64,000 nt of DNA, from the sequence record MK524178.1; one strand, given 5' to 3'. The DNA comes from Escherichia phage PHB12. Under the pieces are notes generated by a model. The model had not been told where the DNA came from, did not search any database, and worked only from the letters and a program-made list of their open reading frames with translations. Both the position numbers and the translations under genes were made by a program. Of this stretch, positions 1 through 64,000 are shown in pieces. How positions within the stretch are numbered: position 1 is the stretch's first letter; every line of letters begins with the position of its first letter.

Positions 1-1009
1 ATGTGTCAGTGAATTCTAATACAGCTTTTGTGTAAAGCGCAACTACTTCTTTCTTAGGAGTAGAGGAATCAATTTCTACACGCACAGTATCTGGGTCGTA
101 TTCAAATGTCGCATGAGGATAATCCTTAAAAACTAACTGGATTACAGGGACACCTTTAGAGATGGCTTCAATAGAACTATTCTCTACCGTACCTGTGTTA
201 GGACACGTATTAATAAGTGCTTTAGCTGTTTTAAGACGTTCCATGATTTCACTGTGTGGAGCATCAATAATAACAGGATATTTAGCTGGTGGTGCCCATT
301 TGCTTGGACAGTATCCTACACCATTTTCGCCTAGTGCTTTAATCGCTTCAAGAGCAACATCAGTACGACGCATTTTAGTGTCATAACGTTGTGCACTAAT
401 AATCAGATCAGTCGCCGGAAGAACTTCAGGTTTCTCATTCAAACAAATAACCGGATAATCTTCGGCTTCAAACAACGGATTTGCTCGCCAATAATCATAA
501 TCAATTTTGTCAGTCAGACCTGAAGTCATATAACAATATTTGCGTTCAAATTCACGGAAGGCTTTAGTAGGAGCATAACTCTTACCACCATTCTTATGAA
601 TTTGAATAGTCTGGTCCCAAATTTGAACAATGCCACGAGATACAGGTTCAAATGGTGTTGCCATAAAATTCTTATGAACTTTAGAGAGACCTGCGTCTTT
701 AATTGCCTGAACGGTTAGTTTAGTCGGTTCCATAGTAACAACAAAATCGTATTCATGGATGCCGGCTAGTTCAACAATCTTACGAGCCATAGTATAACTC
801 ATACCTAGACTGAATTTAGTCAGATGACCAACAGGATGGTGTGTAACTTTCCAGTCACCAAACGTGTCATTATCAAAACCGATATAATCAATATCAGCAC
901 CAATAGAAACTAAATATTTCAACACATTTAAATGTACTGCTTCAAGGCCACCTTGTACACGGTCAGGATTAAATGGGACTGCACGAGATGGGATAAACAT
1001 AACTTTCAT
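1..1009 (-). CDS. GT-B fold glycosyltransferase, N-terminal ~336 aa (C-terminus lies beyond window edge); candidate DNA sugar transferase
   Basis: Minus-strand translation from ATG at 1009..1007 gives MKVMFIPSRAVPFNPDRVQGGLEAVHLNVLKYLVSIGADIDYIGFD..., open to position 1; absent from ORF track because its stop is outside the window. N-terminus resembles GT1/GT4 and T4 alpha-glucosyltransferase (hydrophobic strand, then GG-x-E). Confidence 0.5.
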   Translation of the reverse strand, partial: MKVMFIPSRAVPFNPDRVQGGLEAVHLNVLKYLVSIGADIDYIGFDNDTFGDWKVTHHPVGHLTKFSLGMSYTMARKIVELAGIHEYDFVVTMEPTKLTVQAIKDAGLSKVHKNFMATPFEPVSRGIVQIWDQTIQIHKNGGKSYAPTKAFREFERKYCYMTSGLTDKIDYDYWRANPLFEAEDYPVICLNEKPEVLPATDLIISAQRYDTKMRRTDVALEAIKALGENGVGYCPSKWAPPAKYPVIIDAPHSEIMERLKTAKALINTCPNTGTVENSSIEAISKGVPVIQLVFKDYPHATFEYDPDTVRVEIDSSTPKKEVVALYTKAVLEFTDT

Positions 1010-1034
1010 AATTAAGCCTTATTAAATTAAAATG

Positions 1035-1052
1035 AAGCTCCCGAAGGAGCTT
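1035..1052 (-). terminator. hairpin terminator after gene 39 (UUCG loop)
   Basis: AAGCTCC-cgaa-GGAGCTT on plus; U-rich tract follows on minus strand. Confidence 0.5.
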
Positions 1053-2868
1053 AGGACATCCATTCTTTACGAAGTTCTGAATCATCACCCAACAACATTT
1101 CAAAGAGTTCTTTCCAATTTTCAGGAAGTTTAACTACGTCGTACACAGGGTTTTGAATCATTTCACGATATTCTGACTTTTCAAGGGAGCCCAATCCCTT
1201 GATGTATCGAATACTATGCTTAGGCAGTGTATCTTTAGCTTCTTCATACTCAGCTACAGTATAAAACCATTTTTGAGTTTTGCCAATTTGTGCAATAATT
1301 ACAGGCGTTTTAACAAAGCGAATACGTCCTTGTTCAAACAATTCAGGCCAATTACTAAAGAAAGCAAGCAAAGCCGGATAAATACTTCCAAGACCGTCAT
1401 GATCGGCATCGGTCATAATTGCAATATTACGATAGTTCGTATTCTCTGCCTTTTCACCAAGAATAAGACCTGTGATAGCACAGATATCAAAGAGCTCTTT
1501 GTTCTTCATCATATCAGCATATGACATACCCCAGCTATTCATTACCTTACCACGTAATGGGAACCCGCCGTGTAGTTCACGGTCACGAACATCAATGAGA
1601 TAACCAATTGCCGAATCACCTTCTGTTAAAAACAATGTCGTATCTGCATCTTTACCACATTGGTTAGCTTTAATATGCTTATGAACCTTAGCTTTAGTTG
1701 CCTTTTTAGCTGCTTTAGTTTCTGCAGCCTTTTCTGCTGCCAATTTACGAGCTAATGCTGCTTCAACAATAGGCATAATCAAGGCTTCGTTTTTAAGAAG
1801 TGCCTGAGCAATTTTCTTAGTATCTAATTGGATATGATTACGAATATCACCATACGTTGACGTTAAACGTTCTTTAGTCTGAGAATCAAAACGCATGTTG
1901 CTCATGTCTCTAATAAACATCAACATTGTGAGACATTCTTTAACACGAGCTTTAGTGACTTCAATACCCTTATATTTCTTTTTAATACCAGGCAAAAGAT
2001 GTTCGCAGATATCATCCATTACACATTCAACGTGATGACCGCCATTTTTAGTATGGATGTTATTCACATAAGTTAAATGTCGGAAGCCATCTGGTGATGT
2101 TGTGAATGCTATAGAGACTTTATCATTTTCTTGAATGATGTTATCTTCGCCAAATTGTTTAGCAAATCGTTTAAAATTACCATCAACCTTTTTACCATTA
2201 AATGTGAACTTGATATCAGGATAAACGACTGCCAATGTTTGAAGTCGGTCTAAAGTAATATCTAAATAAATTTGAGATAAATTATGCTCTTCAAATGAAG
2301 AGAAATCAGGAGTGAAGATTACTTTAGTGCCTTTACCTTTAGATTTCTTAGAAGACCATGATTTGTTTTCCATTCCGTTTGAACAGTTAACAGTGATTTC
2401 ATTTTCGCCATCTGACGTGATGCCTGTAAACAACGTAGAGAAGATATTAGTTAAACTACTCCCGACGCCGTTCATACCACCAGTCTTACGTTCAGAGTCA
2501 TCGCCAAAGTTACCACCAGCCTTTGGAATAGTCCAGGCTGCTACAGGCCCAGGAATTTGTTCACCTGTTTGGTCGGTAACTAAACCTTGAGGAATACCAC
2601 GCCCGTTATCTTCCACCGAAACTTGATTATTTTTAATTTGCACATCAATTTTATTTGCAAACTTAAATGATGTACGAATAGCTTCATCAACCGAGTTGTC
2701 AATAATCTCATCGATTAATTTAACCAGACCAGGAACATATTCAACTTGTTGATATTTACCAAACAAAAAACGCTCGTGGGCTTCTTTGGCCGAAGAACCA
2801 ATATACATGCCACTACGTTTCTTAATATGTTCTACATCTGACAATACCTTAATTTCATTTTTAATCAT
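1051..2868 (-). CDS. 39: DNA topoisomerase II large (ATPase) subunit, fused 39+60 form
   Basis: 605 aa; N-terminus MIKNEIKVLSDVEHIKKRSGMYIGS and GHKL motif DNGRGIP match T4 gp39; length implies the region that is separate gene 60 in T4 is fused in. Confidence 0.9.
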   Translation of the reverse strand: MIKNEIKVLSDVEHIKKRSGMYIGSSAKEAHERFLFGKYQQVEYVPGLVKLIDEIIDNSVDEAIRTSFKFANKIDVQIKNNQVSVEDNGRGIPQGLVTDQTGEQIPGPVAAWTIPKAGGNFGDDSERKTGGMNGVGSSLTNIFSTLFTGITSDGENEITVNCSNGMENKSWSSKKSKGKGTKVIFTPDFSSFEEHNLSQIYLDITLDRLQTLAVVYPDIKFTFNGKKVDGNFKRFAKQFGEDNIIQENDKVSIAFTTSPDGFRHLTYVNNIHTKNGGHHVECVMDDICEHLLPGIKKKYKGIEVTKARVKECLTMLMFIRDMSNMRFDSQTKERLTSTYGDIRNHIQLDTKKIAQALLKNEALIMPIVEAALARKLAAEKAAETKAAKKATKAKVHKHIKANQCGKDADTTLFLTEGDSAIGYLIDVRDRELHGGFPLRGKVMNSWGMSYADMMKNKELFDICAITGLILGEKAENTNYRNIAIMTDADHDGLGSIYPALLAFFSNWPELFEQGRIRFVKTPVIIAQIGKTQKWFYTVAEYEEAKDTLPKHSIRYIKGLGSLEKSEYREMIQNPVYDVVKLPENWKELFEMLLGDDSELRKEWMS

Positions 2869-2914
2869 GTTGTCTCCTCGTTATGAAGGTATTCTATCAT
2901 CCGAAATCTAAAGC

Positions 2915-2933
2915 AAAAAGGGCCGAAGCCCTT
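2915..2933 (-). terminator. hairpin terminator (GGGC-UUCG-GCCC + U-run)
   Basis: aaaaaGGGCcgaaGCCCtt on plus; sits between 2932..3357 and gene 39. Confidence 0.5.
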
Positions 2934-3357
2934 ATTTAAATTTAATTTTCTGAAGTGCATCAATTGCAGCCAAACGCCCTTGTTCACTTTTAACTGTAAT
3001 GACCACATCACCTGATACGATCACCGAACCATCAACAAATTCTACAGAGCCTTTTTTGAAATCGACAGATGTATCTGGTTCCGGAACTTCTTCAAAGAAT
3101 TTAAATTCTGCACCATAAAGCAGAATATCACCTTGCATACTATGAATAGTTCGGCCATAATCGCCTACGGCTTCTACGGCAATAACCGAAACGCCGTAAC
3201 CAATCATCTCTTCCACAATAAAATCTTTGGACAATAAAGTAGTATGCAGATTAGTATTAAGACGTTTACCAGTCGTATTAAGAATTCTCAAGAAATTATC
3301 TTCCTGTCCTTTGATAATACGATATTTCTTACCAACTTCAAAACCTTTAAAAGCCAT
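2932..3357 (-). CDS. hypothetical protein (39.1 position)
   Basis: 141-aa ORF directly upstream of gene 39, co-directional; no recognisable motif. Confidence 0.4.
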   Translation of the reverse strand: MAFKGFEVGKKYRIIKGQEDNFLRILNTTGKRLNTNLHTTLLSKDFIVEEMIGYGVSVIAVEAVGDYGRTIHSMQGDILLYGAEFKFFEEVPEPDTSVDFKKGSVEFVDGSVIVSGDVVITVKSEQGRLAAIDALQKIKFK

Positions 3358-3359
3358 AA

Positions 3360-3539
3360 TTAACCCTTCTTAAGTAAGTCGTAAAAACCACCGTTCACAT
3401 GTTTAGGAGCAGAAACCCGACGAGTAGACAGACGATGACATTCAGGGCAAACATCGTTTTCTCGTTCAGAAATTCTTTTAATTTTTTCATATTCATGGCC
3501 ACAATCTTCAGATTGACATTTATAGTCGTATAACGGCAT
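3360..3539 (-). CDS. small zinc-ribbon protein, FmdB-like (59 aa)
   Basis: Not in ORF track (<60 aa). MPLYDYKCQSEDCGHEYEKIKRISERENDVCPECHRLSTRRV... has two CxxC pairs and the MP-x-Y-x-Y-x-C start typical of FmdB zinc ribbons. Confidence 0.4.
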   Translation of the reverse strand: MPLYDYKCQSEDCGHEYEKIKRISERENDVCPECHRLSTRRVSAPKHVNGGFYDLLKKG

Positions 3540-3541
3540 TA

Positions 3542-3970
3542 TTATTCCTTAAAATGTGCTTTCAACATTTGATACAAAGACCATGCCTGGTCGTTATTTT
3601 CGATAGTAATCGTCATCACCGGAAATTCAGACAATTCGCCAAGTTCACCAGAATCTTGCTCTTCGGACGCTTGATATGGATTTCCCACTTCATCAAAAAA
3701 CTCTGCTTCACTAGTAGAGAGCCAGATAAAGTTTTCATCAAGGATATCACCGCCTGTTGCGTATCCAACCGTGCCAGTAGATGTCACAATTTTAGTAGGA
3801 CGACCAAGATGGTCAACATCTAATACTTTAAATGGTTCCATGCCAAGACGTCGTGCATAAATCCCATTATCAGTGTGGTTTTTAATAAACTCTTTTTGGG
3901 TACGTTTATCTTTAAATTGGTACCATGAGTTAACGCGGAATTTATTAGCCATTAGTAAGTTTCCTTCCAA
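3542..3970 (-). CDS. hypothetical protein
   Basis: 142-aa ORF in the 39-dexA interval; no motif. Confidence 0.45.
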
Positions 3971-4224
3971 TAAGTTGTACCGTTTTCAGTGATTTCACGG
4001 AAGATACCATAGATAGGCATTTCGTCACCGAGTTTTTCGTAAACGTAAACCACTTCGGTGTAGCATAAAAATTCGGTCCAGTTTTTCTGTACAACAACTA
4101 AATCAGGATTAAACAGAACATCTTCAAACTCATCGATGTTTGAATCAGTAGTTACGTTTTTAATGATTTGACGTTTCATAATATTCTCCTCTTGTTTTGA
4201 TAGGTCTATAGTATCATAGACCAT
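3952..4224 (-). CDS. hypothetical protein
   Basis: 90-aa ORF; promoter-like palindrome upstream near 4201-4240. Confidence 0.4.
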
Positions 4225-4236
4225 AGTTGTTGTACA

Positions 4237-4761
4237 TCATTTTAGCAAAATAAAATCAACTTGTTCTGCCAATGAACGTCTAAACATTAATTGACAACTT
4301 CCGAGGATGAAATCAGGTGCTTCATAGACCGCGATGTAGTATCCTTTAGCTTTCAAGAGTTCAACATCCACCTGGTCATCAAACCATGCATAAACCGCGT
4401 CAACACTTTCAAATCCAAAATAGAACCCTTGGGCCCAATCTTCACTCAATTCAAATGTGTGCTCAATTCTATAGTATCTTAAGATATTTTGTTCAAGGAG
4501 TTTGTCTTCATTTACTGTAGGACGATTAGGGACATTATAGTTGTCACCGTGATGGTAGAAGTTACCTGAGATTATTCCATGTTTATCAAGGAACTCCCAT
4601 GTTTCTTCAGAGTTGTCGGTGCCCGACCAACCGTATGGTGAACGAGGTTCTTTATTCCAAGAGGTTTCCCAAATTCTGACGGCTTTACCGTCTTCGATAG
4701 CAATTCCTGGTAATGATTCACGTTGAGTACAAAAACTACGTTCTACACGATAAACTAACAT
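4237..4761 (-). CDS. hypothetical protein (start moved to internal ATG after GAGGAG)
   Basis: Track ORF 4237..4818 begins upstream of the promoter; MLVYRVERSF at 4761 has RBS GAGGAG. Confidence 0.45.
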   Translation of the reverse strand: MLVYRVERSFCTQRESLPGIAIEDGKAVRIWETSWNKEPRSPYGWSGTDNSEETWEFLDKHGIISGNFYHHGDNYNVPNRPTVNEDKLLEQNILRYYRIEHTFELSEDWAQGFYFGFESVDAVYAWFDDQVDVELLKAKGYYIAVYEAPDFILGSCQLMFRRSLAEQVDFILLK

Positions 4762-4787
4762 ATTATTCTCCTCTGGTTGATATGGGT

Positions 4788-4816
4788 ATAATATCAAAAC
4801 CAGAGGAGAAGTAAAC
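4788..4816 (-). promoter_or_regulatory. early promoter (-35 GTTTAC, 17-bp spacer, -10 TATTAT) nested in 11-bp inverted repeat
   Basis: Minus strand GTTTAC-ttctcctctggttttga-TATTAT; arms 4768-4778 and 4798-4808, downstream arm carries the RBS GAGGAG. Confidence 0.55.
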
Positions 4817-4820
4817 AACT

Positions 4821-5240
4821 TTATGCGAAAGCAGCTGGGGTATATTTTTTAATTTGGAATTCAGGAACTACCATGAACTGACCAGCGAAAACGATGTTAT
4901 AAAGCTTAACACCATCTTCAACCCATTGGTCGCTGATAAATCCGGCGATTTGCTTAGTTTTCCACGGTGTTCCATCAGTTGCCGCAGCAATAGTGAATTC
5001 ATGGTCTTTTTCAACAGAAACTGATCTGCATAGTCCCCATTTGAACGCTTTTTCTTCTGGTTCAATGAATTGGCTTGAGACGTAGCCAATATTACCATTA
5101 GCATCACGAACTTTAACTTGGTTACGACCAAAAACCGGATCACTCACAGAAAGAACTTCAACCAACTTCCCGGCAACTTTAGAGCGAGAAGCAACAGATA
5201 CATATACGTAATCACCTGTAGAGAGATTTACAATATTCAT
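4821..5240 (-). CDS. hypothetical protein, member 1 of tandem paralogue family
   Basis: C-terminal FISDQWVEDGVKLYNIVF shared with the next two genes; N-terminal SVASRSKVAGKLVEV shared with 5250..5705. Confidence 0.5.
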   Translation of the reverse strand: MNIVNLSTGDYVYVSVASRSKVAGKLVEVLSVSDPVFGRNQVKVRDANGNIGYVSSQFIEPEEKAFKWGLCRSVSVEKDHEFTIAAATDGTPWKTKQIAGFISDQWVEDGVKLYNIVFAGQFMVVPEFQIKKYTPAAFA

Positions 5241-5249
5241 AATAATTCC

Positions 5250-5705
5250 TTAAGCTTTACGAGGAGACACATAGCGAGTGATTTCAGATTCTTTAACAAC
5301 TCGGAAGTCACCTAAGAATACGATATTGTATAACTTTTCACCATCTTCAACCCATTGGTCACTAATGAAGCCACACATAGTATCAGTTTTGCTTGGATAA
5401 CCGTATTCATCGATGAAGTCAAATTCTTTATCAGTCTGGAATTCAACGCCTTTGCAAAGGGCCCATTTGAACTGTACATTAGGTTCAGTGGAAGCAAAAT
5501 GAGCGCTCACAGGAGTTTCCAAGAATTTAGGACTTACGTAAGCGTACTGAGTATCCTGACGTCCAAAACTAGGAATGATTCGAACTTTAACTTCTTTAAT
5601 ACGTCCCATGCCATTTGTGCGAAGTCCGATAACTTCAACCAGACGACCTGCGGCTTTAGACCGGGATGCAATTGATACACGCTTAATTTCACCAATAGTA
5701 ATCAT
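5250..5705 (-). CDS. hypothetical protein, member 2 of tandem paralogue family
   Basis: GFISDQWVEDGEKLYNIVF and SIASRSKAAGRLVEV motifs. Confidence 0.5.
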   Translation of the reverse strand: MITIGEIKRVSIASRSKAAGRLVEVIGLRTNGMGRIKEVKVRIIPSFGRQDTQYAYVSPKFLETPVSAHFASTEPNVQFKWALCKGVEFQTDKEFDFIDEYGYPSKTDTMCGFISDQWVEDGEKLYNIVFLGDFRVVKESEITRYVSPRKA

Positions 5706-5734
5706 AATTTCTCTCTCTTTGTTAAATTGAATTC

Positions 5735-5764
5735 ACTATACTCCATCCGTCCTTGGATGTACAA
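5735..5764 (-). promoter_or_regulatory. early promoter-like (TTGTAC / TATAGT)
   Basis: Minus strand TTGTACAtccaaggacggatggagTATAGT upstream of 5250..5705. Confidence 0.4.
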
Positions 5765-5766
5765 CA

Positions 5767-6261
5767 TTAATTAAGGATATTAACCACAGCACTACGTGGA
5801 ACTACACTAAAATCACTTGAGTGAACAACGTTCAGAAGTTCAACACCGTCTTCAATCCATTGGTCAGTTACCCATCCATTTACTGGACCAGCGAATGGGC
5901 GTCGAATTGAAACATATTTACACAATAAATCAGTAGGCTCAATAGGCTTAATCAGAGTACCGTACATACAAGCGATATCCATATCAATACAGATGTCTTT
6001 AACGGGTTCTACTTCTTCAATCAACAGTTCAAAGTCGGTGCTTGGGATGGCAGTAGTAGAAATTGTACCGTATGAATTTTTAATTTCTAAGAATAACCAA
6101 GGGCCTTCAGCTTGTTTAATGAAGTTAACAATAGTGAAACTATTACCTTGAGTGGCACCTAAAATTTCACAAAACTTTTCATAAGCTCGCACTGAAGCAC
6201 CGTACCAGTTGATTTGTTTTTCGTCTTTCAGGATGTAAGTAGCCGTAGTATTGATATTCAT
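5767..6261 (-). CDS. hypothetical protein, member 3 of tandem paralogue family
   Basis: C-terminal GWVTDQWIEDGVELLNVV motif; own early promoter upstream. Confidence 0.5.
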   Translation of the reverse strand: MNINTTATYILKDEKQINWYGASVRAYEKFCEILGATQGNSFTIVNFIKQAEGPWLFLEIKNSYGTISTTAIPSTDFELLIEEVEPVKDICIDMDIACMYGTLIKPIEPTDLLCKYVSIRRPFAGPVNGWVTDQWIEDGVELLNVVHSSDFSVVPRSAVVNILN

Positions 6262-6292
6262 AATGTTTTTCCTGTTTGGTTAAGATAGAAAG

Positions 6293-6322
6293 ATTATACT
6301 CCAACCATCCTTGGTTGTAAAC
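6293..6322 (-). promoter_or_regulatory. early promoter (GTTTAC / TATAAT)
   Basis: GTTTACAACCAAGGATGGTTGGAGTATAAT; near-identical copies at 46653-46682 and 47643-47671. Confidence 0.55.
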
Positions 6323-6327
6323 TGGTT

Positions 6328-7005
6328 TTATCGCTGTTTTACACTTAACGGGTCAGGATTCTCAGGGACATCTTCAAGGCCAAGCGCATAACGCTGAGCA
6401 TATTTTAACATCAAAATATCTTTAGCACAATCATGAATACTATCATGGGCAACGAATCCTTTTAACGTACCCATCGGTAATGGACACATACTTAATCCTC
6501 GTGTCAACGAGTAAGCTTCGATTGCCGTACGAATATCGCGTTGAGCCCAGAATTTAACTGGTTCTAAGTTATCAGTATCGATCTCTGGTTCAAGAACACC
6601 TTCATCACGATAGAGGTCACGAATCAAATCGACCAAGATCGGGAAGTCAAAGCTCATACCACGGCACCACATCTGTGATTTCCATTGGTCGACTTTATTA
6701 GCTCGGCAATAGTCTAAAAAGATTTTAATACCTTCAAGCGTAGTGACATCGTCTTCAGACGGAGCCAAGTTTTTACGTGCTTCAGCCGATTGTTCTTTCC
6801 ACCATTTCATAGTGGATTTAGCGAAAACTCGCTTCCCTTTCTGAGAAGCTAAATTAAATTTAATTCGCTTACCTCGTTGAACAAGTTCTTCAAATGATTC
6901 AACAACTTCAGGGTCGGAATTATATGCAATAACCGCAAGGTCAATAACAGCCGCTTTTGATGTATTGCCGAATGTTTCAAAATCTATAATAACATCAGTG
7001 CTCAT
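6328..7005 (-). CDS. dexA: exonuclease A (DEDDh 3'-5' exonuclease)
   Basis: 225 aa; DFETFG (Exo I) and HDSIHDCAKD (Exo III) motifs; sits immediately before dda as in T4. Confidence 0.75.
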   Translation of the reverse strand: MSTDVIIDFETFGNTSKAAVIDLAVIAYNSDPEVVESFEELVQRGKRIKFNLASQKGKRVFAKSTMKWWKEQSAEARKNLAPSEDDVTTLEGIKIFLDYCRANKVDQWKSQMWCRGMSFDFPILVDLIRDLYRDEGVLEPEIDTDNLEPVKFWAQRDIRTAIEAYSLTRGLSMCPLPMGTLKGFVAHDSIHDCAKDILMLKYAQRYALGLEDVPENPDPLSVKQR

Positions 7006-7014
7006 AATTTTCTC

Positions 7015-8328
7015 TCAAATAAAATGGACGTCAAAACGACCACGAGTTGTACCGACATACAATAACTGTTTAGCTAATTCTGAATCGGCATAATGGATAC
7101 ACGGTGTATAAACAAAGGCCGTGTCAACAGACATACCCTGGGCCTTATGGAAGGTTGATACTGGTAGTGCCTTCACCTTAGTGAACATACGTTTAGCATC
7201 CCAGAATTCGCTCCATGGAGCTTTACCACCTTTATTCCAAAATTTGTATGTTTCTGCGGTCTTAGCCAAAAACAAATTGAATTTATAAAGCTCTTCTTCA
7301 GAAGAAATAACCTTTATATCTTCGCGGATGTATTCTTCATCATCCCCATATGTTTCTACTGTAAGATTCCAGTATCGTATCATATATTCGCCTGAAACAC
7401 CACGTGCTTTAACGAATGTAGACGTTTCTACAGCATCTCGAATACGAACGAATTGGCCGTTATTGAAAAGCATTTCGGTCATATTTTTACCATCTAGCTT
7501 ATATGTCTTAGTAAATGGCTCTTGTAGAACAATGACTTCGTCTTTAATAAATGGTTTTTCTGTTTCAAGAAGTTTTCGTCGAATAATTGAATTTAACTTG
7601 TCCACTGACTTATTTGTGAATGCCATCATTCGATTTTCGAAAAGGTCTTCAGGAGTTTTAACGACGTTAAAATAGTTCATCATATACGATTTAAGGTCTG
7701 TATATCCGTGAACACCGTGCCCATCAACTACTTTATCGTAAATCCATTTGCCATTACGAATATCAGTCGCAACATCAATAATTGGTGCATTGCTACGTTT
7801 AACTTCTGTAAGGTTGCATTGCACGAAGTCTTTGTGAGTGAAGAAAGGACTTAGATACGCAGTTGATTCGCCTGGGTCTACCGGACGAATCTGGCATCGG
7901 TCACCGATTCCAATTACTGTACACCATTTAGGGATACTAGCTAACATTATTTTAAACAGAGAACGGTCGCACATTGACGCTTCATCAAATAACAGTACAC
8001 GGCACAAGGCTAAGTCGGGGACCTTTTTCTGTTCAAACAATACGTTTTCTTCGTATGTAGTTGGGTTGATTTTAAGAATGCTATGAATAGTCGATGCTTC
8101 TTGACCAGCAAGTTTGCTTAGAACCTTTTTAGCAGCATGTGTAGGGGCTGCTAAAATAATACCTGATTCTCCAGAAGAAATAAGGGCTTCAACGATGAAT
8201 CTAGTAAGGGTTGTTTTACCTGTACCAGCAGGCCCATTAATAGTTACGTGATGTTTCTTTTCTTTAATAGCGTTCATAACAACGTTGAAGGCGTTTTTCT
8301 GGCCTTCAGTCAAATCATCAAATGTCAT
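7015..8328 (-). CDS. dda: Dda DNA helicase (SF1)
   Basis: 437 aa; Walker A GPAGTGKTT, Walker B LLFDEASM, T4 Dda-like N-terminus. Confidence 0.85.
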   Translation of the reverse strand: MTFDDLTEGQKNAFNVVMNAIKEKKHHVTINGPAGTGKTTLTRFIVEALISSGESGIILAAPTHAAKKVLSKLAGQEASTIHSILKINPTTYEENVLFEQKKVPDLALCRVLLFDEASMCDRSLFKIMLASIPKWCTVIGIGDRCQIRPVDPGESTAYLSPFFTHKDFVQCNLTEVKRSNAPIIDVATDIRNGKWIYDKVVDGHGVHGYTDLKSYMMNYFNVVKTPEDLFENRMMAFTNKSVDKLNSIIRRKLLETEKPFIKDEVIVLQEPFTKTYKLDGKNMTEMLFNNGQFVRIRDAVETSTFVKARGVSGEYMIRYWNLTVETYGDDEEYIREDIKVISSEEELYKFNLFLAKTAETYKFWNKGGKAPWSEFWDAKRMFTKVKALPVSTFHKAQGMSVDTAFVYTPCIHYADSELAKQLLYVGTTRGRFDVHFI

Positions 8329-8636
8329 CGTAAAGTCCCTGCAATTGGAATACTAACAATACGGCCTGTATCCAGGATTCGTTGATACAATTTTTGCGTC
8401 TCCGCATCTAGTTTAATGTGTTTCATTTCAAGCTTATTAAACCAGAACTTACGCGGAGTTTCGACCATTCTTAGAACTCCCATTTTTAAATCTGTTTTAT
8501 ATTGGGTTTTCAAAGTATCGAAAACTTTATCTGCAATATCCTTTCTAAAAAATACTGCAGGACGATGCTCATCAAGTGGAACCGGGACAGTAAATCCTTC
8601 CATATCTCGATAAACTATTGCATATACATAAACCAT
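8325..8636 (-). CDS. hypothetical protein (dda.1 position)
   Basis: 103-aa ORF overlapping dda start by 4 nt. Confidence 0.4.
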   Translation of the reverse strand: MVYVYAIVYRDMEGFTVPVPLDEHRPAVFFRKDIADKVFDTLKTQYKTDLKMGVLRMVETPRKFWFNKLEMKHIKLDAETQKLYQRILDTGRIVSIPIAGTLR

Positions 8637-8638
8637 AA

Positions 8639-9385
8639 TTAACCTTTAATCAGTTGGAATAATGATGCGCTAAGTGGTAAGCCACGTTTCAATTTTAATT
8701 TACCAATGAAACCGATCTTTTCAAAACGTTGCAGACCTTGGATAACTTTATCATATGTATCGAAAAGCGATTCAGCGTCAGTTAATTTAGTTTTAGTTTT
8801 CCAGTCAGAGCCTTTAAGAAGAACGTTGAGTTTAGTAAGTTCATGGCCTTCTGCTTGATGTGAGCCATTAATGCGTGCTTTCAAAGCAACAATTCTAAGT
8901 TTAGATTCGTTAGATAAAGGTTGATTTTTCATCATGTTCGCCATATGCTTAACACGATTTTCACGTTTTGCTCGGATTTTTAAAATAGTACCATAAACCT
9001 TTTTAATTTGGGCCCATTTCTTCTCGTCGAGATTAAGTTTCTCTACTTTACGGACAGAAGGATTAGCGATACGTCTTGCAATGGCATCACGTTTTTCAAT
9101 AAGTTCTTCTAATGTTAAATCAGAACGAGCCGTGTTATATTTTTTCTTAACTGGGATAACATTACCTTTAATGTAGCCTATATCATTATTAAAACGTTCT
9201 AAGGATAATTTCTCACCTTCAACAGAGTTATTGAAAGATTCACCTGAGTAAGCGCAGACCTTTTGATCAAGAATGTTTTTAAGGTAATTAAAGTCTAAGT
9301 TAAAATCCTTAGAGCGTCTCTTCGCAGAAGCTCTGGTGTGGTCAAGACGACGATTAATTTTGTTAATTTTATTATTTGATAACAT
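8639..9385 (-). CDS. hypothetical basic protein with HNH-like motif
   Basis: 248 aa; CAYSGESF...LERFNNDIGYIKGNV resembles His-Me finger/HNH endonuclease signatures; lysine/arginine rich. Confidence 0.4.
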   Translation of the reverse strand: MLSNNKINKINRRLDHTRASAKRRSKDFNLDFNYLKNILDQKVCAYSGESFNNSVEGEKLSLERFNNDIGYIKGNVIPVKKKYNTARSDLTLEELIEKRDAIARRIANPSVRKVEKLNLDEKKWAQIKKVYGTILKIRAKRENRVKHMANMMKNQPLSNESKLRIVALKARINGSHQAEGHELTKLNVLLKGSDWKTKTKLTDAESLFDTYDKVIQGLQRFEKIGFIGKLKLKRGLPLSASLFQLIKG

Positions 9386-9435
9386 AATATTTTCCTCTGT
9401 CTTACGGACGTTAGGTCATTTAGCTGATAGGTCTT

Positions 9436-9464
9436 ATAATATCATGCCCTCAGGTAGTGTACAC
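9436..9464 (-). promoter_or_regulatory. early promoter-like (GTGTAC / TATTAT)
   Basis: gtGTACACtacctgagggcatgaTATTATaagacctatc upstream of 8639..9385. Confidence 0.4.
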
Positions 9465-9538
9465 TCTTTTTTCGTAAAATGCTTTAATTTTTTATGTGTT
9501 ATAATGGTTCTGAGTTCCATCCGGTTATTCCAATCTAG

Positions 9539-10147
9539 TCAGTAACCGACAATAGACAGATTCCAGATTGTATAACTTCCATCTTGAATAATAGAATCTA
9601 CACGCAGTGTAGTCCCTATAGGGAGCATAAATTCACATTCGTCAGATATAAGTCTAGCATTAGACCGTCTTGTCGCTTCAGGGAAAGCTCCATTGAACTC
9701 ACAAGATGGCGCAGCCAGAATCATATTAAGCATATGTTCACGGAAGTTGAAAGCAAATGGTGCATCTTTGACGCAGAACATATTAAATGTTCCATAAAAA
9801 TTATATGAAGCGAAGTTACGTGCTACACCGAACACTGGACTAAAGCTCATTACTCTGTCAAATTTAATAATACTACCAACGCCTTTATCGTCGAGTGTGG
9901 ACATAGTTTTCTTAGAGATTCCACGATACATTGTCTCAGGAACAGAAGACGACCAATTTCTACGAACAATTGCACTTAAATCTTGTTGGATGCTGTCTGG
10001 CTTGTTTTCCATACATTGCCACAGTACACTTTGTTCAATGTCACTGAATTGCTCATCGATTTTGTACTGAAGTTCATCCTGATAGTCTGGGCATTGAGCA
10101 CGTCGAACCATTTCTTCAATTTCACACTCGTTATACGGCATAAACAT
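9539..10147 (-). CDS. modA: ADP-ribosyltransferase, ModA/ModB-like
   Basis: 202 aa (T4 ModA about 200 aa); candidate R-S-E triad: YRG, FS, DECEF; position after dda as in T4. Confidence 0.5.
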   Translation of the reverse strand: MFMPYNECEIEEMVRRAQCPDYQDELQYKIDEQFSDIEQSVLWQCMENKPDSIQQDLSAIVRRNWSSSVPETMYRGISKKTMSTLDDKGVGSIIKFDRVMSFSPVFGVARNFASYNFYGTFNMFCVKDAPFAFNFREHMLNMILAAPSCEFNGAFPEATRRSNARLISDECEFMLPIGTTLRVDSIIQDGSYTIWNLSIVGY

Positions 10148-10175
10148 TTAGGTTTCTCCTGTGGTTGATAAAAGT

Positions 10176-10204
10176 ATAGTATCATCGTCGGTAGAGTTTG
10201 TACA
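10176..10204 (-). promoter_or_regulatory. early promoter-like (TGTACA / TACTAT)
   Basis: Upstream of modA-like start; a second GTTTAC/TATGAT element at about 10306-10334. Confidence 0.4.
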
Positions 10205-10494
10205 CTAAAAATTCAACATTTTCAAATGAATGTTTTTGTTAGGTATTCGCGTTCTTGAAGTTCAGATTGACATGTCATGATAGACCTCCATTTAAAGATA
10301 AGCCTATCATAACACGAGAGGAGGGAATGTAAACTACTTTTTAAGCTTTCCTACTAAAGGTCCATCAGGACCAGGTTGTTCTAACATGAATAAGGATGCT
10401 TTAAAAAGCAATGTCAACCCTTTCACCATTCGATACCATGTCTCAAAGTCTTTTTCCTTGATTTCTAGTAAGAATTTCTCTTTAAATTTCTCTT

Positions 10495-10683
10495 TCATTT
10501 CCAAGGACTCCATGGTGGAGGGTCGTCATAATAAGAGGCAAGGTCTTTCAAGGCTTCAACAGGTAAACTAAAGCCATGTCGTTGTATAATACTATCTAGT
10601 TCATCAACAAGTTCACTACGATGCACTTTAGGAGCCTCAACTTCAGGCTCATCAAACATACTCATCAAGTCCATATTATTCAC
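10495..10683 (-). CDS. hypothetical acidic protein
   Basis: 62-aa ORF. Confidence 0.35.
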   Translation of the reverse strand: MNNMDLMSMFDEPEVEAPKVHRSELVDELDSIIQRHGFSLPVEALKDLASYYDDPPPWSPWK

Positions 10684-11140
10684 CGAGATAAAAACTAGCA
10701 GGTTCAGAGAATGTTTCTAGTGCTACACCTTTTGTCTTAAAAAATTTCCAAATAGCTCGTTGCAAATGGATTAAATCTGCTAATGATGTAATAAAGTATT
10801 TTTTGGCAAAATACTTATGGTCTCGCTTTTCAAACAAGTCTAAACGCTTTTCAGGATTCACATAAACGGCATTTTCCGTAGATTCATAACCTAAGTCCTT
10901 TATGCCTTCTTCAAGACTAAATGGAGAATTTTTAGAACGAGTAATAGCTCCAACTCGCTCTACACGAATTTTGTAACCTTTAGGAATCTGCAATTTGCAG
11001 AATTCTTCTACGATATATTGCGGATTATTTAGACTTTTGTTAATGAGAATAGCTATTTCTAGTGGAGTCTTATCTTCTACTGGTATATGTTTAAATGACT
11101 TGGCTTCAAGCAAATACATTTTAAATAACATAGCATCCAT
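10676..11140 (-). CDS. hypothetical protein
   Basis: 154-aa ORF. Confidence 0.4.
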   Translation of the reverse strand: MDAMLFKMYLLEAKSFKHIPVEDKTPLEIAILINKSLNNPQYIVEEFCKLQIPKGYKIRVERVGAITRSKNSPFSLEEGIKDLGYESTENAVYVNPEKRLDLFEKRDHKYFAKKYFITSLADLIHLQRAIWKFFKTKGVALETFSEPASFYLGE

Positions 11141-11315
11141 TATAATTTCCTCGATGGTTCACCCATATAAAGTTTTACAATACGTTCGCCTTCATCTTCG
11201 ACGAGCTTCTCTTCATGTTTCTGGAGTTCTTTGACCATTTTCTCTTCAAAAACATCTAACCAATCTTCTGGTCCGACTCCATCATTCCAGCTTTTAAACC
11301 ATTTTACTATTCTGT

Positions 11316-11516
11316 TCATTCACAGCTCCCTGAGCTTGAACCACAATCAGAATAACTTGACCCAGAATCACCAGGCCAAGACGATACGTATGAATGATTA
11401 TAACTTGAAGAGCTTGAAACATTAACCTGTTTTGTTTTTGGACGAACAACTTCTTCCATCATTCCATCACCGATATATTCCCAACTTTTTTCATGTGTAT
11501 CAGGAATAGGCATCAT
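11316..11516 (-). CDS. small protein with serine-rich C-terminus
   Basis: Internal start MMPIPDTHEK...; C-terminus SSSSSYNHSYVSSWPGDSGSSYSDCGSSSGSCE. Confidence 0.3.
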   Translation of the reverse strand: MMPIPDTHEKSWEYIGDGMMEEVVRPKTKQVNVSSSSSYNHSYVSSWPGDSGSSYSDCGSSSGSCE

Positions 11517-11529
11517 ACCTTCGCCTGGA

Positions 11530-11759
11530 TTAACAGCAAACAACTTCTTCAGTATCGTAAGCATTAATTGTTCCTCGAACAAAACGAACACCACCGTCAT
11601 CCCAGCGGATTTCGGCATTAAATTTGACGTCTTCACCGTCCATCATGAATGAGTGTACGACTACATCATCATAATATCCAAGACCGTATTTCAACGAAAC
11701 TTCTTGAGCAATTAAAGCACCTAATGTGTTATTAGGTTTAATCCAACGATTTAACATAT
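11530..11759 (-). CDS. hypothetical protein
   Basis: Start moved to MLNRWIKPNN after GAGGAG, downstream of promoter. Confidence 0.35.
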
Positions 11760-11823
11760 TGTTCTCCTCTTGAGTAAGTAAGAATATCTTAACACAGTTT
11801 TTAGTGGTTGTAAACTGTAGAAA

Positions 11824-11853
11824 CAAAAAAAAAGGAATCCCGAAGGATTCCTT
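11824..11853 (-). terminator. strong rho-independent terminator after soc
   Basis: 9-bp stem AAGGAATCC/GGATTCCTT, loop UUCG, then nine U on minus strand. Confidence 0.7.
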
Positions 11854-11860
11854 AAATTAT

Positions 11861-12097
11861 TTAACCACTTACTGGTGTAGGGGTAAACATTGCAGCATTC
11901 TTAGTTTTCCAAGTTGCTGCATCAGAAACTACAGTAGAATATGCTGCCTTTTCTGATGGAAAGATTTGGTAATGAGAATCTGCAATCCGATGTTCGTTTG
12001 AATAAATCTCAAACGGTACAGAAACTTCCATACCTTTAACTTCTTTACCTTCACCGGCAGGATGCGTAAAGGTTTTGATGTTTACATAACCACCCAT
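11861..12097 (-). CDS. soc: small outer capsid protein Soc
   Basis: 78 aa; GYVNIKTF...HYQIFPSEKAAYSTV matches T4 Soc; UUCG terminator directly downstream. Confidence 0.8.
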   Translation of the reverse strand: MGGYVNIKTFTHPAGEGKEVKGMEVSVPFEIYSNEHRIADSHYQIFPSEKAAYSTVVSDAATWKTKNAAMFTPTPVSG

Positions 12098-12142
12098 AAT
12101 TAACTCCTTTGTTGTTTAATTACAGGTGTATTTATAACTTAA

Positions 12143-12664
12143 TCAGTAACCATTATCCTGGCGTTCAAAGTTGTGTTGGTTTTTCAAGTAGTAAAGTTTA
12201 AAGATTTCTTCAGCGGAAAGACCCAGACCTTGGAACATATTCAGAACGAAATGCAGAATATCAATCATCTCGAATTTAATTTCAAGCTGGTCTTCAGGAG
12301 ACAGTTCATCGATACGACGATTTCGATATTCAGCATGTTGAGCTTTCCAAGGCTTCCATACAGAGCTAGCGGCTTTTTCACCATTGCTCATACCACCAAG
12401 TGAAGTCAGCAGTTCACGGAATTCATCATCAATATAATCTTTTTGATTACGCAGCCAATCAACAACATCGCCAGCAGTGGCCAATTCATCAGGATGTTTG
12501 TTATGTTCAGGCTTGTCATTTGCCAGACGAACCTGTAAAGATTTCTGCATATCAAGCATTACCTGCAGAGGGTCTTTATCTTCGTGAATCAGAGCATTAA
12601 AATAAGCTTCTTCTGCTTTATCAACACCAGAAATAAGTTGTGAACATTCGTTAAAGTGTGCCAT
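12143..12664 (-). CDS. 56: dCTP pyrophosphatase (MazG-like)
   Basis: MAHFNEC...DPLQVMLDMQ...LEIKFE..IDILHFVLNMF...FKLYYLKN..NF.RQDNGY matches T4 gp56. Confidence 0.85.
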   Translation of the reverse strand: MAHFNECSQLISGVDKAEEAYFNALIHEDKDPLQVMLDMQKSLQVRLANDKPEHNKHPDELATAGDVVDWLRNQKDYIDDEFRELLTSLGGMSNGEKAASSVWKPWKAQHAEYRNRRIDELSPEDQLEIKFEMIDILHFVLNMFQGLGLSAEEIFKLYYLKNQHNFERQDNGY

Positions 12665-12754
12665 TATTTTTCCTTTCAATTCAGTATAAGAGAAGTTAAT
12701 TCTAACATTAATTTTATAAAGCGTAATAAATAATAAGGTAACTAAGGAGATATT

Positions 12755-12952
12755 ATGTTTAAACTTCCATCGTTAATCAACGCTATTAAAGGCAATAAAA
12801 AGAAAACTGCTATCGCTGCAATAGTTGTAGGTGGCATTATTTCATGGAACTTCGGGATTGCACCATTGTTAGTTGCTAATGGTATTATAGTTCCTTCTGT
12901 TCCATTGGATACTGTAGTTGATTTGGCCTTTGCTATTATAGGGCTTGTTTAA
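12755..12952 (+). CDS. small hydrophobic membrane protein on plus strand
   Basis: 65 aa; RBS AAGGAG 6 nt before ATG; two hydrophobic helices; convergent with gene 61. Confidence 0.35.
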   Translation: MFKLPSLINAIKGNKKKTAIAAIVVGGIISWNFGIAPLLVANGIIVPSVPLDTVVDLAFAIIGLV

Positions 12953-13971
12953 ATCTTAGAATAACGAGATAATCTCATTTTAGCATGCAACCCACTTGAA
13001 ATATTCTGTTTCATATATTCTAAAATTTCTTGTGGTGTTGCATTTTCTTTCATTACCATATCATTCACATCCTTTGATCTCCATGGAGCTCGGTCCCAGA
13101 ACATAACACGTTCGCCTGCATCAACTAATCGCTTCATGCGAGCTATAGTATCCGGATGCCTAGGTTCATTATCCATTACCCATACCCGACGTTCTTTAAA
13201 TGGTGCCACATCTAAATCTATTGAGCCGCCTGTAATAGCGATTGCATTGGGTATGAATAAACTATCAATAGGGCCTTCCATTACCCAGACGTCTCCTTCC
13301 TTAACACGTTCAACACCATAAATTTTTGTTGCAGACTCAAACGCTTTAATAGTGATATATTTCTGAGGAGCATCTTTACGAAGTGCACGTCCTTGGAATG
13401 ACTCGGCCTTCCCGTCTTTATTAAAAATAGGAATCACTAAACGTGGTTCGGGAATCTCTTTCTTATACGTACCAGGTTGAATCTTGTTGACCAATTTAGG
13501 CCATTCTAATGTGAACCATAATCTGTTCCATGATTCTTTAGGAATGCATCGAGACTTAACATATTTCACAATAGGATGCTCTTCAGGCAGCTTGTCCAGA
13601 CGAGAACAAGACGGCAAAGAATTTATAGTCTTTTTCTCTGGCTCCGGCTTAGCTTCAGGAACCTTTTCAATCTTTGGTTCCATTCTAGCTTTTTCTTTAC
13701 GAACTTCCATTAGATACTCGCGATAAAGCTCTTCATCATACTCTTTTAAGTATCCGGAAATTGTATTGTGGTATTGACAATTATAGCAATGTACATTACC
13801 AGGAGTACCACCATAATACCATCCGCGGGCTTTCATTGCATCTGTCTGAGAGTCACCACAAACTGGACATCGAAATGTTAATTTAAACGTGCTTGAATTA
13901 TTGATTTGTCTAAAACGAGGTAGGTGAGAAAACGCACGATAAGCAAATTCATTATCTATCCATTCAGCCAT
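12949..13971 (-). CDS. 61: DNA primase
   Basis: 340 aa; zinc motif CPVCGDS...CYNC; strong match to T4 gp61 N- and C-termini. Confidence 0.9.
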   Translation of the reverse strand: MAEWIDNEFAYRAFSHLPRFRQINNSSTFKLTFRCPVCGDSQTDAMKARGWYYGGTPGNVHCYNCQYHNTISGYLKEYDEELYREYLMEVRKEKARMEPKIEKVPEAKPEPEKKTINSLPSCSRLDKLPEEHPIVKYVKSRCIPKESWNRLWFTLEWPKLVNKIQPGTYKKEIPEPRLVIPIFNKDGKAESFQGRALRKDAPQKYITIKAFESATKIYGVERVKEGDVWVMEGPIDSLFIPNAIAITGGSIDLDVAPFKERRVWVMDNEPRHPDTIARMKRLVDAGERVMFWDRAPWRSKDVNDMVMKENATPQEILEYMKQNISSGLHAKMRLSRYSKI

Positions 13972-14010
13972 AGTATTCTCCAGAGGCCTTAAATTAATAA
14001 GGCCATCATA

Positions 14011-14505
14011 TCACAACTTATTAATATTTACTTTAATTCGCTTTCTTTTCTTGGAAGGAATTTGTTCTGGACCTTTATTTACGACTGCACCTGTAGTTGT
14101 TCCTGATGCAATAGCTTGAGGACTACCGCCTGAATCACCAGCAACCATATCCTCAAATAAAGGGAGTTCTTTAAATATTTCTTTCTGTTGTTCTTCCGTA
14201 ATGTTATAGCGTGAAGCTACAGCACTCCAGGCAGACATCATTGAGGCCATTCCATTAAGACCTGGAACAGTGCTCATCATTCGCTTCATTGAACGAACTG
14301 AAGCATGAAAAGGTGTATACGCCGCTTTCTCTTCGGGAGTAGAAGGACGTTTAAGAACACTTCCACGTTCATCGATGATTTTGGCTTCGTATGCTTTCCA
14401 TTCGGTAAAAGGTTTTTGCATTAGTCGAATAAACTTATATGCATAAACAGAATCTATTGCAGTGTTAATAATACCCATAGGTACCTCCTGAGTATATTTA
14501 ATCAA
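14011..14505 (-). CDS. hypothetical protein (61.1 position)
   Basis: 164-aa ORF. Confidence 0.4.
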   Translation of the reverse strand: MIKYTQEVPMGIINTAIDSVYAYKFIRLMQKPFTEWKAYEAKIIDERGSVLKRPSTPEEKAAYTPFHASVRSMKRMMSTVPGLNGMASMMSAWSAVASRYNITEEQQKEIFKELPLFEDMVAGDSGGSPQAIASGTTTGAVVNKGPEQIPSKKRKRIKVNINKL

Positions 14506-14695
14506 TTACAAAGATTGCTTTGTCACCATTTATATCTGTGACTTCATATGTAGTGCCTTCATACTGTGGAATATTCCAAATTACACCGTCATTGGCTTTT
14601 ACGCTAATATGGTATTGGTGTTTTGAAACAACTTCATAATCTTCAAAACTTGTAAAAACACTAATTTTGGAACCAGTGCAAATTGCAGTAGTCAT
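14498..14695 (-). CDS. hypothetical protein
   Basis: 65-aa ORF, overlapping neighbours. Confidence 0.3.
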   Translation of the reverse strand: MTTAICTGSKISVFTSFEDYEVVSKHQYHISVKANDGVIWNIPQYEGTTYEVTDINGDKAIFVID

Positions 14696-14696
14696 T

Positions 14697-15356
14697 TTAA
14701 CCTCGATTCATAAATGCATTAAATATTTGGTCATCAACAGAAATTTCTAATTCGACTTCAATTGTTTCAGCCTTTTCTTCAGGTGGTAATTCGTATCCAC
14801 ACACTACAATTTTTTCATCGATATCAAAATATACAGAAGCAATACGATTAATGTTATTTTCGGTTAAGTCTAAATCAACATCAACGTCTTTTTGACCTAC
14901 ACTTAAAGGATAACTAATACGGGTTATTTTATTATCTTTAACAAAGAGTCCACCGACATACTCTGTACTACGTTTGAAGTTTACACGTTTCCGAAATGAA
15001 AGATATGATGCATCTTTACCGTGAGCTCGGCTCATAGGACATAATGAATAGCTAGAATAAGAGATGTCAAATCCTACACCTTCAATATGAGCCAACGCGT
15101 CATGATTAAACCAATTATAATCATATGCCAAATCCATTATATTGTAATATGTGAAAGGCACCGGATTAACATCGTACGTTGTACCTTTAAAATCTGCCCA
15201 GGCAACGATTTCGTTATCTTTAACAATTACAAAAATTACACCAATATGGTATCCGTTATTATTTTCATTCGGCGTTATATTATAACATTGTGCATTAGGA
15301 AATTTACCATATTTAAACGGCGCATTTTTGTGCATATAATAAATCATATTATTCAC
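14697..15356 (-). CDS. hypothetical protein (61.2 position)
   Basis: 219-aa ORF. Confidence 0.45.
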   Translation of the reverse strand: MNNMIYYMHKNAPFKYGKFPNAQCYNITPNENNNGYHIGVIFVIVKDNEIVAWADFKGTTYDVNPVPFTYYNIMDLAYDYNWFNHDALAHIEGVGFDISYSSYSLCPMSRAHGKDASYLSFRKRVNFKRSTEYVGGLFVKDNKITRISYPLSVGQKDVDVDLDLTENNINRIASVYFDIDEKIVVCGYELPPEEKAETIEVELEISVDDQIFNAFMNRG

Positions 15357-15642
15357 CTGTGATTTCGGTTACGATATCTTTGTTATCGAAATTAGGGTCA
15401 CAATACAAAACATAATTGTACTGCATGATACCACCAGACTTAAGTTGTTCAACAACTTTATTAACCATATTAGGACGGTCTCGTTTAGTGATGTTCATGA
15501 TATCAGAGAAGATTTGTTGTTCAACATCTTCTTGATTTGCAGTCATTGACCACTCACAGAGGTCTTTATCATAACCTGCCGTAACTGGAGCTGGTGCACA
15601 TGATACTGCAAGTAAGATTGCTGCCAATGATAACTTTTTCAT
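15349..15642 (-). CDS. sp: spackle periplasmic protein
   Basis: 97 aa with signal peptide; GYDKDLCEWSMTA...SGG.MQYNYVLYCD matches T4 Sp. Confidence 0.75.
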   Translation of the reverse strand: MKKLSLAAILLAVSCAPAPVTAGYDKDLCEWSMTANQEDVEQQIFSDIMNITKRDRPNMVNKVVEQLKSGGIMQYNYVLYCDPNFDNKDIVTEITGE

Positions 15643-15705
15643 TTTAACTCCTTAGTTGATTTGATAGGACTACTATACTATAGTCCATCTATAATGTAAA
15701 CAAGT

Positions 15706-15954
15706 TTATTCTTTTTCGCGAATAATAATTACTTGTTGAGGCTGCTGAGCAGATTTCTTTTCGGCAACGATAGACCAAATTAAAGTTCCAATCCAACCAA
15801 TCATCGTCCAGTTAAAGAGTAAAGATACAAAGAAGATTGCTGTTGTGCTTTTTGTGCCACGAATAAGTGCGATTACCCAAGGCAACATGTAAATGATGAT
15901 TGAACCAATACCTGCGATTAAAACTGCTACTGAACTAGCTACGAATAATTCCAT
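15706..15954 (-). CDS. small inner-membrane protein, Imm-like
   Basis: 82 aa, two TM helices, motif PWVIALIRG similar to superinfection-immunity family. Confidence 0.45.
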   Translation of the reverse strand: MELFVASSVAVLIAGIGSIIIYMLPWVIALIRGTKSTTAIFFVSLLFNWTMIGWIGTLIWSIVAEKKSAQQPQQVIIIREKE

Positions 15955-16015
15955 GTTAATTTCCTCTTGATTTGTTATGTTTATAATATCTTGTTTTAAC
16001 TTTGGTGTAAACCAA

Positions 16016-16384
16016 TTAATTAAATTTGTTTAAACGTTCAATACACTGGACGTAGTTATTCGCAATTTGTTTCTGGGTAGGCTCTTTACCAGTTGTTTCA
16101 ACATGGCGAATGAATGCGATTTCAGTAGCCTGTAGACAATGTTCTTTAACGCGTTGTTCTTTTGACAATGCTACAGTATCAGAATCACGATAACGTTGAG
16201 CATGAGCATCAGCTTGAATCATTCGATTGCCTACAGTAACCGGGTCTTCCACTTCAACTTTAGGTTGGTCGTACTGTTTAACATTCGGATTGTAAATCAG
16301 TTGGCCAACGTTATTAGGGATAAAGCCATGGGCACCACATCCAGTTAATCCAAATATCATTGTTAAAGCGATTAATTTTTTCAT
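16016..16384 (-). CDS. lipoprotein
   Basis: Signal peptide with lipobox LTGC (MKKLIALTMIFGLTGCGA). Confidence 0.5.
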   Translation of the reverse strand: MKKLIALTMIFGLTGCGAHGFIPNNVGQLIYNPNVKQYDQPKVEVEDPVTVGNRMIQADAHAQRYRDSDTVALSKEQRVKEHCLQATEIAFIRHVETTGKEPTQKQIANNYVQCIERLNKFN

Positions 16385-16454
16385 TTTAATTTCCTCTGTA
16401 GTTGATAAAAAGATAGTAACACAGTATGTGGTGCTTGTAAACAGTTATTTAAAA

Positions 16455-16643
16455 TTATCGAAAATCTGCTTCGAAAACTTTCTCGTCATTAACAAATGCT
16501 TTAACTAATGCGTTGTTCACTTCAGCAAGTTGTACCGCAACCCACTCGATTTCTTCGCGATCACCTGATAACATGATATCTTTAGTGAACATCTCACCGC
16601 TTTTAAACCAACCAATAAAAGTAACTTTAGTTAATTTGCTCAT
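16455..16643 (-). CDS. dmd: Dmd antitoxin (inhibitor of host RnlA/LsoA)
   Basis: MSKLTKVTFIGWFKSGEMFTKDI...AEVNNALVKAF.ND.KV.E.D.R matches T4 Dmd (about 60 aa). Confidence 0.75.
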   Translation of the reverse strand: MSKLTKVTFIGWFKSGEMFTKDIMLSGDREEIEWVAVQLAEVNNALVKAFVNDEKVFEADFR

Positions 16644-16957
16644 ATTTCCTCGCAAAATGCCCATTCAGCGTGATAAACTGTGGCGCCTTTAGTATTATTC
16701 ATTTGAACTACGTCTACCGGAGAAATTACTCGATAGAGACGTGGTTCACCTCCATAAGAGCGTGCTGCTCGTCCTGCATAAATCTTTGCTAAACCGATAT
16801 CTTCAGTAAAGAATACACGATCCAAGTTTTTCTTACGTCCAGTTTCAGACAGAACTCCTGTTTCCTCAGGAGGACAAAGCATGTTTTCGATGTTAGCTGA
16901 ACTACTTGAACCGTGATAAAAAATCTTAAATTCTGCTTTACAATCGATGGTTTTCAT
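16640..16957 (-). CDS. hypothetical protein
   Basis: 105 aa; stop overlaps dmd start (ATGA); promoter within RBS-sequestering inverted repeat upstream. Confidence 0.45.
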   Translation of the reverse strand: MKTIDCKAEFKIFYHGSSSSANIENMLCPPEETGVLSETGRKKNLDRVFFTEDIGLAKIYAGRAARSYGGEPRLYRVISPVDVVQMNNTKGATVYHAEWAFCEEI

Positions 16958-16983
16958 TTTGTTCTCCAGTAGTTGATAGGTCT

Positions 16984-17012
16984 ATAATAACACAACTACT
17001 GGAGAAGTAAAC
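16984..17012 (-). promoter_or_regulatory. early promoter (GTTTAC / TATTAT) nested in 12-bp inverted repeat
   Basis: Arms ctccagtagttg (16964-16975) and caactactggag (16993-17004); downstream arm contains the RBS. Confidence 0.55.
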
Positions 17013-17387
17013 TTAAAAATGTAATTTAGATATATCTGCGTTGATTTCGTTTTGGTTTGCGTCATATGCAATTAAACGAACCGCTTTAGATGGGTCATTC
17101 AATGCATAGAAATGATGGAACATTGCTCGAACGATATCACCATTTACGAGTTTTACCTGGATAGGAGAACCTTTTTCGAGTTGGAAATGTTCATAAGCTT
17201 TGATGGTTCGCAGATAATCAAGTTTTTGATTTCCGGCTCCAACAATTTGTACGATACGTTTGCCCATGTTTTCCATACGAGATACAATAGTTTTAGGAGC
17301 AAGAATAACATAGGTTGCCAGCGGAGAATCTACTTCAACAGTTGTGTTTTCGGTGATTGCAGTAAAAATTGCTTGAGACATATTCAT
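17013..17387 (-). CDS. hypothetical protein
   Basis: 124-aa ORF with promoter at about 17417-17446. Confidence 0.45.
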   Translation of the reverse strand: MNMSQAIFTAITENTTVEVDSPLATYVILAPKTIVSRMENMGKRIVQIVGAGNQKLDYLRTIKAYEHFQLEKGSPIQVKLVNGDIVRAMFHHFYALNDPSKAVRLIAYDANQNEINADISKLHF

Positions 17388-17416
17388 AGTGTTTTCCTCT
17401 TGGTTGGTGTAAGTAC

Positions 17417-17446
17417 ATCATATCATGCCTAGAGGAAGATGTAAAC
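17417..17446 (-). promoter_or_regulatory. early promoter-like (GTTTAC / TATGAT)
   Basis: gGTTTACatcttcctctaggcatgaTATGAT upstream of 17013..17387. Confidence 0.45.
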
Positions 17447-17452
17447 CCCGAA

Positions 17453-17475
17453 AGGAGACCGAAGTCTCCTTTTTA
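17453..17475. terminator. hairpin after gene 41 (orientation ambiguous)
   Basis: AGGAGAC-cgaa-GTCTCCT followed by TTTTT on plus; on minus followed by UUUCGGGG. Confidence 0.4.
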
Positions 17476-18918
17476 TTAAAATTTTAACTCATTGGCTAAG
17501 CTATCTAGGTCAGCACGTGTTGTTTTGGCTTTACCTACGCGTTCCGTACGATTCACCTCTGCCTGACGCATCTGAGCACCTGCGTTTTCATTTACTGTGT
17601 TAGGTGTGTTCATGCCTTCTTGCTCAATCTCAATCCATTTCTGGTTGCCTTTACGTACACCCATCAGGAATTTATTCCACTTATTCTTATCACCATATCG
17701 TGATTTGATTTGTTTGATAAGTTGTTGTTCAGCTTGTGCAAGTTCTTCGGTTTCAATTACGGCCAACATGAAATCTGCCGTTGCTGGTAAACCTGCTGAT
17801 TCTGCAATATCGCGCATGTTCATATCCGAAGCATCCCATGCTGCACGTCCTACTTGAGCTGCAGTCCATAGAACTGTTTCAGATTCTACTGCTAATGCAC
17901 GAAGTTCTTCTGCGATAGCTTTAACTAATGTGTAGCTATTTTCAGTGTAAACTCTGATACGACAAGACCCACAAATACCTAAGTAATCAACCATGATTAC
18001 AGATGGCACAAAGTTCTTCTTAAGTTTTAACTCATTAAGCAATGCACGGAATGTATTAGCATTAGCTCCGCCAGTAGGATACTGTTTAACTACTAAACGT
18101 CCTAATGTGGATTTTGAACGCCATTTTTCCATCTTGGCTTTATATTCAGCATAAGATACGTTACCATCATCAATATCATCAAGTGATACGTCAAGCATGT
18201 TTGCATCTATACGCTTAGCGCAAACTTCTTCAGCCATTTCCATGGAAATATAAAGAACATTATGACCTGTTTGAAGATAATCTGCAGCAAGTGAACAAAG
18301 GCCTAAAGATTTACCAACGTTAACACCGGCCATTAAAACATTCAGTGTACCGGTTTCAGCACCACCTTTAGTGATTTTATTCAGAATGTTTAATTTGAAC
18401 GGGACCTTACGTGCTTTGTTCAGATAAGAAAGCCAGCGTGCTTCATAGTCTTCCATCCAGTCATGCCCAACATAACTATCAAACGAAATTGAAAGTGCTT
18501 GACGCATAATATCAGGAATAGCTCCTACGTCAGGCATTTTCTTGTTACGTTGTTCTGGAGGTAGTTCAGCATTAGATTGAATCTCAATGATTTTAGATGT
18601 AGCATTATACATCGCTTTTTGCTGGACATATTTCTCAGTTTCTTTAACCAACCATTCGTGGTCTTCAGGAGTATCAGCCAATTTTTCAATTAGGTCTGAA
18701 GTTCCTTTATATTCGGCTTCAGTTAAAGAACTGTTATCTAAAGCCACCTTTAACGCATTGATAGATGGCATTGCATTATATTCGTTAACGTGGCTCTTTA
18801 TAATTTTAAAGACGTTTTTTGCCGGTCCACGCTCAAAATACTCAGAATCCATATAAGGCCAGACCTTAGAAAAATAAGCCTGGTCATATACTAGATGAGA
18901 CAAAATAATTTCTACCAC
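17476..18918 (-). CDS. 41: replicative DNA helicase (DnaB-like)
   Basis: 480 aa; Walker A GVNVGKS and RecA-like core; T4 gp41-like. Confidence 0.9.
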   Translation of the reverse strand: MVEIILSHLVYDQAYFSKVWPYMDSEYFERGPAKNVFKIIKSHVNEYNAMPSINALKVALDNSSLTEAEYKGTSDLIEKLADTPEDHEWLVKETEKYVQQKAMYNATSKIIEIQSNAELPPEQRNKKMPDVGAIPDIMRQALSISFDSYVGHDWMEDYEARWLSYLNKARKVPFKLNILNKITKGGAETGTLNVLMAGVNVGKSLGLCSLAADYLQTGHNVLYISMEMAEEVCAKRIDANMLDVSLDDIDDGNVSYAEYKAKMEKWRSKSTLGRLVVKQYPTGGANANTFRALLNELKLKKNFVPSVIMVDYLGICGSCRIRVYTENSYTLVKAIAEELRALAVESETVLWTAAQVGRAAWDASDMNMRDIAESAGLPATADFMLAVIETEELAQAEQQLIKQIKSRYGDKNKWNKFLMGVRKGNQKWIEIEQEGMNTPNTVNENAGAQMRQAEVNRTERVGKAKTTRADLDSLANELKF

Positions 18919-18927
18919 GATAACTCC

Positions 18928-19269
18928 TTAAAAGAATTTAAATTTTTTCTTGGTCCGTTCATTAAAAGCTTGTTGTACTTGCATTGTAACACATTTTTCA
19001 ACATGTGGTGCAAGTTCTGCTTTTCTGTCCTGGTCAAGAACTGCAAAGTCCATTACGATTTTACCATCAACCCAGTCTAGTTTTGTAATATAGACTATAT
19101 GATGAGAACCATCTTCAAGTGTAATCAGAATCTCTTGAATGACATTTTCCATTGCTGAACGGATAATTTTAAGAGATTCATTAAACACTCGTTCTTTGCG
19201 AATGTCTTCCCCTTCCGAAGAAGGGGATTCATCAACGATTTCTAGATTTAAATCATCGAGATTATTCAT
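18928..19269 (-). CDS. hypothetical protein at gene 40 position
   Basis: Between 41 and uvsX as T4 gene 40; start moved to MNNLDDL. Confidence 0.4.
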   Translation of the reverse strand: MNNLDDLNLEIVDESPSSEGEDIRKERVFNESLKIIRSAMENVIQEILITLEDGSHHIVYITKLDWVDGKIVMDFAVLDQDRKAELAPHVEKCVTMQVQQAFNERTKKKFKFF

Positions 19270-20434
19270 CGAAATCTTCCATTTCGTCAAGGTCGTTTTC
19301 TATATCTGCTGCAGACGGAGCATCAGAAGTTTTAACTGGAACTTTAGTTGTTGCTTTGCAATTAATAAGGTCGTTAACAGCGTCATCAACTTCTTTAATA
19401 GAAGAGATAGCACCTAGTTTATATTTAGTTTCAATTGCATCTCGGAAAGGTTTGTGTTTAAACAAAGGTCCCCAGAATTCTACACAATCAGTAGCTTTAG
19501 CACGCCATGATTTCTCTTCACGAATCATTTCGCCTGTTTCTTCGTCAAGGAATTCTCGAGCATACCACCCGGCTTTAGGCTTAACTACAAAACCAATTTC
19601 AGTTGCCATTTCTAACAAGCCACTGAATGGGTCAATACCACCATCAAAATTAACCGTGATCGGGAAAGTAGATTTTTCTTTAACGGTTCGAGATTTTTCT
19701 GCTTTCAACGTGAAGTCATAACCGGTCAATTCTGTGCCTTCTTTAACCTGACGTTTAGAGATAAAGAATACAGTGTTAGCAGAGTAAAGAATACCTGTAC
19801 CACCACCCATAATCTCTTTAGGATATAGACCGCCGATTTCCATTGCTGTATGGTTGATTGCAACACATGGAATATCTTTAATAGTCAGATAAGGAGTCAC
19901 AATGCGGAACAGAGATTTAAGTGCCTTAGCACGAGACATATCACCTACGACTTTCTCGTTCAATGCATCTTCGGTTTCTTTCTTAGATGCAGTATTACCA
20001 ATCGAGTCAATAAAGATAATAACTTTATCACCACGTTCAATCGCGTCAAGCTGATTAGTCATATCAACTTTAAGTTGTTCGACAGATTGAATCGGAGTAT
20101 GAACTACACGGTCTAAATCAACACCCATTGAACGAAAATAAGATTCTGAAGCACCAAATTCTGAATCATAGAACAAACAAATTGCATCTTTATATTTCTT
20201 CATATATGCTGCAACCATGGTCAGTCCAAACAACGTTTTAAAGTGTTTAGAAGGAGCAGCAAAAATAGTTAAGCCTGATTGCAACCCAGCATTCAGTGCA
20301 CCACCTAATGCAATATTCAACATCGGAATACGAGTAGGGACTTCATCGCGATTATTAAACAACTTAGACTTAGTCAAGTCTGCAGTCATTTTAGAAGTAG
20401 AAGCTTTAATCAGACGAGATTTTAAATCAGACAT
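19262..20434 (-). CDS. uvsX: UvsX recombinase (RecA/Rad51 family)
   Basis: 390 aa; MSDLKSRLIKASTSK... N-terminus and RecA core match T4 UvsX. Confidence 0.9.
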   Translation of the reverse strand: MSDLKSRLIKASTSKMTADLTKSKLFNNRDEVPTRIPMLNIALGGALNAGLQSGLTIFAAPSKHFKTLFGLTMVAAYMKKYKDAICLFYDSEFGASESYFRSMGVDLDRVVHTPIQSVEQLKVDMTNQLDAIERGDKVIIFIDSIGNTASKKETEDALNEKVVGDMSRAKALKSLFRIVTPYLTIKDIPCVAINHTAMEIGGLYPKEIMGGGTGILYSANTVFFISKRQVKEGTELTGYDFTLKAEKSRTVKEKSTFPITVNFDGGIDPFSGLLEMATEIGFVVKPKAGWYAREFLDEETGEMIREEKSWRAKATDCVEFWGPLFKHKPFRDAIETKYKLGAISSIKEVDDAVNDLINCKATTKVPVKTSDAPSAADIENDLDEMEDFDE

Positions 20435-20533
20435 TGTATTTTTCCATAGGCATCATTATATTTTACTCATGTTTAAAAGATAAGACGATTATATACTAAG
20501 GGTTATACAGCATTTAAAACTTTAAACAGGCTC

Positions 20534-21082
20534 TTAACGAGCCCATTTGATAATTTCTGTAATCAAATTATTACGTTCGCTTGCATTAAATCCTATAACT
20601 TTGTTAGCACCATCATGATTAAGTAATTGATACGTTTGGATTTTGTTATGAATTGCAAACTCTTCAAAATATGAAATGACTGTATTAAAACCAAATGAAG
20701 ACAAAGTAATAAGGTCGTCTTCAAAACTTTCAGTCATTTCGTTACGTGTTAAAATAATTGTGAACACATCATGGTTTTGGCAAAGACGAACATAATCCTG
20801 TTCATAAACGTCAAGAACCGAGTCCACATCTTGTCGAATACGTCCATAAACCCAGTTACTAATATATCCACGGTCTAACAGATAAATCTTAGTAGGGTCT
20901 AAATAATTCAACATCGTTTCGAAACAGCCAACTTCATTTCGAGACTTAACATCGAAACGTCCATCAACTGTTCGTTTAGGGAAATCAATCTTTACATATC
21001 TTTCACTAATTTCCATTATGTCATTAATGAAAGTTGTTTTACCAGCATTATCCGGGCCATCTACTAAAATAATTTTAGCCAT
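20534..21082 (-). CDS. P-loop kinase-like protein (nucleoside/nucleotide or sugar kinase fold)
   Basis: 182 aa; Walker A GPDNAGKTT at residues 9-17; DRGY lid-like motif; not a T4 gene at this position. Confidence 0.5.
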   Translation of the reverse strand: MAKIILVDGPDNAGKTTFINDIMEISERYVKIDFPKRTVDGRFDVKSRNEVGCFETMLNYLDPTKIYLLDRGYISNWVYGRIRQDVDSVLDVYEQDYVRLCQNHDVFTIILTRNEMTESFEDDLITLSSFGFNTVISYFEEFAIHNKIQTYQLLNHDGANKVIGFNASERNNLITEIIKWAR

Positions 21083-21083
21083 T

Positions 21084-21983
21084 TTATTCCTCGATTATGA
21101 CATCTTCGTATTTAGGTATATTATACGGTGAAGAAATTAAAGCATTAAAGTAGATGAACTCACCAAGACCTGGATGGAATACTTCTTCAGGATTTTCGAA
21201 ATATTGAATCTTCGGCCGTCCTTTAAGAATTTGATAGTACTCAGTTTTAGTTGGTTTAAAAATTCGAATCAGTGCTTCTTCAGGATACTTATTTCTGTCG
21301 AAGCTATTATTTGGATCGGTTATATAAAGCGGTTGACCTAATTGAATTGCACATTCAACCACTTGTTCAAAACGATAACACGGGTCACTAATTCGAAATG
21401 GATGAAAAATACCATCTAGATGAATAGGAGCCAAATCACCTACAAGACGCTGCATGATGGAAGGACGTATAACTTTCTGCGTTACGATAATCTTATTACC
21501 ATCTGCACCTGCGTTAACCAGCACTTCTTTTTGACGTTCATTCAACACAGTAGTTTGAAGTGAACGATTAACAGACAACATGTCGGTTTTTAAGAATTCG
21601 TCAATATAAAAACGTGGTTTATTAGAGTCTGCAGTAATATTGAAATTGAATTCTACGTCAAAAGTGCCGTCATATCCAGTGATATCTGTGATTAGAAAAT
21701 CACAATCATAATAATCAATTAATGAATCAACCACAAATTCATTTTCAGACCAGAAATATTTACGAGTGTTATATGCGTTATCTTTATACCATAATGGAAC
21801 AAACTTAAATTCTGGGAAAAGACGTTCACATTCTTTAATATCAGATGCATTACGTGGATATGTAATTACATCACCCGGATTAGCACGGTGCAAATGAAGT
21901 TGGAAGTTGCCATCCTTAAGGATAGCATACTGTCCAGTTTCATAAGACCGCATACTCAAGATAGGTACGCGGAAAATAGCCAT
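21084..21983 (-). CDS. hypothetical protein at the beta-glucosyltransferase position
   Basis: 299 aa; no resemblance by eye to T4 Bgt; tightly packed between P-loop gene and gene 42 homologue. Confidence 0.5.
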   Translation of the reverse strand: MAIFRVPILSMRSYETGQYAILKDGNFQLHLHRANPGDVITYPRNASDIKECERLFPEFKFVPLWYKDNAYNTRKYFWSENEFVVDSLIDYYDCDFLITDITGYDGTFDVEFNFNITADSNKPRFYIDEFLKTDMLSVNRSLQTTVLNERQKEVLVNAGADGNKIIVTQKVIRPSIMQRLVGDLAPIHLDGIFHPFRISDPCYRFEQVVECAIQLGQPLYITDPNNSFDRNKYPEEALIRIFKPTKTEYYQILKGRPKIQYFENPEEVFHPGLGEFIYFNALISSPYNIPKYEDVIIEE

Positions 21984-22699
21984 TAGTCAAGGAATCCTTT
22001 AACATAATCAAAATCACGTTCAAACACATGGGCACTTACCATGGTATGAGTATAATCACCAACTTCTACACCACATTCGTTAGCGATATAATGAAGTAAT
22101 TTTCCTTGGAGATAAAAATCCAACTGCATAACAACAGCACAGTTCTGAGAACGCATATGACAGTGGGTATAAAGCTTACCATCACGAATATAATAAGTCA
22201 CTGAGTCAGTACATGGATATTCAAGTGTTTCATCCGAATCAAGCAAAGCCTGATCTGAACTTTCAAGAATTTGAAACACAACTCTTCGTGAATTAGGTTT
22301 CTCTTTAAGTTCTTTTAGAAGAGTTGGTAACTGGGCCGCAATGCGAGGACCATAGAAAGTGTTGAAGTTCGCAGGCAAAGCATCTGATTTTGGTTTAGAA
22401 ATAAATTTAGCGACGTTAGGATATGCCTTAAATGCTTCTTCTGCATCAGTACCACCAGAAATCATAAATTTCCAGAAATCTTCAGCATATTCATAAGAGA
22501 TGCGATTAATACGTGGGTCGGTCATTTTGAATGATGAAGGGGTATCAACAACTACTGTCATAGACCCAATTTCATTACAACGTCCAATACGAGAGTCAGT
22601 AACGAACTGTGGATTTTCTAAAATTTCACGATTGACAGCTTTAAATGCGGATTGAAAATCTGCGGCTTTAATATATTTCATTGTGTTATGTTTTCCCAT
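21983..22699 (-). CDS. 42: thymidylate-synthase-fold pyrimidine C5 hydroxymethylase (gene 42-like, divergent)
   Basis: 238 aa; catalytic-Cys block YPCTDSVTYYIRDGK...HMRSQN parallels T4 gp42 FMCTNTVQYLIRD...NMRSND. Confidence 0.6.
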   Translation of the reverse strand: MGKHNTMKYIKAADFQSAFKAVNREILENPQFVTDSRIGRCNEIGSMTVVVDTPSSFKMTDPRINRISYEYAEDFWKFMISGGTDAEEAFKAYPNVAKFISKPKSDALPANFNTFYGPRIAAQLPTLLKELKEKPNSRRVVFQILESSDQALLDSDETLEYPCTDSVTYYIRDGKLYTHCHMRSQNCAVVMQLDFYLQGKLLHYIANECGVEVGDYTHTMVSAHVFERDFDYVKGFLD

Positions 22700-22978
22700 G
22701 TTTACCTCAATACAGTTATTATATACTCAATTCATAAAAGCTTATTTGAATTTCTTAGCGATGTTGATATAACGTAAAGCTTCAGCATCGATACTTCCAA
22801 GAACACTATGAAGAAATGCATCAGCGTAGTATTCTAGTTGAACAGGTTTCTTTAATCACTTTAGCCGCTTTAGTTTCAAACAGGCCCATAAGGGCCTTTT
22901 TAAGAATTTGTTCGTTGCTGTTAATTTTCATAGTCAAAATCTCTTCATTAAGTTGGTGGTTAAAAGTTTTTCTAGAAA

Positions 22979-24139
22979 TCATTCCGGGTACCTCAAAGCG
23001 TCATCAGAGTTAGTTATATCAATAATAGATATAGAGTTTTCTGCTAACCCATTTTTAGATAACTGACGTTTATAATATCTTTCACAATATGTACACGTCG
23101 TCCCGCAGATTTCATTAGCACAATCGAAATCTGGATGTCTGAACCACCTTTTTTCTAAAAAGCCATCTAACAAAGAGGTTTCAATATTTACTGTATGTGA
23201 AAACTCGGTTTCGTTTTCAAGAGTGAAAATAGTCTCTAAAGGCTTCCACAATTCCAACAAATTACCTTCAAATTTTTCAGAAGCATAAGCTTCAAGAACT
23301 TTCAAAATGTAGTCTGTGCTACCTGTACGTCCTGAAACTTTGAATTGAGTGATACCAATATCATTATAAAGTTTCAAATCTTGAGGACGAACAAAACGAG
23401 TTCTCAACCAGTTAAATGGGTCTGTATCACGAGCTTTAATACAGTGTTGCATTGGATATCCATTTAAGGATTTGGCATCATCTACTGTAACGTCGGTGCT
23501 ATGGAAAATATAGCAAGAGTCACGATAGCTACAATGTGTTGTATACCCTTTACCAGCATTAGAACAGAACTCATTTACAAGAACTTCAAATATTATATTG
23601 TTCTTATTACAAAACTCTGCTGCGCGTTTCAGGAAAGAAACTGAACGGTTCTTATGAATTCCACAGCAGACCTTTTTGATATTATATTGGTCATGCAAAT
23701 ATTTGATTTGAGTTACAGCATCAACATGTAGAATTGTTGAAACTTCAATCTCAATGTCTTTATTGACTTCACGAACAATTTCCATAACAACAGGGTTAGC
23801 GATAGTAATACGCCATACGCCTATTGACCAAAGATACTGAACATAATCCTGAATAGCTTTCTTCTTCCACTCAACTAGTTCTCTTTTTGAACCAGGATTT
23901 ATCGTGTTGAGTGTATAGTTAAAGCAAATACCTAATTCGTTACAACGTTTAACATAATCTTCTAACATCTTTTTGTCAACGTCAGGAAGCCTAAAATCAG
24001 GTCTGGCTGCTACAAAAGCCATTTCTCTTGTAGAGCCGTATACTTCGTTTATCAAGCTATTAGGATAAGTTTTATTGAGCTCTACGATTTTATCAAGAAG
24101 AGCTAAATCAAAATTCGTTCCGATTTTAAAGGTATTCAT
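22979..24139 (-). CDS. cysteine-cluster enzyme-like protein, unknown function
   Basis: 386 aa, 14 Cys including C-terminal CANEICGTTCTYC (C-x3-C-x3-C-x2-C); possible Fe-S or Zn site. Confidence 0.5.
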   Translation of the reverse strand: MNTFKIGTNFDLALLDKIVELNKTYPNSLINEVYGSTREMAFVAARPDFRLPDVDKKMLEDYVKRCNELGICFNYTLNTINPGSKRELVEWKKKAIQDYVQYLWSIGVWRITIANPVVMEIVREVNKDIEIEVSTILHVDAVTQIKYLHDQYNIKKVCCGIHKNRSVSFLKRAAEFCNKNNIIFEVLVNEFCSNAGKGYTTHCSYRDSCYIFHSTDVTVDDAKSLNGYPMQHCIKARDTDPFNWLRTRFVRPQDLKLYNDIGITQFKVSGRTGSTDYILKVLEAYASEKFEGNLLELWKPLETIFTLENETEFSHTVNIETSLLDGFLEKRWFRHPDFDCANEICGTTCTYCERYYKRQLSKNGLAENSISIIDITNSDDALRYPE

Positions 24140-24193
24140 TTTTGCATCTCGCGTTAATTGTTGCGATGGTTTTTGCAGGTCTTACTTAAATTA

Positions 24194-24595
24194 TTATAGA
24201 TTCGGTTTATATGATTTAAATGTTTCGAATTCGCCTTTATTCATAAGAGCTTTGAATTCGTCAGGACGCATAGCTTTGTCGTCGATAATCCAATCATATA
24301 CTGGTTTATGTGTTAGCAAATTATGGTACTTCAATCCAATGTTTGCCAAGTTCTGAATCAGACTTGGGAGAATGTCAATTGCTATACGACCAGGACCGAC
24401 TGACTTCATACCGCGAGCAGTGTAAAGAGTTATTGTATGCCCTGCATCATACAGGGCATTAATGGCAGACACCATTTCGACGTCTGGTTTGAAGTTCACG
24501 TAATCACGATTGTTATTCCACTCTGTTATACAATCATCGACATCAAAACAAAGATTAAGCATGTTTTCTACACGGTGCATTAGATTCGTTCCCAT
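24194..24595 (-). CDS. HAD-superfamily phosphatase-like protein
   Basis: 133 aa; motif I FDVDDCIT and motif II TLYTARG. Confidence 0.5.
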   Translation of the reverse strand: MGTNLMHRVENMLNLCFDVDDCITEWNNNRDYVNFKPDVEMVSAINALYDAGHTITLYTARGMKSVGPGRIAIDILPSLIQNLANIGLKYHNLLTHKPVYDWIIDDKAMRPDEFKALMNKGEFETFKSYKPNL

Positions 24596-26265
24596 TGATG
24601 AGTGATATCGCCACCGATTGGACGATAGGAAACACCAGTTTCTTTATCAGTTAGTACCCATTTACCAGGATTTTTTGTAATCAGAGTAGCCGTTACAGGT
24701 TCTGCTACGTCATAACTAATAGAGCCGTCTTGAAGTACACGGCCCATGTTACGTAATTGCTTAGTCAGAAGTTCCATACCTTTATAATATGCGGCTACCG
24801 CTTTAAGTGGATTATTCTTGAAATAACCACCTAATGCAATCCAGATAATTGCTACAGCCAAATGATGATATTCATTAAACGAACTCATCTTTCCATATTT
24901 GTAAACTAATGGATTGATGTTAATAGTCACATTACAAGTTGTTTCATCAATAGTAAACTGTCCCCAGGTCGGATTAGCGTTGAATTCATCATAACCTGAA
25001 ACAGCATAAAGCACTTTAGCTTCATCGTACAATTTTGGCCCATAAATCTTGGTTTCGCCAAAATATCCACGAGGGTCGATAAACTTAACTTCGCCGTTAT
25101 CAGTAATCATAGTATTACTGAAGTTCGGGTCACCATGAATAACAGAGTACTGTCCCTGAGAACGATTATGATAACGAATAAGGTGTTCTAAAGCTTGTTT
25201 CAGCATTGGCTTCAGACGTCCAATCTTAGTGTAGTTCACATGTGTGATTTTACCAAATGAATCAATCAATGGTTGAATGCTTTCACAACGATCAATAACT
25301 TTCGTATAGAATTCTTTAGTGAAATCACGACGAACAGTTTCAGGACTTACAAAATAAGTGTCTGTGCTGAATTTCAGTGCATCTAAAATTGCATCAACAA
25401 TTTGTGGACGAGCAAGACTCGATTTGGATTTAATATATTCAAATGCCGGCTTACCTTTAATGCGTTCCATTTCAAAGTTATTTTCATTAACAGAAACTAA
25501 CTGAGGAACTGAATCTGATTTCACTTTAAGATACCATGAAATCTCATCTTTCTGAAGAGCTCGGCCCTGTTCGGTTAATGCGAATTTAGTTACAGTTTCT
25601 TCACCAATTTCAACTGCATTAAAACTACGATTAAGTTCACGAACTTCATGAGCTTTTTCAAGTTTAGGCATATCACCTAAATCAATTAGATTCATAAGCT
25701 CTGATTTATTGAATGCGCTGCCGTAAAGGAATTCTACGAAATCACGTCCTTTGCAGTATTCATGAATTTCCTCATCAGTAGAACCCATATAGAATTCCCA
25801 GTCTTTGAACTGATAAATTCCTACAACATTACCACCTGTTGAACCTACGTTAGTGATATTTTCACCGTCGAAATTATATCGACATTCGTCACCCTTAACA
25901 TAGATTGCGTTAACATTCCAAGACCATGAGCCAAAATCAGGAATAATATCACACCAGTTAACAATTACATTATGGCCGTCTAAATCTTTGTGTAATTTAG
26001 CAAGAGCATAAGCAGAACCATACGCTTCATCAACTGTACGAATAGTCACATTGAACCCTTCTTGCTCACAATAAGCTCGAACAGTTTCAGCAAATTTTGA
26101 ATGAACTACTACAATAATTTCATCTGCGCCAAGGTCAGAATAAATTGTATACAAATTGCTCAGAATAGTGTCTTGTTTATAGTTAACAAGCACCTTAGGA
26201 ATATGATGCGTTATTGGATACAAACGAGTTGCCAGTCCAGCACCAAGAATAACAGCTTTTTTCAT
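24580..26265 (-). CDS. bifunctional sugar-1-phosphate nucleotidyltransferase / APH-like sugar kinase
   Basis: 561 aa; N-terminal ILGAGLATRL (NTP-transferase G-x-G-x-R) and C-terminal HGDPNFSNTM...IDPRG (kinase catalytic/DFG-like). Confidence 0.65.
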   Translation of the reverse strand: MKKAVILGAGLATRLYPITHHIPKVLVNYKQDTILSNLYTIYSDLGADEIIVVVHSKFAETVRAYCEQEGFNVTIRTVDEAYGSAYALAKLHKDLDGHNVIVNWCDIIPDFGSWSWNVNAIYVKGDECRYNFDGENITNVGSTGGNVVGIYQFKDWEFYMGSTDEEIHEYCKGRDFVEFLYGSAFNKSELMNLIDLGDMPKLEKAHEVRELNRSFNAVEIGEETVTKFALTEQGRALQKDEISWYLKVKSDSVPQLVSVNENNFEMERIKGKPAFEYIKSKSSLARPQIVDAILDALKFSTDTYFVSPETVRRDFTKEFYTKVIDRCESIQPLIDSFGKITHVNYTKIGRLKPMLKQALEHLIRYHNRSQGQYSVIHGDPNFSNTMITDNGEVKFIDPRGYFGETKIYGPKLYDEAKVLYAVSGYDEFNANPTWGQFTIDETTCNVTININPLVYKYGKMSSFNEYHHLAVAIIWIALGGYFKNNPLKAVAAYYKGMELLTKQLRNMGRVLQDGSISYDVAEPVTATLITKNPGKWVLTDKETGVSYRPIGGDITHQWERI

Positions 26266-26306
26266 GTTGTGGTCCTCATTGGTAAGTAGGAGTATTGTAC
26301 ACTATT

Positions 26307-26450
26307 CTAGTTAAAGCATTCATACTTTGCTTGTAGTCCAATCATAATCCATCCGATTATAAGAGTCGGAATCATTACTGGAGCCGTTAAGCTCCAGTAG
26401 ATAGTCATGACAAGCATCAATAGTAAAAGTCCTATTGTTATTGCTTTCAT
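26307..26450 (-). CDS. small hydrophobic ORF coupled to isomerase gene
   Basis: 47 aa MKAITIGLLLLMLVMTIYW...; ATG overlaps stop of 26447..27082 (ATGA). Confidence 0.3.
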   Translation of the reverse strand: MKAITIGLLLLMLVMTIYWSLTAPVMIPTLIIGWIMIGLQAKYECFN

Positions 26451-27082
26451 TGTTCGCCTCGTAACATGGCACCTAGTGCACCGCCAGGGTGGAACTTAAG
26501 GAAGTCATTAGAGGTAAATCCACGTTCAGACGAAAGGTTGATAGCAAACGTATCGATAAGCGCTAACAACAATGTAGTGGACATGGTCGGAGCCAGAGAA
26601 TTCTCATCGACCTCTACTGCGATGCCTGTACAGAACGTATAATCAAAAAGAGCTTCGTATTCTTGTGGAATGTCTGGGTTACAATGCAACAGAATCTGTT
26701 TGACGTTCGGACGAATCATTTTAAGATGCTTAGCCACGCCTATCATTTCTTCAGTTTTACCGGAACGACTAATATGAATCAACACATCATTAGGCGCAAT
26801 GAATCCTGCATCACCGTGAGAATAATGCCCAGTGTTCAAGTACATACTCGGGATACCGAGTGAAGCAAATGTCTCAGAAGCTTTAGTTGCAATATTAGCA
26901 TTCTTACCAACACCTGTAATAATTACTCGGCTTTCATAATTACTAAGTCCAGGGCGTCGAAGAGTTTCTAGAATAGCATTATAACGAGCAGGGTTTTGAC
27001 TAATTACTTTGGCCATAGCGGCCAAAGAAGAAGCTTGTTTTATGATTGCGTCAATAGCGATAGTAATAGGAGTAGTTTTCAT
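26447..27082 (-). CDS. SIS-domain sugar-phosphate isomerase (KdsD/GutQ/GmhA-like)
   Basis: 211 aa; VIITGVGKNANIATKASETFASLGIPS and SRSGKTEE resemble SIS phosphosugar-binding motifs. Confidence 0.65.
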   Translation of the reverse strand: MKTTPITIAIDAIIKQASSLAAMAKVISQNPARYNAILETLRRPGLSNYESRVIITGVGKNANIATKASETFASLGIPSMYLNTGHYSHGDAGFIAPNDVLIHISRSGKTEEMIGVAKHLKMIRPNVKQILLHCNPDIPQEYEALFDYTFCTGIAVEVDENSLAPTMSTTLLLALIDTFAINLSSERGFTSNDFLKFHPGGALGAMLRGEQ

Positions 27083-27122
27083 ATTTCTCTCATTTAATTA
27101 GTTTGCCGTCAATGTCATTATA

Positions 27123-29834
27123 TCAAAAATCGAACATATCGAACAGAGATGCTTTCTTCTCGTAATCGAGTTTCGCTGCTGATGTGAATCCTTCAAGTGG
27201 TTTAATAAATGTCTTCTCAAGGAGAACAGTGTAGTCCATCCAATGAAGTACGTCGTCTTTAATTAAATCTGTGATTTCAGTGCCAGAAGGCCATGCGATA
27301 CATTTATCACCGAATGGGTTTCCTTCACGTAAAGGCAGAACATATACTTTTTCACCTTCTACAACTTGTGGTGCATCGATATTACCTTTGATAGCCCGGT
27401 TATACGTCAGAATTCCACGAATATGGAATGGGCATTTGGGACCAGGGAATCCACCTACGTCATATTTAGCAATGTTATTCGCAGAAGATACCGACGCGAT
27501 GCTAATATAATTCAATTGACGGAATTCTTTTTCAAACTCTTTAAAATATTCTTGTAATGATTCTTCACCTTCTTGAAGCATACGACGAATACATTCTTTA
27601 AGAGCTTTCTGTACTGCTTTAGGAGTCGAAGATTTCTGAGTCTCTAGACCCATGATTTTGAGTTTAGGCTCAGCGTAACGAGTACCTTCCATATCCCACA
27701 CGTTTAATGCATAACGTTTCTTACCAGTCCAGAATCCACCAATACCTTTAGAACCTAATGGAGGCCCAGCGATAGCTTCTCGGTCCATGAACATTAAGTG
27801 TTGTTTATTGTTCATGTATTCACACATTTCACGGAAACCTCTATCAATAGCTGGTTCCATACGTTCACGTGCAAACTTATCTAAGAAGTCTACCCAATGG
27901 TTGGTATCACGGAATTTAGATTCACCAACCTTATCGATAATTTTATCAGCAGATACGTAAATAGAGTCTGTATCACCATAAAGAACGAAAGCTTCACCTT
28001 CTGTACCACAAACTTCATTCAGATATTCATTAACTTTACGTTCAATCCACTGTAAAGCCATTTGACCAAATGTTGTGATTGCAGTAGCATTACGCAAATC
28101 ATAATAACGGAACCAAACGTTTCCAAGTGCACCATAAAGTGAGTTGATAAGCAATTTACGGTTAATTTGAGCAGTCATACCTGCAACTTCAGTACGTTGA
28201 GCTCTAAACAACATTTCATTAAGAGATTTAGCAGACAACTTTTTAATCTTTTCTTTAATCTCATCACTGAAGTCGAAACGATAATCAACATCTAATGGTT
28301 CGTCAACAGAAAGATTAGGATTATGCAATGCCTCTTTAATTATTTCACCATTACGTTGAGCTGCAAGCATGTAACCTTTATGTTCTTTACGTTGATTAAA
28401 GACCTTAGTGATTTCAGTTGGAACTACACCATCACGGTCTTTATAATACATCATGCCGTTAGGAGAGCAACTGTACACATCTGAAGGACGTTCAGCAACA
28501 GCGTTAATATAATCATGCAATGGAGCTACTTTAAACGTTCCTGCTATTGTTTCTGGGCTAATATTCACTTGGCGAATAATACTTGGATACAGAGATGTAA
28601 GGTCGAAACTCATTACATATTTGTATCGATTCGGAATAGGTTCCTTAACAAAAGCGCCGGGATAAGGTTGAACCGGGTGAGAACGACCTTGTGGAATCAC
28701 CTTGTTCTGCTCTTTAAGGCTATTAAAAATAATAGCATCCCATGTTTTAATTGGACTAAACACAGATTGAATCTGTATCTTAGCATAATAACCCATGTCC
28801 AAACTCAAGTTGATGAACTGACGCTTAGCATCAATTTGCAATACACGGTACACGTCGATAATGTTATAAGAAATATATCGTTGGTGATTGCTTTCACGAA
28901 GCTTAGAAATAGGGCCGTCATATTTCAGTTTACCAACGTTCAATTCAAATTCTGAAATGTAATCCAGAGAATATGATGGTTGATTGGTAAAAGAGAATTT
29001 TTTGTAAAGGTCAATGTAATCAAGAACAGAGATACCGAACAATGTAATGATTTCACGAGAACCATACATGTTTTCGATAACTTTAACACGAGTTTTACGA
29101 TGTGGTGATAAACGTTTCGCAGTAGATTCGCCAAAAATATTCTTGATTCGGTTATACACATACGGAATATCAAATGACTCAACGTTCCATCCAGTCAAAA
29201 TGACAGGAGTTTTCTGTTGCCAGAAGTTGAGATATTCCATCAACAATTCTTTTTCGTTATCGAACGGCATATAAATGATTTTATCGATAATTTCAGATGG
29301 AACTTCATCACCACCTTGTTCTTGAAGCTTAGCAGCGATTTCAATAGACCATTCTTCTACATTACCATATGGAGAATTCAATAGATCAAATACATAGAAC
29401 CTGTCGTCAATTGAGTCATAATGGGTGATAGCATCAATCGGATGTTTTGCTTGTGACGGCTCAGGGAACCCATCCGGAGATGTTACTTCGATGTCGAAGT
29501 TAGCCACACGAATTTTTGTATGGTCATATTTGATTTCATAGTTATAAGTGTCAGACAAATACGCCAATTTGAAATCGTCCATGCCAAGTGCTTCAAGTCC
29601 GATATCTTCCATGCGTTTAATCCATTGGGAGGCATCACGCATATTGGCGAACAACTTACGAGTACACGGCTTACCGTAGATATCGAAATATTTCGTAGCC
29701 TGACTTTCTGGGCAATGAGCAAACAGTGATGGTTTATATTCTACTTCACGAGTACGTTCACGGCCATTAGAATCGATGTAACGTTCAAAAATTGAATCAC
29801 CAATCTGTTCAACCGTTAAGTAAAATTCTTTCAT
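27123..29834 (-). CDS. 43: DNA polymerase (family B)
   Basis: 903 aa; MKEFYLTVEQIGDSIFERYIDSNGRERTREV...; exo motifs FDIE and YNIIDV, pol motifs DLTSLYPS and YGDTDS; matches RB69 gp43 from memory. Confidence 0.97.
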   Translation of the reverse strand: MKEFYLTVEQIGDSIFERYIDSNGRERTREVEYKPSLFAHCPESQATKYFDIYGKPCTRKLFANMRDASQWIKRMEDIGLEALGMDDFKLAYLSDTYNYEIKYDHTKIRVANFDIEVTSPDGFPEPSQAKHPIDAITHYDSIDDRFYVFDLLNSPYGNVEEWSIEIAAKLQEQGGDEVPSEIIDKIIYMPFDNEKELLMEYLNFWQQKTPVILTGWNVESFDIPYVYNRIKNIFGESTAKRLSPHRKTRVKVIENMYGSREIITLFGISVLDYIDLYKKFSFTNQPSYSLDYISEFELNVGKLKYDGPISKLRESNHQRYISYNIIDVYRVLQIDAKRQFINLSLDMGYYAKIQIQSVFSPIKTWDAIIFNSLKEQNKVIPQGRSHPVQPYPGAFVKEPIPNRYKYVMSFDLTSLYPSIIRQVNISPETIAGTFKVAPLHDYINAVAERPSDVYSCSPNGMMYYKDRDGVVPTEITKVFNQRKEHKGYMLAAQRNGEIIKEALHNPNLSVDEPLDVDYRFDFSDEIKEKIKKLSAKSLNEMLFRAQRTEVAGMTAQINRKLLINSLYGALGNVWFRYYDLRNATAITTFGQMALQWIERKVNEYLNEVCGTEGEAFVLYGDTDSIYVSADKIIDKVGESKFRDTNHWVDFLDKFARERMEPAIDRGFREMCEYMNNKQHLMFMDREAIAGPPLGSKGIGGFWTGKKRYALNVWDMEGTRYAEPKLKIMGLETQKSSTPKAVQKALKECIRRMLQEGEESLQEYFKEFEKEFRQLNYISIASVSSANNIAKYDVGGFPGPKCPFHIRGILTYNRAIKGNIDAPQVVEGEKVYVLPLREGNPFGDKCIAWPSGTEITDLIKDDVLHWMDYTVLLEKTFIKPLEGFTSAAKLDYEKKASLFDMFDF

Positions 29835-29846
29835 TTAATTTCCTTT

Positions 29847-29862
29847 AGACGAGTTATTGTCT
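29847..29862 (-). promoter_or_regulatory. gene 43 translational operator hairpin (autoregulation site)
   Basis: Minus strand AGAC-AAUAACUC-GUCU immediately 5' of RBS AAGGAAA and ATG; same architecture and loop core as the T4 gp43 operator. Confidence 0.6.
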
Positions 29863-29892
29863 TTTGTTTGTTGATGAACTTATTATACTCCA

Positions 29893-29912
29893 AATGGGAC
29901 CGAAGTCCCATT
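29893..29912 (-). terminator. hairpin after regA (8-bp stem, UUCG loop)
   Basis: AATGGGAC-cgaa-GTCCCATT immediately 3' of regA stop; separates regA from gene 43. Confidence 0.5.
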
Positions 29913-29915
29913 GCT

Positions 29916-30293
29916 TTAATTACCAATTGTATATTTTGCTTTCAAAGTCCAGTCATCTTTCTGTTTAAAAGAGATAACACGGAAGTTATTAGTCAGGCCA
30001 AACAGATCTTCACGAGCAGAGTCTTCAATAACAATCAATCCCCAGTCTTCAAGCAACTGAGCAATCGAATCACGTCGCTGATAGTCTTCACCATCAATAT
30101 CAACCTGACGTCCGTCCATACGCAGCATTTCTTTAAAGTGGACGATGTAATATTTACCTTGCTTTTGGAGGATATGACAAGACTGGTAAAGGACTTTATC
30201 CTTGTTATTAGCGATGCCCATACGGGTCAGAGTCTCTTTGACTTTCAGAAAATCTTCAGGGTTCTTCAATTTAATTTCAATCATTTTTACCAT
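29916..30293 (-). CDS. regA: translational repressor RegA
   Basis: 125 aa; [41 protein letters not shown]... matches T4 RegA. Confidence 0.9.
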
Positions 30294-30871
30294 TCCAATG
30301 CTAATTTTTTAAATTGTTTTTGTTCTTTCACGTTTTTGGTAACTTCTTTGAGAAATTCATCAGTGACCATGGCCTTCAGTTCTTTAAGGACTATCGGCAA
30401 CTTGTTATTTTTTTCAAGGAGCCGCTTATACTCAGTAGCATCGTTCATGTTGATTGTGTAATGTTTCATCAACAGTTTGATAACTAGTAACTCTGAAGTG
30501 TCTTCTACTAGTTTAGCCCATTTAGAGAATCGACGACCACGCGGAATTGCCGCCATCATATAGTTGAAGTGCGCTTCATCACTTAATTCAGAACCGACTA
30601 AGTTCATCATGTAAACAGCTGGCATACATTCTGGGAACTGGGATAATGAGTTCTCAACCATAAATTTTGAGTAGTCGACCTGAGCAATTGACATAGATTT
30701 CTTTTCATTAATAGCATTAATGATTTTAAAGAATTCATTCTCAGGTTTTTCTTTAAACATATCAGCACATTTTTGAATCGCATCAGTGTCATTAGACTTC
30801 CATGCAATTTGGTGCTCGTTAAGCCGGACGTCATCATCGAATAAGTTCATATTATTTCCAAGTAAGTTCAC
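30287..30871 (-). CDS. 62: clamp loader small subunit
   Basis: 194 aa; LNEHQ.AW...[20 protein letters not shown]...KEQKQ.KKLALEW matches T4 gp62. Confidence 0.85.
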
Positions 30872-31814
30872 AGGTCAGTTGAAGAAGCATATACATAACA
30901 TGTAATTCAATATTACTTGCTAATCCATGAAACTTATTGTTTTCGCCTGCAATTTCATAAAGCGAAATAATACTTTTACCAGGTGCAACTTGGTCATAAC
31001 ATTCTGAAACTAATTTATCGATGAACCATGAATAATCTGCGGCATATTTTGGAGCTAATGCACGAAGCTGTTTGATATCTTTGTTCTTCATTGCTTCAAT
31101 AACATCAGAGACTGTGCCACGGTCATTAGTTACGATAGACAAAATACCTGCATCAAGAACACCTTTAGACGAGTACTGGTCTAATTGACCAATTGTGCGA
31201 CGAAAGTCTGGGAAGTTCTTTTTAACCAGAGCTGCAACAACTTTCATATCAGCGATTTCGATATTTTCGTTCTTACAGATTTCAACCATACGATGAATCA
31301 TTTTCTTCATCATCGAGATTTTATCTTCTTCGGTTGGACGTCCGAATTCGATAACTCGACAACGACTACGTAATGGTTCAATAATTCCATCGATGTTGTT
31401 AGCAGTAATAACAATAGAGCAGTTACTAGAGAATTCTTCCATAAACGTACGAAGGTGACGTTGTGATTCGGCGAGGCCACTACGGTCAAATTCATCAATA
31501 ACAATAACTTTAGGCTTGCCTTCCATTGAGACTGAACGAGCGAATGCGGTTAACGGACCCCGCACAAAATCAATCTTACAATCAGAACCGTTGACAAACA
31601 TCATTTCGGCATTGATATCATTGCATAATGCTTTTGCCACGGTTGTTTTACCTGTACCAGGAGAAGGAGAGTGCAAAATAATATGAGGAAGTTTTCCTTT
31701 AGATACTAAAGACTTGAATGTTTCATGGTCATACGCAGGCAGAATACATTCGTCAATGGAAGAAGGACGATATTTCTGTTCTAGAATGTGTTCTTTGGAA
31801 TTGATAGTAATCAT
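30852..31814 (-). CDS. 44: clamp loader ATPase subunit
   Basis: 320 aa; Walker [15 protein letters not shown] box, SRC motif; overlaps gene 62 start as in T4. Confidence 0.9.
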
Positions 31815-31889
31815 GTAATTTTCCTCATTATCATTAAACTGGAGGATTTCTCCTCCATAATCGTATCACAATAAACGTAAAGCTTTGAC

Positions 31890-32576
31890 TTAGAAGTCGT
31901 GAGTAGAATCGGCTTCCATCGCAATAACATAACTTACTTGAGAGCTTTCAAACTTGGCTGCAACTTTATCACCAGCTCCCCACAACATTACTTTATAGTT
32001 ACCTGGCTGGATTTTCATATTAGCCATATTGATTACGAAGTTAAAGTTGTTAGAACCATCATAATCGGTAAGAGTCAAAGAATACTTAGGACGAGTTAGT
32101 CCGGAATCTTCAACTTTATTATAGCCATTGATAACAATTTTACCATCTTTATTTGTAATAGCAATTGTATCAATCTGAAGACCACGTGAAACTCGAAGCA
32201 ATTGTTGAAGGTCTTCAGCTTTAATTTCAGTAATCACAGAAGCCACTGGGAATTGAATTGGCTTATTAGGAAAAACAATGGTGCTCTTGTCAGCGGCAGG
32301 CCAATAAACCGTGGAACGTGTATCTGCAATTTTAATATTGCCATCGGTGTGCATTGAAATTTCAGCATCATCAGACACTAGACTCAAAATGCTTAAGAAG
32401 CTATTCAAATCATAAAGTGCTACGTCAAAATCAATTTCATCAGAGATATTTGCTTCCGCATAAGTGGTGCCGTTAACTGCACGAGTCATAATAAATTTAC
32501 CTTGACTCAGCAGAATGCCGGAGTTAATAGAGGCAAAGTTTTTCAGAATAGCGATAGTATCTTTAGACAGTTTCAT
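31890..32576 (-). CDS. 45: sliding clamp
   Basis: Start moved to MKLSKDTIAILKNF (RBS AAGGAA); matches T4 gp45 throughout. Confidence 0.9.
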   Translation of the reverse strand: MKLSKDTIAILKNFASINSGILLSQGKFIMTRAVNGTTYAEANISDEIDFDVALYDLNSFLSILSLVSDDAEISMHTDGNIKIADTRSTVYWPAADKSTIVFPNKPIQFPVASVITEIKAEDLQQLLRVSRGLQIDTIAITNKDGKIVINGYNKVEDSGLTRPKYSLTLTDYDGSNNFNFVINMANMKIQPGNYKVMLWGAGDKVAAKFESSQVSYVIAMEADSTHDF

Positions 32577-32618
32577 TTTATTTCCTTTCAAGACAATTCA
32601 AAGTTTATAACAAATTTA

Positions 32619-33035
32619 TTATGCAGCAACCATCTGCTTTTTAATAGCTTCAGGCAGTGATTCAATATATTCTGGAATTTTGGAAGCAACAATTTCGCCA
32701 GCTGCAATTAGTTGTTCGTCGGCATCAACACAATAGAAATCTTCCAGACGCTCAGAACCGTCTTTATCAAGAACGATTTTTCCGCCGGCTTCAATAGAAT
32801 CTTTATAGTGCTTACGCATCAGATGAATCCACATATCAGATACATCGTTATCAATAAAACCATAAATCATAAAACGAGTTTCTTGTGGCAAAGATTGGAG
32901 TTTTTTAGCACTTGCGTCATCACAATGCAGGACCCATGCTTTACGAACACGATTATGGTTATGTGGGTTAGCGTCAGTACGGATAGAAGTAACTTTCAGA
33001 TCAGCAGCAGTGAAACCTTTAGCAGTAGTAAACAT
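32619..33035 (-). CDS. rpbA: hypothetical protein at rpbA position
   Basis: 138 aa, directly downstream of gene 45; assignment positional only. Confidence 0.4.
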   Translation of the reverse strand: MFTTAKGFTAADLKVTSIRTDANPHNHNRVRKAWVLHCDDASAKKLQSLPQETRFMIYGFIDNDVSDMWIHLMRKHYKDSIEAGGKIVLDKDGSERLEDFYCVDADEQLIAAGEIVASKIPEYIESLPEAIKKQMVAA

Positions 33036-33047
33036 ATTATTTCTCTC

Positions 33048-33248
33048 TTATTCGTAGAAGTCGGTAACTGTCCATGCGGAATTGCGATTAGACATTATTT
33101 TATTATACTCATCTTTAAAAGCAGATTTGAGCATTTGTTCAGTAACAATATGTTCTTCACCTGAAAACGTATTGGTCAAAACATATTTTTTAATTTCAGG
33201 GACAACGAGAAGATGTTGGCCAGTTGAATACTCCATGTTGTTCTCCAT
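33048..33248 (-). CDS. hypothetical protein (45.2 position)
   Basis: 66-aa ORF. Confidence 0.4.
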   Translation of the reverse strand: MENNMEYSTGQHLLVVPEIKKYVLTNTFSGEEHIVTEQMLKSAFKDEYNKIMSNRNSAWTVTDFYE

Positions 33249-33290
33249 TTAATTTGATGTGGTCATTATAACCACATCGTGTTAAAGCGT

Positions 33291-34979
33291 TTATGAAACA
33301 GTCATTACAGTAAATCGTCCAACTTTGCTCATTTGAAGATGTTGTCCATAAGCTTGTGGGTCATGGTCTCTGTGACTAATTATAAACACGTTTGCATCGG
33401 TTAGAGAGTTAAGAATTGTTGAAATAGCTTTAATACCTTCAGAATCAGTCGCGGAATCCATGACTTCGTCCATAATTAATGTATTGATTCTAACACCAGA
33501 GACCTTTTCAGCAATATCTCGCCATGTAAACAACAATGCGATATCGATACGCGCTTTTTCGCCTTGACTAAATGAAGCATAACTGAACTCTTCACGGCCA
33601 CGTGATTTTATAGATTCATTGAATTCTTCGTCAATAGAAAACACGTAATCAGCTTCCATGATTTTAAGATAATGGTTAATCTGCTTGTTGAACAGAGGCA
33701 CATATTTTTTAATGATAGCACCTTTAATACCAGAATCTTTTAACATATCTGTGATAATACCACGATGGTATTTTTCAAGAACGATATCTGATTTTGTTTT
33801 AATGATTTTATCAAGTTCTTTTTGAAGCAAAGCTATCTCATCGGCATGGTCGATAAATTCAGCTGAGGCTTGTTCTATTGCAGCTTTAACTTTCTTAGCT
33901 TTATCAATAGTGGCAATCATTGCTTGTTTCTTGGTACGAATATCAGATGCAAGGTCCTGTTTAGTCTTAACATTAGCTCTATATTCGTCCACTAGGACAC
34001 TCAGATTATCTCTGTGACATGTAAGTTGCTCGAATGAGTGATTACATTCTTGAAGCTTATTGGTAATCTTAGAGACAATAGGATCACCCTGGTGCAACTG
34101 TGATGCACAAGTAGGACATGTACCACCGTCATGATACATCTTAATAACTTTGTTATATGAGTCGATTTTAGATTTAATCAAGAATGCTTCTTGTCCGATC
34201 TTGTTGAATGCCTCAGTAGGGTCTTCGTCAAGAACGATATTAAGTAGTCGCTCATTAGCTTCTTCGATTTCTGCTTTTAATGAACGAGCTTCTTTGGCTA
34301 GGTCGTCATACATATTCTGTAGACGCGCTACATTATCACCAGATAATTTCTTTTGACGTTCGATATTCTCGTTATAAATCTTAATTTGTTGGATAATACC
34401 ATCTTTCTTGGCATCGAGAACTTGTCCTTGGGAATTAAGTTCTCGAACTTGAGACTTATTGATTTTATCCATTTCAGCGAGTGTGCCGACTTCTAAAAGG
34501 TCTTCGACAAGTTTTCTACGAGCAGGGGTGCTAAGAGCCATGAAAGGGGTATACCCTGCCGTCCCAAGCACAACGATTTGTTTAAAAGACGAGTATGACA
34601 TTCCGATGCTACGTTCAAATTCTTCTTGGAAGTCCCGACTGCTGGCAGATTCATCAAGACGAACACCGTCAACGGAGATTTCGAAAATATTGGGCTTTTG
34701 GCCACGTTTAATGAAGTATTTTTTATCATCGAATTCCATCCAAAGCTCAACTAAGAGCTCTTTCTTGTTCGTGCTATTAATGATTTGTCCTTTCTTAACA
34801 TCACGAAATGGTTTACCGAAAAGTCCGAAAGTAATGGCTTCTAACATCGTAGATTTACCACCGCCATTTTTACCAGTGATTAATGTCTTTTGGACTTTAT
34901 CTAATTGGATATCAATAGGATTCCCACCTACTGACATGATGTTTTGATAACGAACACGATTTAATTTAAATGATTTCAT
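33291..34979 (-). CDS. 46: recombination nuclease ATPase subunit (Rad50/SbcC-like)
   Basis: 562 aa; Walker A GKNGGGKST, coiled-coil with CPTC zinc hook, signature SQGEKARIDIA, Walker B LIMDEV. Confidence 0.9.
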   Translation of the reverse strand: MKSFKLNRVRYQNIMSVGGNPIDIQLDKVQKTLITGKNGGGKSTMLEAITFGLFGKPFRDVKKGQIINSTNKKELLVELWMEFDDKKYFIKRGQKPNIFEISVDGVRLDESASSRDFQEEFERSIGMSYSSFKQIVVLGTAGYTPFMALSTPARRKLVEDLLEVGTLAEMDKINKSQVRELNSQGQVLDAKKDGIIQQIKIYNENIERQKKLSGDNVARLQNMYDDLAKEARSLKAEIEEANERLLNIVLDEDPTEAFNKIGQEAFLIKSKIDSYNKVIKMYHDGGTCPTCASQLHQGDPIVSKITNKLQECNHSFEQLTCHRDNLSVLVDEYRANVKTKQDLASDIRTKKQAMIATIDKAKKVKAAIEQASAEFIDHADEIALLQKELDKIIKTKSDIVLEKYHRGIITDMLKDSGIKGAIIKKYVPLFNKQINHYLKIMEADYVFSIDEEFNESIKSRGREEFSYASFSQGEKARIDIALLFTWRDIAEKVSGVRINTLIMDEVMDSATDSEGIKAISTILNSLTDANVFIISHRDHDPQAYGQHLQMSKVGRFTVMTVS

Positions 34980-35230
34980 ATGTATTCTCTTCGAATGAAG
35001 TCCTCTACATATTTTAACATGTCATCTCTATCAGCAAAATATTCATCTAGTTCTGCATACATAACAACACCTGGTGCGTACTCACAGGTAACATACATTG
35101 TTCCAAAGAAACGAGGAGTTGATTCCTCGCAATTCTCAGTCCATTCAACGATACCAATATAACCGTCACCAATACTAAATTCATGACGATGGATTTCATA
35201 ATCAGTCTTCGTCATTATACGCATCCTCAA
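34976..35230 (-). CDS. hypothetical protein (46.1 position)
   Basis: 84-aa ORF. Confidence 0.4.
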   Translation of the reverse strand: MRMRIMTKTDYEIHRHEFSIGDGYIGIVEWTENCEESTPRFFGTMYVTCEYAPGVVMYAELDEYFADRDDMLKYVEDFIRREYI

Positions 35231-35459
35231 TACACGCTTCAGCCATTTTAAGAATAGAGCCAGGAGTATCGTTGTCCATTATATTAAAGCTAAATTCAAT
35301 AGCCCAGTCGGTACAAACATGAACAGCTTTAACTTCATTGCCTTCAACACGTAATGGTTCAATCCAATACGTGATAGTGTTCTCGAATCCATCATCATCT
35401 TTAACGTCCATTTCAACTTCAAGCCCGAGCCCAGCATTGTTAAATTCATCTAAAGTCAT
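35202..35459 (-). CDS. hypothetical acidic protein (46.2 position)
   Basis: 85-aa ORF. Confidence 0.4.
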   Translation of the reverse strand: MTLDEFNNAGLGLEVEMDVKDDDGFENTITYWIEPLRVEGNEVKAVHVCTDWAIEFSFNIMDNDTPGSILKMAEACIEDAYNDED

Positions 35460-36475
35460 TGTGTTGCCTCAATATAAAGTTCGTTGGAATATTTGACCAG
35501 TGCTTCTCTGTCTTCGTCTGAGATATCTGGAATCGCGTCAATATATTCTTTAATGATATCTTGAAGTGATTTAATCTCGATTTCCTGGTCGTCATCAGAT
35601 TCAACACTGTTATCAACTTTAGAAACCATACGAAGAGAGTGAACTACTTTTTCAAGTTCAGATTCAAACTTAGTCAACTCTGAATCAATTTCTGATACTA
35701 TAACACGTAAGGCTAGATTAGTATAATCAGAATAATTGATTTTGCCTTTAAACGGATAAGTGATTCGTCGATGCCATGTTGTTTCATTAGGAATAAATTC
35801 CATACGTTCAACATCAGTGTCAAATACCCAGAATCCGCGCGGGTCGTTCTCATCACCCGCAGTAAGGGTCCATGGTGTCCCAATATATTTGACGTTAGCA
35901 GCTTCAGAGATTGTGTGGAAGTGGCCGGACCAGACTTGTTTATAGGTCTTTAAGAAATCAGGTTCAAGCCCATGAGACTTCATTCCTTTATAGAAATAAA
36001 AGCCGTTCAGTTCCCAGTGCCCAACACAATACGCTGCAGAAGAAGTCTTGATGTGCTCTAAGATTTCACCTGTATTTTCTTCACACATCCATGGAACGAT
36101 ATCAATCAGACATCCGTCAAAATCTACAGTAGTTGGATGTTCGTAAATAGTAAAGTTTTCAAATTGAGTTAACAATTCAGAAACAGTGTTAGGTGTTATT
36201 GTATTCTTAAACGCCATGTCATGGTTTCCTATCGTGACATGAACGTGAATGCCTGCTTTAGAAATCATATCAACGATTTCACGATTGAATTCCATTGTAC
36301 GATGTGTAATTGCTTTACGGACGTCAAACCAATCACCATACTGAATCCAAGTTTTAATCCCGTGTTTCTTAGAGTATTCAATTGCTTGACGAATACCATC
36401 ACGTTGAATATCTTGGACCCATGGGTCGTCTTGTTTGACTCCGATATGGAAGTCGCCTAAGTGCAAAATTTTCAT
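35456..36475 (-). CDS. 47: recombination nuclease subunit (Mre11/SbcD-like)
   Basis: 339 aa; phosphoesterase motifs MKILHLGDFH, GDWFD, GNHD. Confidence 0.9.
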   Translation of the reverse strand: MKILHLGDFHIGVKQDDPWVQDIQRDGIRQAIEYSKKHGIKTWIQYGDWFDVRKAITHRTMEFNREIVDMISKAGIHVHVTIGNHDMAFKNTITPNTVSELLTQFENFTIYEHPTTVDFDGCLIDIVPWMCEENTGEILEHIKTSSAAYCVGHWELNGFYFYKGMKSHGLEPDFLKTYKQVWSGHFHTISEAANVKYIGTPWTLTAGDENDPRGFWVFDTDVERMEFIPNETTWHRRITYPFKGKINYSDYTNLALRVIVSEIDSELTKFESELEKVVHSLRMVSKVDNSVESDDDQEIEIKSLQDIIKEYIDAIPDISDEDREALVKYSNELYIEATQ

Positions 36476-36521
36476 ATTATTTCCTCATTAGTTAATTCAT
36501 TCTATCATCCGTTTATAAAGC

Positions 36522-36545
36522 AAAAAAGGAACTCCGAAGAGTTCC
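36522..36545 (-). terminator. rho-independent terminator (GGAACTC-UUCG-GAGTTCC + U6)
   Basis: aaaaaaGGAACTCcgaaGAGTTCC on plus, between small ORF 36545..36718 and gene 47. Confidence 0.65.
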
Positions 36546-36718
36546 TATCCACATAGTACACCGTACAGAGGCTCATTTGAACTTTTAAATCGAATGGGCT
36601 TGTACGTAATAGTTCCTTCGGCTTTAGCTTTATCATAAGACTCTTTAAAACGTCTCATTCTTTCTGCTTTGCCTTTACGGATTTTATCGAAATTTTCAGA
36701 AGTCGGGATGTTCGTCAT
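36545..36718 (-). CDS. small basic ORF (57 aa)
   Basis: Not in track; MTNIPTSENFDKIRKGKAERMRRFKESYDKAKAEG...; terminator hairpin at its 3' end. Confidence 0.3.
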   Translation of the reverse strand: MTNIPTSENFDKIRKGKAERMRRFKESYDKAKAEGTITYKPIRFKSSNEPLYGVLCG

Positions 36719-36757
36719 GCATAAGCACCTCTCAGAAAATGCCTAAATCGATTTCTC

Positions 36758-36979
36758 TCATCGTTTCCACCATTTCTTAACTTGAAATGAATCAACCCAC
36801 ACGAGTTGTTTTGGGTCTGCCTTTACAATAGGCGGACAAATTTCTGTAATAGAACCGTCGTGATATTCCTTTTCGGAAATTTTAACACAAAGAGGACCAC
36901 CCAATTTAACGGTGAACCCTGCGTTCAGCTTCAGACGTTTAAACTTTGTTTGAACTAGCGCCATTAATGATGTCCTCAA
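36758..36979 (-). CDS. hypothetical protein
   Basis: 73-aa ORF. Confidence 0.35.
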   Translation of the reverse strand: MRTSLMALVQTKFKRLKLNAGFTVKLGGPLCVKISEKEYHDGSITEICPPIVKADPKQLVWVDSFQVKKWWKR

Positions 36980-37262
36980 TAGCCTGACGAGTAGTAACCC
37001 ACTGGATTTTAATTAACTTGTCATTATACGGTTGTCGTAGAATACCCCGAGATTTCTTAATAGCATATTCGTAAGCTTCGAAGTTGTTTTGAATTGCTGC
37101 TTCTTGAGCATGTGCATAAAGACGGTTTAGTTCAAAACGATTCTTTTTAAGAATCTTTTCGGATTTTTTACGTGCTTCAGCTTCATTTTTCTTTTGGATT
37201 TCTTGTAGCATTTTAGCTACTGCATCTTCTGCTTCTTTATTTTCAATAATCTCGGTAGTCAT
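36939..37262 (-). CDS. hypothetical protein
   Basis: 107-aa ORF. Confidence 0.4.
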   Translation of the reverse strand: MTTEIIENKEAEDAVAKMLQEIQKKNEAEARKKSEKILKKNRFELNRLYAHAQEAAIQNNFEAYEYAIKKSRGILRQPYNDKLIKIQWVTTRQAIEDIINGASSNKV

Positions 37263-37263
37263 A

Positions 37264-37479
37264 TTATCTCATTAAATTAAAATAAAAACGTCCGTCCTCT
37301 TCAATGCAGAACTCGTACTCAACCGGAGTCCCATTTATCGAAAATGACACGTCGTGTGGGTTCAAAGGATCGATGTCAAAATTAATTTTAAATTCTCGAC
37401 CCAACAGTTTTACCAAATAAGGGATTGCTTCGTCAAAAGGTTCTTCTAAGTAGTTAGAGATATCAATTGTCATCCTCAT
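37264..37479 (-). CDS. hypothetical protein
   Basis: Start moved to internal [10 protein letters not shown]. Confidence 0.35.
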
Positions 37480-38020
37480 ATAAAAAATCCAAACTAGGCG
37501 AATCGCTAACAACTTCCTTCTTTTCAGCCCCAGGAGCTTTATAAGCGGATTCTTCATAATGCGTCATTTTATCGTAGATGTCTTGAATAAACGTTTCATC
37601 TACCAACGCTACCATATCATCGTCATGACTGTCGTAGACATTATGAACGAAGTAACTATATTTCTTTGCAACTTCCTTACGTTCTTTTTTGATACGTTGG
37701 ACAAAAGCATTAAAACAAGCTCGAGTTATGTATGCATGTGGGTTATTGTACTTAGTTTCGTCGAAATTATGAAGTCCCTTAATAGAGGCTTCAATCCCAT
37801 CTGCGATCATCTCCTGCTTCCAAGACTGGGTGTATCCTGAAAAGTTGAAACGTTTGGACAGGCCTTCGGCGATAAGCATAATTGCTAAACCGATGGTATC
37901 ATTCTGACGAATAATTTTGTTTGGGTCTTTATTATTTAAGAGCTCCTTTTTCCACTCGATTATAGCGGCGAGAAGCTCTTTATTATTCACATAGTTATTT
38001 TTAGGTTTTTGTTCAGTCAT
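37463..38020 (-). CDS. 55: late-transcription sigma factor
   Basis: 185 aa; [33 protein letters not shown] parallels the T4 gp55 N-terminus. Confidence 0.85.
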
Positions 38021-38175
38021 AAGTACCTCTTAGCTCAATTCATAGGTCTATTATATCATAATATTTAGAGACCTATCTTAAAGCACGAGATACTATCAAA
38101 GATACATAACTTTCATAAAGTTGTTGACTTAAAATTCACCAAACTTTTCTTCAGTTATACTGATTCGAGTTAATT

Positions 38176-38403
38176 TCATTCTAGTTCCTTTGCTGCTTCA
38201 AGAGCAGCATCCAGCGAATCAAATTGGTCAACGAAATCAATATTCAACGCATCGTCAACCGTAGCATATAACCACCATTGTTTGAATTCATATTCTAGGA
38301 TAAATCCAGGCCCTTCAATCTGAGGAAGACCTAGGCTATTTGTACCAACTTCGTAACCAGCTAGACGCAGGTCATTAATCAAAGTTTCTGTTAATACGCT
38401 CAT
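38176..38403 (-). CDS. hypothetical acidic protein
   Basis: 75-aa ORF. Confidence 0.4.
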   Translation of the reverse strand: MSVLTETLINDLRLAGYEVGTNSLGLPQIEGPGFILEYEFKQWWLYATVDDALNIDFVDQFDSLDAALEAAKELE

Positions 38404-38732
38404 TTTACCGCCTTAACAATTTTCAGGTCAACGAATTTTTTCTTACGTTGATTTTTCATACGACGGATAGTCTTTTCAGAGATTTCATGTTTCTGATAAG
38501 CTTTAGATTCAACACCAAATGCAGCAACGTCAAATTCAGAAAGAATATATTGTACTAGAATTTCGCGAATAGAATTACGTCCAATTTTCTGGCCATGTTT
38601 TTGCATGATTTCATAAAGACGGAATTCCCACGCGTCAAGAACTTGAGGAGTAACAATATTGCCGGATTCCAGAAGAGCAACAACTTTATCGAAAGCGAAA
38701 GAATTAACTACGTTTTTGATTTTAGTAGACAT
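38400..38732 (-). CDS. hypothetical protein
   Basis: Start at MSTKIKNVVN with RBS GAGGAAA. Confidence 0.4.
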   Translation of the reverse strand: MSTKIKNVVNSFAFDKVVALLESGNIVTPQVLDAWEFRLYEIMQKHGQKIGRNSIREILVQYILSEFDVAAFGVESKAYQKHEISEKTIRRMKNQRKKKFVDLKIVKAVK

Positions 38733-38797
38733 ATTATTTTCCTCGGTTATTTTATTATCCAACTAGAGAATTATACTCATCTCTCAAGAGTTGTATA

Positions 38798-39037
38798 TTA
38801 TTTTTTAAGCATGAAAAGTAAGTAATTTGTATCACGTGGAGTGATATCAACACCCATATCAAAGATGCCTTTATAGATTGGGTATTTGTTTTCGGTTGTA
38901 TCGAAGCTGAAACTATTTCCATCACAACTAACAGTAATAGCATCTGTTAAAATGTCATACTCAATCCTAACAATTGAATCCCCAATTTTAACGTCGAGGT
39001 GTTTTTTGAATTTGATAAAATCTAATTCTTGGGCCAT
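38798..39037 (-). CDS. hypothetical protein
   Basis: 79-aa ORF. Confidence 0.4.
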   Translation of the reverse strand: MAQELDFIKFKKHLDVKIGDSIVRIEYDILTDAITVSCDGNSFSFDTTENKYPIYKGIFDMGVDITPRDTNYLLFMLKK

Positions 39038-39100
39038 GATATTTTCCTCATTTTAAGACGATAGGAAGATAATAACATGTCTTCCTATCGTTGTACATTA

Positions 39101-39301
39101 TTAACCGAACTTTTTAGCGCCTTTCCAGCCTTCGTACATAACTGCACAAGTCAGTAGTACAGCGTGCTGGAATTCTTTGTATTTGTAAATCCAGAACCAA
39201 CGTAAGAAGTCTTCATCCTCAACGCCGTTGAGTTTCATATTGGCAAAGAATTCTGCACGTTCTTCACGAAGTTGCCATGACACAATATTTTCAGGATTCA
39301 T
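39101..39301 (-). CDS. hypothetical protein
   Basis: 66-aa ORF. Confidence 0.35.
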   Translation of the reverse strand: MNPENIVSWQLREERAEFFANMKLNGVEDEDFLRWFWIYKYKEFQHAVLLTCAVMYEGWKGAKKFG

Positions 39302-39440
39302 TTAAATTTTCCAGTTACCGTTTTCATCAATAAATTTAATCCAGTCATTTACTGACCACTTAGTTGTATCGCCTTTTGGAGCAGAATTTAAAGTGTAGAA
39401 CCCTTGCTTAAAAAGCCAGCGTTTGATATTCATAATTTCC

Positions 39441-39734
39441 TCAACTGTAACGATAACATTCGTTAGCTTTACGTTTGGCTTCAGTATGAGAAGTATTATA
39501 ATCATAATCTTCTTTACTGTAAACATCTTTTTTCAACTTACGAACTTCTTTGCGGAGTTGTCGATTCATTTCGTTCTTGACTTCAGAATCAACACCTTTC
39601 ATACGTTTCCATTTATCTGAGCGGAAGATGTTTTCAACCATGTCTTTGTGGCTAACACCGTCAGGAGCTTTACGCTTACCAAAATAGTCGTAATCGCGAA
39701 CTTTCAAATCTTTACGACGATATGTTTTACCCAT
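39441..39734 (-). CDS. small highly basic protein (possible nucleic-acid binder)
   Basis: Start at MGKTYRRKDLK; Lys/Arg-rich throughout. Confidence 0.4.
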   Translation of the reverse strand: MGKTYRRKDLKVRDYDYFGKRKAPDGVSHKDMVENIFRSDKWKRMKGVDSEVKNEMNRQLRKEVRKLKKDVYSKEDYDYNTSHTEAKRKANECYRYS

Positions 39735-39741
39735 AAGTACC

Positions 39742-39990
39742 TCAGAGGTTGATTGATACAATGCGTTTGATAAAATTCACTTCACTTACTGAAAGGTCTT
39801 TAAGACCGATTGATTCTAAACGCTGAGTAAGCGTCAACATTGGGATATAGTCCCAATGAGTTTTATTTGCTTGATAAGTACGAACGCCATTAGCAATTTC
39901 AACATGCAAATCGGAAATGGTAATGAATACCGGATGCTCGTCATTAACTTTAAGGGTTAGAACAACCTTCTTTGAATCTAAACTAATCAT
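39742..39990 (-). CDS. hypothetical protein
   Basis: 82-aa ORF. Confidence 0.4.
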   Translation of the reverse strand: MISLDSKKVVLTLKVNDEHPVFITISDLHVEIANGVRTYQANKTHWDYIPMLTLTQRLESIGLKDLSVSEVNFIKRIVSINL

Positions 39991-40169
39991 GGCTTAATTT
40001 CCTTCGCAATTGAACAGAAGATACTACGGTCACAAAGCATTTCACCAATTTCTGGATATTTGATTGAACGGTACCAAACATCCAGGCTTGAAACTCCGGT
40101 TATCTGTACTGCGTTACCGTTGACAGAATAGTACTGGTCAACCTTAATTTCTTTATCTTCAATTGTCAT
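39987..40169 (-). CDS. hypothetical protein
   Basis: Start moved to MTIEDKEIKV after AGGAAA. Confidence 0.3.
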   Translation of the reverse strand: MTIEDKEIKVDQYYSVNGNAVQITGVSSLDVWYRSIKYPEIGEMLCDRSIFCSIAKEIKP

Positions 40170-40335
40170 TTTGTTTTCCTCTATAGCAGTTGGTTTAATC
40201 TTAACACATCTATCGAGGATGTAAACTGTTTTATGAAAAATATTTTTGATTTGAGAGGGGCACAAGGAGATAGTGAAGTGAAGATTCCAATGGATTATAT
40301 TAGAAATGAGATAAAGAAGACCAGGCGGCACCTGG

Positions 40336-40659
40336 TCAATCTTCTATGATATCAGAGTCGTATCCTAATGAAATCAAGGACTTTTTAAACTCTGCAATAT
40401 TCTTTTGTTTCTTATCATTTAAAAATATGACAGGATAACGAATATTAAGTGAAGTGAATCCTGCACGTTTAGCAAGAGATACAATTAAAGGACGGTCGTA
40501 TTCAATCTTACCATTATTAGTGAGGACTTTATAAAATGTATAAGGAGCATTGAGCTCCTTTAAAAGTTTTGTAACAGTATAACATCCCGGACAACGTCCT
40601 ACTTCTTCAGGGATGCCATAGATTTCAATCTTGTTCTTTAAGTTCGAGTTTTGTTCCAC
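40336..40659 (-). CDS. thioredoxin/glutaredoxin-fold protein with CPGC motif (NrdH-like)
   Basis: IEIYGIPEEVGRCPGCYTV...YPVIFLND; start uncertain (GTG at 40659 after AAGGAA). Confidence 0.4.
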   Translation of the reverse strand: MEQNSNLKNKIEIYGIPEEVGRCPGCYTVTKLLKELNAPYTFYKVLTNNGKIEYDRPLIVSLAKRAGFTSLNIRYPVIFLNDKKQKNIAEFKKSLISLGYDSDIIED

Positions 40660-40942
40660 GAGAAATAATTCCTTGGTAAGCCCAATAAGGAGGATTAACA
40701 GAATCCTCACCCGAGTTTTCTTCAGGAAAATAAACCTGGATAACGAAGCCGGATTCATCAAATGTAAAATAAACTGTAGGCAGTTCACCTAACAATTCGG
40801 CACGAGCATTAATTTCTTCGAGATCTCGTTCACGTCCAGCCCAAAAACTAGGATTTAGATTACATTCGTAAAAATAATAGTCATTACCGAACATATCAAA
40901 CCCATTCCAACTCTCTACCACGTACCGCTCAAAACTAATCAT
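40625..40942 (-). CDS. hypothetical protein
   Basis: 105-aa ORF. Confidence 0.4.
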   Translation of the reverse strand: MISFERYVVESWNGFDMFGNDYYFYECNLNPSFWAGRERDLEEINARAELLGELPTVYFTFDESGFVIQVYFPEENSGEDSVNPPYWAYQGIISRGTKLELKEQD

Positions 40943-40944
40943 AA

Positions 40945-41160
40945 TTAAGCCTTTTTATCAAGAACAGAATTCAGTTTGTTAGTAATTTTGTCCAAACGTT
41001 CATTGAATTCGCTGGAGGATAATCCCTTTTCCGGAGAAATTAAACTAATCACGAAAAATACAACAGTAAAAGGAATAAGAAAAATAGCTCCAACTGCCAT
41101 AAACAGAAAGAATGTTACAGTTGTAAGAAAATCAGCTAAACCTTTACGAAATTTATACAT
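40945..41160 (-). CDS. small membrane protein
   Basis: 71 aa with central hydrophobic helix. Confidence 0.4.
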   Translation of the reverse strand: MYKFRKGLADFLTTVTFFLFMAVGAIFLIPFTVVFFVISLISPEKGLSSSEFNERLDKITNKLNSVLDKKA

Positions 41161-41274
41161 ATTTTACCCTAATTGATTAACCAAGCATTGATAAGCACTA
41201 AACTATACTGCGAATAAAATTCTGGACCAAAATGAAAAATCATATCATTTATAGTATCCATAATATAATTCAAT

Positions 41275-41745
41275 TTAATCATGTTTCCACACCCCATCGG
41301 TATTTGACCAAAGTCGCTGATTATCTGATCCTCGCCACAGTTTTTTGGTCGGAAAATTTTTCTCATACTTCCCATCAATAATAACATCAACATATTTAAG
41401 CATTTCTAGTTGTTTAATATCTTCAAACTTATATCCTGTCCACAACCAAATGCTTTTATTGGGATAAAGATTTTTTACTGTTTGAGCAATGCAATGAACA
41501 ACATCTCTGTTATCAGGATAGAGAGGGTCTCCTCCAGTTATAGTTAATCCTTCTATATAATCATTATTCAAACATTCAATTAATTGTTCTAGCGTTTCAT
41601 CCGTGAATGGAATACCATTTCTAGCATTCCATGTTGATTTATTATAACACCCTTCACATTTATGCAAACAACCTGTAACGAAAAGAACGACCCTGCATCC
41701 AGGGCCATTCACAAAATCGCAGGGATAAAATCTATCATAATTCAT
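41275..41745 (-). CDS. nrdG: anaerobic ribonucleotide reductase activating protein (radical SAM)
   Basis: 156 aa; CLHKCEGC (C-x3-C-x2-C) near N-terminus. Confidence 0.9.
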   Translation of the reverse strand: MNYDRFYPCDFVNGPGCRVVLFVTGCLHKCEGCYNKSTWNARNGIPFTDETLEQLIECLNNDYIEGLTITGGDPLYPDNRDVVHCIAQTVKNLYPNKSIWLWTGYKFEDIKQLEMLKYVDVIIDGKYEKNFPTKKLWRGSDNQRLWSNTDGVWKHD

Positions 41746-43559
41746 TGGTGTTTAACCCTATGCATGATTTCTTTATTTTTACCGAGATTAAATCCGCGTT
41801 CGTTCGGATTTCCAAGATAACCGCATGTTCTTCTTATGGTGTTCATCTTTTTAGGATCAGTTTCTCCACAAACTGAACAAACAAATCCGTTTTCAGTAGG
41901 AGTCATTTCATGGGTACTTCCGCATGTAAAACATTTATCTACTGGCATGTTAACACCAAAATAATCTAAATGTTGCGCAGCATAATCCCATACGGCCTCA
42001 AGTCCTTTTAAGTTATTTTTCATATCAGGAAGTTCAACATAAGAAATGTGTCCGCCGGTCGCAATGAAATGATATGGTGCTTCGCGAGAAATCTTTTCAA
42101 ACGGAGTAATATTTTCTTCTACCGAAACGTGGAAACTATTAGTGTACCAGCCTTTATCAGTAACATCTTTTACACTTCCATATTTCTCAGTATCAAGTTT
42201 ACAGAAGCGATAGCACAGGTTTTCAGCGGGTGTAGAATACAAGCTAAAAGCAAAACCAGTTCTTTCGGTCCACTGCTTAAGACGAGCATTCATTTTAGTT
42301 AAAATTTCTTGTCCAATATCACGACCGACAAGAATATTCAATTCGTGAATACCAATGTATCCTAAGGACACCGAACTTCTACCGTTTTTAAATAACTCAA
42401 TTATATCATCGTCAGGTTTCAGACGAACCCCAAATGCACCTTCTTGGTAAAGAATAGGAGCAACTGTTGCTTTAACTCCTTTTAATGAACTAATTCTACA
42501 CATCAATGCTTCAAAACACAGATCCATTCGTTCATTAAATAGCTCAACAAATTTCTGTTCATTGAATTGTGTTCCAATATAAGAATCTAACGCAATACGA
42601 GGAAGATTCAGTGTTACAACACCAAGATTATTACGTCCATCAAGAATTTCATTACCAGTCGAATCTTTCCATACACTCAAGAAACTACGACAACCCATTG
42701 GAGAAACAGGAATAGATGAACCAGTGATAGCTTTATTGTTCTTAACTGAAATAATATCAGGATACATTCTTTTGCTTGCACACTCTAGAGCAAGCTGCTT
42801 AATATCATAGTTCGGGTCGTCTTTATAAAGATTGACACCCTCTTCAACGAACATAACAAGTTTAGGGAAAATAGGAGTTATTCCATCACGACCAAGGCCT
42901 TTAATGCGGTTTTTAAGAATTGCCTTCTGAATCATTCGTTCAGTCCAATCGGTTCCCGTACCAAATGTAATTGTTACAAAAGGCGTTTGTCCGTTTGAAC
43001 TAAAGAGAGTATTTACTTCATATTCATAAGCTTGGAATGCATCGTATACGTCTTTTTCTGTTTTAGATTGGGCATAATTCAACGCATCAGCGATTTGCCA
43101 TTTTTCTGCATCCTCAATATGTTTTGCATAGGTGCGTTTAACATAAGGAGAAAGTACTTTATCTACATTCGCAAAAGTCGTTCCGCCATATTGATGGGAA
43201 GCGACCTGTGCAGTAATTTGTGCCATAATTGCAGTAGCAACACCGATCGATTTAGGCGTTTCAATTTGAGCATTACCTAGCTTAAATCCGTTCTCAAGCA
43301 TTCCTTTTAAATCTACTAAACAGCAATTAGTAAACGGAAGAGCAGGAGAATAATCAATATCATGGAAATGGATAATTCCGCTTTCATGTGCTTTCATAAT
43401 AAAAGACGGGACCATATTTTTGGCAATGTGCTTAGACACAATACCAGCCATAAGGTCCCGTTGAGTTGGAAAAACACGAGAATCTTTATTAGCATTCTCG
43501 TTCAAAAGATCTTTATTAGTTTTATGAATTAATCCTTCAATTTCTTTTTCAATTTTCAT
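41742..43559 (-). CDS. nrdD: anaerobic ribonucleotide reductase (glycyl radical enzyme), uninterrupted
   Basis: 605 aa; C-terminal Zn cysteines and glycyl-radical motif RTCGYLG; continuous frame, no intron. Confidence 0.95.
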   Translation of the reverse strand: MKIEKEIEGLIHKTNKDLLNENANKDSRVFPTQRDLMAGIVSKHIAKNMVPSFIMKAHESGIIHFHDIDYSPALPFTNCCLVDLKGMLENGFKLGNAQIETPKSIGVATAIMAQITAQVASHQYGGTTFANVDKVLSPYVKRTYAKHIEDAEKWQIADALNYAQSKTEKDVYDAFQAYEYEVNTLFSSNGQTPFVTITFGTGTDWTERMIQKAILKNRIKGLGRDGITPIFPKLVMFVEEGVNLYKDDPNYDIKQLALECASKRMYPDIISVKNNKAITGSSIPVSPMGCRSFLSVWKDSTGNEILDGRNNLGVVTLNLPRIALDSYIGTQFNEQKFVELFNERMDLCFEALMCRISSLKGVKATVAPILYQEGAFGVRLKPDDDIIELFKNGRSSVSLGYIGIHELNILVGRDIGQEILTKMNARLKQWTERTGFAFSLYSTPAENLCYRFCKLDTEKYGSVKDVTDKGWYTNSFHVSVEENITPFEKISREAPYHFIATGGHISYVELPDMKNNLKGLEAVWDYAAQHLDYFGVNMPVDKCFTCGSTHEMTPTENGFVCSVCGETDPKKMNTIRRTCGYLGNPNERGFNLGKNKEIMHRVKHQ

Positions 43560-44029
43560 TTTAAACTCTTTCTAAGCTGCTTTTTGAATGAAGCTATTAA
43601 TTGTGTTTTGGTATCAGATTCATTATATTCAAATCCTCTTTGAAGCATCTCAGCCATCATTTCCTCTTTACCTAGTCTTGAGAACTCTTTAGTTTTGTCT
43701 GGAACAAAATTAGGATGGATATTATTATCAGAATAATCTTGTTTCAAATAAGCAAGAAGAGCTTCAAGCCATTCTAAGTAGTCAACGTTTTGTCCTTTCA
43801 AACCGGAACGGTTGAACTTATGCTTCATTTGGCCTTCTGCTGCGTTGCACAGATTACAGAGTAACCCACGAACTCTACCTGCTTTTGGCCCGTTTAATTC
43901 GTGGTCGTGGTCAAGATGGTTACCTTGAACATCAGGGTCTAATTCACGGTGGCAAATAGGACACTTACCATTCTGTGCATCATAAAATTTTTGTTTTTCT
44001 TCTTTATATTTTGCGCCTGATAATAACAT
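43556..44029 (-). CDS. 49: endonuclease VII (Holliday junction resolvase)
   Basis: 157 aa; CPICHREL, HLDHDHE, CNLCN motifs; TATAAATA late promoter upstream. Confidence 0.85.
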   Translation of the reverse strand: MLLSGAKYKEEKQKFYDAQNGKCPICHRELDPDVQGNHLDHDHELNGPKAGRVRGLLCNLCNAAEGQMKHKFNRSGLKGQNVDYLEWLEALLAYLKQDYSDNNIHPNFVPDKTKEFSRLGKEEMMAEMLQRGFEYNESDTKTQLIASFKKQLRKSLK

Positions 44030-44058
44030 GATAAACCCTTACCTTAAATAGATAAGGG

Positions 44059-44066
44059 TATTTATA
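44059..44066 (-). promoter_or_regulatory. late promoter TATAAATA upstream of gene 49
   Basis: Exact TATAAATA on minus strand about 30 nt before the ATG. Confidence 0.55.
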
Positions 44067-44068
44067 AT

Positions 44069-44239
44069 TTAGTAAACGTTATAAAAGTTACGATGAGAAC
44101 GTTTAGCTTTGCGAAGCTGACGTTTAGTAGGACGAACTGTAAATGGTTGTCCAGAGAAAAAATTCGGATCGGTTTTAATAAGCAAATACCAATCATGCTT
44201 GCCATTTTTTAATAAACGGTACAATAATTTAACTTGCAT
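44069..44239 (-). CDS. small basic protein
   Basis: Start at MQVKLLYRLL. Confidence 0.3.
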   Translation of the reverse strand: MQVKLLYRLLKNGKHDWYLLIKTDPNFFSGQPFTVRPTKRQLRKAKRSHRNFYNVY

Positions 44240-44367
44240 AATAATCTCTTCCCATTTCCATATCAATTAATTCATTTATTGAAGGCTCATCATAACATGT
44301 TTCTTCGTCGTTGTAAACTGTTTCGACGTCTGGCTCAACAGTCTCCCATCGAGCCGAATACCACGGT

Positions 44368-44703
44368 TTAACCGCGGAGCTTATTGAGCTCTTCATAATA
44401 AATCCAGGATTCTAGCCCAGACGGCAAATCAGATTCAACATTCCACAGAAGCTCTTCGATGGCTTGTAGGCGATTATATTCTTCAACAGTAATAGTAACC
44501 ATTGTTTCAGGCTTTTTAACCATCATGTCATTCATCAGAATGTACAGGTCTTCACAAACAGCCGGGTCGTCCCATGTCCATATTTCAGCATCTCGAACCA
44601 ATGAAGTCGGAATCGAATTTAAAACTTCAAGCTTAGTAGGAGCGTCAGGGCCGAGAAGAGTTGCTACAAATTTATATGCTTTGGCGAAATCAATATCGTT
44701 CAT
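44368..44703 (-). CDS. hypothetical protein
   Basis: 111-aa ORF. Confidence 0.4.
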   Translation of the reverse strand: MNDIDFAKAYKFVATLLGPDAPTKLEVLNSIPTSLVRDAEIWTWDDPAVCEDLYILMNDMMVKKPETMVTITVEEYNRLQAIEELLWNVESDLPSGLESWIYYEELNKLRG

Positions 44704-44963
44704 TTAAAATATTCTCGCAGTTGGTCGAATCCACCAATATGACTTCCGTCAGGAGCAAACACTTGAGGCATAGTCAATCCGACTTGTGATTCACGTCCAA
44801 GCTTAACCAGAAGCTCAGCAATTTTCTCATCATCAAAAACACCCTTTTCTGGCATAACATTAATGAATTCGAATGGCTGTTTCTTAACAGTCAGCAATCG
44901 TTTCGCATTATCGCAATAAATGCATTTATGAATAGTAGAGTCGTACCCGTACACTTTAAACAT
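44700..44963 (-). CDS. nrdC: thioredoxin (glutaredoxin-like)
   Basis: MFKVYGYDSTIHKCIYCDNAKRLL...FAPDGSHIGGFDQLREYFK matches T4 NrdC. Confidence 0.85.
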   Translation of the reverse strand: MFKVYGYDSTIHKCIYCDNAKRLLTVKKQPFEFINVMPEKGVFDDEKIAELLVKLGRESQVGLTMPQVFAPDGSHIGGFDQLREYFK

Positions 44964-45369
44964 TATTTTTCCTTTCATCAATTAAATATGCAACGCCAAA
45001 TACAATACATGTAATAAAACCTGTGATACAGATAGAAACCAACAACACTGTACCAAAGAACCAAATCAAGTTATCTTTAGTAGTTTGTTTGATATCCATC
45101 TCACGAATTTCTATAGCTATCGTATCACCTTTATTCAGAAGCGTATAAAACGATGGCGATACACGCCTGTCAAAAACTCGACCTTGTTCATCTTTATAAA
45201 CTGCAATAAATTCCAATTTAGAATATTTTCCTGTAGATTGTCCTGAAATTAATTCCACTACCTCTACAGGAATTACTTTAGTTTCCATGTAAGTATTCTG
45301 GCTGTTCCAAATGAATGGAATGATGGCAAAAACTAAAGCTGCAATAAAACAACGAAGGCTATATCTCAT
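44956..45369 (-). CDS. membrane protein
   Basis: 137 aa with N- and C-terminal hydrophobic helices. Confidence 0.4.
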   Translation of the reverse strand: MRYSLRCFIAALVFAIIPFIWNSQNTYMETKVIPVEVVELISGQSTGKYSKLEFIAVYKDEQGRVFDRRVSPSFYTLLNKGDTIAIEIREMDIKQTTKDNLIWFFGTVLLVSICITGFITCIVFGVAYLIDERKNNV

Positions 45370-45674
45370 TATAATGTTCTCTCAAATTTGTGGAAGCATT
45401 TACGGCATTTCAATTTCAAGTTATCAGTGGTCCAGTTAACCAGTTGGACTTGGATAGTTCCACATTCCGGGCATGGATGTTTTGCTGCCGATTTGGCAGC
45501 ATTTTCACGTCGTTCAACCATTTTCATTATTTCGTTCCATGCCGGAGGAACGAACTCTTCTTCACCGTGGATTTTATCTCGCTGAACAAATTCAATCTTT
45601 GAACTATCGTCAATAAACTTAACCAAGCCATGATTAGTGCTCATATCAATATCCTCTAAAAGACGTAGTTTCAT
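45369..45674 (-). CDS. zinc-ribbon protein
   Basis: 101 aa; CPECG...CRKC. Confidence 0.4.
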   Translation of the reverse strand: MKLRLLEDIDMSTNHGLVKFIDDSSKIEFVQRDKIHGEEEFVPPAWNEIMKMVERRENAAKSAAKHPCPECGTIQVQLVNWTTDNLKLKCRKCFHKFERTL

Positions 45675-46624
45675 TATAAAACCTCAATAGCATTTCGTAA
45701 ACCATCAGCTTTTGCATTCAGAGCTTTTAATGATTTAGTTTGTTCTGCAATCTGGGCTTCGACTTCTTTCAGACGAGATTTGAGATATTCGCGTTCTTCT
45801 CTTAAATTATCAACTTTTTCTACTTTAGTCTCTTTAATAGGCTTAGGTTTATACTCGTTAGGGTTCTTCAACTTAATTTGAATGCGAGAACTGTATAACA
45901 TTGAACCATTATCTTCAGTTTCATCATACATTTCTACCACGTCCATAGTCTGTAACATCATACGAAGTTTATAAGACAGCGAACGAACGGTTTTGTTGCG
46001 CTTATTAATTTCTTCGGCTTTCATGGTACCGAGATTACGTGAGTAGTAATAAGGAACCTGGATATCAATTGATAACGATGCAGCGCCATTACCGGTTGGT
46101 TTGAATACTGCAGTAACCCAATCTTTAACATGAACTTTATTTGTACGACCATCACCGCCTGTGAATAATTTACGTGAATGTTTAAAAAGCATATTCACTT
46201 GGTTATTGAATTCACAAGCAAATTTATCAGCAAATTTAGTTTCAGGAATGGTAGATAACCAATCAGCCAAATGAGTCTTTTTAACATCGTTAATAATAGT
46301 AAATTCAACCAAATCAGTTTTAGATGTCACAGATTTAATAAAGCTCGGCTTCATAAAGTTTTTAATGTTATCTCGAGCTACAGTAGAAGATAATAAACGA
46401 GAACGTTTGAACCATTGAAGCAGTGTCCCTAATGAATGAGAATACGCATTCTGAGTATCTTTACAGATATGATTTTCTTGGCCTGTGTATGTACCAAAAT
46501 CGCGAAGAATGCCACTTACTACAACTCGGTGTGGAACATCAAATCCTAATAAACCAGAAGCACGTTGGGCATGAACGTTAGCGATAAGACCTGCAAAATA
46601 ATCAACATAATGTGAACGTGTCAT
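45674..46624 (-). CDS. hypothetical protein with C-terminal coiled coil
   Basis: 316 aa; identical early promoter copy upstream. Confidence 0.5.
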   Translation of the reverse strand: MTRSHYVDYFAGLIANVHAQRASGLLGFDVPHRVVVSGILRDFGTYTGQENHICKDTQNAYSHSLGTLLQWFKRSRLLSSTVARDNIKNFMKPSFIKSVTSKTDLVEFTIINDVKKTHLADWLSTIPETKFADKFACEFNNQVNMLFKHSRKLFTGGDGRTNKVHVKDWVTAVFKPTGNGAASLSIDIQVPYYYSRNLGTMKAEEINKRNKTVRSLSYKLRMMLQTMDVVEMYDETEDNGSMLYSSRIQIKLKNPNEYKPKPIKETKVEKVDNLREEREYLKSRLKEVEAQIAEQTKSLKALNAKADGLRNAIEVL

Positions 46625-46652
46625 AATATTTTCCTCTCGTTAAGATAGAAAG

Positions 46653-46682
46653 ATTATACTCCAACCATCCTTGGTTGTAAAC
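46653..46682 (-). promoter_or_regulatory. early promoter (copy of the 6293 element)
   Basis: Same ~45-bp sequence gttaagatagaaagattatactccaaccatccttggttgtaaactg. Confidence 0.55.
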
Positions 46683-46686
46683 TGAT

Positions 46687-47616
46687 TTATGATTTTAATG
46701 CATTCATTGCATTAAAAAGTTTAGAGTATTGCAACTGGAGTTTGGTAACTACTTGTTGAGCATCACGAAGCTTAGCTTGTGCTTTGTCAAGTTCAACAGA
46801 CAGTTGGTCCACAGTGGCTTTGATTTGATTATAATAGTAATCTTCGGCAGGAAGAAGACCGTTAGAGATTTCCAGTTTAGTCGACGGTGTGCCGTTAAAC
46901 ATAACAGGTTGTGCTGAAGCTGCATTAATCTTACCGATAGTCGGGGCGACAATAATTGACGCTTCGAACGTTGCATTTTCCTTTTTAAGATTTTGATAGT
47001 ATTCAGAGTCTTTGTGCCACCATGGCGCAGGAACCTTTTTACCAATAGATACACGAGCCTGGATAGCGATATGGCCCTTATTCTTGATAACGTCGATAAT
47101 ATTAAGCTCACGAGAATAAATTGCTTTAATCTGGTGGATATTATCACCTAACACTTCCAACGCTTGGTGGAATACACGAGCAACGTTATCATTCTTAGGT
47201 TTATACGTAAGAGTGAACTCGTTCTCACTGATAACCATGATTTCTAACTTATCGTAAGTATATTTCAAATGTTTCATGTTAATTGCTTGAGGACGAATAC
47301 GAGAAGCAATGGCCATCAGATTGTTAAGGTTATTCCGGAACTGCTTAGCGAAATATTGTCCTTCACCGCCAATACAAAAATTACGAAGTTTCTGTTTGGC
47401 TAATAAACGGCTGAACTCACCATTTTTAATGAACTCTTTAACGGGTGTGTTAGTAACGCATTCAAATTGAGTAAACTTACGAGAAGTAATCCCATAATAT
47501 GAACAGATTTCCTCAATCTCTTCAGGAGTCTTTACAGGCATACGGATAGGATTAGGACCTGGGGTATATGCGTTAGAGGTAAATTCTTTGATAAGTTCTC
47601 TACGTGTAATAGCCAT
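46687..47616 (-). CDS. hypothetical protein with C-terminal coiled coil
   Basis: 309 aa; near-identical promoter copy upstream. Confidence 0.5.
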   Translation of the reverse strand: MAITRRELIKEFTSNAYTPGPNPIRMPVKTPEEIEEICSYYGITSRKFTQFECVTNTPVKEFIKNGEFSRLLAKQKLRNFCIGGEGQYFAKQFRNNLNNLMAIASRIRPQAINMKHLKYTYDKLEIMVISENEFTLTYKPKNDNVARVFHQALEVLGDNIHQIKAIYSRELNIIDVIKNKGHIAIQARVSIGKKVPAPWWHKDSEYYQNLKKENATFEASIIVAPTIGKINAASAQPVMFNGTPSTKLEISNGLLPAEDYYYNQIKATVDQLSVELDKAQAKLRDAQQVVTKLQLQYSKLFNAMNALKS

Positions 47617-47642
47617 TTTATATTCCTCATGTTGAAAAATTT

Positions 47643-47671
47643 ATTATACTCCAACCATCCTTGGTTGTACA
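47643..47671 (-). promoter_or_regulatory. early promoter (variant copy, -35 TGTACA)
   Basis: ttattatactccaaccatccttggttgtacatc upstream of 46687..47616. Confidence 0.45.
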
Positions 47672-48667
47672 TCATTCCTTAAGAAGTTTTACTACTTGAA
47701 TAAGATTAGCTCGTTCTGTTTTATTTTTACTGTTTAAGCCTGCTAATCGTGAGATTTCATCATCAGTCTGTTGAATAGTTACATTAAGTTCGCTAATCAA
47801 AGCTTCAAAGTATTTGATTTGCTCAGCATGTTTTGATTCAAATTTCTGAACCGGAATAACGTCCTGGTTTAGTTCATCAATAAGGTCTTTAAGAGCATCT
47901 TCTTGATTGATATCATATTCAACTTCTTTTATTTCTTCAACGAGCTCGTCTTTATATCTAACGTCTTTTAGTCCTGGTGATGGTCCTGAAATCTCTTCTT
48001 TAAGAGTACAAACATATCCAATACGGTATCCAATGCCGTCTCGCTTGATATCAACTTCGTCAATAAATCCACAATGTTTAAGACCAGAGCCGATTAGGTC
48101 AAAATATCCTTGACGTCGTCCTTCAAACGTTACACGAACTACTAAGACAGTTTTACCTGCAACCTTTTGAAGCTCACATTTATAAAAGTCTGTTGAACCT
48201 GAATAACGTGGATGAGTTTTAAAGTTCATCTGACGATCTAGGCCCATTTGTAAGCGTGCTGATACGGCCATAAAACGTGTTTGGTTCTCGTTAAGATGAG
48301 CAACAATCCATTTCAAAGGCATTTTACACTGTTCACGACCGAACAAATCAGTACGTCCTAGATTACGCAGGATGTTGTTAGAGTTAATCATCGACAGAAC
48401 GTTAAGTTTATTCAGCGCGCTGAAGATTCCATCGGCCATTGATTTTCCGTAACCTTTACACGCTTTAATAAGCGCTCGCGGTAGATTAGTATAAATTTCA
48501 GACGGCATATGAAAATCAAATTTACTAGTCAGTAATTGATGAACTTGGATAGCAATTTGCTCATAATTAAGTGCTCTGCGATCATTATGGTCTTTAAACC
48601 ACACTTTAATCTGTGAAGCACATAAACCGTTAATTTCATGTTTTACCGCATCAGATGTAATGCTCAT
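47672..48667 (-). CDS. hypothetical protein with C-terminal coiled coil
   Basis: 331-aa ORF. Confidence 0.5.
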   Translation of the reverse strand: MSITSDAVKHEINGLCASQIKVWFKDHNDRRALNYEQIAIQVHQLLTSKFDFHMPSEIYTNLPRALIKACKGYGKSMADGIFSALNKLNVLSMINSNNILRNLGRTDLFGREQCKMPLKWIVAHLNENQTRFMAVSARLQMGLDRQMNFKTHPRYSGSTDFYKCELQKVAGKTVLVVRVTFEGRRQGYFDLIGSGLKHCGFIDEVDIKRDGIGYRIGYVCTLKEEISGPSPGLKDVRYKDELVEEIKEVEYDINQEDALKDLIDELNQDVIPVQKFESKHAEQIKYFEALISELNVTIQQTDDEISRLAGLNSKNKTERANLIQVVKLLKE

Positions 48668-48729
48668 AACTATTTCCTCAGATTGAATTGGAACTCAAAA
48701 CCATTATAACCCGTCCTTGGGTAAAGCGT

Positions 48730-49257
48730 TTATGCGTGAACCGTCTTTAAACGTTCTTCAAATTTCCGAAGAGTACTAATACGTTCTGCTTTCTGTTTTG
48801 TATAGTTTGCAATACGTTCTGAAGTGAGAGCGTATCGTTCGTTTACTGTTTCTTTCATGAAGTCAGGGATTTCACGAGAAGCTTTAATTTCATCAAACTT
48901 ATCGAGTACTGCCTGGTCTTCAGCGATTAAATTTTCGTACATCTCGATATCTTTCTTGATAAACTCGATATCTTCCTGGGTTACTTTGGATAAACGAGAT
49001 GCTTTATCCTTTTTGTACTGCTCGTTAGTTTCACGAGACCAGAATAATGTACGTTTTTTGTTAGTGTTTTTGTAGACTTCCACAATTCCAACTGAATCGA
49101 TGATAGCAATCCAATTCCAGTGAGATTTGAAAATCTGACCTCCGTCCACGGTAATCTCGTTACCATAAGCAACGTCATTAAAGAACTTGCTTTGTGCTTC
49201 AGATTTAAATTTACCGTCGTTATAATTTACCAGGTTGAAAATATCTTTAGCGTTCAT
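48730..49257 (-). CDS. hypothetical protein
   Basis: 175 aa; RBS GGAGG; promoter upstream. Confidence 0.45.
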   Translation of the reverse strand: MNAKDIFNLVNYNDGKFKSEAQSKFFNDVAYGNEITVDGGQIFKSHWNWIAIIDSVGIVEVYKNTNKKRTLFWSRETNEQYKKDKASRLSKVTQEDIEFIKKDIEMYENLIAEDQAVLDKFDEIKASREIPDFMKETVNERYALTSERIANYTKQKAERISTLRKFEERLKTVHA

Positions 49258-49284
49258 GTTTTACCTCCAGTAGTTGATAGGTCT

Positions 49285-49313
49285 ATAATAACATAACCAT
49301 AGACCTTGTAAAC
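49285..49313 (-). promoter_or_regulatory. early promoter (GTTTAC / TATTAT) with ATAGACC palindrome around -10
   Basis: GTTTACaaggtctatggttatgtTATTATagacctatc; inverted repeat AGGTCTAT / ATAGACCT at 49279-49306. Confidence 0.55.
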
Positions 49314-49315
49314 AA

Positions 49316-49657
49316 CTAAAAGAAACTTTTTTCGGTATTTTTTCCACTGAACCAAGCGGATTGGGTAGTATTTTTCCGTTGGTGTTCGATACGAATGCGA
49401 TATTCATTCCTGATGGCGCAGAGTTCACCTCGGAAGTCGCCTGCCAACTTTACCTGCTTTCGGTCTAGATTTATTAAGGCCTGAGTCTTCGCGGCCAAGA
49501 GCAGTCTCTTGTAGTCTCCTTCTTCACAATCGGTTTTATAAACTCTATTGGTATATCCGTTGATAACTTCTTTATCATAGTCCTCGACGGATTGTTTCAT
49601 AGCTTTGGAAAAAGTCTGACCTGCGTTATAAAGATTGTAAATAAATTGTTCAAACAT
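49316..49657 (-). CDS. hypothetical protein
   Basis: 113-aa ORF. Confidence 0.4.
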   Translation of the reverse strand: MFEQFIYNLYNAGQTFSKAMKQSVEDYDKEVINGYTNRVYKTDCEEGDYKRLLLAAKTQALINLDRKQVKLAGDFRGELCAIRNEYRIRIEHQRKNTTQSAWFSGKNTEKSFF

Positions 49658-49667
49658 AATTTCACCT

Positions 49668-50648
49668 TTATTTCAGAAGTGTAACTTCAGAGATTTCCTC
49701 CCAACCGTCTTTATCAGTTGAAATAAAATCTGCTACATAAAGAGCCGTACGTAATGATACATTGCGAAGACGAGATACGTTAGCCTTCATCCAGGACAAT
49801 GCTTTATACGTTTCTGCATCTGTCAGACCACGTTTCTGCATCATGTCAGTAGATAATATTACATCTTCAACTCGAACCATAATCTCTTCATTAGAGTGTA
49901 CTCCAAGGTCGAGATACACTGAACGAGATACTAAAGCTTGAAGGTGCGGGGCAAGCTTCGAACCGCGTTCTAACTCTTTATCGATATCAACGTTTGTAAT
50001 GAAAACGATAGTACCTTCAAACACAAATTCTTTATCAATACCCTTATCATCGAGATAAGACGACGCAGTGCTCCAGCAAACTTTGCGTTTATCTCCAGTA
50101 TCTAATGCTGCTTTAAGAAGGTTCAAGATGTCCATATCCGAGAATACGTCAACGTCGTCGATTAAGAGAACGCTGTCTGCATCACGGTTGAGCCAAAGTT
50201 GTTCGTAAAGGCCTATACCAGAGATTTTACCATTAATGCTTTTGTATTTGATGAAACCGTTATCATTAGCATTATTAAGCGCTTTATCCAGAGAATACGT
50301 CTTACCAATACCTGCTGCACCTGAAATAATGAGTGAACGAATTTTGCCATCGATAATGCCATTCGTCATCATGTTCATTACTTTAAAGCGTTTGTTGATA
50401 CGAGTTTTCATATCTTCACTGCTTTCAACAACTGCAACTGGTGATGTCTCAGCTCCTTCCATTACGATGTCTGATTTGAAGACCCATACTCCACGTTCAG
50501 AACCATCAATCATAACGAAAATTTTACCATCACCTAAGTGGGAACATTCAGGATTAAGCTTTGCCGGGAACCATGTCTTTGTGGCAACATAAGAACCAGA
50601 GATTTCGTTATTACGATAGATACCTTTTTTGATTTGAACGTTGAACAT
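49668..50648 (-). CDS. P-loop ATPase (AAA-like), unknown function
   Basis: Walker A ISGAAGIGKTY and Walker B VLLIDDVD; start at MFNVQIKKG after GGAGAA. Confidence 0.5.
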   Translation of the reverse strand: MFNVQIKKGIYRNNEISGSYVATKTWFPAKLNPECSHLGDGKIFVMIDGSERGVWVFKSDIVMEGAETSPVAVVESSEDMKTRINKRFKVMNMMTNGIIDGKIRSLIISGAAGIGKTYSLDKALNNANDNGFIKYKSINGKISGIGLYEQLWLNRDADSVLLIDDVDVFSDMDILNLLKAALDTGDKRKVCWSTASSYLDDKGIDKEFVFEGTIVFITNVDIDKELERGSKLAPHLQALVSRSVYLDLGVHSNEEIMVRVEDVILSTDMMQKRGLTDAETYKALSWMKANVSRLRNVSLRTALYVADFISTDKDGWEEISEVTLLK

Positions 50649-50686
50649 TTTATTCTCCAATTTACTCATTTCGTTTCGATAGGTCT

Positions 50687-50715
50687 ATAATAACATGTTT
50701 AAAGCAAAAGTAAAC
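50687..50715 (-). promoter_or_regulatory. early promoter (GTTTAC / TATTAT)
   Basis: GTTTACttttgctttaaacatgtTATTATagacctatc upstream of the P-loop ATPase gene. Confidence 0.55.
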
Positions 50716-50717
50716 AA

Positions 50718-50936
50718 TTATTTGCGACGAGATTTTTTGGTAAGAGGTTGAAAGAACACTGCTTTACCTGCAGGAGTCAAAGTAACTCGTAATGCATTAC
50801 CGATTCCCAAGGATGCTTTAACAAGACCTTTAGATTTCAGTTCACCGAATGCTTGACGTTGGTCTGCATCACGAGTGTTAACCATAAGACCTTTATCACC
50901 AGCTTCACGAATCATTTCTAACATTTTGGTTTTCAT
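50718..50936 (-). CDS. small hypothetical protein
   Basis: Start at MKTKMLEMIREAG after GAGGAG. Confidence 0.35.
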   Translation of the reverse strand: MKTKMLEMIREAGDKGLMVNTRDADQRQAFGELKSKGLVKASLGIGNALRVTLTPAGKAVFFQPLTKKSRRK

Positions 50937-50964
50937 TTTGTTCTCCTCTTGTTTTGATAGGTCT

Positions 50965-50993
50965 ATAATAACATATCCTAAAAGCATGTACAC
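50965..50993 (-). promoter_or_regulatory. early promoter-like (GTGTAC / TATTAT)
   Basis: GTGTACatgcttttaggatatgtTATTATagacctatc. Confidence 0.45.
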
Positions 50994-51021
50994 CACTTTT
51001 TAAAAATATTTTGACCCCCTA

Positions 51022-51039
51022 AAGGGCCCGAAGGCCCTT
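51022..51039 (-). terminator. 3' stabilising hairpin after nucleotidyltransferase gene
   Basis: AAGGGCC-cgaa-GGCCCTT; weak U tract on minus strand. Confidence 0.35.
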
Positions 51040-51040
51040 A

Positions 51041-52030
51041 TCATTTATAGTACGAATTGTGGTTTTCTAAGTAGACTTGCTCAAGGAAATCATCCCAGAA
51101 ACTCATATCTACTTTTTGTTGCATACCGTTCTTGGCAGCTTGTTCTGATGCTTGTTCAACTTTGTCAACGATATCTTCTAGGAATTCTTGTACAGTTTTA
51201 AACGTATGTTTACCAAGCTTAACATCTAGAATAAATGGAGCATCCCGAAGTGGGTAAACCAGGTCGCCGGTTTTATAAATTTCTAATAGTTGAAGTCCAC
51301 CACGACATGCATGACTCAATGCTTTCCAGTCAATACCTTCGTTAGCTTCTGCCTTACGAGCACGTTCGCCATAGTTCTCTTCCAGTTTAACCAGGATGGC
51401 ATTGAACTCTTTATTGGTTAATGTGTCTTGGAATTTACGGTCTAACAGATTATAGAACGTTTGCTTACCTGTTTTCTCGTTTTCGGTTTCAACCCACGAA
51501 GCAAATTCACCTACGGGCAGAACATTCTTCATATGTGATAAACGAATTACTGCACCATTATCAAAGTATTGTCCCCATTCGTTAGAACGTTTAAGGGCTT
51601 GTCGAAGAACAGCCAGTCGAGAACCCTTGACACCATATTTAGAAGCTTGCTTACGGACATACCCTAAATAAGATTTCATGTTAGTAGTATAGAAACGAGA
51701 CCTGTTGTCTTGAATATACTTCCACACGTCAGGCAAATCAGATTTAACTACTAGACTTTGCGGAGTGTGAAGCATATCTAATGCGACAGTTTCACCATCC
51801 ATAGCTAGTTTAAAGAAATATTTGAGACTATACAACTCGTGGTCCACGTCGTCTTTTGTGTTCTTAGAAGATGTGTTATTCGTGTTCTTGCTCATGTGTT
51901 CTTTAACGTTACCAGTCAAGATATCACGAGCATGAGGGACATAAATTTCTTTAAAATCGACGTCAGATTCAGGAGTAGACGTTCCATAAAGGTGACTACC
52001 AAAGTAGCCTTTCATAATTGTTTTCATCAT
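51041..52030 (-). CDS. Pol-beta-superfamily nucleotidyltransferase, unknown substrate
   Basis: 329 aa; N-terminal GSHLYGTSTPESDVDF (G-S...D-x-D). Confidence 0.5.
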   Translation of the reverse strand: MMKTIMKGYFGSHLYGTSTPESDVDFKEIYVPHARDILTGNVKEHMSKNTNNTSSKNTKDDVDHELYSLKYFFKLAMDGETVALDMLHTPQSLVVKSDLPDVWKYIQDNRSRFYTTNMKSYLGYVRKQASKYGVKGSRLAVLRQALKRSNEWGQYFDNGAVIRLSHMKNVLPVGEFASWVETENEKTGKQTFYNLLDRKFQDTLTNKEFNAILVKLEENYGERARKAEANEGIDWKALSHACRGGLQLLEIYKTGDLVYPLRDAPFILDVKLGKHTFKTVQEFLEDIVDKVEQASEQAAKNGMQQKVDMSFWDDFLEQVYLENHNSYYK

Positions 52031-52500
52031 TTAGCCTTATATTCAAGAGTAGGACAGACTTTTTCTTTACGAGCTTTAAGGTATTCACCTATTAATGATT
52101 TCTTACGTTCAATAGGCTCAAGTCCATTTTTAATTCGTTCTTGGTTTTTCGCAATGAGCTCGATTTCTTTATAATATTTTCTGTCGTTATATTTGTCTAA
52201 CAACCAAGACGGACCAATTATCAACCCGGCAGCAATAAAAGCCATGACTGCTACTATTAAAATGCCTACGCCAATTGAGGCTGGAACTAATGTCCATAGA
52301 CTGCTAAAAACAAAGAATTTAGTTAAAATTTCCTGGCCAATGATTACGACTGCTGCTAAAATCGCAAATCCGATAATTGAAACAGACAATACCGGGATTA
52401 ACGTTTTCCAAAAATAAGCACACAACGTTTTCGGGCGATTCCATGTACTATTGAACGCGGCATAAATTTTAAAGTGCCAAGAGTTTTCATTGATAATCAT
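52027..52500 (-). CDS. membrane protein
   Basis: 157 aa with two or three TM helices. Confidence 0.4.
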   Translation of the reverse strand: MIINENSWHFKIYAAFNSTWNRPKTLCAYFWKTLIPVLSVSIIGFAILAAVVIIGQEILTKFFVFSSLWTLVPASIGVGILIVAVMAFIAAGLIIGPSWLLDKYNDRKYYKEIELIAKNQERIKNGLEPIERKKSLIGEYLKARKEKVCPTLEYKAK

Positions 52501-52509
52501 AATAATTCC

Positions 52510-53040
52510 TTATTTCAAAGTCGGGATAATAGAATCAAGATAAGCTTTAAGAGCAACTGCTTCATCTTTGTCTAATGTAATGATATGTTGACGAAGGTCA
52601 TCAATTTGACGAATAACTACGACATCACCATCTTCATAAGAAGGATTAACGCCTAAGACCGTTGTAGAGTCAGAGTTGGCCGGATTTGTAATAAAAGCAT
52701 TACGGCATTTAGCCCATTGAAGTTTGGCCTTTTTGGCTGTTTCAGATTCCACGAATTCTTTCACCTTAGTGACGAATGTTTTCCAATTATTAATAGAAAA
52801 ACATTCGTCTTCAGTTTCGATATTAACCCCACTATAAAGTCCATGATAAAAACGAACTTGAAGGTCTTCGTCAATGTTAATTACAGATGCATGGCCCGGT
52901 GGATTGAGTTTCAAAATCTTGTCCAGTTCCATAGGAAGAATAGTAACCGCATCATCTTCTTGTGTCAGAACGTAAGCACAACCACGTTTTTCTATACATA
53001 AATCACCAAACAACTCAGTCGTTTCAATTACCGTTTTCAT
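52510..53040 (-). CDS. hypothetical protein
   Basis: Start at ATG MKTVIETTELF (track start is TTG). Confidence 0.4.
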   Translation of the reverse strand: MKTVIETTELFGDLCIEKRGCAYVLTQEDDAVTILPMELDKILKLNPPGHASVINIDEDLQVRFYHGLYSGVNIETEDECFSINNWKTFVTKVKEFVESETAKKAKLQWAKCRNAFITNPANSDSTTVLGVNPSYEDGDVVVIRQIDDLRQHIITLDKDEAVALKAYLDSIIPTLK

Positions 53041-53385
53041 ATTATTCACCAATTAAAGTTTCAACAAAATTCACTAAATCATTCTGACAAGCATCAACCT
53101 GATTTTCATAAAAATCTCCGTTATCATTTACCGCGTGATAAGCTACATCATTCAAATCTGAATCGGCTTCACGTAAGTCACGGATAAGGTCCATCAATTT
53201 ATTAGCTTGTTCACGGGTCATTTTACCATACTCGTTTCAATAAGATTCACTATGCCGTTTACCATGTTATAAGTAAACATCGGATAATTGTATTGTACTA
53301 CAACATAAGCGATAAGCAAAAGTTTCATTTTGTTCTCCATTTGTTTTGGTAGGATTACTATATCATAGTCCTACCAAGACGTAAA

Positions 53386-53619
53386 CTACCGATTGTGTTT
53401 TAAATGTTGATAAAGCTCTTCAACTTGTTTAGGGTCCAAAACAATTAAGTCATTTTCTTGGCGAAGATAAATCCATCCCTTATCCCCAGGACCATTTTTA
53501 CAAAACATCACCACCGTATCATCATCTTCAGCGCTTTCAGGTAAAAGTTCAAGTACACCGTCTTCAGATTTTCCAGTATAATCGTAAAGCATAATGACCT
53601 CACATAATCTCGTTAACAT
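53386..53619 (-). CDS. hypothetical protein
   Basis: 77-aa ORF. Confidence 0.35.
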   Translation of the reverse strand: MLTRLCEVIMLYDYTGKSEDGVLELLPESAEDDDTVVMFCKNGPGDKGWIYLRQENDLIVLDPKQVEELYQHLKHNR

Positions 53620-53779
53620 ACATTTGCAATTCGGTGTGGGCAGATGCCATCTTTTTCATTGCCTTATTGATATCGATATCACCGTCTTCACACCCGTGGG
53701 CATTTTCCCAATCGGATACAGCGTTAGCGTACTCTTCAATCAAAAACATTAACTTAGAAATTTTTTCTTTACGTGACAT
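53600..53779 (-). CDS. hypothetical protein
   Basis: Start at MSRKEKISKL after GAGGAG. Confidence 0.35.
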   Translation of the reverse strand: MSRKEKISKLMFLIEEYANAVSDWENAHGCEDGDIDINKAMKKMASAHTELQMYVNEIM

Positions 53780-53806
53780 AACGTTCTCCTCTAGTAAGTA
53801 AGGTCT

Positions 53807-53835
53807 ACTATAACACAACCTGAGGAGAAGTAAAC
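53807..53835 (-). promoter_or_regulatory. early promoter (GTTTAC / TATAGT) flanked by CTCCTC/GAGGAG repeat
   Basis: GTTTACttctcctcaggttgtgtTATAGT; 6-bp arms at about 53786-53791 and 53822-53827. Confidence 0.5.
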
Positions 53836-53845
53836 TGCTAAATGC

Positions 53846-53874
53846 AAAAAAAGCCCCAACCTTTCGGAAGGGGC
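53846..53874 (-). terminator. rho-independent terminator, repeat copy 1
   Basis: aaaaaaaGCCCCaaCCtttcGGaaGGGGC on plus; U-run on minus strand after hairpin. Confidence 0.65.
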
Positions 53875-53879
53875 TTTGA

Positions 53880-54437
53880 TTAGTTTTTGTAATATCGTAA
53901 AGGGTTGATATGGAATGAAAGCATTGCGCGTGGAATAGGACGACTCAAAAGACTCTTAAGTTTCCAACCACAATAAACACGCAGATAAAATGTAATACCA
54001 CCAACCTTAAGATAAGGTATAGCAGCGAATAATCCCCATGCAGACTCGTTCCAAACTAAAAGATATCCATGATGTGCCGGATCAGGAGATCCAGATTTAG
54101 TTTCGGCGTTGCCTTTATAGTGCCATTCTGATGAAGCTTCGCGACCTAAAACATGATACGAAAAATTATATGCTTTGTTGCGCCATAGCCAAGCTACGCG
54201 TTGAGCATATTTACCTATAACAGGAATTTTACGTATTTTAGACCAACGTTCAACATGGCCGCGGTCACCATCGATAGGATTATCGTAAGTCATCATCCAG
54301 TCAAAGCCATAAGGTAGTTTACCGGTTTTTTCACTATGGAATGGAACTACAAATGGTGCTAGAATAATTGCTAAAATCGCTGCGATCCAATCTATAGGAA
54401 CAAGAACAACCCAACTTATATATTTTAAAAATTTCAT
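53880..54437 (-). CDS. membrane protein with late promoter (rI.-1 position)
   Basis: 185 aa, N-terminal TM helix; TATAAATA upstream; bracketed by two identical terminator hairpins. Confidence 0.5.
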   Translation of the reverse strand: MKFLKYISWVVLVPIDWIAAILAIILAPFVVPFHSEKTGKLPYGFDWMMTYDNPIDGDRGHVERWSKIRKIPVIGKYAQRVAWLWRNKAYNFSYHVLGREASSEWHYKGNAETKSGSPDPAHHGYLLVWNESAWGLFAAIPYLKVGGITFYLRVYCGWKLKSLLSRPIPRAMLSFHINPLRYYKN

Positions 54438-54461
54438 ATATCCTCTCTTAGTTTACAAGGA

Positions 54462-54469
54462 TATTTATA
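54462..54469 (-). promoter_or_regulatory. late promoter TATAAATA upstream of 53880..54437
   Basis: gTATAAATAtccttgtaaactaagagaggatatATG. Confidence 0.55.
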
Positions 54470-54470
54470 C

Positions 54471-54497
54471 AAAAAGCCCCAACCTTTCGGAAGGGGC
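54471..54497 (-). terminator. rho-independent terminator, repeat copy 2 (identical)
   Basis: aaaaaGCCCCaacctttcggaaGGGGC, identical to 53848-53874, directly after rI. Confidence 0.65.
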
Positions 54498-54504
54498 AGG
54501 TAAA

Positions 54505-54807
54505 TTAGATAGATGTAGGCTCTAATTTTATTTTCATGAACTCGGCAAATTGTCTGGCAGTTTTTATGCCTTGTTCATGACATTCAAATGCATCATCACA
54601 GGGGCTATTTTTGTAATGCTTTACCATATACTTATAGAATTTTTCAGAATTCTCGACATTTTGAATTTCAAACAAAGTATATACGTTTTTAATCCCTGAT
54701 TCCATAAAGTTATCAAAATATGGGTCGGTATACGCAGTGCCAACGATAGGAGTTGTTGCTGCAAAAAACCCCAGCATCGCCACAATGGCTATCGCTCTTA
54801 AGGCCAT
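54505..54807 (-). CDS. rI: lysis inhibition protein RI
   Basis: 100 aa; signal anchor MALRAIAIVAMLG, FMESGI..VY.LFE, YKN.PC...FEC match T4 RI. Confidence 0.8.
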   Translation of the reverse strand: MALRAIAIVAMLGFFAATTPIVGTAYTDPYFDNFMESGIKNVYTLFEIQNVENSEKFYKYMVKHYKNSPCDDAFECHEQGIKTARQFAEFMKIKLEPTSI

Positions 54808-54819
54808 ATAGGCCTCCTG

Positions 54820-55032
54820 TTAATTTTGGCCAGTATTTATTTTTCGCCTTTGGACGGCCTTAACATCTGCGAGGTATTTTTCCAGCTTACGCTTACGAGT
54901 ATAATCTGCTTTAGAACCGGTTTGACGGATATCCTCATTTAAATGAGAAATAGAATGTCCTAATTCTCTTCGGATTTCATCCAATTGGGTTACAGTAAGA
55001 TTACGAAGTTGTCTTTCGTTTAATTGCTGCAT
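54820..55032 (-). CDS. hypothetical protein
   Basis: 70 aa; TATAAATA late promoter upstream. Confidence 0.4.
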
Positions 55033-55056
55033 ATATACCTCTTGGTTAGATATTAG

Positions 55057-55064
55057 TATTTATA
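55057..55064 (-). promoter_or_regulatory. late promoter TATAAATA upstream of 54820..55032
   Basis: gttaTAAATActaatatctaaccaagaggtatatATG. Confidence 0.5.
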
Positions 55065-55641
55065 ACAACCCTGTCAAATCATTCCAATGCTTCCGGCATA
55101 ATGACACATATCTATCGGTGTCACCAATTTCAATTTGACTGCCATCTGTAATTGGAAGTCCGTCTTCAGTGACTCTAGCTACCATTGTGGCCTTTTTACC
55201 ACAATGACAGACACCTTTAAGTTCAACAAGCTTATCGGCAATAGCCATTAATGCTTGAGAACCTTCAAATAGATTACCTTTAAAATCTGTTCGTAGTCCA
55301 TATGCCATTACCGGCACATTGTATACGTCAACAATACGACTAAGTTGATACACCTTTTCAGTAGTTAAGAACTGAGCTTCGTCAACAAATACACAATGAA
55401 TATCCTTTTGTGCTGCAGCCCATTTATAGAATTCAAAGATATCCATGTCTTTTGTAATTATATTGGCGTCCTGACGAATACCAATACGAGAGACTATTTC
55501 ACCTTTTGAATCGCGAGTATCAATAGCCGGTTTAAGAACTAATACACCCATGCCACGTTCTTTATAGTTATGTGCGGCAGTAAGTAATGAAGCAGACTTA
55601 CCAGCGTTCATAGCGGCATATGTAAAAATTAAACTAGCCAT
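55060..55641 (-). CDS. tk: thymidine kinase
   Basis: 193 aa; MASLIFTYAAMNAGKSASLL P-loop, CHCGKKA zinc site; matches T4 Tk. Confidence 0.9.
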   Translation of the reverse strand: MASLIFTYAAMNAGKSASLLTAAHNYKERGMGVLVLKPAIDTRDSKGEIVSRIGIRQDANIITKDMDIFEFYKWAAAQKDIHCVFVDEAQFLTTEKVYQLSRIVDVYNVPVMAYGLRTDFKGNLFEGSQALMAIADKLVELKGVCHCGKKATMVARVTEDGLPITDGSQIEIGDTDRYVSLCRKHWNDLTGLL

Positions 55642-55831
55642 AAGAGTCCTTAGTTAAATTTTCTAAATATGTTTCTAAATCATTTTCAGCTTTATCGATA
55701 GATTTTACTAATTCGTAGTATGTTTCAGCATCTCCATAATCCGAAGCCAATTCAAAAGATAAATCTCGTTCTAAACCAATAATTTCGCTGATTAAAAATC
55801 GTATTTCATTCTTTTGTTCGCGAGTAATCAT
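55634..55831 (-). CDS. hypothetical protein (tk.1 position)
   Basis: 65-aa acidic ORF. Confidence 0.35.
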   Translation of the reverse strand: MITREQKNEIRFLISEIIGLERDLSFELASDYGDAETYYELVKSIDKAENDLETYLENLTKDSYG

Positions 55832-56019
55832 AAGGAATTTATATAATCAATAAGTTCTTGTTCTTTATCGTCGAAATCTTTACACAGTTCTTCATATTCA
55901 TCGGTATTAAAAGGACCGCATTCATCACAAACTTTTTCCAATTCATTGTTTTTATCCATAACTTCATGAATAAGAGAAAACAGTCTGTCTTTTTGTTCTT
56001 TGCTTAAACTCATAACCAT
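55828..56019 (-). CDS. hypothetical protein
   Basis: 63-aa acidic ORF. Confidence 0.35.
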   Translation of the reverse strand: MVMSLSKEQKDRLFSLIHEVMDKNNELEKVCDECGPFNTDEYEELCKDFDDKEQELIDYINSL

Positions 56020-56237
56020 GTCACCTTTAAGCAGTATTCTTCTACATGTTGTTTACGACCTTTCTTATCAATAAAGGTATATTCAACGAATGTTCCAATG
56101 TAGTCTTTATCTACATCATGTGGACTATTAATTGGGCATTTAGTACGACAAATGCGTTCCCATTGACGAATAATTACTGCCTTATTCTTTGGGTCGTATG
56201 GATGTGGATAATGTATATTCATAATAATGGTTCCCAA
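56010..56237 (-). CDS. hypothetical protein
   Basis: 75-aa ORF. Confidence 0.35.
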   Translation of the reverse strand: MGTIIMNIHYPHPYDPKNKAVIIRQWERICRTKCPINSPHDVDKDYIGTFVEYTFIDKKGRKQHVEEYCLKVTWL

Positions 56238-56716
56238 TCAACAATCACAATTTCTAGTTTAGTGGAATACGTATCTAAAATCTCTTCGATGACAACCCAG
56301 TTTCCACCACCGATACCTGCACCAATTCTTGGCATATAAATTACAGGCTTTGTTATCTTATTCTTTCCGAATTCATTTAATTCTATTATACAATTCATTA
56401 AAGCAAAGTACTCAAAATTAGGTCCCGGCTCAAACTGTGTATAAAGATTAAAGCAATAAGCTTTATGGGTCTTAAAATATTTTTCATAAACCGAATAAGT
56501 CCCGAGTTTAGACTCGTCTCCGAATTCGGTTTGAAGTTTATCGGCTTCTAAAATTTTTGGATAAGCCTTTGCTAATTGTCCTGCCACACCAGCGCCCATT
56601 GTATGAAAACAATTACACCCATGAGCAATATTATTACCTTTAGAAAACAGGGCGACAATATCGCCCTTGATATAGTTTTTAATCACTTGCTGCAAGTCCT
56701 CTAGTATAAGAGTCAA
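56219..56716 (-). CDS. macro-domain protein (ADP-ribose binding/hydrolase fold)
   Basis: 165 aa; GCNCFHTMGAGVAGQLAKAYP and PRIGAGIGGGNW resemble the two macro-domain glycine-rich motifs. Confidence 0.55.
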   Translation of the reverse strand: MTLILEDLQQVIKNYIKGDIVALFSKGNNIAHGCNCFHTMGAGVAGQLAKAYPKILEADKLQTEFGDESKLGTYSVYEKYFKTHKAYCFNLYTQFEPGPNFEYFALMNCIIELNEFGKNKITKPVIYMPRIGAGIGGGNWVVIEEILDTYSTKLEIVIVDWEPLL

Positions 56717-57026
56717 CTAGACGGTCCACCATAGAATTGCATGCTGCCTTATCTTTAGGTTCCGCCACCGAGCATTCTAATATTTGCCATTTTTTATGAT
56801 ATCGTTTAATTAAGGTAGACGCCTTGAACCTACTAGACGCCCCATCTTTTTCTCCGTCTTTATATGCGTATAACAATTTTTGTGAAAAATCTACTTTACA
56901 CTCTTGACTTTTACCACAATAATCAGATGCCGTTCTGTTTGTATACTCCGTTACATCAGTATATGTAGTATTAGCAAGAGCGTTAAATGAAACCAAGCCA
57001 ACTATTAAAGCCAACATTTTGGTCAT
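56679..57026 (-). CDS. secreted protein
   Basis: 115 aa with N-terminal signal peptide; four Cys. Confidence 0.4.
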   Translation of the reverse strand: MTKMLALIVGLVSFNALANTTYTDVTEYTNRTASDYCGKSQECKVDFSQKLLYAYKDGEKDGASSRFKASTLIKRYHKKWQILECSVAEPKDKAACNSMVDRLVDSYTRGLAASD

Positions 57027-57565
57027 TCTTTTATTTCCAGTAGTTTATTTGATTTAAGGTAATTAGCCTTTTCTAGGACTTCAGAAGCATATTTACTTCC
57101 AGCACTTGTCTTCCATCCCGCATTATATGAGGATATAGCTTTTCTTATATCCCCGTTATGTATATTTAACCAATAAGAAAATTCGATATAAGCCCATCTG
57201 GCTGAATTAGACCGCTTAGATAGCATTTTCTTAATTTGGGCATCAGTCATATTATAACCAAGCTGGTTAATTCTTGCCCTCATTGTCGGTAGATAATTTT
57301 GGAACATTCCATACGCATGGTGACCTTTCTTATCTTTAAGATTAATACCGGCAGATGATTCCTGCCATAGTATTGCGGCCATTATGTATCCAAGTCCTTT
57401 CTTATGCATATTTTCATGCGTTTTAAATTTTCCATCCTTAGAAAACTGTTCCCCAAACTGATAAGCATAATTCAAGTTATCGAGTTGGACATTACTAAAA
57501 GTATGCTCGGAGCTATGTGCTGATAACGAAAGAGCAAATAGACCAGCGAGTAGTGCTTTTCTCAT
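57023..57565 (-). CDS. secreted lytic-transglycosylase-like protein (SLT domain)
   Basis: Signal peptide MRKALLAGLFALSLSA; WQESS, AYGMFQ, SSYNAGW motifs. Confidence 0.55.
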   Translation of the reverse strand: MRKALLAGLFALSLSAHSSEHTFSNVQLDNLNYAYQFGEQFSKDGKFKTHENMHKKGLGYIMAAILWQESSAGINLKDKKGHHAYGMFQNYLPTMRARINQLGYNMTDAQIKKMLSKRSNSARWAYIEFSYWLNIHNGDIRKAISSYNAGWKTSAGSKYASEVLEKANYLKSNKLLEIKE

Positions 57566-57573
57566 GTTTACCT

Positions 57574-58032
57574 CTAGATTTTAATCACTGCTTTAGAAGC
57601 TTTTCCTGGTAGTCGTTTATTGTTAATAATAGCCATTCTGCATTGAAGAGTCTTCATTTTGAATGCTGGATTTTCACGACAAACTGTAAGTCCTAACCAA
57701 AGATTTCCATCAGTTATTTCTAAACGGCCTGGGCGATATTCGACACCTTCGACAAAATCTTCATCAACATCTGGACGGGCCGGCATTGATAAAAATTCTG
57801 CAACTTCTTTAACATGATTTTTTACTTTACGAAATAATTCAAAAACGTAGTTCTCATCTATTTCTCTCTGGATGGCACGATCTAAGAGATGTTGAGAATA
57901 CTTGATATGAAAGCCTGGTAGTCCAAGAGACTTTGCAGCATCTTTTATACCGGCATTTATTTTGCGGAACTCCGTTTCAAAGATTCGACGGAGTTTATTA
58001 CGGCGGATAAAAACGTCTGAATTGATAGTCAT
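57574..58032 (-). CDS. regB: endoribonuclease RegB
   Basis: 152 aa; FIRRNKLRR.FE.EFR.IN, YSQHLLDRAIQREIDE, GRLEITDGNLWLG match T4 RegB. Confidence 0.85.
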   Translation of the reverse strand: MTINSDVFIRRNKLRRIFETEFRKINAGIKDAAKSLGLPGFHIKYSQHLLDRAIQREIDENYVFELFRKVKNHVKEVAEFLSMPARPDVDEDFVEGVEYRPGRLEITDGNLWLGLTVCRENPAFKMKTLQCRMAIINNKRLPGKASKAVIKI

Positions 58033-58060
58033 TTTGATTTCTCCTCTAGTTGACAGGTCT

Positions 58061-58089
58061 ATAGTAACACAACTAGAGGAGAAGTAAAC
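58061..58089 (-). promoter_or_regulatory. early promoter for regB (GTTTAC / TACTAT) nested in 12-bp inverted repeat
   Basis: Arms ctcctctagttg (58041-58052) and caactagaggag (58070-58081); downstream arm holds the RBS GAGGAG. Confidence 0.55.
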
Positions 58090-58093
58090 TACT

Positions 58094-58309
58094 TTATTGA
58101 TAAAATGGAGTTAAAGCCCAAGATTCTTTAGATACCATGTTGGCGAAATGCCTCATCTCTTCGATTTGGCGACGACGCTGGTCAGCATAGTCTTCTTCGC
58201 CTTCTTCCTTACAATCTTCAAGGTCTTCTTCAAGATACTTTAAGTATTCACTACAAATTTTGTTGACCTTTTCTTGAAAGTCCAATAACCCAGTAATAGT
58301 AGAAGCCAT
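58094..58309 (-). CDS. hypothetical acidic protein
   Basis: 71-aa ORF. Confidence 0.35.
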   Translation of the reverse strand: MASTITGLLDFQEKVNKICSEYLKYLEEDLEDCKEEGEEDYADQRRRQIEEMRHFANMVSKESWALTPFYQ

Positions 58310-58575
58310 TAGTATTTTTCCTCAGGTCGAAATACTGCACGACATGCCCACATGCTGGCTTCTTTTAGATGTTGCTTAGCATACTTAAGAGCCTGCACTG
58401 CATCCATATCTTCTTTGGTTTGTTGCTCTGATTCATTTTCTTTCAAGATATATGCTTCTTCAATCAGAGCATCAAACATCAATCCAAGACGGACTTCTGC
58501 ATCTTTAATAGCGTTCACTTTACTGATTTTATCATCGGTATGCGGCTTGTAGCCTTTGATGTCTTCAATCGACAT
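58309..58575 (-). CDS. hypothetical protein
   Basis: Start at MSIEDIKGYK after GAGGAAA; the track's longer N-terminus is out-of-frame overlap. Confidence 0.4.
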   Translation of the reverse strand: MSIEDIKGYKPHTDDKISKVNAIKDAEVRLGLMFDALIEEAYILKENESEQQTKEDMDAVQALKYAKQHLKEASMWACRAVFRPEEKY

Positions 58576-58789
58576 AAGGAATTTCCTCATCGGTGGCAAG
58601 GTCATATTCGACCAATTGGATAGGCTCGTTAATACCATATCCACGTACAGTGATATCGGTTGTCGGATATTTTCCAGTAATATCACCCATTCTAAATGCT
58701 TCAGTGAATGATTGCTCGCCTGAGCAACTAAACCAGGCGGCAAAACATTTTAAAACATCTTCAGACCCTTCTATAATCAATTTAGCCAT
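58565..58789 (-). CDS. hypothetical protein
   Basis: 74-aa ORF. Confidence 0.35.
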   Translation of the reverse strand: MAKLIIEGSEDVLKCFAAWFSCSGEQSFTEAFRMGDITGKYPTTDITVRGYGINEPIQLVEYDLATDEEIPYVD

Positions 58790-59151
58790 TATAGACTCTC
58801 AGTAAAGGTACGAGCGATAACGTCGCGTTGCTGTTCTGGAGTCAGAGAGTTAAAGCGAACTGCATAACCGGATACACGGATGGTCAGCTGTGGATATTTT
58901 TCCGGATGCTTAACTGCATCTTCCAGAGTTTCACGACGCAGAACGTTAACGTTCAGATGTTGACCACCTTCAATTTTAACTTTAGGTTGATGTTCAATTT
59001 CAATTTCACGGGCATTCAAACCGTAGAAAATTTCCGGGTCTACAATAGCGTCTTCTTTAAAAGTCTTAGAGACGATAATCCGGGCTTGAGTACCGTCTTC
59101 AAAATAAATAGTGCCTTTATGTGCACCTTCAAGAATTTGATATGCTTTCAT
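58789..59151 (-). CDS. autonomous glycyl radical cofactor (GrcA/YfiD-like)
   Basis: 120 aa; C-terminal [56 protein letters not shown] is the glycyl-radical domain of PFL/GrcA (radical Gly in RVSGYAV). Confidence 0.8.
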
Positions 59152-59157
59152 ATAACC

Positions 59158-59466
59158 TCAATTAGAAAATAAATTTATCCAAGATTTTTCTTTAATCAAA
59201 AATGGGTCGGAATTAAACGCCATTAAACTTTGAGTGATTAATCCCTTAAATGGCCCATCAATAAATTCCATTTTGAAATGTGGAATACTAGTCATCAACC
59301 GTGCATTAGGAGCAGTACAAAGAACGTGCTGCCCTGCGAACGGACCTTTAGTCAAACGATATCGTTTAGGTTTAAAATGGTAAATCTCGTAATTTTCTAC
59401 AAGAGCCCTTTTATTGCATACTGGGCTGTTATAACAATACTCAAAAACTTCAATAGTGGTCATCAT
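59158..59466 (-). CDS. hypothetical protein
   Basis: Start at MMTTIEVFEY. Confidence 0.4.
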   Translation of the reverse strand: MMTTIEVFEYCYNSPVCNKRALVENYEIYHFKPKRYRLTKGPFAGQHVLCTAPNARLMTSIPHFKMEFIDGPFKGLITQSLMAFNSDPFLIKEKSWINLFSN

Positions 59467-60002
59467 TGCATTCCAATCACAAAAAATTGAGGACGAGCAA
59501 TACCGCCGATGCAATATTTGCTTTTGCAGCAGTGCTGTACTGATTTAATATGGACATTGTAAATCTTATCCATATCAGGAGCTTTAATAGGCTCGTCAAT
59601 TATATACAGAATACGAGAAAGCGTTAATCCACGGAATTTAGAACCTTCATTGCCAATAAAACTACGGACAGAATCAGTAAATAAACGGAATCGAATATCA
59701 TCGCTAGAATAACGAGAAAATTCTTTTTTAATGTTGCCAACAGAAATTTTAGCATAAGCTGAAGTATTAGAAAGAACAATAACTGTTCCACCGTCGTACA
59801 GCCAATTAACAGCAAAATTAGTTACTGCGGTCGATTTACCTGATTGTCTGCCGCCGTCTAAACGAAGTGTACAGTACTGCTTGAGTACGTCTTCAAATGG
59901 CGGGATATAACCATTCTTACAAATTTCTTCTACTCTAGCATCAGAATGGTGTGTAAAAGCATTCATCAGGGATAGATAAGGTCCGGTTAAAAATGTTCTC
60001 AT
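59463..60002 (-). CDS. small P-loop NTPase
   Basis: 179 aa; Walker A GGRQSGKST, Walker B ILYIIDEP. Confidence 0.45.
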   Translation of the reverse strand: MRTFLTGPYLSLMNAFTHHSDARVEEICKNGYIPPFEDVLKQYCTLRLDGGRQSGKSTAVTNFAVNWLYDGGTVIVLSNTSAYAKISVGNIKKEFSRYSSDDIRFRLFTDSVRSFIGNEGSKFRGLTLSRILYIIDEPIKAPDMDKIYNVHIKSVQHCCKSKYCIGGIARPQFFVIGMQ

Positions 60003-60243
60003 TTAGTTTCTCTTTTAGGTTGGGCTGTTCCGTGGCACATGAATTGTCCATTTCTGTATTTACCCATTACCGCACTTGGGCTCGACCTTATTACAGGTTG
60101 GCGGGAATCCCTCATAGAATCATGAGGTCCAGGTTGTTCCCATGTTATTTGAATGTAAATATTTTTGCCTTAATACTTATACCAGTGTGGCTTCATTAAA
60201 ATTTTTTCATCGAGTCATTTTACCTCTCCAAGTAATTATGAAT

Positions 60244-60273
60244 ATACTATCACAATTTTAGGAGAAAGTAAAC
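60244..60273 (-). promoter_or_regulatory. early promoter-like element heading a ~250-nt untranslated leader
   Basis: GTTTACtttctcctaaaattgtgATAGTAT; next sizeable ORF starts at 60002. Confidence 0.45.
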
Positions 60274-60275
60274 TG

Positions 60276-60578
60276 TTATTTACCTTTAATTACTTTAGCT
60301 GCTTCGATAGCCGCTTGCTGAAGGTCGTCCATAGACATACCGAATTTAGAAGCAAAGTTATCAATTTTCTTTTCGACAGCATTCAAAGGCTTGGCCTGTT
60401 TACCTTCATTAGCGCCAGGAAGAGCGAGAATACGCTCTTTGTCAATATAAAGGCTTACAAGTTTCTTACGGTCTTTATCGGATAAATCATGAAATGAATG
60501 GGCCTTTTTATTTATAGCGGCTTCTAATTTACCTGCACTCACTCGCGCTTCAGTAATAAATTCTTGATATGTTTTCAT
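60276..60578 (-). CDS. ipII: internal protein II (capsid-targeted)
   Basis: 100 aa; capsid targeting sequence MKTYQEFITEA. Confidence 0.7.
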   Translation of the reverse strand: MKTYQEFITEARVSAGKLEAAINKKAHSFHDLSDKDRKKLVSLYIDKERILALPGANEGKQAKPLNAVEKKIDNFASKFGMSMDDLQQAAIEAAKVIKGK

Positions 60579-60619
60579 ATGTTTCCTTTAAATGTAAATA
60601 GGCCTAAGTATCGGCCTTA

Positions 60620-61198
60620 TTAATTACCACGGGCTGCATTAGCAACGGCATAAGCGTACTGAACATTAGCGTCTTTAAACGTACCTTTAGAGGTGTCTAT
60701 TTCTGCCTTAAAGCCGCCTTTAGCCATAACATCGGCAAATTCTTTACGGAAGGCCATTGCATCAAGACCCTTCCATGATGATTTATGCTTGGCAAATTCA
60801 AGACCTGCGAAGTTGACAGCTTTAGCCAATTTATTATCAATGACCCATTTACCGGCTTTAGGCACAAACTTCGGGCCTTTTTGTTTAGAGAACAGTTTTA
60901 AATTCCAGCGACGAAGATCACTGTCGGCTTTAACAAAAGCTGCGTCTAAGTTACTAGCAACAACATCTTCAATATGAGCAAATTTAAGTCCGTCAACTTC
61001 AATATTTAGATCGTTACGCCAGCGAAGTCCTTCCCAAGCGAAGGCTTTAAAATCAGAAGCTTTTGTGGCTAGATATCGTTCAAGTGGAGCAGTTTTAGGG
61101 TCGAAGCCGTTTCCACCACGATAAGTCCACTCGTCCTTATTAATGCCTTGAGCTTTTCCTGCAAAGGCCTCGGCGATAAATTCTTTATATGTTTTCAT
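60620..61198 (-). CDS. ipIII: internal protein III (capsid-targeted)
   Basis: 192 aa; capsid targeting sequence MKTYKEFIAEA. Confidence 0.7.
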   Translation of the reverse strand: MKTYKEFIAEAFAGKAQGINKDEWTYRGGNGFDPKTAPLERYLATKASDFKAFAWEGLRWRNDLNIEVDGLKFAHIEDVVASNLDAAFVKADSDLRRWNLKLFSKQKGPKFVPKAGKWVIDNKLAKAVNFAGLEFAKHKSSWKGLDAMAFRKEFADVMAKGGFKAEIDTSKGTFKDANVQYAYAVANAARGN

Positions 61199-61228
61199 TT
61201 TTGTTTCCTTGTTTGTTTTGATAGAGTA

Positions 61229-61258
61229 ATTATACCATATTAATACTTAAGCGTAAAC
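61229..61258 (-). promoter_or_regulatory. early promoter for ipIII (GTTTAC / TATAAT)
   Basis: GTTTACgcttaagtattaatatggTATAAT. Confidence 0.5.
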
Positions 61259-61261
61259 TGT

Positions 61262-61522
61262 TTAAGCTTTACCGCCGGAAATAATTCCGAAGTTGTTAAA
61301 ATCGTATCCAATATCGTCGACATCTACTTTAGGGCTTGCTACAACATAAGCAATTTCACTACGTTTTGCATAGGTGTTGATTTCTTTACCATCGCCACCT
61401 AAGAAAGAATACCCATTACGTTTTAATGAGCCAAAGTCTTCCGCATCACCAATGAAAGCTTTAACTTTAAATTTGGGGTCTTTGGCATCTGCTTCAATGA
61501 TAAATTCTTGATACATTTTCAT
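61262..61522 (-). CDS. internal-protein-like ORF with capsid targeting sequence
   Basis: 86 aa; MKMYQEFIIEA then unrelated cargo. Confidence 0.55.
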   Translation of the reverse strand: MKMYQEFIIEADAKDPKFKVKAFIGDAEDFGSLKRNGYSFLGGDGKEINTYAKRSEIAYVVASPKVDVDDIGYDFNNFGIISGGKA

Positions 61523-61530
61523 TTTTTTCC

Positions 61531-61944
61531 TTAGTAAATTGATTTACCATAGTATTTGTACCAAGTCGGACGTTGAGCAATTTTTTCATCTAAGCGTGCT
61601 TGACTTATCGCAATGGACGCTTCGGACGGGACGTAATTATTACGAAATTCTACAGGAATGTCGGAAATATCCTGGACTGTCGTGTCCTTGATTTTGAAAC
61701 CACGTTTCAAACATTCGGTGATTAGCTCGATTTGACGTAAACGTAAAAATTCGAGTTTGTCGTAAAAGAATGTTACGTGACCTGTGCCTAAGATAAATGT
61801 TGGAGAGATTTTAAAATCTTTTACACGTTTACCGTTTTGAACATGTTTACGGACTGCACCAAATACGCGTGGTAATTCACGATACTCAGCCATAAGATGT
61901 TGGTCGGTCAGTTCGGAAACGAGTGTTAAATTGATACGAGTCAT
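61531..61944 (-). CDS. denV: endonuclease V (pyrimidine dimer DNA glycosylase)
   Basis: Start at [34 protein letters not shown]; near-identical to T4 DenV over its length. Confidence 0.9.
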
Positions 61945-61971
61945 AATTTCCTCCAAGTAGTTGATGAATGT

Positions 61972-62001
61972 ATAGTATCAAAGTCCTTGGAGGAAGTAAA
62001 C
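61972..62001 (-). promoter_or_regulatory. early promoter for denV nested in 8-bp inverted repeat
   Basis: GTTTAC at 61996-62001; arms CCTCCAAG / CTTGGAGG at 61950-61957 and 61986-61993, downstream arm holds the RBS GGAGG. Confidence 0.5.
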
Positions 62002-62002
62002 A

Positions 62003-62284
62003 CTATTTTTCTGAAGCGCCCGAAATATATTTTTCAAGACGTTGTTTCATCAGCGAGCCGTTCTTAGCGATTTCTTCCGGTTTATCGCACATACGCAACA
62101 AGGCTTCAAGCTTAACGATATCACTGGTACGTTCAAATTTGCGAGTATCTATCTTACTAGCAAGTTCAGAAATACGTGCTAATAGACTTTCAGCTTCAAC
62201 CAAAGCTGCACCTAGCTTAGTTGCAAATGTGTCAGTAGCTTCGTTAAGAATAGATTCTGATAAAAATTCACTATATGTTTTCAT
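62003..62284 (-). CDS. internal-protein-like ORF with capsid targeting sequence
   Basis: Start at [11 protein letters not shown]; ATG overlaps lysozyme stop (ATGA). Confidence 0.5.
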
Positions 62285-62769
62285 ATATACGCTTTCCAAG
62301 TTCCTGTTTTAAATGTTGAGATTACGCGTTTCGCGCGATTAGGTGTCTGACGATACCATTTAGATTGGGCTAGATTTACTGCCGCTTCGTCCCAACGTTT
62401 CTGTTGAAGCATACGAAGAGAATTAGTAAAACCAGCGACGCCTGCTACACCCATTTGGAAGACCATATTGACCAATGCACATCGACGAACTGCATCTAAA
62501 GAATCATATACCGGTTTAAGTTTAGCATTACCCAAGATTCCGCGAACGGCTTTATCAACGTCTTCATTAAATAGCTTTTCAGCCTCATCAAGGGTAATTG
62601 TACCGTTGCATTTACGTCCGATCATTCTGTCAAGTTCAGCTTTAGCTACGGCTAAAGACGGGTTCTTTGTTACTAAATGGCCTATGCCAATCGTCCAAAA
62701 GCCTTCAGTGTCTTTGTATAAAGACAGTCTAAGACCTTCGTCATTACGAAGCATTTCAAATATATTCAT
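62281..62769 (-). CDS. e: lysozyme (endolysin)
   Basis: [32 protein letters not shown]... near-identical to T4 lysozyme; catalytic E11, D20, T26 conserved. Confidence 0.9.
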
Positions 62770-62772
62770 AAT

Positions 62773-62794
62773 ACCTCCCACGTTTATAGGAGGT
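62773..62794 (-). promoter_or_regulatory. lysozyme RBS-sequestering hairpin with late-promoter-like box in loop
   Basis: Minus strand ACCTCC-TATAAACGTG-GGAGGT-ATT-ATG; downstream arm is the RBS. Confidence 0.6.
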
Positions 62795-62803
62795 ATTTAT
62801 TAC

Positions 62804-63262
62804 TTATAAGAGGGTAGTGAGCACCTTATATAATGATTTGCCCATTACATATTCCCATTGAGAAGGTTTAATTAAAGCGAATGCATCAAATTCAGGAATC
62901 TGTCGTCCATCCGGGAACGTATGATAGGAATTACAAACACTGTTTCTGAATTGCTCGTGCTCTACAGGGATGGTATATAAGAACAGATGAATATTCTTAT
63001 TGTCTGAGTAATGATGTTCACCTAGGTCTTTCAGGAAGGCAGGGTCATATTGTGTAAACCCAGTTTCTTCTTCGCATTCACGAATAGCGGCTTCGATAGG
63101 AGATTCACCGGGCTCGACACGACCTTTAGGAATATCCCACCGATGAGCTAATGCACCTTTAGGACGAGAACCAGTTACACGGCCCATGAATAACTCTTTA
63201 TCTTCGGTAAGGAAAATAATACCGGCTGATAGTTCTTTCACTTTATTTTTCTTACTCATCAT
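62804..63262 (-). CDS. nudE: Nudix hydrolase
   Basis: 152 aa; Nudix box GRVEPGESPIEAAIRECEEETGF. Confidence 0.85.
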   Translation of the reverse strand: MMSKKNKVKELSAGIIFLTEDKELFMGRVTGSRPKGALAHRWDIPKGRVEPGESPIEAAIRECEEETGFTQYDPAFLKDLGEHHYSDNKNIHLFLYTIPVEHEQFRNSVCNSYHTFPDGRQIPEFDAFALIKPSQWEYVMGKSLYKVLTTLL

Positions 63263-63503
63263 CTCGGTCCCATGATTTGGCCATTAATTCGGACATAAAT
63301 TCTTCAATGCGCGTTTCTTTAGATGGACTTTCACTATTAGAGACCGCAAGTTTGTAATCTGCAATAGGACAGAACATATCAAGGTCCATATTAAGGTCGT
63401 CTTTGATTTTTTCTTCTGACACATCTTTATCGTATGTGTACAGATAACTATCACATGATTCTGATTTAATGTAAATTGCTATACTCATCTCAAATTCCTG
63501 CAT
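63252..63503 (-). CDS. hypothetical acidic protein
   Basis: 83-aa ORF. Confidence 0.4.
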   Translation of the reverse strand: MQEFEMSIAIYIKSESCDSYLYTYDKDVSEEKIKDDLNMDLDMFCPIADYKLAVSNSESPSKETRIEEFMSELMAKSWDRDDE

Positions 63504-63964
63504 TCGGTAATAAAACGTTCAACTTCATTATTCTTGGCTTTTATCTTGTCTTTATGTTCTTGTAAACTACTTTTAATAAGATTAATAATGATGGCGGCGG
63601 TACCGCCGCCAATGATGCCACCAACAACGCTTATGATACTAGATGCTAATAAGATAGCAATAATATCAACAAAACCGAAAGAACTCACCTTAGTACTGAA
63701 AAACCATATAGATGGTACAAATATAATCCATCCTGTTATCCATTGGCACTTATTGAAAAACTTTTCAAGCTCAGCTTGAGTTGTTCGTATTACTTCATCG
63801 ATAGGTTGATATCCATTAATGTATCTGTTCACGATAATACCTGCTGGCTGGTCGATTTTAAATTCTTGGCAAATATGTTTCACTAAGTAGGATGGACATC
63901 CTGTCCAATCTACTGAATAGTATGAAATACCTTCATTGCCATCGTCTATATTATTGTTAATCAT
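63485..63964 (-). CDS. membrane protein
   Basis: 159 aa with glycine-rich TM segment VVGGIIGGGTAAIII. Confidence 0.4.
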   Translation of the reverse strand: MINNNIDDGNEGISYYSVDWTGCPSYLVKHICQEFKIDQPAGIIVNRYINGYQPIDEVIRTTQAELEKFFNKCQWITGWIIFVPSIWFFSTKVSSFGFVDIIAILLASSIISVVGGIIGGGTAAIIINLIKSSLQEHKDKIKAKNNEVERFITECRNLR

Positions 63965-64000
63965 TACCAGCCTTCCATAGGGAATTCCAGATAAACTTGA

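Follow-up and report, generated by a model that had tools for sequence, protein, structure and literature searches.

Synthesis of UDP-arabinose for the decoration of DNA cytosines is an already described property of RB69-like T-even phages. It was proposed for ORF055c and ORF53_52c (Thomas 2018, PMC6024577). RB69 DNA was later found to carry arabinosyl-5-hydroxycytosine (arabinosyl-5hoC), and gp51, gp52:53, and gp55 were assigned to the pathway (Lee et al. 2026, PMC13326640), the isomerase role of the SIS protein being given by homology and the sugar carrier being worded as "potentially UDP-arabinose". The same article summarizes the enzymology of He et al. 2026 on phage HY126, according to which AfhE acts as a kinase on D-arabinose-5-phosphate and AfhF dephosphorylates the 1,5-bisphosphate. 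The splits of two genes in the RB69 record have been attributed to sequencing errors (PMC13326640, PMC6024577).

The window analysed here is a stretch of 64,000 nucleotides of Escherichia phage PHB12 (MK524178.1), a Mosigvirus (RB69-like) genome to whose RB69 counterpart it is 97.8% identical at the DNA level. All features reported below lie on the minus strand, in the interval between the DNA polymerase gp43 and UvsX, in a gene order that agrees with those of RB69 gp45-gp55, Bas46, and HY126. Positions 24100-27200 are ~98.8% identical to other Mosigvirus phages, and the enzyme block (SIS, 561-residue, and HAD proteins) is detectable at the DNA level in ~180 phage records. This region is very probably the sugar-activation half of an arabinosyl-5-hydroxycytosine DNA hypermodification cluster, in which a 47-residue open reading frame (ORF) constitutes a separate gene of the T4 gp42.1 family.

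Features of the arabinose locus and its surroundings in the PHB12 window
Feature	Coordinates	Strand	Basis
P-loop nucleotide (thymidylate-like) kinase, 182 aa, RB69 gp45 orthologue	20534..21082	-	RB69 gene order, PMC13326640
Putative DNA arabinosyltransferase 1, 299 aa, RB69 gp46:47 counterpart	21084..21983	-	Position and length as in Bas46 and HY126
Thymidylate-synthase homologue, 5-hydroxy-dCMP synthase, RB69 gp48 orthologue	21983..22699	-	Pfam Thymidylat_synt, E 1.9e-15
Frameshifted remnant of a small ORF after U32 (RB69ORF049c, phrog_8601)	22742..22982	-	Frame comparison
Peptidase_U32-family protein, RB69 gp50 orthologue, next gene downstream of the enzyme block	22979..24139	-	Pfam Peptidase_U32, E 6.3e-11
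Small cap-less HAD phosphatase, 128 aa, RB69 gp51 / HY126 AfhF orthologue	24194..24580	-	PDB 9IQW
Bifunctional 561-aa enzyme, RB69 gp52:53 / HY126 AfhE orthologue	24580..26265	-	Pfam, PDB, HY126 identity
MotA box and -10, TGCTTTA-N12-TACAAT, T4 middle-promoter type	26294..26318	-	Pattern search, conservation
47-aa hydrophobic micro-ORF, T4 gene 42.1 orthologue (RB69ORF054c, phrog_3610)	26307..26450	-	Conservation, phrog_3610
Predicted SIS arabinose-5-phosphate isomerase, RB69 gp55 orthologue	26447..27082	-	Pfam, PDB, NCBIfam, HY126 identity

Probable enzymes of sugar activation

The SIS gene encodes a 211-residue protein that contains GVGKNANIATKA and SRSGKTEE, motifs that the original prediction had compared to those of arabinose-5-phosphate or phosphoheptose isomerases. 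Profile and PDB sequence searches point to the former: the protein matches Pfam SIS (E 1.7e-10) and phrog_5670 (E 2.3e-116), and its top PDB matches are all arabinose-5-phosphate isomerases, namely 3etn (5.5e-25), 5uqi, and 2xhz. The best NCBIfam families are kpsF (KpsF/GutQ), KdsD, and GutQ. The TIGR00393 KpsF/GutQ profile is matched with E 2.2e-32, at profile positions 2-153 of 268 only, and the score of 112.7 bits falls below the cut-off of 203.7 bits because the phage protein, a SIS domain only, is devoid of the tandem C-terminal CBS domains of KdsD, KpsF, and GutQ. This single-domain architecture is that of Bacteroides fragilis 3etn, which therefore places the protein in the SIS-only subgroup. 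Its GVGK, SHGD, SRSGKT, and FHPGG segments align with their counterparts in 3etn and 5uqi. They conserve what we take to be the catalytic residues of KdsD: the GxGK lysine, the HGD and HPGG histidines, and the Ser/Thr phosphate loop. With 100% amino acid identity to HY126 XAN60481, the protein is assigned by homology as a putative D-arabinose-5-phosphate isomerase, forming arabinose-5-phosphate from ribulose-5-phosphate.

The gene lying between the SIS and HAD genes had been taken for a kinase, one of a set of enzymes that together activate a pentose at C1. It encodes a predicted kinase joined to a nucleotidyltransferase in one polypeptide. Of the two domains, the N-terminal one is of the sugar-1-phosphate nucleotidyltransferase type, with LGAGLATRL...IPKVL corresponding to the GxGxRL...K signature; residues 3-99 match Pfam NTP_transferase (E 8.5e-10), and the domain matches PDB 1jyk (2.1e-5). 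The C-terminal domain appears APH/choline-kinase-like and possesses the Brenner-type HGDPNFSN and IDPRG motifs. Pfam returned for it sub-threshold kinase-fold matches only (Fructosamin_kin, EcKL, and RIO1, E 0.002-0.009), and the PDB search no significant sequence match; structurally, it has been reported to resemble 3ham and 6hwl (PMC13326640). The full-length protein shares 545 of 562 residues (97%), as well as its genomic position, with HY126 XAN60479.

The third enzyme had been recognized from HAD motifs I and II (FDVDDCIT and TLYTARG) in the longest ORF, at 24194-24595 (133 residues). Both are present, and the alignment with 1xpj (4.9e-10) reveals all four HAD motifs, in 128-residue numbering: D13/D15 in FDVDD, T55 in YTARG, K93 in THKP, and D100/D101 in IIDDK; motifs III (THKP) and IV (IIDDK) are also seen in the 9iqw alignment. 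The Pfam search of this protein gave no HAD domain. Its best NCBIfam match is TIGR01689, capsule biosynthesis phosphatase (E 3.8e-13, 49.5 bits for a cut-off of 162), and it matches phrog_1238 (E 1e-42). It is 100% identical to HY126 XAN60478 and to PDB 9IQW (128 residues, E 1.8e-87), which we infer to be AfhF; this identity agrees with the predicted sugar-phosphate phosphatase, within what PMC13326640 summarizes on AfhF. Proteins of the gp51 type have been reported to match GmhB by Foldseek (PMC13326640). The "phosphoheptose isomerase" (GmhA) label of the RefSeq orthologues was rejected, since the gene is HAD-fold; the label traces to phrog_1238.

The 16-nt overlap noted between the HAD and kinase genes exists for the longest ORF only. 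The ATG at 24595 falls within codons of the preceding gene that are conserved (Q-W-E-R); this upstream ATG is not in frame in phage LC53 and is missing from Yersinia phage fHe-Yen9-01. Every relative compared has the ATG at 24580 (TAATG, 1-nt overlap, 128 residues) or its positional equivalent, and this start is the one used by RB69, HY126, RefSeq, and the crystallized construct 9IQW. The longer overlap is thus probably a longest-ORF artefact and not a real gene boundary.

In the proposed pathway, the SIS protein would convert host ribulose-5-phosphate into D-arabinose-5-phosphate, a step assigned by homology. The APH-like kinase domain would then phosphorylate C1 to give arabinofuranose-1,5-bisphosphate, from which the small HAD phosphatase is predicted to strip the 5-phosphate, leaving arabinose-1-phosphate, and the N-terminal nucleotidyltransferase would combine this product with UTP to yield UDP-arabinofuranose. 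Finally, phage glycosyltransferases would transfer arabinose onto the 5-hydroxycytosine of replicated DNA, thereby conferring protection against restriction.

The order of the two middle steps deserves attention. The APH-like kinases known to phosphorylate sugars at the anomeric position (AmgK, for example) have unphosphorylated sugars as substrates, as expected if the HAD protein acted first, releasing free D-arabinose from arabinose-5-phosphate before C1 phosphorylation by the kinase domain and nucleotidylylation. Against this order, the set of isomerase, kinase-nucleotidyltransferase, and HAD phosphatase mirrors that of the ADP-heptose route, in which GmhA (SIS isomerase), HldE (kinase/adenylyltransferase), and GmhB (HAD 7-phosphatase) work through a bisphosphate intermediate. 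The published account contains both orders: Table 1 of PMC13326640 states that gp51 "dephosphorylates Araf5p to Ara" and that the C-terminal domain "phosphorylates Ara to Araf1p", whereas its text, in summarizing He et al. 2026, places the kinase before the phosphatase. The HY126 proteins on which this biochemistry of the second to fourth steps was performed, as summarized there, are 97-100% identical to those of PHB12. A phosphatase acting first is thus improbable, and we retain the bisphosphate as the likely intermediate. The predicted series of isomerization, dephosphorylation, and re-activation at C1 had the right enzymes, but, following the HY126 summary, phosphorylation would precede dephosphorylation.

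Database names evoke another destination for the sugar. Orthologues are called "capsule biosynthesis protein", "kpsF", or "phosphoheptose isomerase" in RefSeq and GenBank, and these names, together with the TIGR01689 match of the HAD protein, would suit an auxiliary metabolic module concerned with sugars of the host envelope, be it Kdo/capsule (the KpsF/KdsD role) or ADP-heptose. Yet the "phosphoheptose isomerase" name is borne by the HAD-fold gene and not by the SIS gene, the latter matching arabinose-5-phosphate isomerases with no GmhA match in the PDB and NCBIfam searches. Furthermore, the gene list of the window includes no Kdo-8-P synthase or CMP-Kdo synthetase in the cluster, the genes sit among those of the 5hodCMP synthase and a DNA glycosyltransferase, and arabinosyl-cytosine is present in Mosigvirus virion DNA. 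An envelope function is therefore extremely improbable, and activation of arabinose for DNA remains by far the better reading.

The micro-ORF and the MotA-type motif

As originally predicted, the micro-ORF begins on the isomerase stop codon (ATGA); a GAGG Shine-Dalgarno sequence stands six nucleotides upstream. The ORF is found, with 47 codons and coupled to the preceding stop, in five genera, 18 of its 47 residues being invariant, and substitutions are biased towards the third codon position (398, 197, and 668 at positions 1, 2, and 3, respectively). Judged by this conservation, it is a real gene rather than a chance ORF. Its product is hydrophobic (GRAVY 1.37, three charged residues only), matches phrog_3610 over 47/47 positions (E 4.5e-27), and displays ~59% identity to homologues from T2, RB7, and VR26 that bear the annotation 42.1.

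The micro-ORF had been placed within the sugar operon, and the ATGA or TAATG that couples it to the isomerase stop is kept in Mosigvirus, Winklervirus, Kanagawavirus, and Tegunavirus, which might suggest a subunit or membrane anchor specific to the arabinose pathway, tethering for instance the isomerase or the kinase. The distribution of the family argues otherwise. A tblastn search with the micro-ORF retrieves 771 phage records, against the ~180 with a detectable enzyme block, and the family occurs in T2-, T4-, and VR26-type phages devoid of these sugar enzymes. In T2, RB55 (T4 type), and VR26 it is equally coupled, behind imm, in an interval without SIS, AfhE, or HAD genes. Conversely, Acinetobacter phage DLP2 possesses a contiguous SIS-AfhE-HAD block with a 67-nt gap only and no micro-ORF. 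A subunit or anchor role is accordingly very unlikely, and its placement in the sugar operon did not hold: by its phylogenetic distribution, the micro-ORF is a small membrane-protein gene that resides in the 43-42 interval and is not part of the sugar pathway. In the scenario that we favour, this small inner-membrane protein of the gp42.1 family would have stayed in the interval while imm moved out and the sugar genes moved in, its translation being ensured by coupling to whichever gene is located upstream.

A T4 middle-promoter-type motif was searched for as a MotA box (TGCTT[T/C]A) located 11-13 bp upstream of a TAnnnT -10. The window harbors 14 such patterns, compared to 2.1 +/- 1.35 expected (~7-fold), and none of 100 shuffles reaches 14. 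One of them has its MotA box within the last codons of the micro-ORF (E-C-F-N) and its -10 in the 41-nt spacer that precedes the 561-residue gene. It is found at the homologous position in 8/8 arabinose-type loci examined, with an invariant -10 in a variable spacer. A second motif (21120-21144) precedes the 182-residue kinase gene. RB69 encodes motA and asiA, both outside this window. A middle promoter at the 3' end of the micro-ORF would serve to transcribe the kinase and phosphatase genes. Because this conserved motif lies between the micro-ORF and the kinase gene, the sugar block is unlikely to be a simple operon with one promoter, at variance with the single operon first envisaged.

Downstream genes of the cluster

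In 221 phage records from many genera, the U32 protein shows an identity of at least 80%. Its cysteines 192, 203, 209, and 233 lie in the region aligning with the Fe-S cysteine region of UbiU, UbiV, and RlhA. Proteins of the U32 family (RlhA, TrhP, UbiU/V) are hydroxylases that work independently of O2 and require prephenate; RlhA forms 5-hydroxycytidine. In PHB12, the small ORF next to U32 is disrupted: compared to RB69 and Bas46, an extra A breaks its 79-codon frame, and the remnant matches positions 1-50 of 79 of phrog_8601. The ORF is frameshifted in HY126 too. In six other phage genera, a gene for a type II chorismate mutase comes after U32, its start codon overlapping the U32 stop, and CM_2 scores above the Pfam cut-off at six loci. 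The U32/chorismate-mutase pair is missing from arabinose-type phages of Acinetobacter, a strict aerobe. Given the activities of the U32 family and the adjoining chorismate mutase, the pair could form an anaerobic route to 5-hydroxycytosine, backing up the ThyA-like synthase, which is O2/flavin-dependent, in phages whose hosts are facultative anaerobes. This tentative idea, which goes beyond the published pathway, we hold to be possible but rather doubtful.

The ThyA homologue is near-identical to PDB 9IQC, 9IR2, and 9IQU (E 2e-162), and the 5-hydroxy-dCMP synthase activity of RB69 gp48 has been demonstrated experimentally (PMC13326640). It supplies the base that receives the arabinose. The 299-residue protein exhibits 98.7% identity to its HY126 counterpart and no Pfam or PDB sequence match; its assignment as an arabinosyltransferase comes from Table 1 of PMC13326640. 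The destination of the pathway, arabinosylation of 5-hydroxycytosine in phage DNA, was missing from the original prediction.

Comparison with known systems

The closest systems are those of RB69 (gp55, gp52:53, and gp51) and HY126 (AfhE and AfhF), whose genes are orthologous, with the same order and orientation in the gp43-uvsX interval. HY126 proteins are 97-100% identical, RB69 DNA is ~98% identical, and PDB 9IQW is the HAD protein itself. No functional difference is apparent; the 299- and 561-residue genes are intact here and split in the RB69 GenBank record.

The KdsD/KpsF/GutQ isomerases and the B. fragilis single-domain enzyme (3etn) share the SIS fold of the phage protein, are its best sequence matches, and have the same GxGK, HGD, Ser/Thr-rich phosphate loop, and HPGG motifs. 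KdsD, KpsF, and GutQ carry tandem CBS domains, whereas the phage protein is built as 3etn, and its product would be directed to DNA modification and not to Kdo. In AmgK-MurU and LicA-LicC, the same two folds perform phosphorylation then nucleotidylylation, MurU and LicC being among the closest structural and sequence matches to the N-terminal domain. In contrast to these pairs, both activities are fused in one polypeptide in the phage, and the kinase substrate would already carry a C5 phosphate, hence the need for an intervening phosphatase step.

T4 gene 42.1 (49 residues, between imm and 42) belongs to the same family, phrog_3610, as the 47-residue product. Both have the same position with respect to gp43 and the gene-42 homologue, are coupled to the upstream stop, and share the motif IY[WY]...P.MIPT..GW...LQ.KYEC[FI]N. 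The upstream partner is the isomerase here and imm in T4, imm and imm.1 being ~10 kb away in PHB12. Here, the ECFN codons at the C-terminal end amount to a consensus MotA box, with a -10 in the 41-nt spacer, an arrangement missing from T4-type loci.

Finally, the ADP-L-glycero-beta-D-manno-heptose pathway follows an identical chemical logic: SIS isomerization of a ketose phosphate, anomeric phosphorylation to a bisphosphate, loss of the distal phosphate to a HAD phosphatase, and nucleotidylyl transfer, the kinase and transferase activities residing in both routes on one bifunctional protein. The components differ. The phage sugar is a pentose instead of a heptose, and its SIS protein resembles KdsD/KpsF rather than GmhA. 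The kinase is APH/protein-kinase-like, whereas that of HldE is ribokinase-like; the transferase is GlmU/RmlA-like as opposed to cytidylyltransferase-like; and the nucleotide would be UDP in place of ADP, the acceptor being DNA in the phage and LPS in the heptose route.

The UDP-arabinose block and its enzymes

The window belongs to the genome of a T-even-type phage, with RegA, gp62, gp44, the gp43 polymerase and UvsX encoded near the block, and falls into the RB69 group (Mosigvirus) by megablast. Its interval 24100-27200 shares 97.8% identity with RB69 and ~98.8% with phages AV112 and F2, the latter filed as Tequatrovirus with a Mosigvirus-like sequence. At least 80% of this interval is covered in 153 phage records, and the megablast search returned no record at least 99% identical across all of it, so that PHB12 counts as a separate isolate within a species group that has been sampled very well. 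The block forms the UDP-arabinose branch of the gene cluster for cytosine hypermodification in RB69-like phages, a known system that is biochemically and structurally characterised in near-identical phages. In phage HY126, the genes follow the same order; identity is 100% for the SIS, micro-ORF, and HAD proteins, 97% for the 561-aa kinase/nucleotidyltransferase fusion, and 98.7-99.5% for the Peptidase_U32-family (U32), ThyA-like, glycosyltransferase, and kinase proteins. The adjoining ThyA homologue is essentially identical to PDB 9IQC, 9IR2, and 9IQU. With such near-identity to HY126 and PDB proteins, those of the window can in practice be equated with the characterised ones.

Arabinose was detected on RB69 DNA by Thomas et al. 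2018 (PMC6024577). Their proposed candidates for UDP-arabinose synthesis were two genes of an eight-gene module that lies between polymerase and UvsX: ORF055c, which is the SIS gene, and ORF53_52c, which corresponds to the 561-aa gene and is split by a sequencing error in the RB69 record. Lee et al. 2026 (PMC13326640) showed the modified base of RB69 DNA to be 5-hydroxycytosine, in mono- and di-arabinosylated form, rather than hydroxymethylcytosine; the ThyA homologue gp48 was shown to make 5-hydroxy-dCMP, and the path from ribulose-5-P to NDP-arabinofuranose was assigned to gp55 (SIS), gp52:53 (fusion), and gp51 (HAD). A transposon-mutagenesis preprint on phages Bas46 and LC53 does not give gene-level essentiality for this cluster.

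The SIS gene encodes 211 residues and carries GVGKNANIATKA and SRSGKTEE, as the original prediction had claimed. Its product matches Pfam SIS (E 1.7e-10), the arabinose-5-phosphate isomerases 3etn, 5uqi, and 2xhz in a PDB search (5.5e-25 to 6.5e-19), and phrog_5670 "arabinose 5-phosphate isomerase" (2.3e-116), and keeps the GxGK lysine, the HGD histidine, the Ser/Thr loop, and the HPGG histidine. Like B. fragilis 3etn, it is a SIS-only enzyme devoid of the CBS pair, hence its score under the TIGR00393 cut-off. By homology, it would isomerise ribulose-5-P to arabinose-5-P. The gene listed between the SIS and HAD genes is likewise present; its 561-aa product displays a GAGLATRL...PK nucleotidyltransferase signature and the HGDPNFSN and IDPRG motifs, from which, by sequence alone, a kinase domain can be assigned only tentatively. 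This domain taken alone has no match among PDB sequences at E up to 10, and the PDB sequence search revealed no relatives of the glycosyltransferase either.

The longest HAD ORF (133 residues) contains the two motifs noticed initially, FDVDDCIT and TLYTARG, and all four HAD motifs are found in its alignment with 1xpj (4.9e-10). Pfam returns nothing for this protein, even at E up to 1. The 128 residues encoded from the second ATG onward are 100% identical to PDB 9IQW. The SIS and HAD features are not due to chance. RefSeq consistently names the HAD orthologues "phosphoheptose isomerase" (a label taken from phrog_1238) or "capsule biosynthesis protein"; the former label is wrong, since the fold is HAD and not SIS.

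The 16-nt overlap described between the HAD and kinase genes exists in the longest ORF but is probably not the gene boundary, as it arises from the choice of that ORF. The upstream ATG lies inside CAA-TGG-GAA-CGA (Q-W-E-R), the end of the preceding gene in all relatives, and is out of the HAD frame in Serratia phage LC53 and replaced by GTG in Yersinia phage fHe-Yen9-01. A TAATG start abutting or overlapping the upstream stop occurs here and in RB69, HY126, CIP9, and PEi20, and the start is still closer to the DxD motif in LC53 and fHe-Yen9-01. The 128-aa form is annotated in RB69, HY126, and RefSeq, and matches the crystallised construct. Together, these comparisons place the HAD gene at 24194-24580, with its start probably at 24580.

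AfhF, the HAD protein of HY126, is a Mg-dependent phosphatase converting arabinose-1,5-bisphosphate to arabinose-1-phosphate, and the HY126 kinase, phosphatase, and pyrophosphorylase act in the order arabinose-5-P, arabinose-1,5-P2, arabinose-1-P, UDP-Araf (He et al. 2026, as summarised in PMC13326640). In PHB12, the kinase activity would thus phosphorylate arabinose-5-P to arabinose-1,5-P2, the phosphatase would release arabinose-1-P, and the pyrophosphorylase would yield UDP-Araf. The main rival is the order proposed originally, with the phosphatase ahead of the kinase, which still stands in Table 1 of PMC13326640; the HY126 enzymology quoted in the text of that article, however, contradicts it. 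Of the original interpretation, the enzyme types are retained, while the step order, the role given to the micro-ORF and, implicitly, the purpose are not.

Features of the block and its surroundings (window positions in MK524178.1; L-numbers are comparison loci in other phage records)
Feature	Position	Strand	Remark
imm	15709-15954	-	99% to RB69 Imm; next to sp
imm.1	16019-16384	-	97% to RB69; next to sp
UvsX	19262-20434	-	ORF near block
MotA-box/-10 motif	21120-21144	-	~38 nt upstream of 182-aa nucleotide kinase gene
Small ORF after U32	22742-22982	-	RB69ORF049c homologue, frameshifted; 79 aa in RB69 and Bas46
Peptidase_U32 protein	22979-24139	-	immediately 3' of HAD gene
HAD, longest ORF	24194-24595	-	133 aa
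561-aa fusion gene	24580-26265	-	
Spacer	26266-26306	-	41 nt
MotA-box/-10 motif	26294-26318	-	box in last codons of 42.1-type micro-ORF
Micro-ORF	26307-26450	-	47 aa
SIS gene	26447-27082	-	211 aa
TGATATAAT region	27083-27122	-	
DNA polymerase gp43	27123-29834	-	ORF near block
RegA, gp62, gp44	near block	-	window ORFs
HAD orthologues	L003:597-983, L005:4504-4890, L006:4502-4888		RefSeq labels
U32/CM_2 loci	L004:2347-3857, L005:3053-4455, L006:2460-3865, L007:2189-3865, L014:5001-6403, L015:5001-6391		
Homing endonuclease (segC-like)	L004:3859-4497, L006:3867-4505, L007:3867-4505		LC53, PEi20, fHe-Yen9-01
Inverted repeat (example)	L005:6582-6625		

The micro-ORF and the middle-promoter motif

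The micro-ORF encodes, as predicted, a hydrophobic 47-aa peptide, its ATG lying within the ATGA of the isomerase stop; GAGG is found six nucleotides upstream. A 47-codon ORF coupled to the isomerase stop (ATGA/TAATG) recurs in Mosigvirus, Winklervirus (LC53), Kanagawavirus (PEi20, plus an unannotated copy in CIP9), and Tegunavirus (fHe-Yen9-01). Across the compared genera, 18 of the 47 residues are invariant, and substitutions concentrate at the third codon position (398/197/668). The micro-ORF occurs in 771 phage records by tblastn, versus ~180 with the enzyme block at the DNA level. A homologue annotated 42.1 sits between imm and gene 42 in T2, RB55 (T4 species), and VR26, where it overlaps the imm stop by 4 nt and where the imm-42 interval harbors no SIS, kinase, or HAD gene; the RB69 annotation reads "similar to T4 42-imm intercistronic region". 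Acinetobacter phage DLP2 has contiguous SIS, AfhE-type fusion, and HAD genes, with a 67-nt gap and without the micro-ORF. The micro-ORF is a real gene, and not a gene of the pathway.

The imm gene directly precedes 42.1 in T4, T2, and VR26, whereas both in RB69 and in the window imm and imm.1 lie ~10 kb from the 42.1 homologue. This indicates that the 43-42 interval was rearranged in Mosigvirus, and that the micro-protein is not tied to Imm either. A truncated imm was considered and rejected, as a separate imm, its product 99% identical to RB69 Imm, is present at 15709-15954. The micro-protein is extremely hydrophobic (GRAVY 1.37), its only charged residues being K2, K42, and E44, and its two hydrophobic stretches flank a conserved TIYW..xxP segment, features compatible with a small inner-membrane hairpin. 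Pfam returns nothing for it, even at E up to 1, and a literature search on T4 42.1 and imm.1 was equally negative.

The last codons of the micro-ORF, GAA TGC TTT AAC TAG, contain TGCTTTA, followed 12 nucleotides later by TACAAT in the spacer ahead of the 561-aa gene. A MotA box plus a -10 is the arrangement of T4 middle promoters, and MotA and AsiA are encoded in RB69. The window contains 14 instances of TGCTTYA-N11-13-TANNNT where 2.1 +/- 1.35 are expected (~7-fold), a count reached in 0/100 shuffles. Each of the eight arabinose-type loci examined has a MotA-type motif in the homologous position, with an invariant -10 among otherwise variable spacer positions. T4-type 42.1 genes lack it because they end in ...ECIN (TGCATCA) and abut gene 42. 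On this sequence evidence, the kinase and phosphatase genes probably have a middle promoter of their own in addition to read-through, and the single operon envisaged originally appears too simple a picture. Only the MotA-type pattern was informative among the promoter scans, generic sigma-70 sites not being enriched in the window (17 versus 18.2 expected); no convincing minus-strand terminator was found inside the block.

Directly 3' of the polymerase stop, ~25 nt upstream of the isomerase start, TGATATAAT is extended -10-like, with no good -35, and may act as a promoter of the isomerase gene and the micro-ORF. The spacer after the micro-ORF carries an inverted repeat, GGTACAATGGATGTACC, overlapping the -10 in Kanagawavirus, Winklervirus, and Tegunavirus (L004-L007); the Mosigvirus spacer holds it only in a degenerate version, AGTGTACAATACT. 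An extra gene of 140-175 aa separates polymerase and isomerase in LC53, CIP9, and PEi20, the LC53 copy being annotated "signal peptide".

The U32 gene and chorismate mutase

The U32 protein is listed only as "sugar or heterocycle reductase" in PMC13326640. It is unusually conserved, with 82-88% identity in phages of Klebsiella, Proteus, Providencia, Serratia, and Shewanella, some U32-carrying phages having no SIS gene at all. In six loci of other genera, U32 is followed, with a 4-nt overlap, by the gene of a type II chorismate mutase that scores above the Pfam cut-off (CM_2, E 1e-8 to 1e-11). The corresponding small ORF of Mosigvirus is no longer recognisable as CM_2 by Pfam. In the window, a 1-nt A insertion in an A-run leaves a 53-aa ORF and an out-of-frame remainder, and HY126 shows the same insertion plus another; the frameshift may reflect a decaying gene or a homopolymer sequencing error. 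In LC53, PEi20, and fHe-Yen9-01, a segC-like homing-endonuclease gene, absent from the window, lies between U32 and HAD.

The prephenate-dependent hydroxylases RlhA (5-hydroxycytidine in 23S rRNA), TrhP, and UbiU/V belong to the U32 family. Where UbiU, UbiV, and RlhA have their Fe-S cysteines, the aligned region of the phage U32 holds four phage-invariant cysteines, and two of these are in register. The link to RlhA comes only from this MAFFT alignment and the Pfam model, the BLASTP match to E. coli RlhA being non-significant (E 0.048), and the PDB sequence search gave no relatives of U32. Among Acinetobacter phages, no U32 was seen, though 57 of these carry the isomerase. The pairing with CM_2, the hydroxylases of the family, the cysteines, and the Acinetobacter distribution suggest a hydroxylase that would depend on prephenate and not on O2, and that might give phages of facultative anaerobes an anaerobic route to 5-hydroxycytosine, a testable idea. 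Such a route was not found in the literature searched, which excluded He et al. 2026, and neither U32 nor chorismate mutase is mentioned in the Thanatos paper.

Relation to known systems

The genes of the module were proposed in 2018, and its enzymology, crystal structures, and corrected base chemistry followed in 2025-2026; finding it again is no new biology. The module explains how RB69-like phages synthesise a nucleotide sugar outside the repertoire of E. coli; with arabinose on every cytosine, restriction enzymes are blocked, and CRISPR and type IV defences are affected as well. Added here to the annotation are the probable HAD start, the RefSeq "phosphoheptose isomerase" mislabel, and the identity of the micro-ORF as T4 42.1 and not a pathway component, together with the conserved middle-promoter motif within its last codons and the U32/chorismate mutase pair next door. 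ADP-heptose synthesis proceeds by GmhA, HldE, and GmhB. Both systems combine a SIS isomerase with a bifunctional kinase/nucleotidyltransferase and with a HAD phosphatase whose substrate is a bisphosphate, and this mirrored design accounts for the misleading database labels; the folds of the bifunctional enzymes, however, differ.

Follow-up and report, generated by a model that had tools for sequence, protein, structure and literature searches.

Background

The operator of phage gene 43 is the classic case of a DNA polymerase that serves as an RNA-binding translational repressor. The first SELEX experiment, by Tuerk and Gold in 1990, reportedly used the T4 gene 43 operator as its target RNA, and the translational operator of RB69 gene 43 is said to have been the subject of work by Wang, Pavlov and Karam in 1997 and by Petrov and Karam in 2002. 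For RB69 gp43 and its leader RNA, gel shifts, RNase footprints and repression in vivo have reportedly all been obtained. RB69 gp43 binds both the RB69 and the T4 operators; T4 gp43 is not known to bind that of RB69.

The following account of the two systems is that of the review by Uzan & Miller (PMC3014915). T4 gp43 is described there as an autogenous translational repressor, with an operator made up of a hairpin and of sequence overlapping the ribosome-binding site. Later RNA-binding work with RB69 gp43 and its own operator was experimental (PMC3014915, citing Wang 1997; Petrov & Karam 2002), and crosslinks form between the RB69 operator RNA and the palm domain of the protein. The hairpin-loop is given as 18 bases in T4 and 16 bases in RB69, and the top part, including the loop, as identical in the two. 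The loop core, -UAAC-, was also the main outcome of SELEX. Autoregulation is missing in some T4 relatives, according to the same passages (PMC3014915). A related paper treats the T4 and RB69 polymerases as RNA-binding autogenous repressors that are unlike in RNA specificity and in target sequence (PMC535899).

How does the gene 43 leader of Escherichia phage PHB12 compare with these systems? Here we describe this leader in a window of 64,000 nucleotides (the whole stretch of sequence record MK524178.1 that was analysed), together with the gene 43 upstream regions of T4, T2, T6, 15 other named phages and 80 IMG/VR loci.

Results and discussion

The leader and the polymerase are those of RB69

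By sequence comparison, the window belongs to an RB69-type Mosigvirus. In the surrounding region the identity to phage RB69, as to many isolates of Mosigvirus, is 99.8%, and the RB69 annotation has the same gene order, 45-44-62-regA-43. Over 401 bases around the site there is only 1 difference to the record of RB69; it lies outside 29800-29960 and leaves gp43 unchanged. Within 29800-29960 the identity to RB69 (NC_004928) is 100%, the whole spacer included. The gp43 of the window is identical to that of RB69 at 903 of 903 residues and is 62% identical to that of T4.

The spacer between regA and gene 43 is 81 nt long (29835-29915), which coincides exactly with the span flagged in an earlier note on this DNA. 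In the sense of the mRNA it reads UAA AGC AAUGGGAC-UUCG-GUCCCAUU UGGAGUAUAAUAAGUUCAUCAACAAACAAA AGAC-AAUAACUC-GUCU AAAGGAAAUUAA AUG, from the regA stop codon to the gene 43 start codon. The features of the spacer and of the genes on either side are listed in Table 1.

Table 1. Features of the gene 43 leader, its flanking genes and the C(UUCG)G hairpins of the window.
Feature	Position	Strand	Basis and remarks
Gene 43, DNA polymerase gp43, 903 aa	27123..29834	minus	ORF and translation; regulated gene and repressor in one
Gene 43 start codon, AUG	29832..29834	minus	Sequence and translation
Shine-Dalgarno sequence, AAGGA	29841..29845	minus	6 nt 5' of AUG; within the operator's single-stranded 3' portion
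Operator hairpin, AGAC-AAUAACUC-GUCU, 4 bp, 8-nt loop	29847..29862	minus	Sequence, fold, covariation, covariance model
GGAGUAUAAU box between the two hairpins	29881..29890	minus	Conserved across genera
TATAAT, very probable -10 of a homologue in RB69 of T4 middle promoter P43	29886..29881	minus	Homology
GGAG, possible RegB cleavage motif	29890..29887	minus	Motif from review
C(UUCG)G hairpin, AAUGGGAC-UUCG-GUCCCAUU, 8 bp	29893..29912	minus	-11.7 kcal/mol; starts 3 nt after the regA stop
regA stop codon, UAA	29918..29916	minus	Sequence
regA, 125 aa, upstream gene	29916..30293	minus	ORF and translation, RB69 annotation
C(UUCG)G hairpins of the window	1035-1052, 2918-2933, 11832-11853, 17451-17472, 19208-19227, 29893-29912, 36527-36546, 51022-51039	minus	

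Anatomy of the operator hairpin

The earlier note had placed a hairpin with an 8-nt loop, AGAC-GUCU, at 29847-29862 beside the gene 43 ribosome-binding site, which is correct to the base, and had likened its loop core to that of the T4 gp43 operator; the T4 loop is AAUAACUC, identical to the one found here. The 16-base RB69 hairpin of the review is exactly AGAC-AAUAACUC-GUCU. The statement in the review that the 10 bases at the top are shared by T4 and RB69 is inexact: direct alignment gives nine contiguous identical bases (AAUAACUCG), the 5' closing base being C in RB69 and U in T4. The 3' end of the hairpin is 1 nt from the Shine-Dalgarno sequence and 12 nt from the gene 43 AUG. AAGGA or AGGA is present at the equivalent site in most relatives; it is not present in Gualtarvirus MP1.

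The hairpin is the predicted minimum-free-energy fold of its sequence, at -3.2 kcal/mol for the 20 nt taken alone, and 0 of 200 shuffles matched it. As an energy for the RB69 hairpin standing alone, -3.2 kcal/mol is weak. In the window the octamer of the loop, AATAACTC, was counted 6 times, with 3.4 expected, and at about 2% of window positions an 8-nt loop could be closed by a stem of 4 bp or more. Neither the hairpin alone nor the loop octamer alone is statistically unusual; the whole motif is. A scan of 29500-30300 against Rfam, with E values up to 10, gave noise matches only and no curated family for the operator.

The gene 43 leader as a whole did not fold significantly better than its shuffles (z -1.6 and -1.2). 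A long-range pairing of UUCAU (29878..29874) with the start-codon sequence AUGAA was considered and rejected, given the same z values of -1.6 and -1.2 and its loss in Dhakavirus.

A second AATAACTC is present at 42875-42882 on the minus strand, inside an ORF of 605 aa (41742..43559). It has five possible flanking pairs, two of which are G.U, and was missed by the covariance model described below. With its location inside an ORF, its two G.U pairs of five and the lack of a model match, it is probably a chance occurrence and was rejected as a second operator.

An invariant loop on a covarying stem

The comparative sequences were chosen by their loop only, and comprise 18 distinct operators from at least nine genera or lineages. 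Across these the loop positions 1-3 and 5-8 (7 of the 8 loop bases) and the G that follows the loop are invariant. The stem changes between lineages (Table 2), and more stem-loop variants are present among the IMG/VR loci. Of the stem cells in the 18 operators, 87.8% are paired, compared with 60% in shuffles and at most 44% when the register is slid. Changes on both sides were found in four of the five stem pairs, and the observed score was reached by 0 of 500 shuffles.

Table 2. Stem and loop of the gene 43 operator in relatives.
Phage or genus	5' arm	Loop	3' arm
T4, T2, T6	AGCCU	AAUAACUC	GGGCU
Dhakavirus	AGAC	AAUCACUC	GUCU
Gaprivervirus	AGUC	AAUCACUC	GACU
Gualtarvirus	AUUCU	AAUAACUC	GGAAU
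Karamvirus	AGACC	AAUCACUC	GGUCU
Jiaodavirus	AGACU	AAUAACUC	GGUCU
Marfavirus	AGAC	AAUUACUC	GUCU
Yersinia MHG19	AGUCU	AAUAACUC	GGACU

A covariance model (R1) was made from the 17 distinct operators that are not from RB69, and both strands of the window were scanned with filters off. This model, which contains no RB69 sequence, gave one significant match in the window, at 29844-29865 on the minus strand (30.8 bits, E~5e-6). The next-best match in the 64 kb scored 13.7 bits, with an E value of 0.72. Among the 99 related loci the model matched 54, always on the sense strand and just 5' of gene 43.

The hairpin of the window thus fits the Tevenvirinae-type definition, a stem of 4-5 bp with the loop AAU(A/C/U)ACUC followed by G. 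It has the leader position at the Shine-Dalgarno sequence, the stem-loop, the compensatory changes and the profile recognition of a Tevenvirinae-type operator. An invariant loop carried on a stem that drifts and compensates is, as a pattern of sequence change, the signature of a hairpin bound by a sequence-specific protein.

The lineages that carry the operator have a gp43 N-terminus about 57% or more identical to that of RB69. Among the 99 loci it was not found in any with a gp43 N-terminus of about 55% identity or less; the lineages without it are Slopekvirus, Pseudotevenvirus, Krischvirus (RB49-like) and phages of Acinetobacter, Aeromonas and Vibrio, as well as marine phages. Two further loci of the 99, L034 and L058, gave no match to the model.

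At the operator site of L034 (IMG/VR UViG_2974736276, 1160-1206) there is AGCC-ACAC-GGCU, followed by a T4-like AUAAACUAAGGAAU. The stem is like that of T4, and a 4-nt loop replaces the 8-nt loop. This element may be a natural operator from which the loop has been deleted.

RB49-like leaders, which do not have the Tevenvirinae-type operator, can form another hairpin, UCUUUC-GUAAGU-GAAGGA, in which the 3' arm is the Shine-Dalgarno sequence. This was seen in Escherichia phage kaaroe, of the RB49 species (L017, 671-688), and is the same in L069 and L070. The fold was not significant against shuffles of the RB49-like leader. A -UAAA- loop is mentioned for RB49 in the passages of the review on this subject (PMC3014915).

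Within the loop, position 4 is the sole variable base, and it varies by lineage (loci L001-L073). RB69, T4, Jiaodavirus and Gualtarvirus have A there, Dhakavirus, Gaprivervirus and Karamvirus have C, and Marfavirus and several of the IMG/VR phages have U. The natural operators also vary in the length of the stem and in the spacing to the Shine-Dalgarno sequence. It is possible, if on balance unlikely, that this allelic series at position 4 tracks a co-evolving RNA-binding specificity of the polymerase. The 'major variant' loop of SELEX, -CAAC-, about which the review raised a question (PMC3014915), was found in 0 of the 54 operator loci.

The box between the hairpins and a probable P43 homologue

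Between the two hairpins of the spacer is a GGAGUAUAAU box, which the earlier note left unmentioned and which is kept across most of the lineages that bear the operator. It contains TATAAT. In T4, the start site of the middle promoter P43 is 29933 in T4 coordinates (Hinton 2010, PMC2988021 Table 1). This position falls between the homologous TATAAT, which is 5 nt before it, and the T4 hairpin, which is 4 nt after it. Because the T4 start falls at this distance from the homologous sequence, the TATAAT of the window is very probably the -10 element of the RB69 homologue of P43.

This is a good -10 element without a -35: no sigma-70 pair of -35 and -10 was called there on the minus strand. In a simple scan for sigma-70 promoters and terminators the counts did not exceed those of shuffles, and there was no call on the sense strand of the spacer. 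The MotA box of middle promoters, by the criterion used, is (a/t)(a/t)(a/t)TGCTTtA, located 12 +/- 1 bp upstream of the -10. The only candidate seen by eye is ACTTCG, which lies inside the DNA of the upstream hairpin with a spacer of 13 bp to the -10; a centre of ACTT is known at T4 P46 (PMC2988021). Clearer MotA boxes are present in MHG19 (ATTGCTTTA) and in Jiaodavirus (TTTTACTTTA). Reading the DNA of the UUCG loop (GCTT/ACTT) as a P43 MotA box would give a spacing that is 2 bp too long in T4, and relatives have GAAA or UACG in the place of UUCG on a stem that is kept.

The box also contains GGAG. This is the motif of RegB, and processing by RegB stimulates gp43 synthesis in T4, as stated in the review's passages on RegB (PMC3014915). 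GGAG is not universal in the box, with the variants GUAG, AGAG and GGGG present in relatives, and we take a role of RegB at the RB69 GGAG as a lead only.

In two of the loci the box is closer to the operator: between the end of TATAAT and the operator loop there are only 5 nt in L033 (1155-1185) and 9 nt in L068 (1155-1185). Initiation of the P43 type, 5-7 nt downstream, would therefore take place within the 5' arm of the hairpin, and these phages could have the whole hairpin on read-through transcripts only.

The UUCG hairpin downstream of regA

The stem of the upstream hairpin covaries in relatives and its tetraloop is swapped among UUCG, UACG, UUAC, GAAA and UCCG. Since the stem is kept while the tetraloop changes, this hairpin is primarily an RNA element. 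A canonical intrinsic terminator has a GC-rich stem and at least five U. In RB69 the stem of 8 bp has 4 GC, but the sense strand has only three U that overlap it or come after it, so that by this strict test the hairpin is not an intrinsic terminator; the terminator scan called it in the antisense orientation only. In relatives the hairpin is followed by a tract of 5-6 U, and that of MP1 is annotated as a terminator. The RB69 hairpin is probably a partial terminator or a stabiliser of the 3' end.

The earlier note held that this hairpin closes regA. Its position agrees with that here, but the description does not carry over to relatives that have ORFs inserted after regA. In SHP1, VR20, KMB17 and MHG19 (L003, L005, L009 and L013) one or two small hypothetical ORFs lie between regA and gene 43, and the tetraloop hairpin, the -10 box and the operator are directly upstream of gene 43, apart from regA. 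The hairpin stays with the gene 43 module.

Eight strong C(UUCG)G hairpins, of 6-9 bp, are present in the window, all on the minus strand (Table 1). The sequence CTTCGG was observed 31 times against 15.7 expected. Intercistronic CUUCGG hairpins have been described for T4, and the eight of the window are consistent with such hairpins.

An autogenous operator and the alternatives

We consider the hairpin to be the autogenous translational operator of an RB69-type gene 43, with a probability of roughly 0.93. The parts of this reading that are shown here are the sequence itself, its identity to RB69, the covarying hairpin, the invariant loop and the adjacency to the ribosome-binding site. Binding and repression by gp43 are taken second-hand, from passages of one review and from one related paper (PMC3014915, PMC535899). 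The earlier note had also read the hairpin as a translational operator for gp43, and the reading stands: the leader and the polymerase are identical to those of RB69, the operator has been studied there according to the literature, and the covariation is independent of both.

Under this reading, gp43 in excess over its DNA substrate would bind its own mRNA at AGAC-AAUAACUC-GUCU and at the adjoining single-stranded A-rich stretch, which carries the Shine-Dalgarno sequence AAGGA and extends to the AUG. Bound gp43 would occlude the ribosome-binding site and block the 30S subunit, and less polymerase would be made. The operator would be present on two kinds of transcript, the read-through mRNA from upstream promoters and a middle-promoter transcript with a short leader. 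The latter is predicted by homology with T4 P43, with the TATAAT at 29886..29881 as its -10. The upstream C(UUCG)G hairpin would end or stabilise the transcript that contains regA.

Might gene 43 be regulated by RegA instead, or additionally? In this case the A/U-rich initiation region (AAAGGAAAUUAAAUG) would be the target. According to the RegA passages of the review (PMC3014915), the sites of RegA lack structure, are A/U-rich and lie close to the AUG; UAA repeats came out of SELEX with RB69 RegA, and this protein protects the stretch between the Shine-Dalgarno sequence and the AUG. In the gene 43 leader there is AAAUUAAAUG, and the neighbouring gene is regA. However, regulation by RegA leaves the conserved hairpin and its loop unexplained, and the targets named in those passages are rIIB, 44, 45 and dexA, with gene 43 not among them (PMC3014915). 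We regard it as improbable.

Less probable again is that the hairpin is mainly a 5'-proximal stabiliser, protecting the P43 transcript against decay that depends on the 5' end, and not a protein operator. In T4 the P43 start is only 4 nt before the hairpin, which makes the hairpin essentially 5'-terminal, and the conserved pairing of the stem would suit such a role. A pure stabiliser, however, has no need of 7 invariant loop bases of 8 and an invariant following G on a stem that drifts. The RB69 hairpin is also about 12 nt or more from the probable start and weak (-3.2 kcal/mol), and specific binding of gp43 to the operator is reported in the gene 43 passages of the review (PMC3014915). That the inverted repeat arose by chance and agrees with the T4 loop by coincidence, as the unenriched octamer, the roughly 2% of positions able to form such hairpins and the second AATAACTC with its five flanking pairs inside an ORF might suggest, is already refuted by the single covariance-model match with RB69 left out of the model, by the position kept in 54 loci and by the covarying stem.

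With the autogenous operator as the preferred reading, what does the comparison add? Operator and polymerase in the window are those of RB69 without change, so the element is already known, and the window has nothing to add to the RB69 operator as published. To find the operator in an RB69-type genome is to re-identify a published element, and therefore brings no new biology. There is a small comparative gain, in the quantitative support from covariation, the map of presence and absence of the operator by lineage, the single variable position of the loop and the conserved order of hairpin, P43 -10 box and operator. This order stays with gene 43 despite the ORFs inserted after regA.

Comparison with known systems

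The closest described system is the RB69 gene 43 operator, which has the same RNA sequence, the same repressor protein and the same 16-nt hairpin with the loop AAUAACUC. No difference was detected in the spacer or in gp43. The comparison with published operators proposed in the earlier note thus gives 100% identity of the spacer to RB69 and a loop shared with T4.

The T4 gene 43 operator belongs to the same gene and has the same position, the same 8-nt loop AAUAACUC and the same following G. In T4, too, an A-rich single-stranded stretch that carries the Shine-Dalgarno sequence comes after the hairpin. The stem is 4 bp in RB69 (AGAC/GUCU) and 5 bp in T4 (AGCCU/GGGCU), with stabilities of -3.2 and -6.3 kcal/mol, respectively. 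The hairpin is 12 nt from the AUG in RB69 whereas it is 18 nt away in T4, and the -10 is separated from the hairpin by 18 nt in RB69 and by 8 nt in T4. The term 'T4-type', used in the earlier note, is therefore apt for the loop and the position but not for the stem length, the distance to the AUG or the reported specificity of the protein.

The T4 spacer between regA and gene 43 has the same box (GGAGTATAAT) and tetraloop hairpin in the same order, and the P43 start has been mapped in T4. Compared with this spacer, RB69 has only ACTTCG as a MotA-box candidate, with its 13-bp spacer, and three U after the hairpin.

The leader of T4 gene 32 likewise involves a replication protein that represses its own translation beside the ribosome-binding site (PMC3014915). 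The gene 32 operator, in the review's account, is a pseudoknot with an A/U-rich tract, bound cooperatively and non-specifically, whereas for gene 43 the same passages give no evidence of a pseudoknot (PMC3014915).

Follow-up and report, generated by a model that had tools for sequence, protein, structure and literature searches.

Homologs of NrdC.6, NrdC.5 and NrdC.3 in an RB69-like T-even phage: a probable array of diverged tandem paralogs behind promoter/stem-loop cassettes, with a candidate role against host defence

Three consecutive genes, designated here as A, B and C (Table 1) and transcribed in the order C, B, A, were shown to be the NrdC.3 (A), NrdC.5 (B) and NrdC.6 (C) homologs of an RB69-like T-even phage. 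The explanation to which we give somewhat better than even chances is that they are tandem paralogs, each preceded by a PeSL-type promoter/stem-loop cassette, that form a nonessential early array acting against host anti-phage defence. The window, i.e. the whole stretch of 64,000 nt analysed from Escherichia phage PHB12 (MK524178.1), is a Mosigvirus (RB69/JS09-like) genome sharing 97-98% identity with Mosigvirus genomes in megablast. The original prediction of three consecutive ORFs of about 310-330 aa agreed in all coordinates with those found here on the minus strand, which encode proteins of 316, 309 and 331 aa for genes A, B and C, respectively.

Table 1 Features of the nrdC.6-nrdC.5-nrdC.3 array and of the related cassettes in the window
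Feature	Position (nt)	Strand	Basis
Gene A, NrdC.3 ortholog, 316 aa	45674..46624	-	56% identical to T4 NrdC.3, E 4e-120 (BLASTP)
Gene A C-terminal heptad helix, aa ~266-316	45677..45829	-	Heptad score, exceeded by 0/200 shuffles
Cassette A, PeSL type, before gene A	46639..46684	-	46 nt identical to 6279-6324
Gene B, divergent NrdC.5 homolog, Pfam DUF7235, 309 aa	46687..47616	-	DUF7235, E 6e-112
Gene B C-terminal long helix, aa 257-308	46693..46848	-	AlphaFold2 and heptad score, exceeded by 0/200 shuffles
Cassette B, before gene B	47643..47671	-	27 nt (47643-47669) shared with the 6283 block
Gene C, NrdC.6-family protein, 331 aa	47672..48667	-	29% identical to T4 NrdC.6, E 2e-18 (BLASTP)
Gene C C-terminal helices, aa 277-307 and 313-330	47678..47839	-	AlphaFold2, alignment
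Cassette C, before gene C	48703..48731	-	MotA-box-like AAACGCTTTA at 48722-48731, sequence read
Third early-cassette copy, before motB.1 (5767-6261)	6279..6324	-	Exact repeat, hairpin
Related hairpin CATCC-AAGGAC-GGATG with compensatory stem, before motB (5250-5705)	5744..5759	-	Hairpin search

Genes A, B and C possess GAGG-type ribosome-binding sites, recur in over 130 Mosigvirus records and had dN/dS values of 0.08-0.41, below 0.5 for all three; they are real, conserved genes under purifying selection. The records of JS09 and RB69 annotate them as nrdC.3, nrdC.5 and nrdC.6, respectively, so that they are already catalogued accessory genes of T-even phages. Gene A, the stop codon of which overlaps the start of nrdC.2, was assigned to phrog_1435 (E 9e-104), had a dN/dS of 0.11-0.15 and gave only 4 matches in a phmmer search of 1.84 billion protein cluster representatives. 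Gene C was assigned to phrog_2257 (E 3e-127), and PF26899 was present in all of its 107 homologs (107/107); the family alignment revealed an acidic insertion of ~35 aa (aa ~233-268) that is lineage-specific. Gene B matched DUF7235 (PF23882; gathering cut-off, 30 bits) with 374.5 bits, aa 14-308 aligning on model positions 1-307, and T4 NrdC.5 matched the same model with 420.6 bits (E 5e-126), the two proteins being 24% identical in BLASTP. Within Mosigvirus it varied more than genes A and C, showing indels and a dN/dS of 0.2-0.4. Every homolog returned by a word-indexed single-sequence search with gene B was at least 79% identical; T4-type NrdC.5 proteins were missed by a profile search, though the query alignment contained two of them, and tblastn with T4 NrdC.5 gave no match in Mosigvirus.

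The gene order nrdC.6, nrdC.5, then nrdC.4/nrdC.3 was common to Mosigvirus, Tequatrovirus and Dhakavirus-like loci. The array is a variable stretch flanked by conserved nrdC.8 and nrdC.2, between which the gene content varies among genera; nrdC.4 is absent from Mosigvirus, in which nrdC.7 is placed elsewhere. The GC content (0.34-0.40 across 42-52 kb) gave no sign of foreign origin, Rfam gave 0 matches on nt 44500-50000, and PADLOC returned no meaningful match. No match to virion or replication proteins, which would have counted against the original prediction, was found for A, B or C.

The 26-mer TTATACTCCAACCATCCTTGGTTGTA occurs exactly three times in the window (nt 6294, 46654 and 47644) versus 0 expected. 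In cassette A, a -35 TTTACA (46676-46681) and a -10 TATAAT (46653-46658), matching the sigma-70 consensus at 11 of 12 positions with a 17-nt spacer, are accompanied by the hairpin CAACC-AAGGAT-GGTTG (46662-46677), and transcription was predicted to start near nt 46646. Cassette B has a weaker -35, TGTACA (47666-47671), which abuts the stop codon of gene C, a hairpin at 47652-47667 and a -10 TATAAT at 47643-47648 (10/12 match, 17-nt spacer). Both promoters lie in the intergenic space that separates the preceding stop codon from the ribosome-binding site of the next gene, and together the two cassettes form a 27-nt exact direct repeat, 990 bp apart, that brackets gene B. The names motB and motB.1 for the genes behind the two distant elements in Table 1 were taken from the JS09 record.

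Cassette C is organised as AAACGCTTTA, 13 nt and TATAAT (-10, 48703-48708), with the hairpin ACCC-AAGGAC-GGGT at 48709-48722; its box overlaps the stop codon of nrdC.8, it has no -35 hexamer and it was missed by the sigma-70 scan. A MotA box, (a/t)(a/t)(a/t)TGCTT(t/c)A, sits 11-13 nt upstream of a TAnnnT -10; relative to this consensus, C replaces the first T of the core in cassette C. A homologous cassette, CGCTTTA-TACC-AAGGAT-GGTA-TAAT, follows nrdC.8 in T4 and Dhakavirus-like loci. We infer that cassette C is a putative MotA-type middle promoter. Thus, the original prediction that a copy or variant of one promoter block precedes each gene held, as to copies, for gene A (46 nt) and gene B (27 nt) but not for gene C, the cassette of which is of the MotA-box type, having only the hairpin design and the -10 in common with the 6283 block, and is not a copy.

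Five hairpins were found, all on the coding strand, versus 0.35 expected, and at least six covarying stems around an AAGGAY loop were observed in three genera. PeSL/PmSL cassettes of T4-like phages were described in 2010 (Arbiol et al., PMC2839356) and 2014 (Comeau et al., PMC4122927), with a definition that takes in stem-loops between -35 and -10; they were proposed as mediators of modular gain and loss and of orphan-gene shuffling, MotA-type variants included (PMC2839356; PMC4122927). Cassettes A, B and C are promoter/stem-loop cassettes of this type. A role of the hairpins as terminators, the terminator half of the PeSL, was not supported: folding z-scores were weak (-0.6 to -0.7), a U-tract was lacking and no terminator-like site was predicted on the minus strand of nt 45000-51000.

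The cassettes precede several variable genes of the array, and a 4-nt conversion-like patch between cassettes 40 kb apart suggests conversion between distant copies. Short identical cassettes may thus serve as recombination sites to add, remove or convert genes; no Mosigvirus record clearly without gene B was found. Modular gain by means of repeated cassettes, as originally proposed, is consistent with the PeSL-type elements and the genus-variable content, but not in the form of three independent gains, the genes being homologs of NrdC.3, NrdC.5 and NrdC.6 and probably diverged paralogs. On the basis of their promoter types, as read from the sequence (two sigma-70 early copies and one putative MotA-type middle promoter, one per gene), transcription of the array should set in during the first minutes of infection, presumably as nested transcripts running on into nrdC.2, nrdC.7 and nrdC. 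Strong immediate-early expression of A-C would follow from the consensus matches only.

As to function, a deletion mutant regains the ability to plate on cells carrying Dsr1, a SIR2-domain defence protein, through T4 nrdC.5, which is described as an early gene (PMC9391042; Srikant et al. 2022); this result comes from one complementation experiment that gives no mechanism (PMC9391042). For nrdC.3, nrdC.4, nrdC.6, DUF7235 and anti-Dsr1, PMC9391042 was the only functional study that a literature search brought up. The array region is dispensable in T4, and the neighbouring gene product gp49.2 of T6 inhibits OLD defence (PMC13096335). These data, with the predicted promoters, agree with the original prediction in so far as the genes are nonessential accessory ones, driven by early promoters and located in a hyperplastic region. 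The three proteins are most likely nonessential accessory factors that bind directly to proteins of host anti-phage defence and neutralise them; the variable N-terminal part would set the target specificity and the C-terminal helix would drive oligomerisation. Neutralisation of defence in this family is known at the phenotype level for T4 NrdC.5 versus Dsr1 alone and is predicted for the other members. The anti-Dsr1 activity itself may not carry over to the Mosigvirus NrdC.5, because gene B is so divergent in identity from the T4 protein, which failed to detect Mosigvirus in tblastn.

Generic host-takeover effectors, as the original prediction had them, would instead redirect or inhibit housekeeping functions (transcription, nucleoid, protease) and be toxic when expressed alone. 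Early-type promoters on the array, a cassette that also drives the MotB-like 'modifier of transcription' paralogs (4237-6261) and a nearby pin gene, encoding the Lon inhibitor Pin, agree with such a role, which is also compatible with all domain results. However, the only family member examined experimentally, T4 NrdC.5, overcomes Dsr1 (PMC9391042), a counter-defence activity against a gene found in some hosts only, so the host-takeover label was not upheld. In addition, the NrdC.3-.6 families are narrow and fast-evolving, confined to a few closely related genera, and variable in copy number, a pattern more in keeping with targets specific to strains than with a conserved target in housekeeping. 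We therefore regard general host takeover as unlikely, though it is the strongest of the competing explanations.

That the genes are related by descent is indicated mainly by profile comparisons. In hhalign, NrdC.3 matched NrdC.4 with a probability of 98% (97.7% without the C-terminal 60 aa) and NrdC.4 matched NrdC.5 with 70-75% (86.2% without the C-terminal 60 aa), versus less than 1.3% for unrelated neighbouring proteins used as controls. A single-copy family, named F7 here and consisting of PM2_092 and Kanagawavirus proteins, is encoded directly upstream of nrdC.2 in PM2/Kanagawavirus phages, and its profile matched NrdC.5 (96.4%, E 1e-9), NrdC.6 (96.1%, E 3e-9) and NrdC.3+4 (86.8%); a search for related loci with PM2_092 returned PM2_092 itself only. 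Upon removal of the C-terminal 60 aa, NrdC.6 still matched F7 with 90.4%, whereas NrdC.5 did so with only 6.3% and NrdC.4 with 14%. In the joint alignment, the motifs occurred in collinear order, one proline was invariant and two leucines at the C-terminus were nearly invariant. Thus, the globular parts link NrdC.3, NrdC.4 and NrdC.5, whereas NrdC.6 is joined via F7, mainly through a shared C-terminal helix module, and on these links the array most likely arose as tandem paralogs that then diverged. Since {NrdC.3,.4,.5} and {NrdC.6,F7} are linked by only 6-14% without the C-terminus, paralogy between the whole of gene C and the other two genes is no more than probable, and a C-terminal module gained by recombination would also fit. 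The design common to the families would comprise ~300-340 aa with a helical N-terminal region that varies, a small alpha/beta core carrying two shared motifs, the invariant proline and a conserved C-terminal amphipathic helix. The array has one copy in distant T4-likes (PM2/Kanagawavirus), three here and four in T4.

The alternative that unrelated orphan genes were gathered by cassette-mediated shuffling, their similar length and C-terminal helix being convergent or a shuffled module, draws on the absence of pairwise BLASTP similarity among proteins A, B and C, of a direct match between the NrdC.5 and NrdC.6 profiles and of a comparably strong NrdC.6 link once the C-terminus is removed, as well as on the shuffling proposed for PeSLs. 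It is nevertheless improbable in view of the tie among the globular parts of NrdC.3, NrdC.4 and NrdC.5, the F7 matches to both NrdC.5 and NrdC.6 (both E about 1e-9), the collinearity of the motifs and the occurrence of F7 in the same genomic slot. The structural model of gene C also matched F7 proteins in Foldseek, namely a 309-aa protein of PM2 (E 3e-7) and a 335-aa protein of IME523 (E 3e-6).

The coiled-coil C-termini of the original prediction were assessed by comparing heptad scores with 200 composition-matched shuffles per gene, which for gene C exceeded the observed score in 3/200 (Table 1 for A and B). For genes A and B the claim is good, given these scores and the unbroken helix of gene B, a single helix of 52 residues with block-mean pLDDT of about 50-80 that is the best part of a model otherwise too poor for a fold search (overall pLDDT 46.8). 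For gene C (pLDDT 70.5; 80-92 in the N-terminal helical domain) the score was marginal and the AlphaFold2 helix is broken at G-L-N (residues 308-312), so that a coiled coil is less clear here; its C-terminus may be a helical hairpin. The C-terminal helices are the best-conserved part of the NrdC.6 family in the alignment, and that of gene A aligns with those of the other families, ending in L..A...L(K). Sequence searches of the PDB with the NrdC.5 and NrdC.6 profiles returned weak coiled-coil matches only. Although no other segment is as well conserved as this helix, within families as well as between them, and the genes are always adjacent, a single hetero-oligomeric complex of paralogs joined via their C-terminal helices for one function has poor prospects, slightly the poorest of all, as genera differ in copy number (1, 3, 3, 4) and in membership, T4 NrdC.5 alone complemented the Dsr1 phenotype, and a frameshift has removed the C-terminal helix from the T4 reference NrdC.6.

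The preferred reading, a paralogous anti-defence array, can be extended, tentatively and at less than even chances, to a modular counter-defence toolkit in which each paralog of one ancestral scaffold is retargeted to a different host immune protein, with a common C-terminal helix and plasticity through cassette recombination. The scaffold would be single-copy in PM2/Kanagawavirus phages and duplicated 3-4 times in T-even coliphages; the N-terminal region would be retargeted in each paralog, Dsr1 being the target for T4 NrdC.5, and the C-terminal helix would oligomerise the inhibitor or dock it on a shared partner. If paralogy and anti-defence function are both true, T4 NrdC.5/Dsr1 would be the entry point to a family of five or more related lineages, spread over hundreds of therapeutic-type coliphages, in which each lineage is a candidate for inhibiting a separate defence system; the divergent NrdC.5 of Mosigvirus would represent a naturally occurring variant in specificity. 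The array would then provide a short gene list for defence panels, and the C-terminal helix a defined conserved module for studies of mechanism.

Among known systems, TifA, Dmd, AdfA, IPIII and T6 Gp49.2, the last encoded a few kb away in the same region, are likewise products of small-to-medium nonessential early genes directed against strain-limited host defences; their comparison with A-C is one of functional analogy alone, with no sequence relationship claimed. The similarity of gene A to T4 NrdC.3 (PHROG 1435) is significant over the full length, as is that of gene C to its NrdC.6 namesake. Gene C belongs to the same family as NrdC.6 of T4 and RB69 (PHROG 2257, PF26899), and the Tequatrovirus and Dhakavirus members differ in lacking its acidic insertion. 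Gene B falls over its full length into the same Pfam family as T4 NrdC.5, occupies the same place in the array and agrees with it in the C-terminal helix motif and roughly in size, but its identity is low, its N-terminal region is shorter and its linker is different, and the anti-Dsr1 evidence belongs to the T4 protein. The cassettes differ from described PeSLs/PmSLs in their stems of only 4-6 bp around the AAGGAY loop, without a U-tract and with a fold that is not unusually stable. They resemble them in being intergenic sigma-70-like early promoters with a stem-loop between -35 and -10, repeated in hyperplastic regions where they flank variable accessory genes, with a MotA-box variant present. 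In this respect the findings are confirmatory and carry the PeSL concept over to Mosigvirus, where a hairpin with a conserved AAGGAY loop lies within the promoter spacer.

The 4-kb region carrying genes A, B and C, three ORFs placed exactly by the original prediction, shared 97-98% identity with Mosigvirus genomes (e.g. JS09 and phi25-307; RB69 relatives), with every gene on the minus strand. In JS09, the syntenic genes in transcription order are nrdC.8, nrdC.6, nrdC.5, nrdC.3, nrdC.2, nrdC.7, and nrdC, as named in a record annotated with RB69 as reference. Pfam DUF7235 was matched full-length by both gene B (6e-112) and T4 NrdC.5 (5e-126), and PF26899 was present in all 107 of the 107 homologs of gene C. 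Between Mosigvirus genomes, the three genes had dN/dS values of 0.08-0.41, indicating purifying selection; gene B was the most variable and contained indels, and the surrounding GC content was not unusual. They are real, already catalogued genes of families described before the present analysis. Many phage GenBank records label the NrdC.3, NrdC.5, NrdC.6, and NrdC.8 homologs "thioredoxin"; no Pfam or PHROG match linked the window's homologs to thioredoxin, and these records apparently propagate a mistake that goes back to the name of the adjacent gene, nrdC.

Features of the nrdC region and of the MotB-like array in the window
Feature	Position	Strand	Length	Assignment or remark
NrdC.2 homolog	45369-45674	minus	101 aa	CPEC...CRKC zinc-ribbon-like motif
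Gene A	45674-46624	minus	316 aa	NrdC.3; 56% identical to T4 NrdC.3
Cassette patch	46639-46652			compared among cassettes
Gene B	46687-47616	minus	309 aa	divergent NrdC.5; 24% identical to T4 NrdC.5, E 5e-10 (small database)
Gene C	47672-48667	minus	331 aa	NrdC.6; 29% identical to T4 NrdC.6, E 2e-18
Acidic insertion of gene C	47864-47971		~35 aa	aa ~233-268; net charge about -9
NrdC.10 homolog	49668-50669	minus	333 aa	Walker A motif GAAGIGKT
MotB-like array	4237-6324	minus		tandem paralogs
motB.2	4237-4818	minus
MotB-like gene	4821-5240	minus
motB	5250-5705	minus
Cassette hairpin before motB	5744-5759	minus
motB.1	5767-6261	minus
Hairpin-promoter cassette before motB.1	6279-6324	minus

The stretch between nrdC.8 and nrdC.2 was sampled in T4, JS09, and 12 IMG/VR contigs and proved to be an array of varying content, namely NrdC.7-.6-.5-.4-.3 in Tequatrovirus, NrdC.6-.5-.3 in Mosigvirus, and NrdC.6, a 71-aa ORF, NrdC.5, and NrdC.4 in Dhakavirus-like phages. 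The start of the NrdC.2 homolog overlaps the stop of gene A, suggesting translational coupling to the array. The NrdC.10 homolog had weak AAA/STAND NTPase Pfam matches, all below gathering scores.

No similarity among genes A, B, and C was detected by BLASTP, and each belongs to a PHROG family of its own. Local hhalign comparison of family alignments linked NrdC.3 to NrdC.4 (98% probability) and NrdC.4 to NrdC.5 (70-75%), and gave no match between NrdC.6 and the other array families. The AlphaFold2 model of gene C (mean pLDDT 70.5; N-terminal helical domain 80-92) matched, by Foldseek against BFVD, full-length uncharacterised proteins of ~300-335 aa from more distant T4-like phages, including Pectobacterium phage PM2 (E 3e-7), Enterobacter phage IME523 (E 3e-6), and several Acinetobacter phages. 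In PM2 and four Kanagawavirus genomes, such a protein, of a family here termed F7, is encoded by a single gene immediately 5' of nrdC.2, the slot occupied by NrdC.3/NrdC.4 in T-evens. The F7 profile matched NrdC.5 (96.4%, E 1e-9, 217 columns), NrdC.6 (96.1%, E 3e-9, 170 columns), and NrdC.3+4 (86.8%), as against <1.3% for unrelated neighbouring proteins. As a control for coiled-coil bias, the last 60 residues were cut from every sequence; the probabilities became 97.7% for NrdC.3-NrdC.4, 86.2% for NrdC.4-NrdC.5, 90.4% for NrdC.6-F7, 14% for NrdC.4-F7, and 6.3% for NrdC.5-F7. Genes A and B are thus linked through their globular parts and gene C is linked to F7.

Judged from these profiles, genes A and B very likely share an ancestor. 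Their group is joined to that of gene C and F7 mainly by a C-terminal helix module that is clearly alike in both, short motifs in the same order, an invariant proline, which opens this helix in the joint alignment, and equal size and genomic position. Common ancestry of all three is probable, the alternative being that the C-terminal module was shared via recombination. These are known families, probably paralogs and not separate gains. New here is that NrdC.3/.4/.5/.6 can probably be united with a family that distant T4-like phages carry in single copy.

The predicted coiled-coil C-termini held for genes A and B, the heptad scores of which were beaten by none of 200 composition-matched shuffles each; gene C was marginal (3 of 200), its modelled helices (277-307 and 313-330) being broken at G-L-N. 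The gene B model was poor overall (pLDDT 46.8), with a continuous helix at 257-308 as its best-scoring segment. Weak matches to Smc, CHMP1B, and the CENP-F leucine zipper agree with a coiled-coil-like composition. The helix is among the best-conserved segments within each family, suggesting a role beyond passive oligomerisation. The T4 reference nrdC.6 (NC_000866, 11997-12894; 275 aa) seems frameshifted near its 3' end; EIFRLSGLSSKAKSEREKLIKIVDLLKS, the conserved C-terminal helix of its relatives (295 aa), is encoded in another frame, reaching the nrdC.5 ribosome-binding site. The Mosigvirus-specific acidic insertion of gene C, modelled mostly at low confidence, separates the alpha/beta core from the C-terminal helices.

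Neither ECOR17 nor MG1655 with the dsr1 gene of ECOR17 allowed plating of a T4 clone with accessory-region deletions (PMC9391042); this work on Dsr1, a SIR2-domain defence protein overcome by T4 NrdC.5, is the one functional result for the family in the literature, and our searches found no study on NrdC.3, NrdC.4, or NrdC.6. The product of a nearby gene, T6 gp49.2, inhibits OLD defence (PMC13096335), and database searches restricted the NrdC.3/.5/.6 families to a few closely related genera. Together, these findings point to counter-defence instead of the generic host takeover first proposed, and the best-supported reading is an array of nonessential, early-expressed counter-defence proteins, in keeping with the predicted early accessory genes. 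Only a single T4 member has been shown to act in this way; the activity may extend to gene B through the Pfam family shared with T4 NrdC.5 (24% identity), and to genes A and C through paralogy and context. An oligomeric inhibitor would bind the defence target directly, with the variable N-terminus setting specificity.

Copies or variants of one strong early promoter had been predicted before all three genes; genuine copies were confirmed for two of them. A 26-mer core occurred exactly three times in the window, versus none expected. Cassette A, the promoter/stem-loop element 5' of gene A (TTTACA, 17 nt, TATAAT; 11/12 match), was identical over 46 nt to the block preceding motB.1, and cassette B shared 27 nt with it (-35 TGTACA); gene B is flanked by cassettes A and B, whose shared sequence is directly repeated at a distance of 990 bp. 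Cassette C belonged to a different class, with MotA-box-like AAACGCTTTA, 13 nt, and TATAAT, lacking a -35 hexamer. The spacer of every cassette held a small hairpin, a stem around an AAGGAY loop; five such hairpins were found in the window, all on the coding strand, versus 0.35 expected, the remaining two lying 5' of motB.1 and motB. The loop was invariant over three genera while at least six differing stems stayed complementary, arguing that the palindrome is under selection. No terminator-like site was predicted on the coding strand near the cassettes, and no Rfam family matched the cassette/gene region. The MotB-like array lies downstream of dda and dexA, and at least motB.1, motB, and the MotB-like gene have a common C-terminal DQWVEDG...VV motif.

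In a comparison with three nrdC.3-cassette and two motB.1-cassette loci, the window's nrdC.3 cassette carried CTTTCTATCTTAAC just 3' of the -10, as in the motB.1 cassette, instead of the GAATCTATCTTAAC of other Mosigviruses. This 4-nt variant resembles a patch left by gene conversion between two cassettes ~40 kb apart, and recombination between cassettes is suggested by the sequence pattern. Promoter-early stem-loop (PeSL) subclasses have the stem-loop between -35 and -10, with MotA-type variants designated PmSL (PMC2839356, PMC4122927). Although their hairpins are small and of ordinary stability, the window cassettes share the anatomy of PeSL cassettes of T4-like phages, in line with the modularity originally proposed; the cassette type is already described, and the conserved AAGGAY hairpin is a further addition made here.
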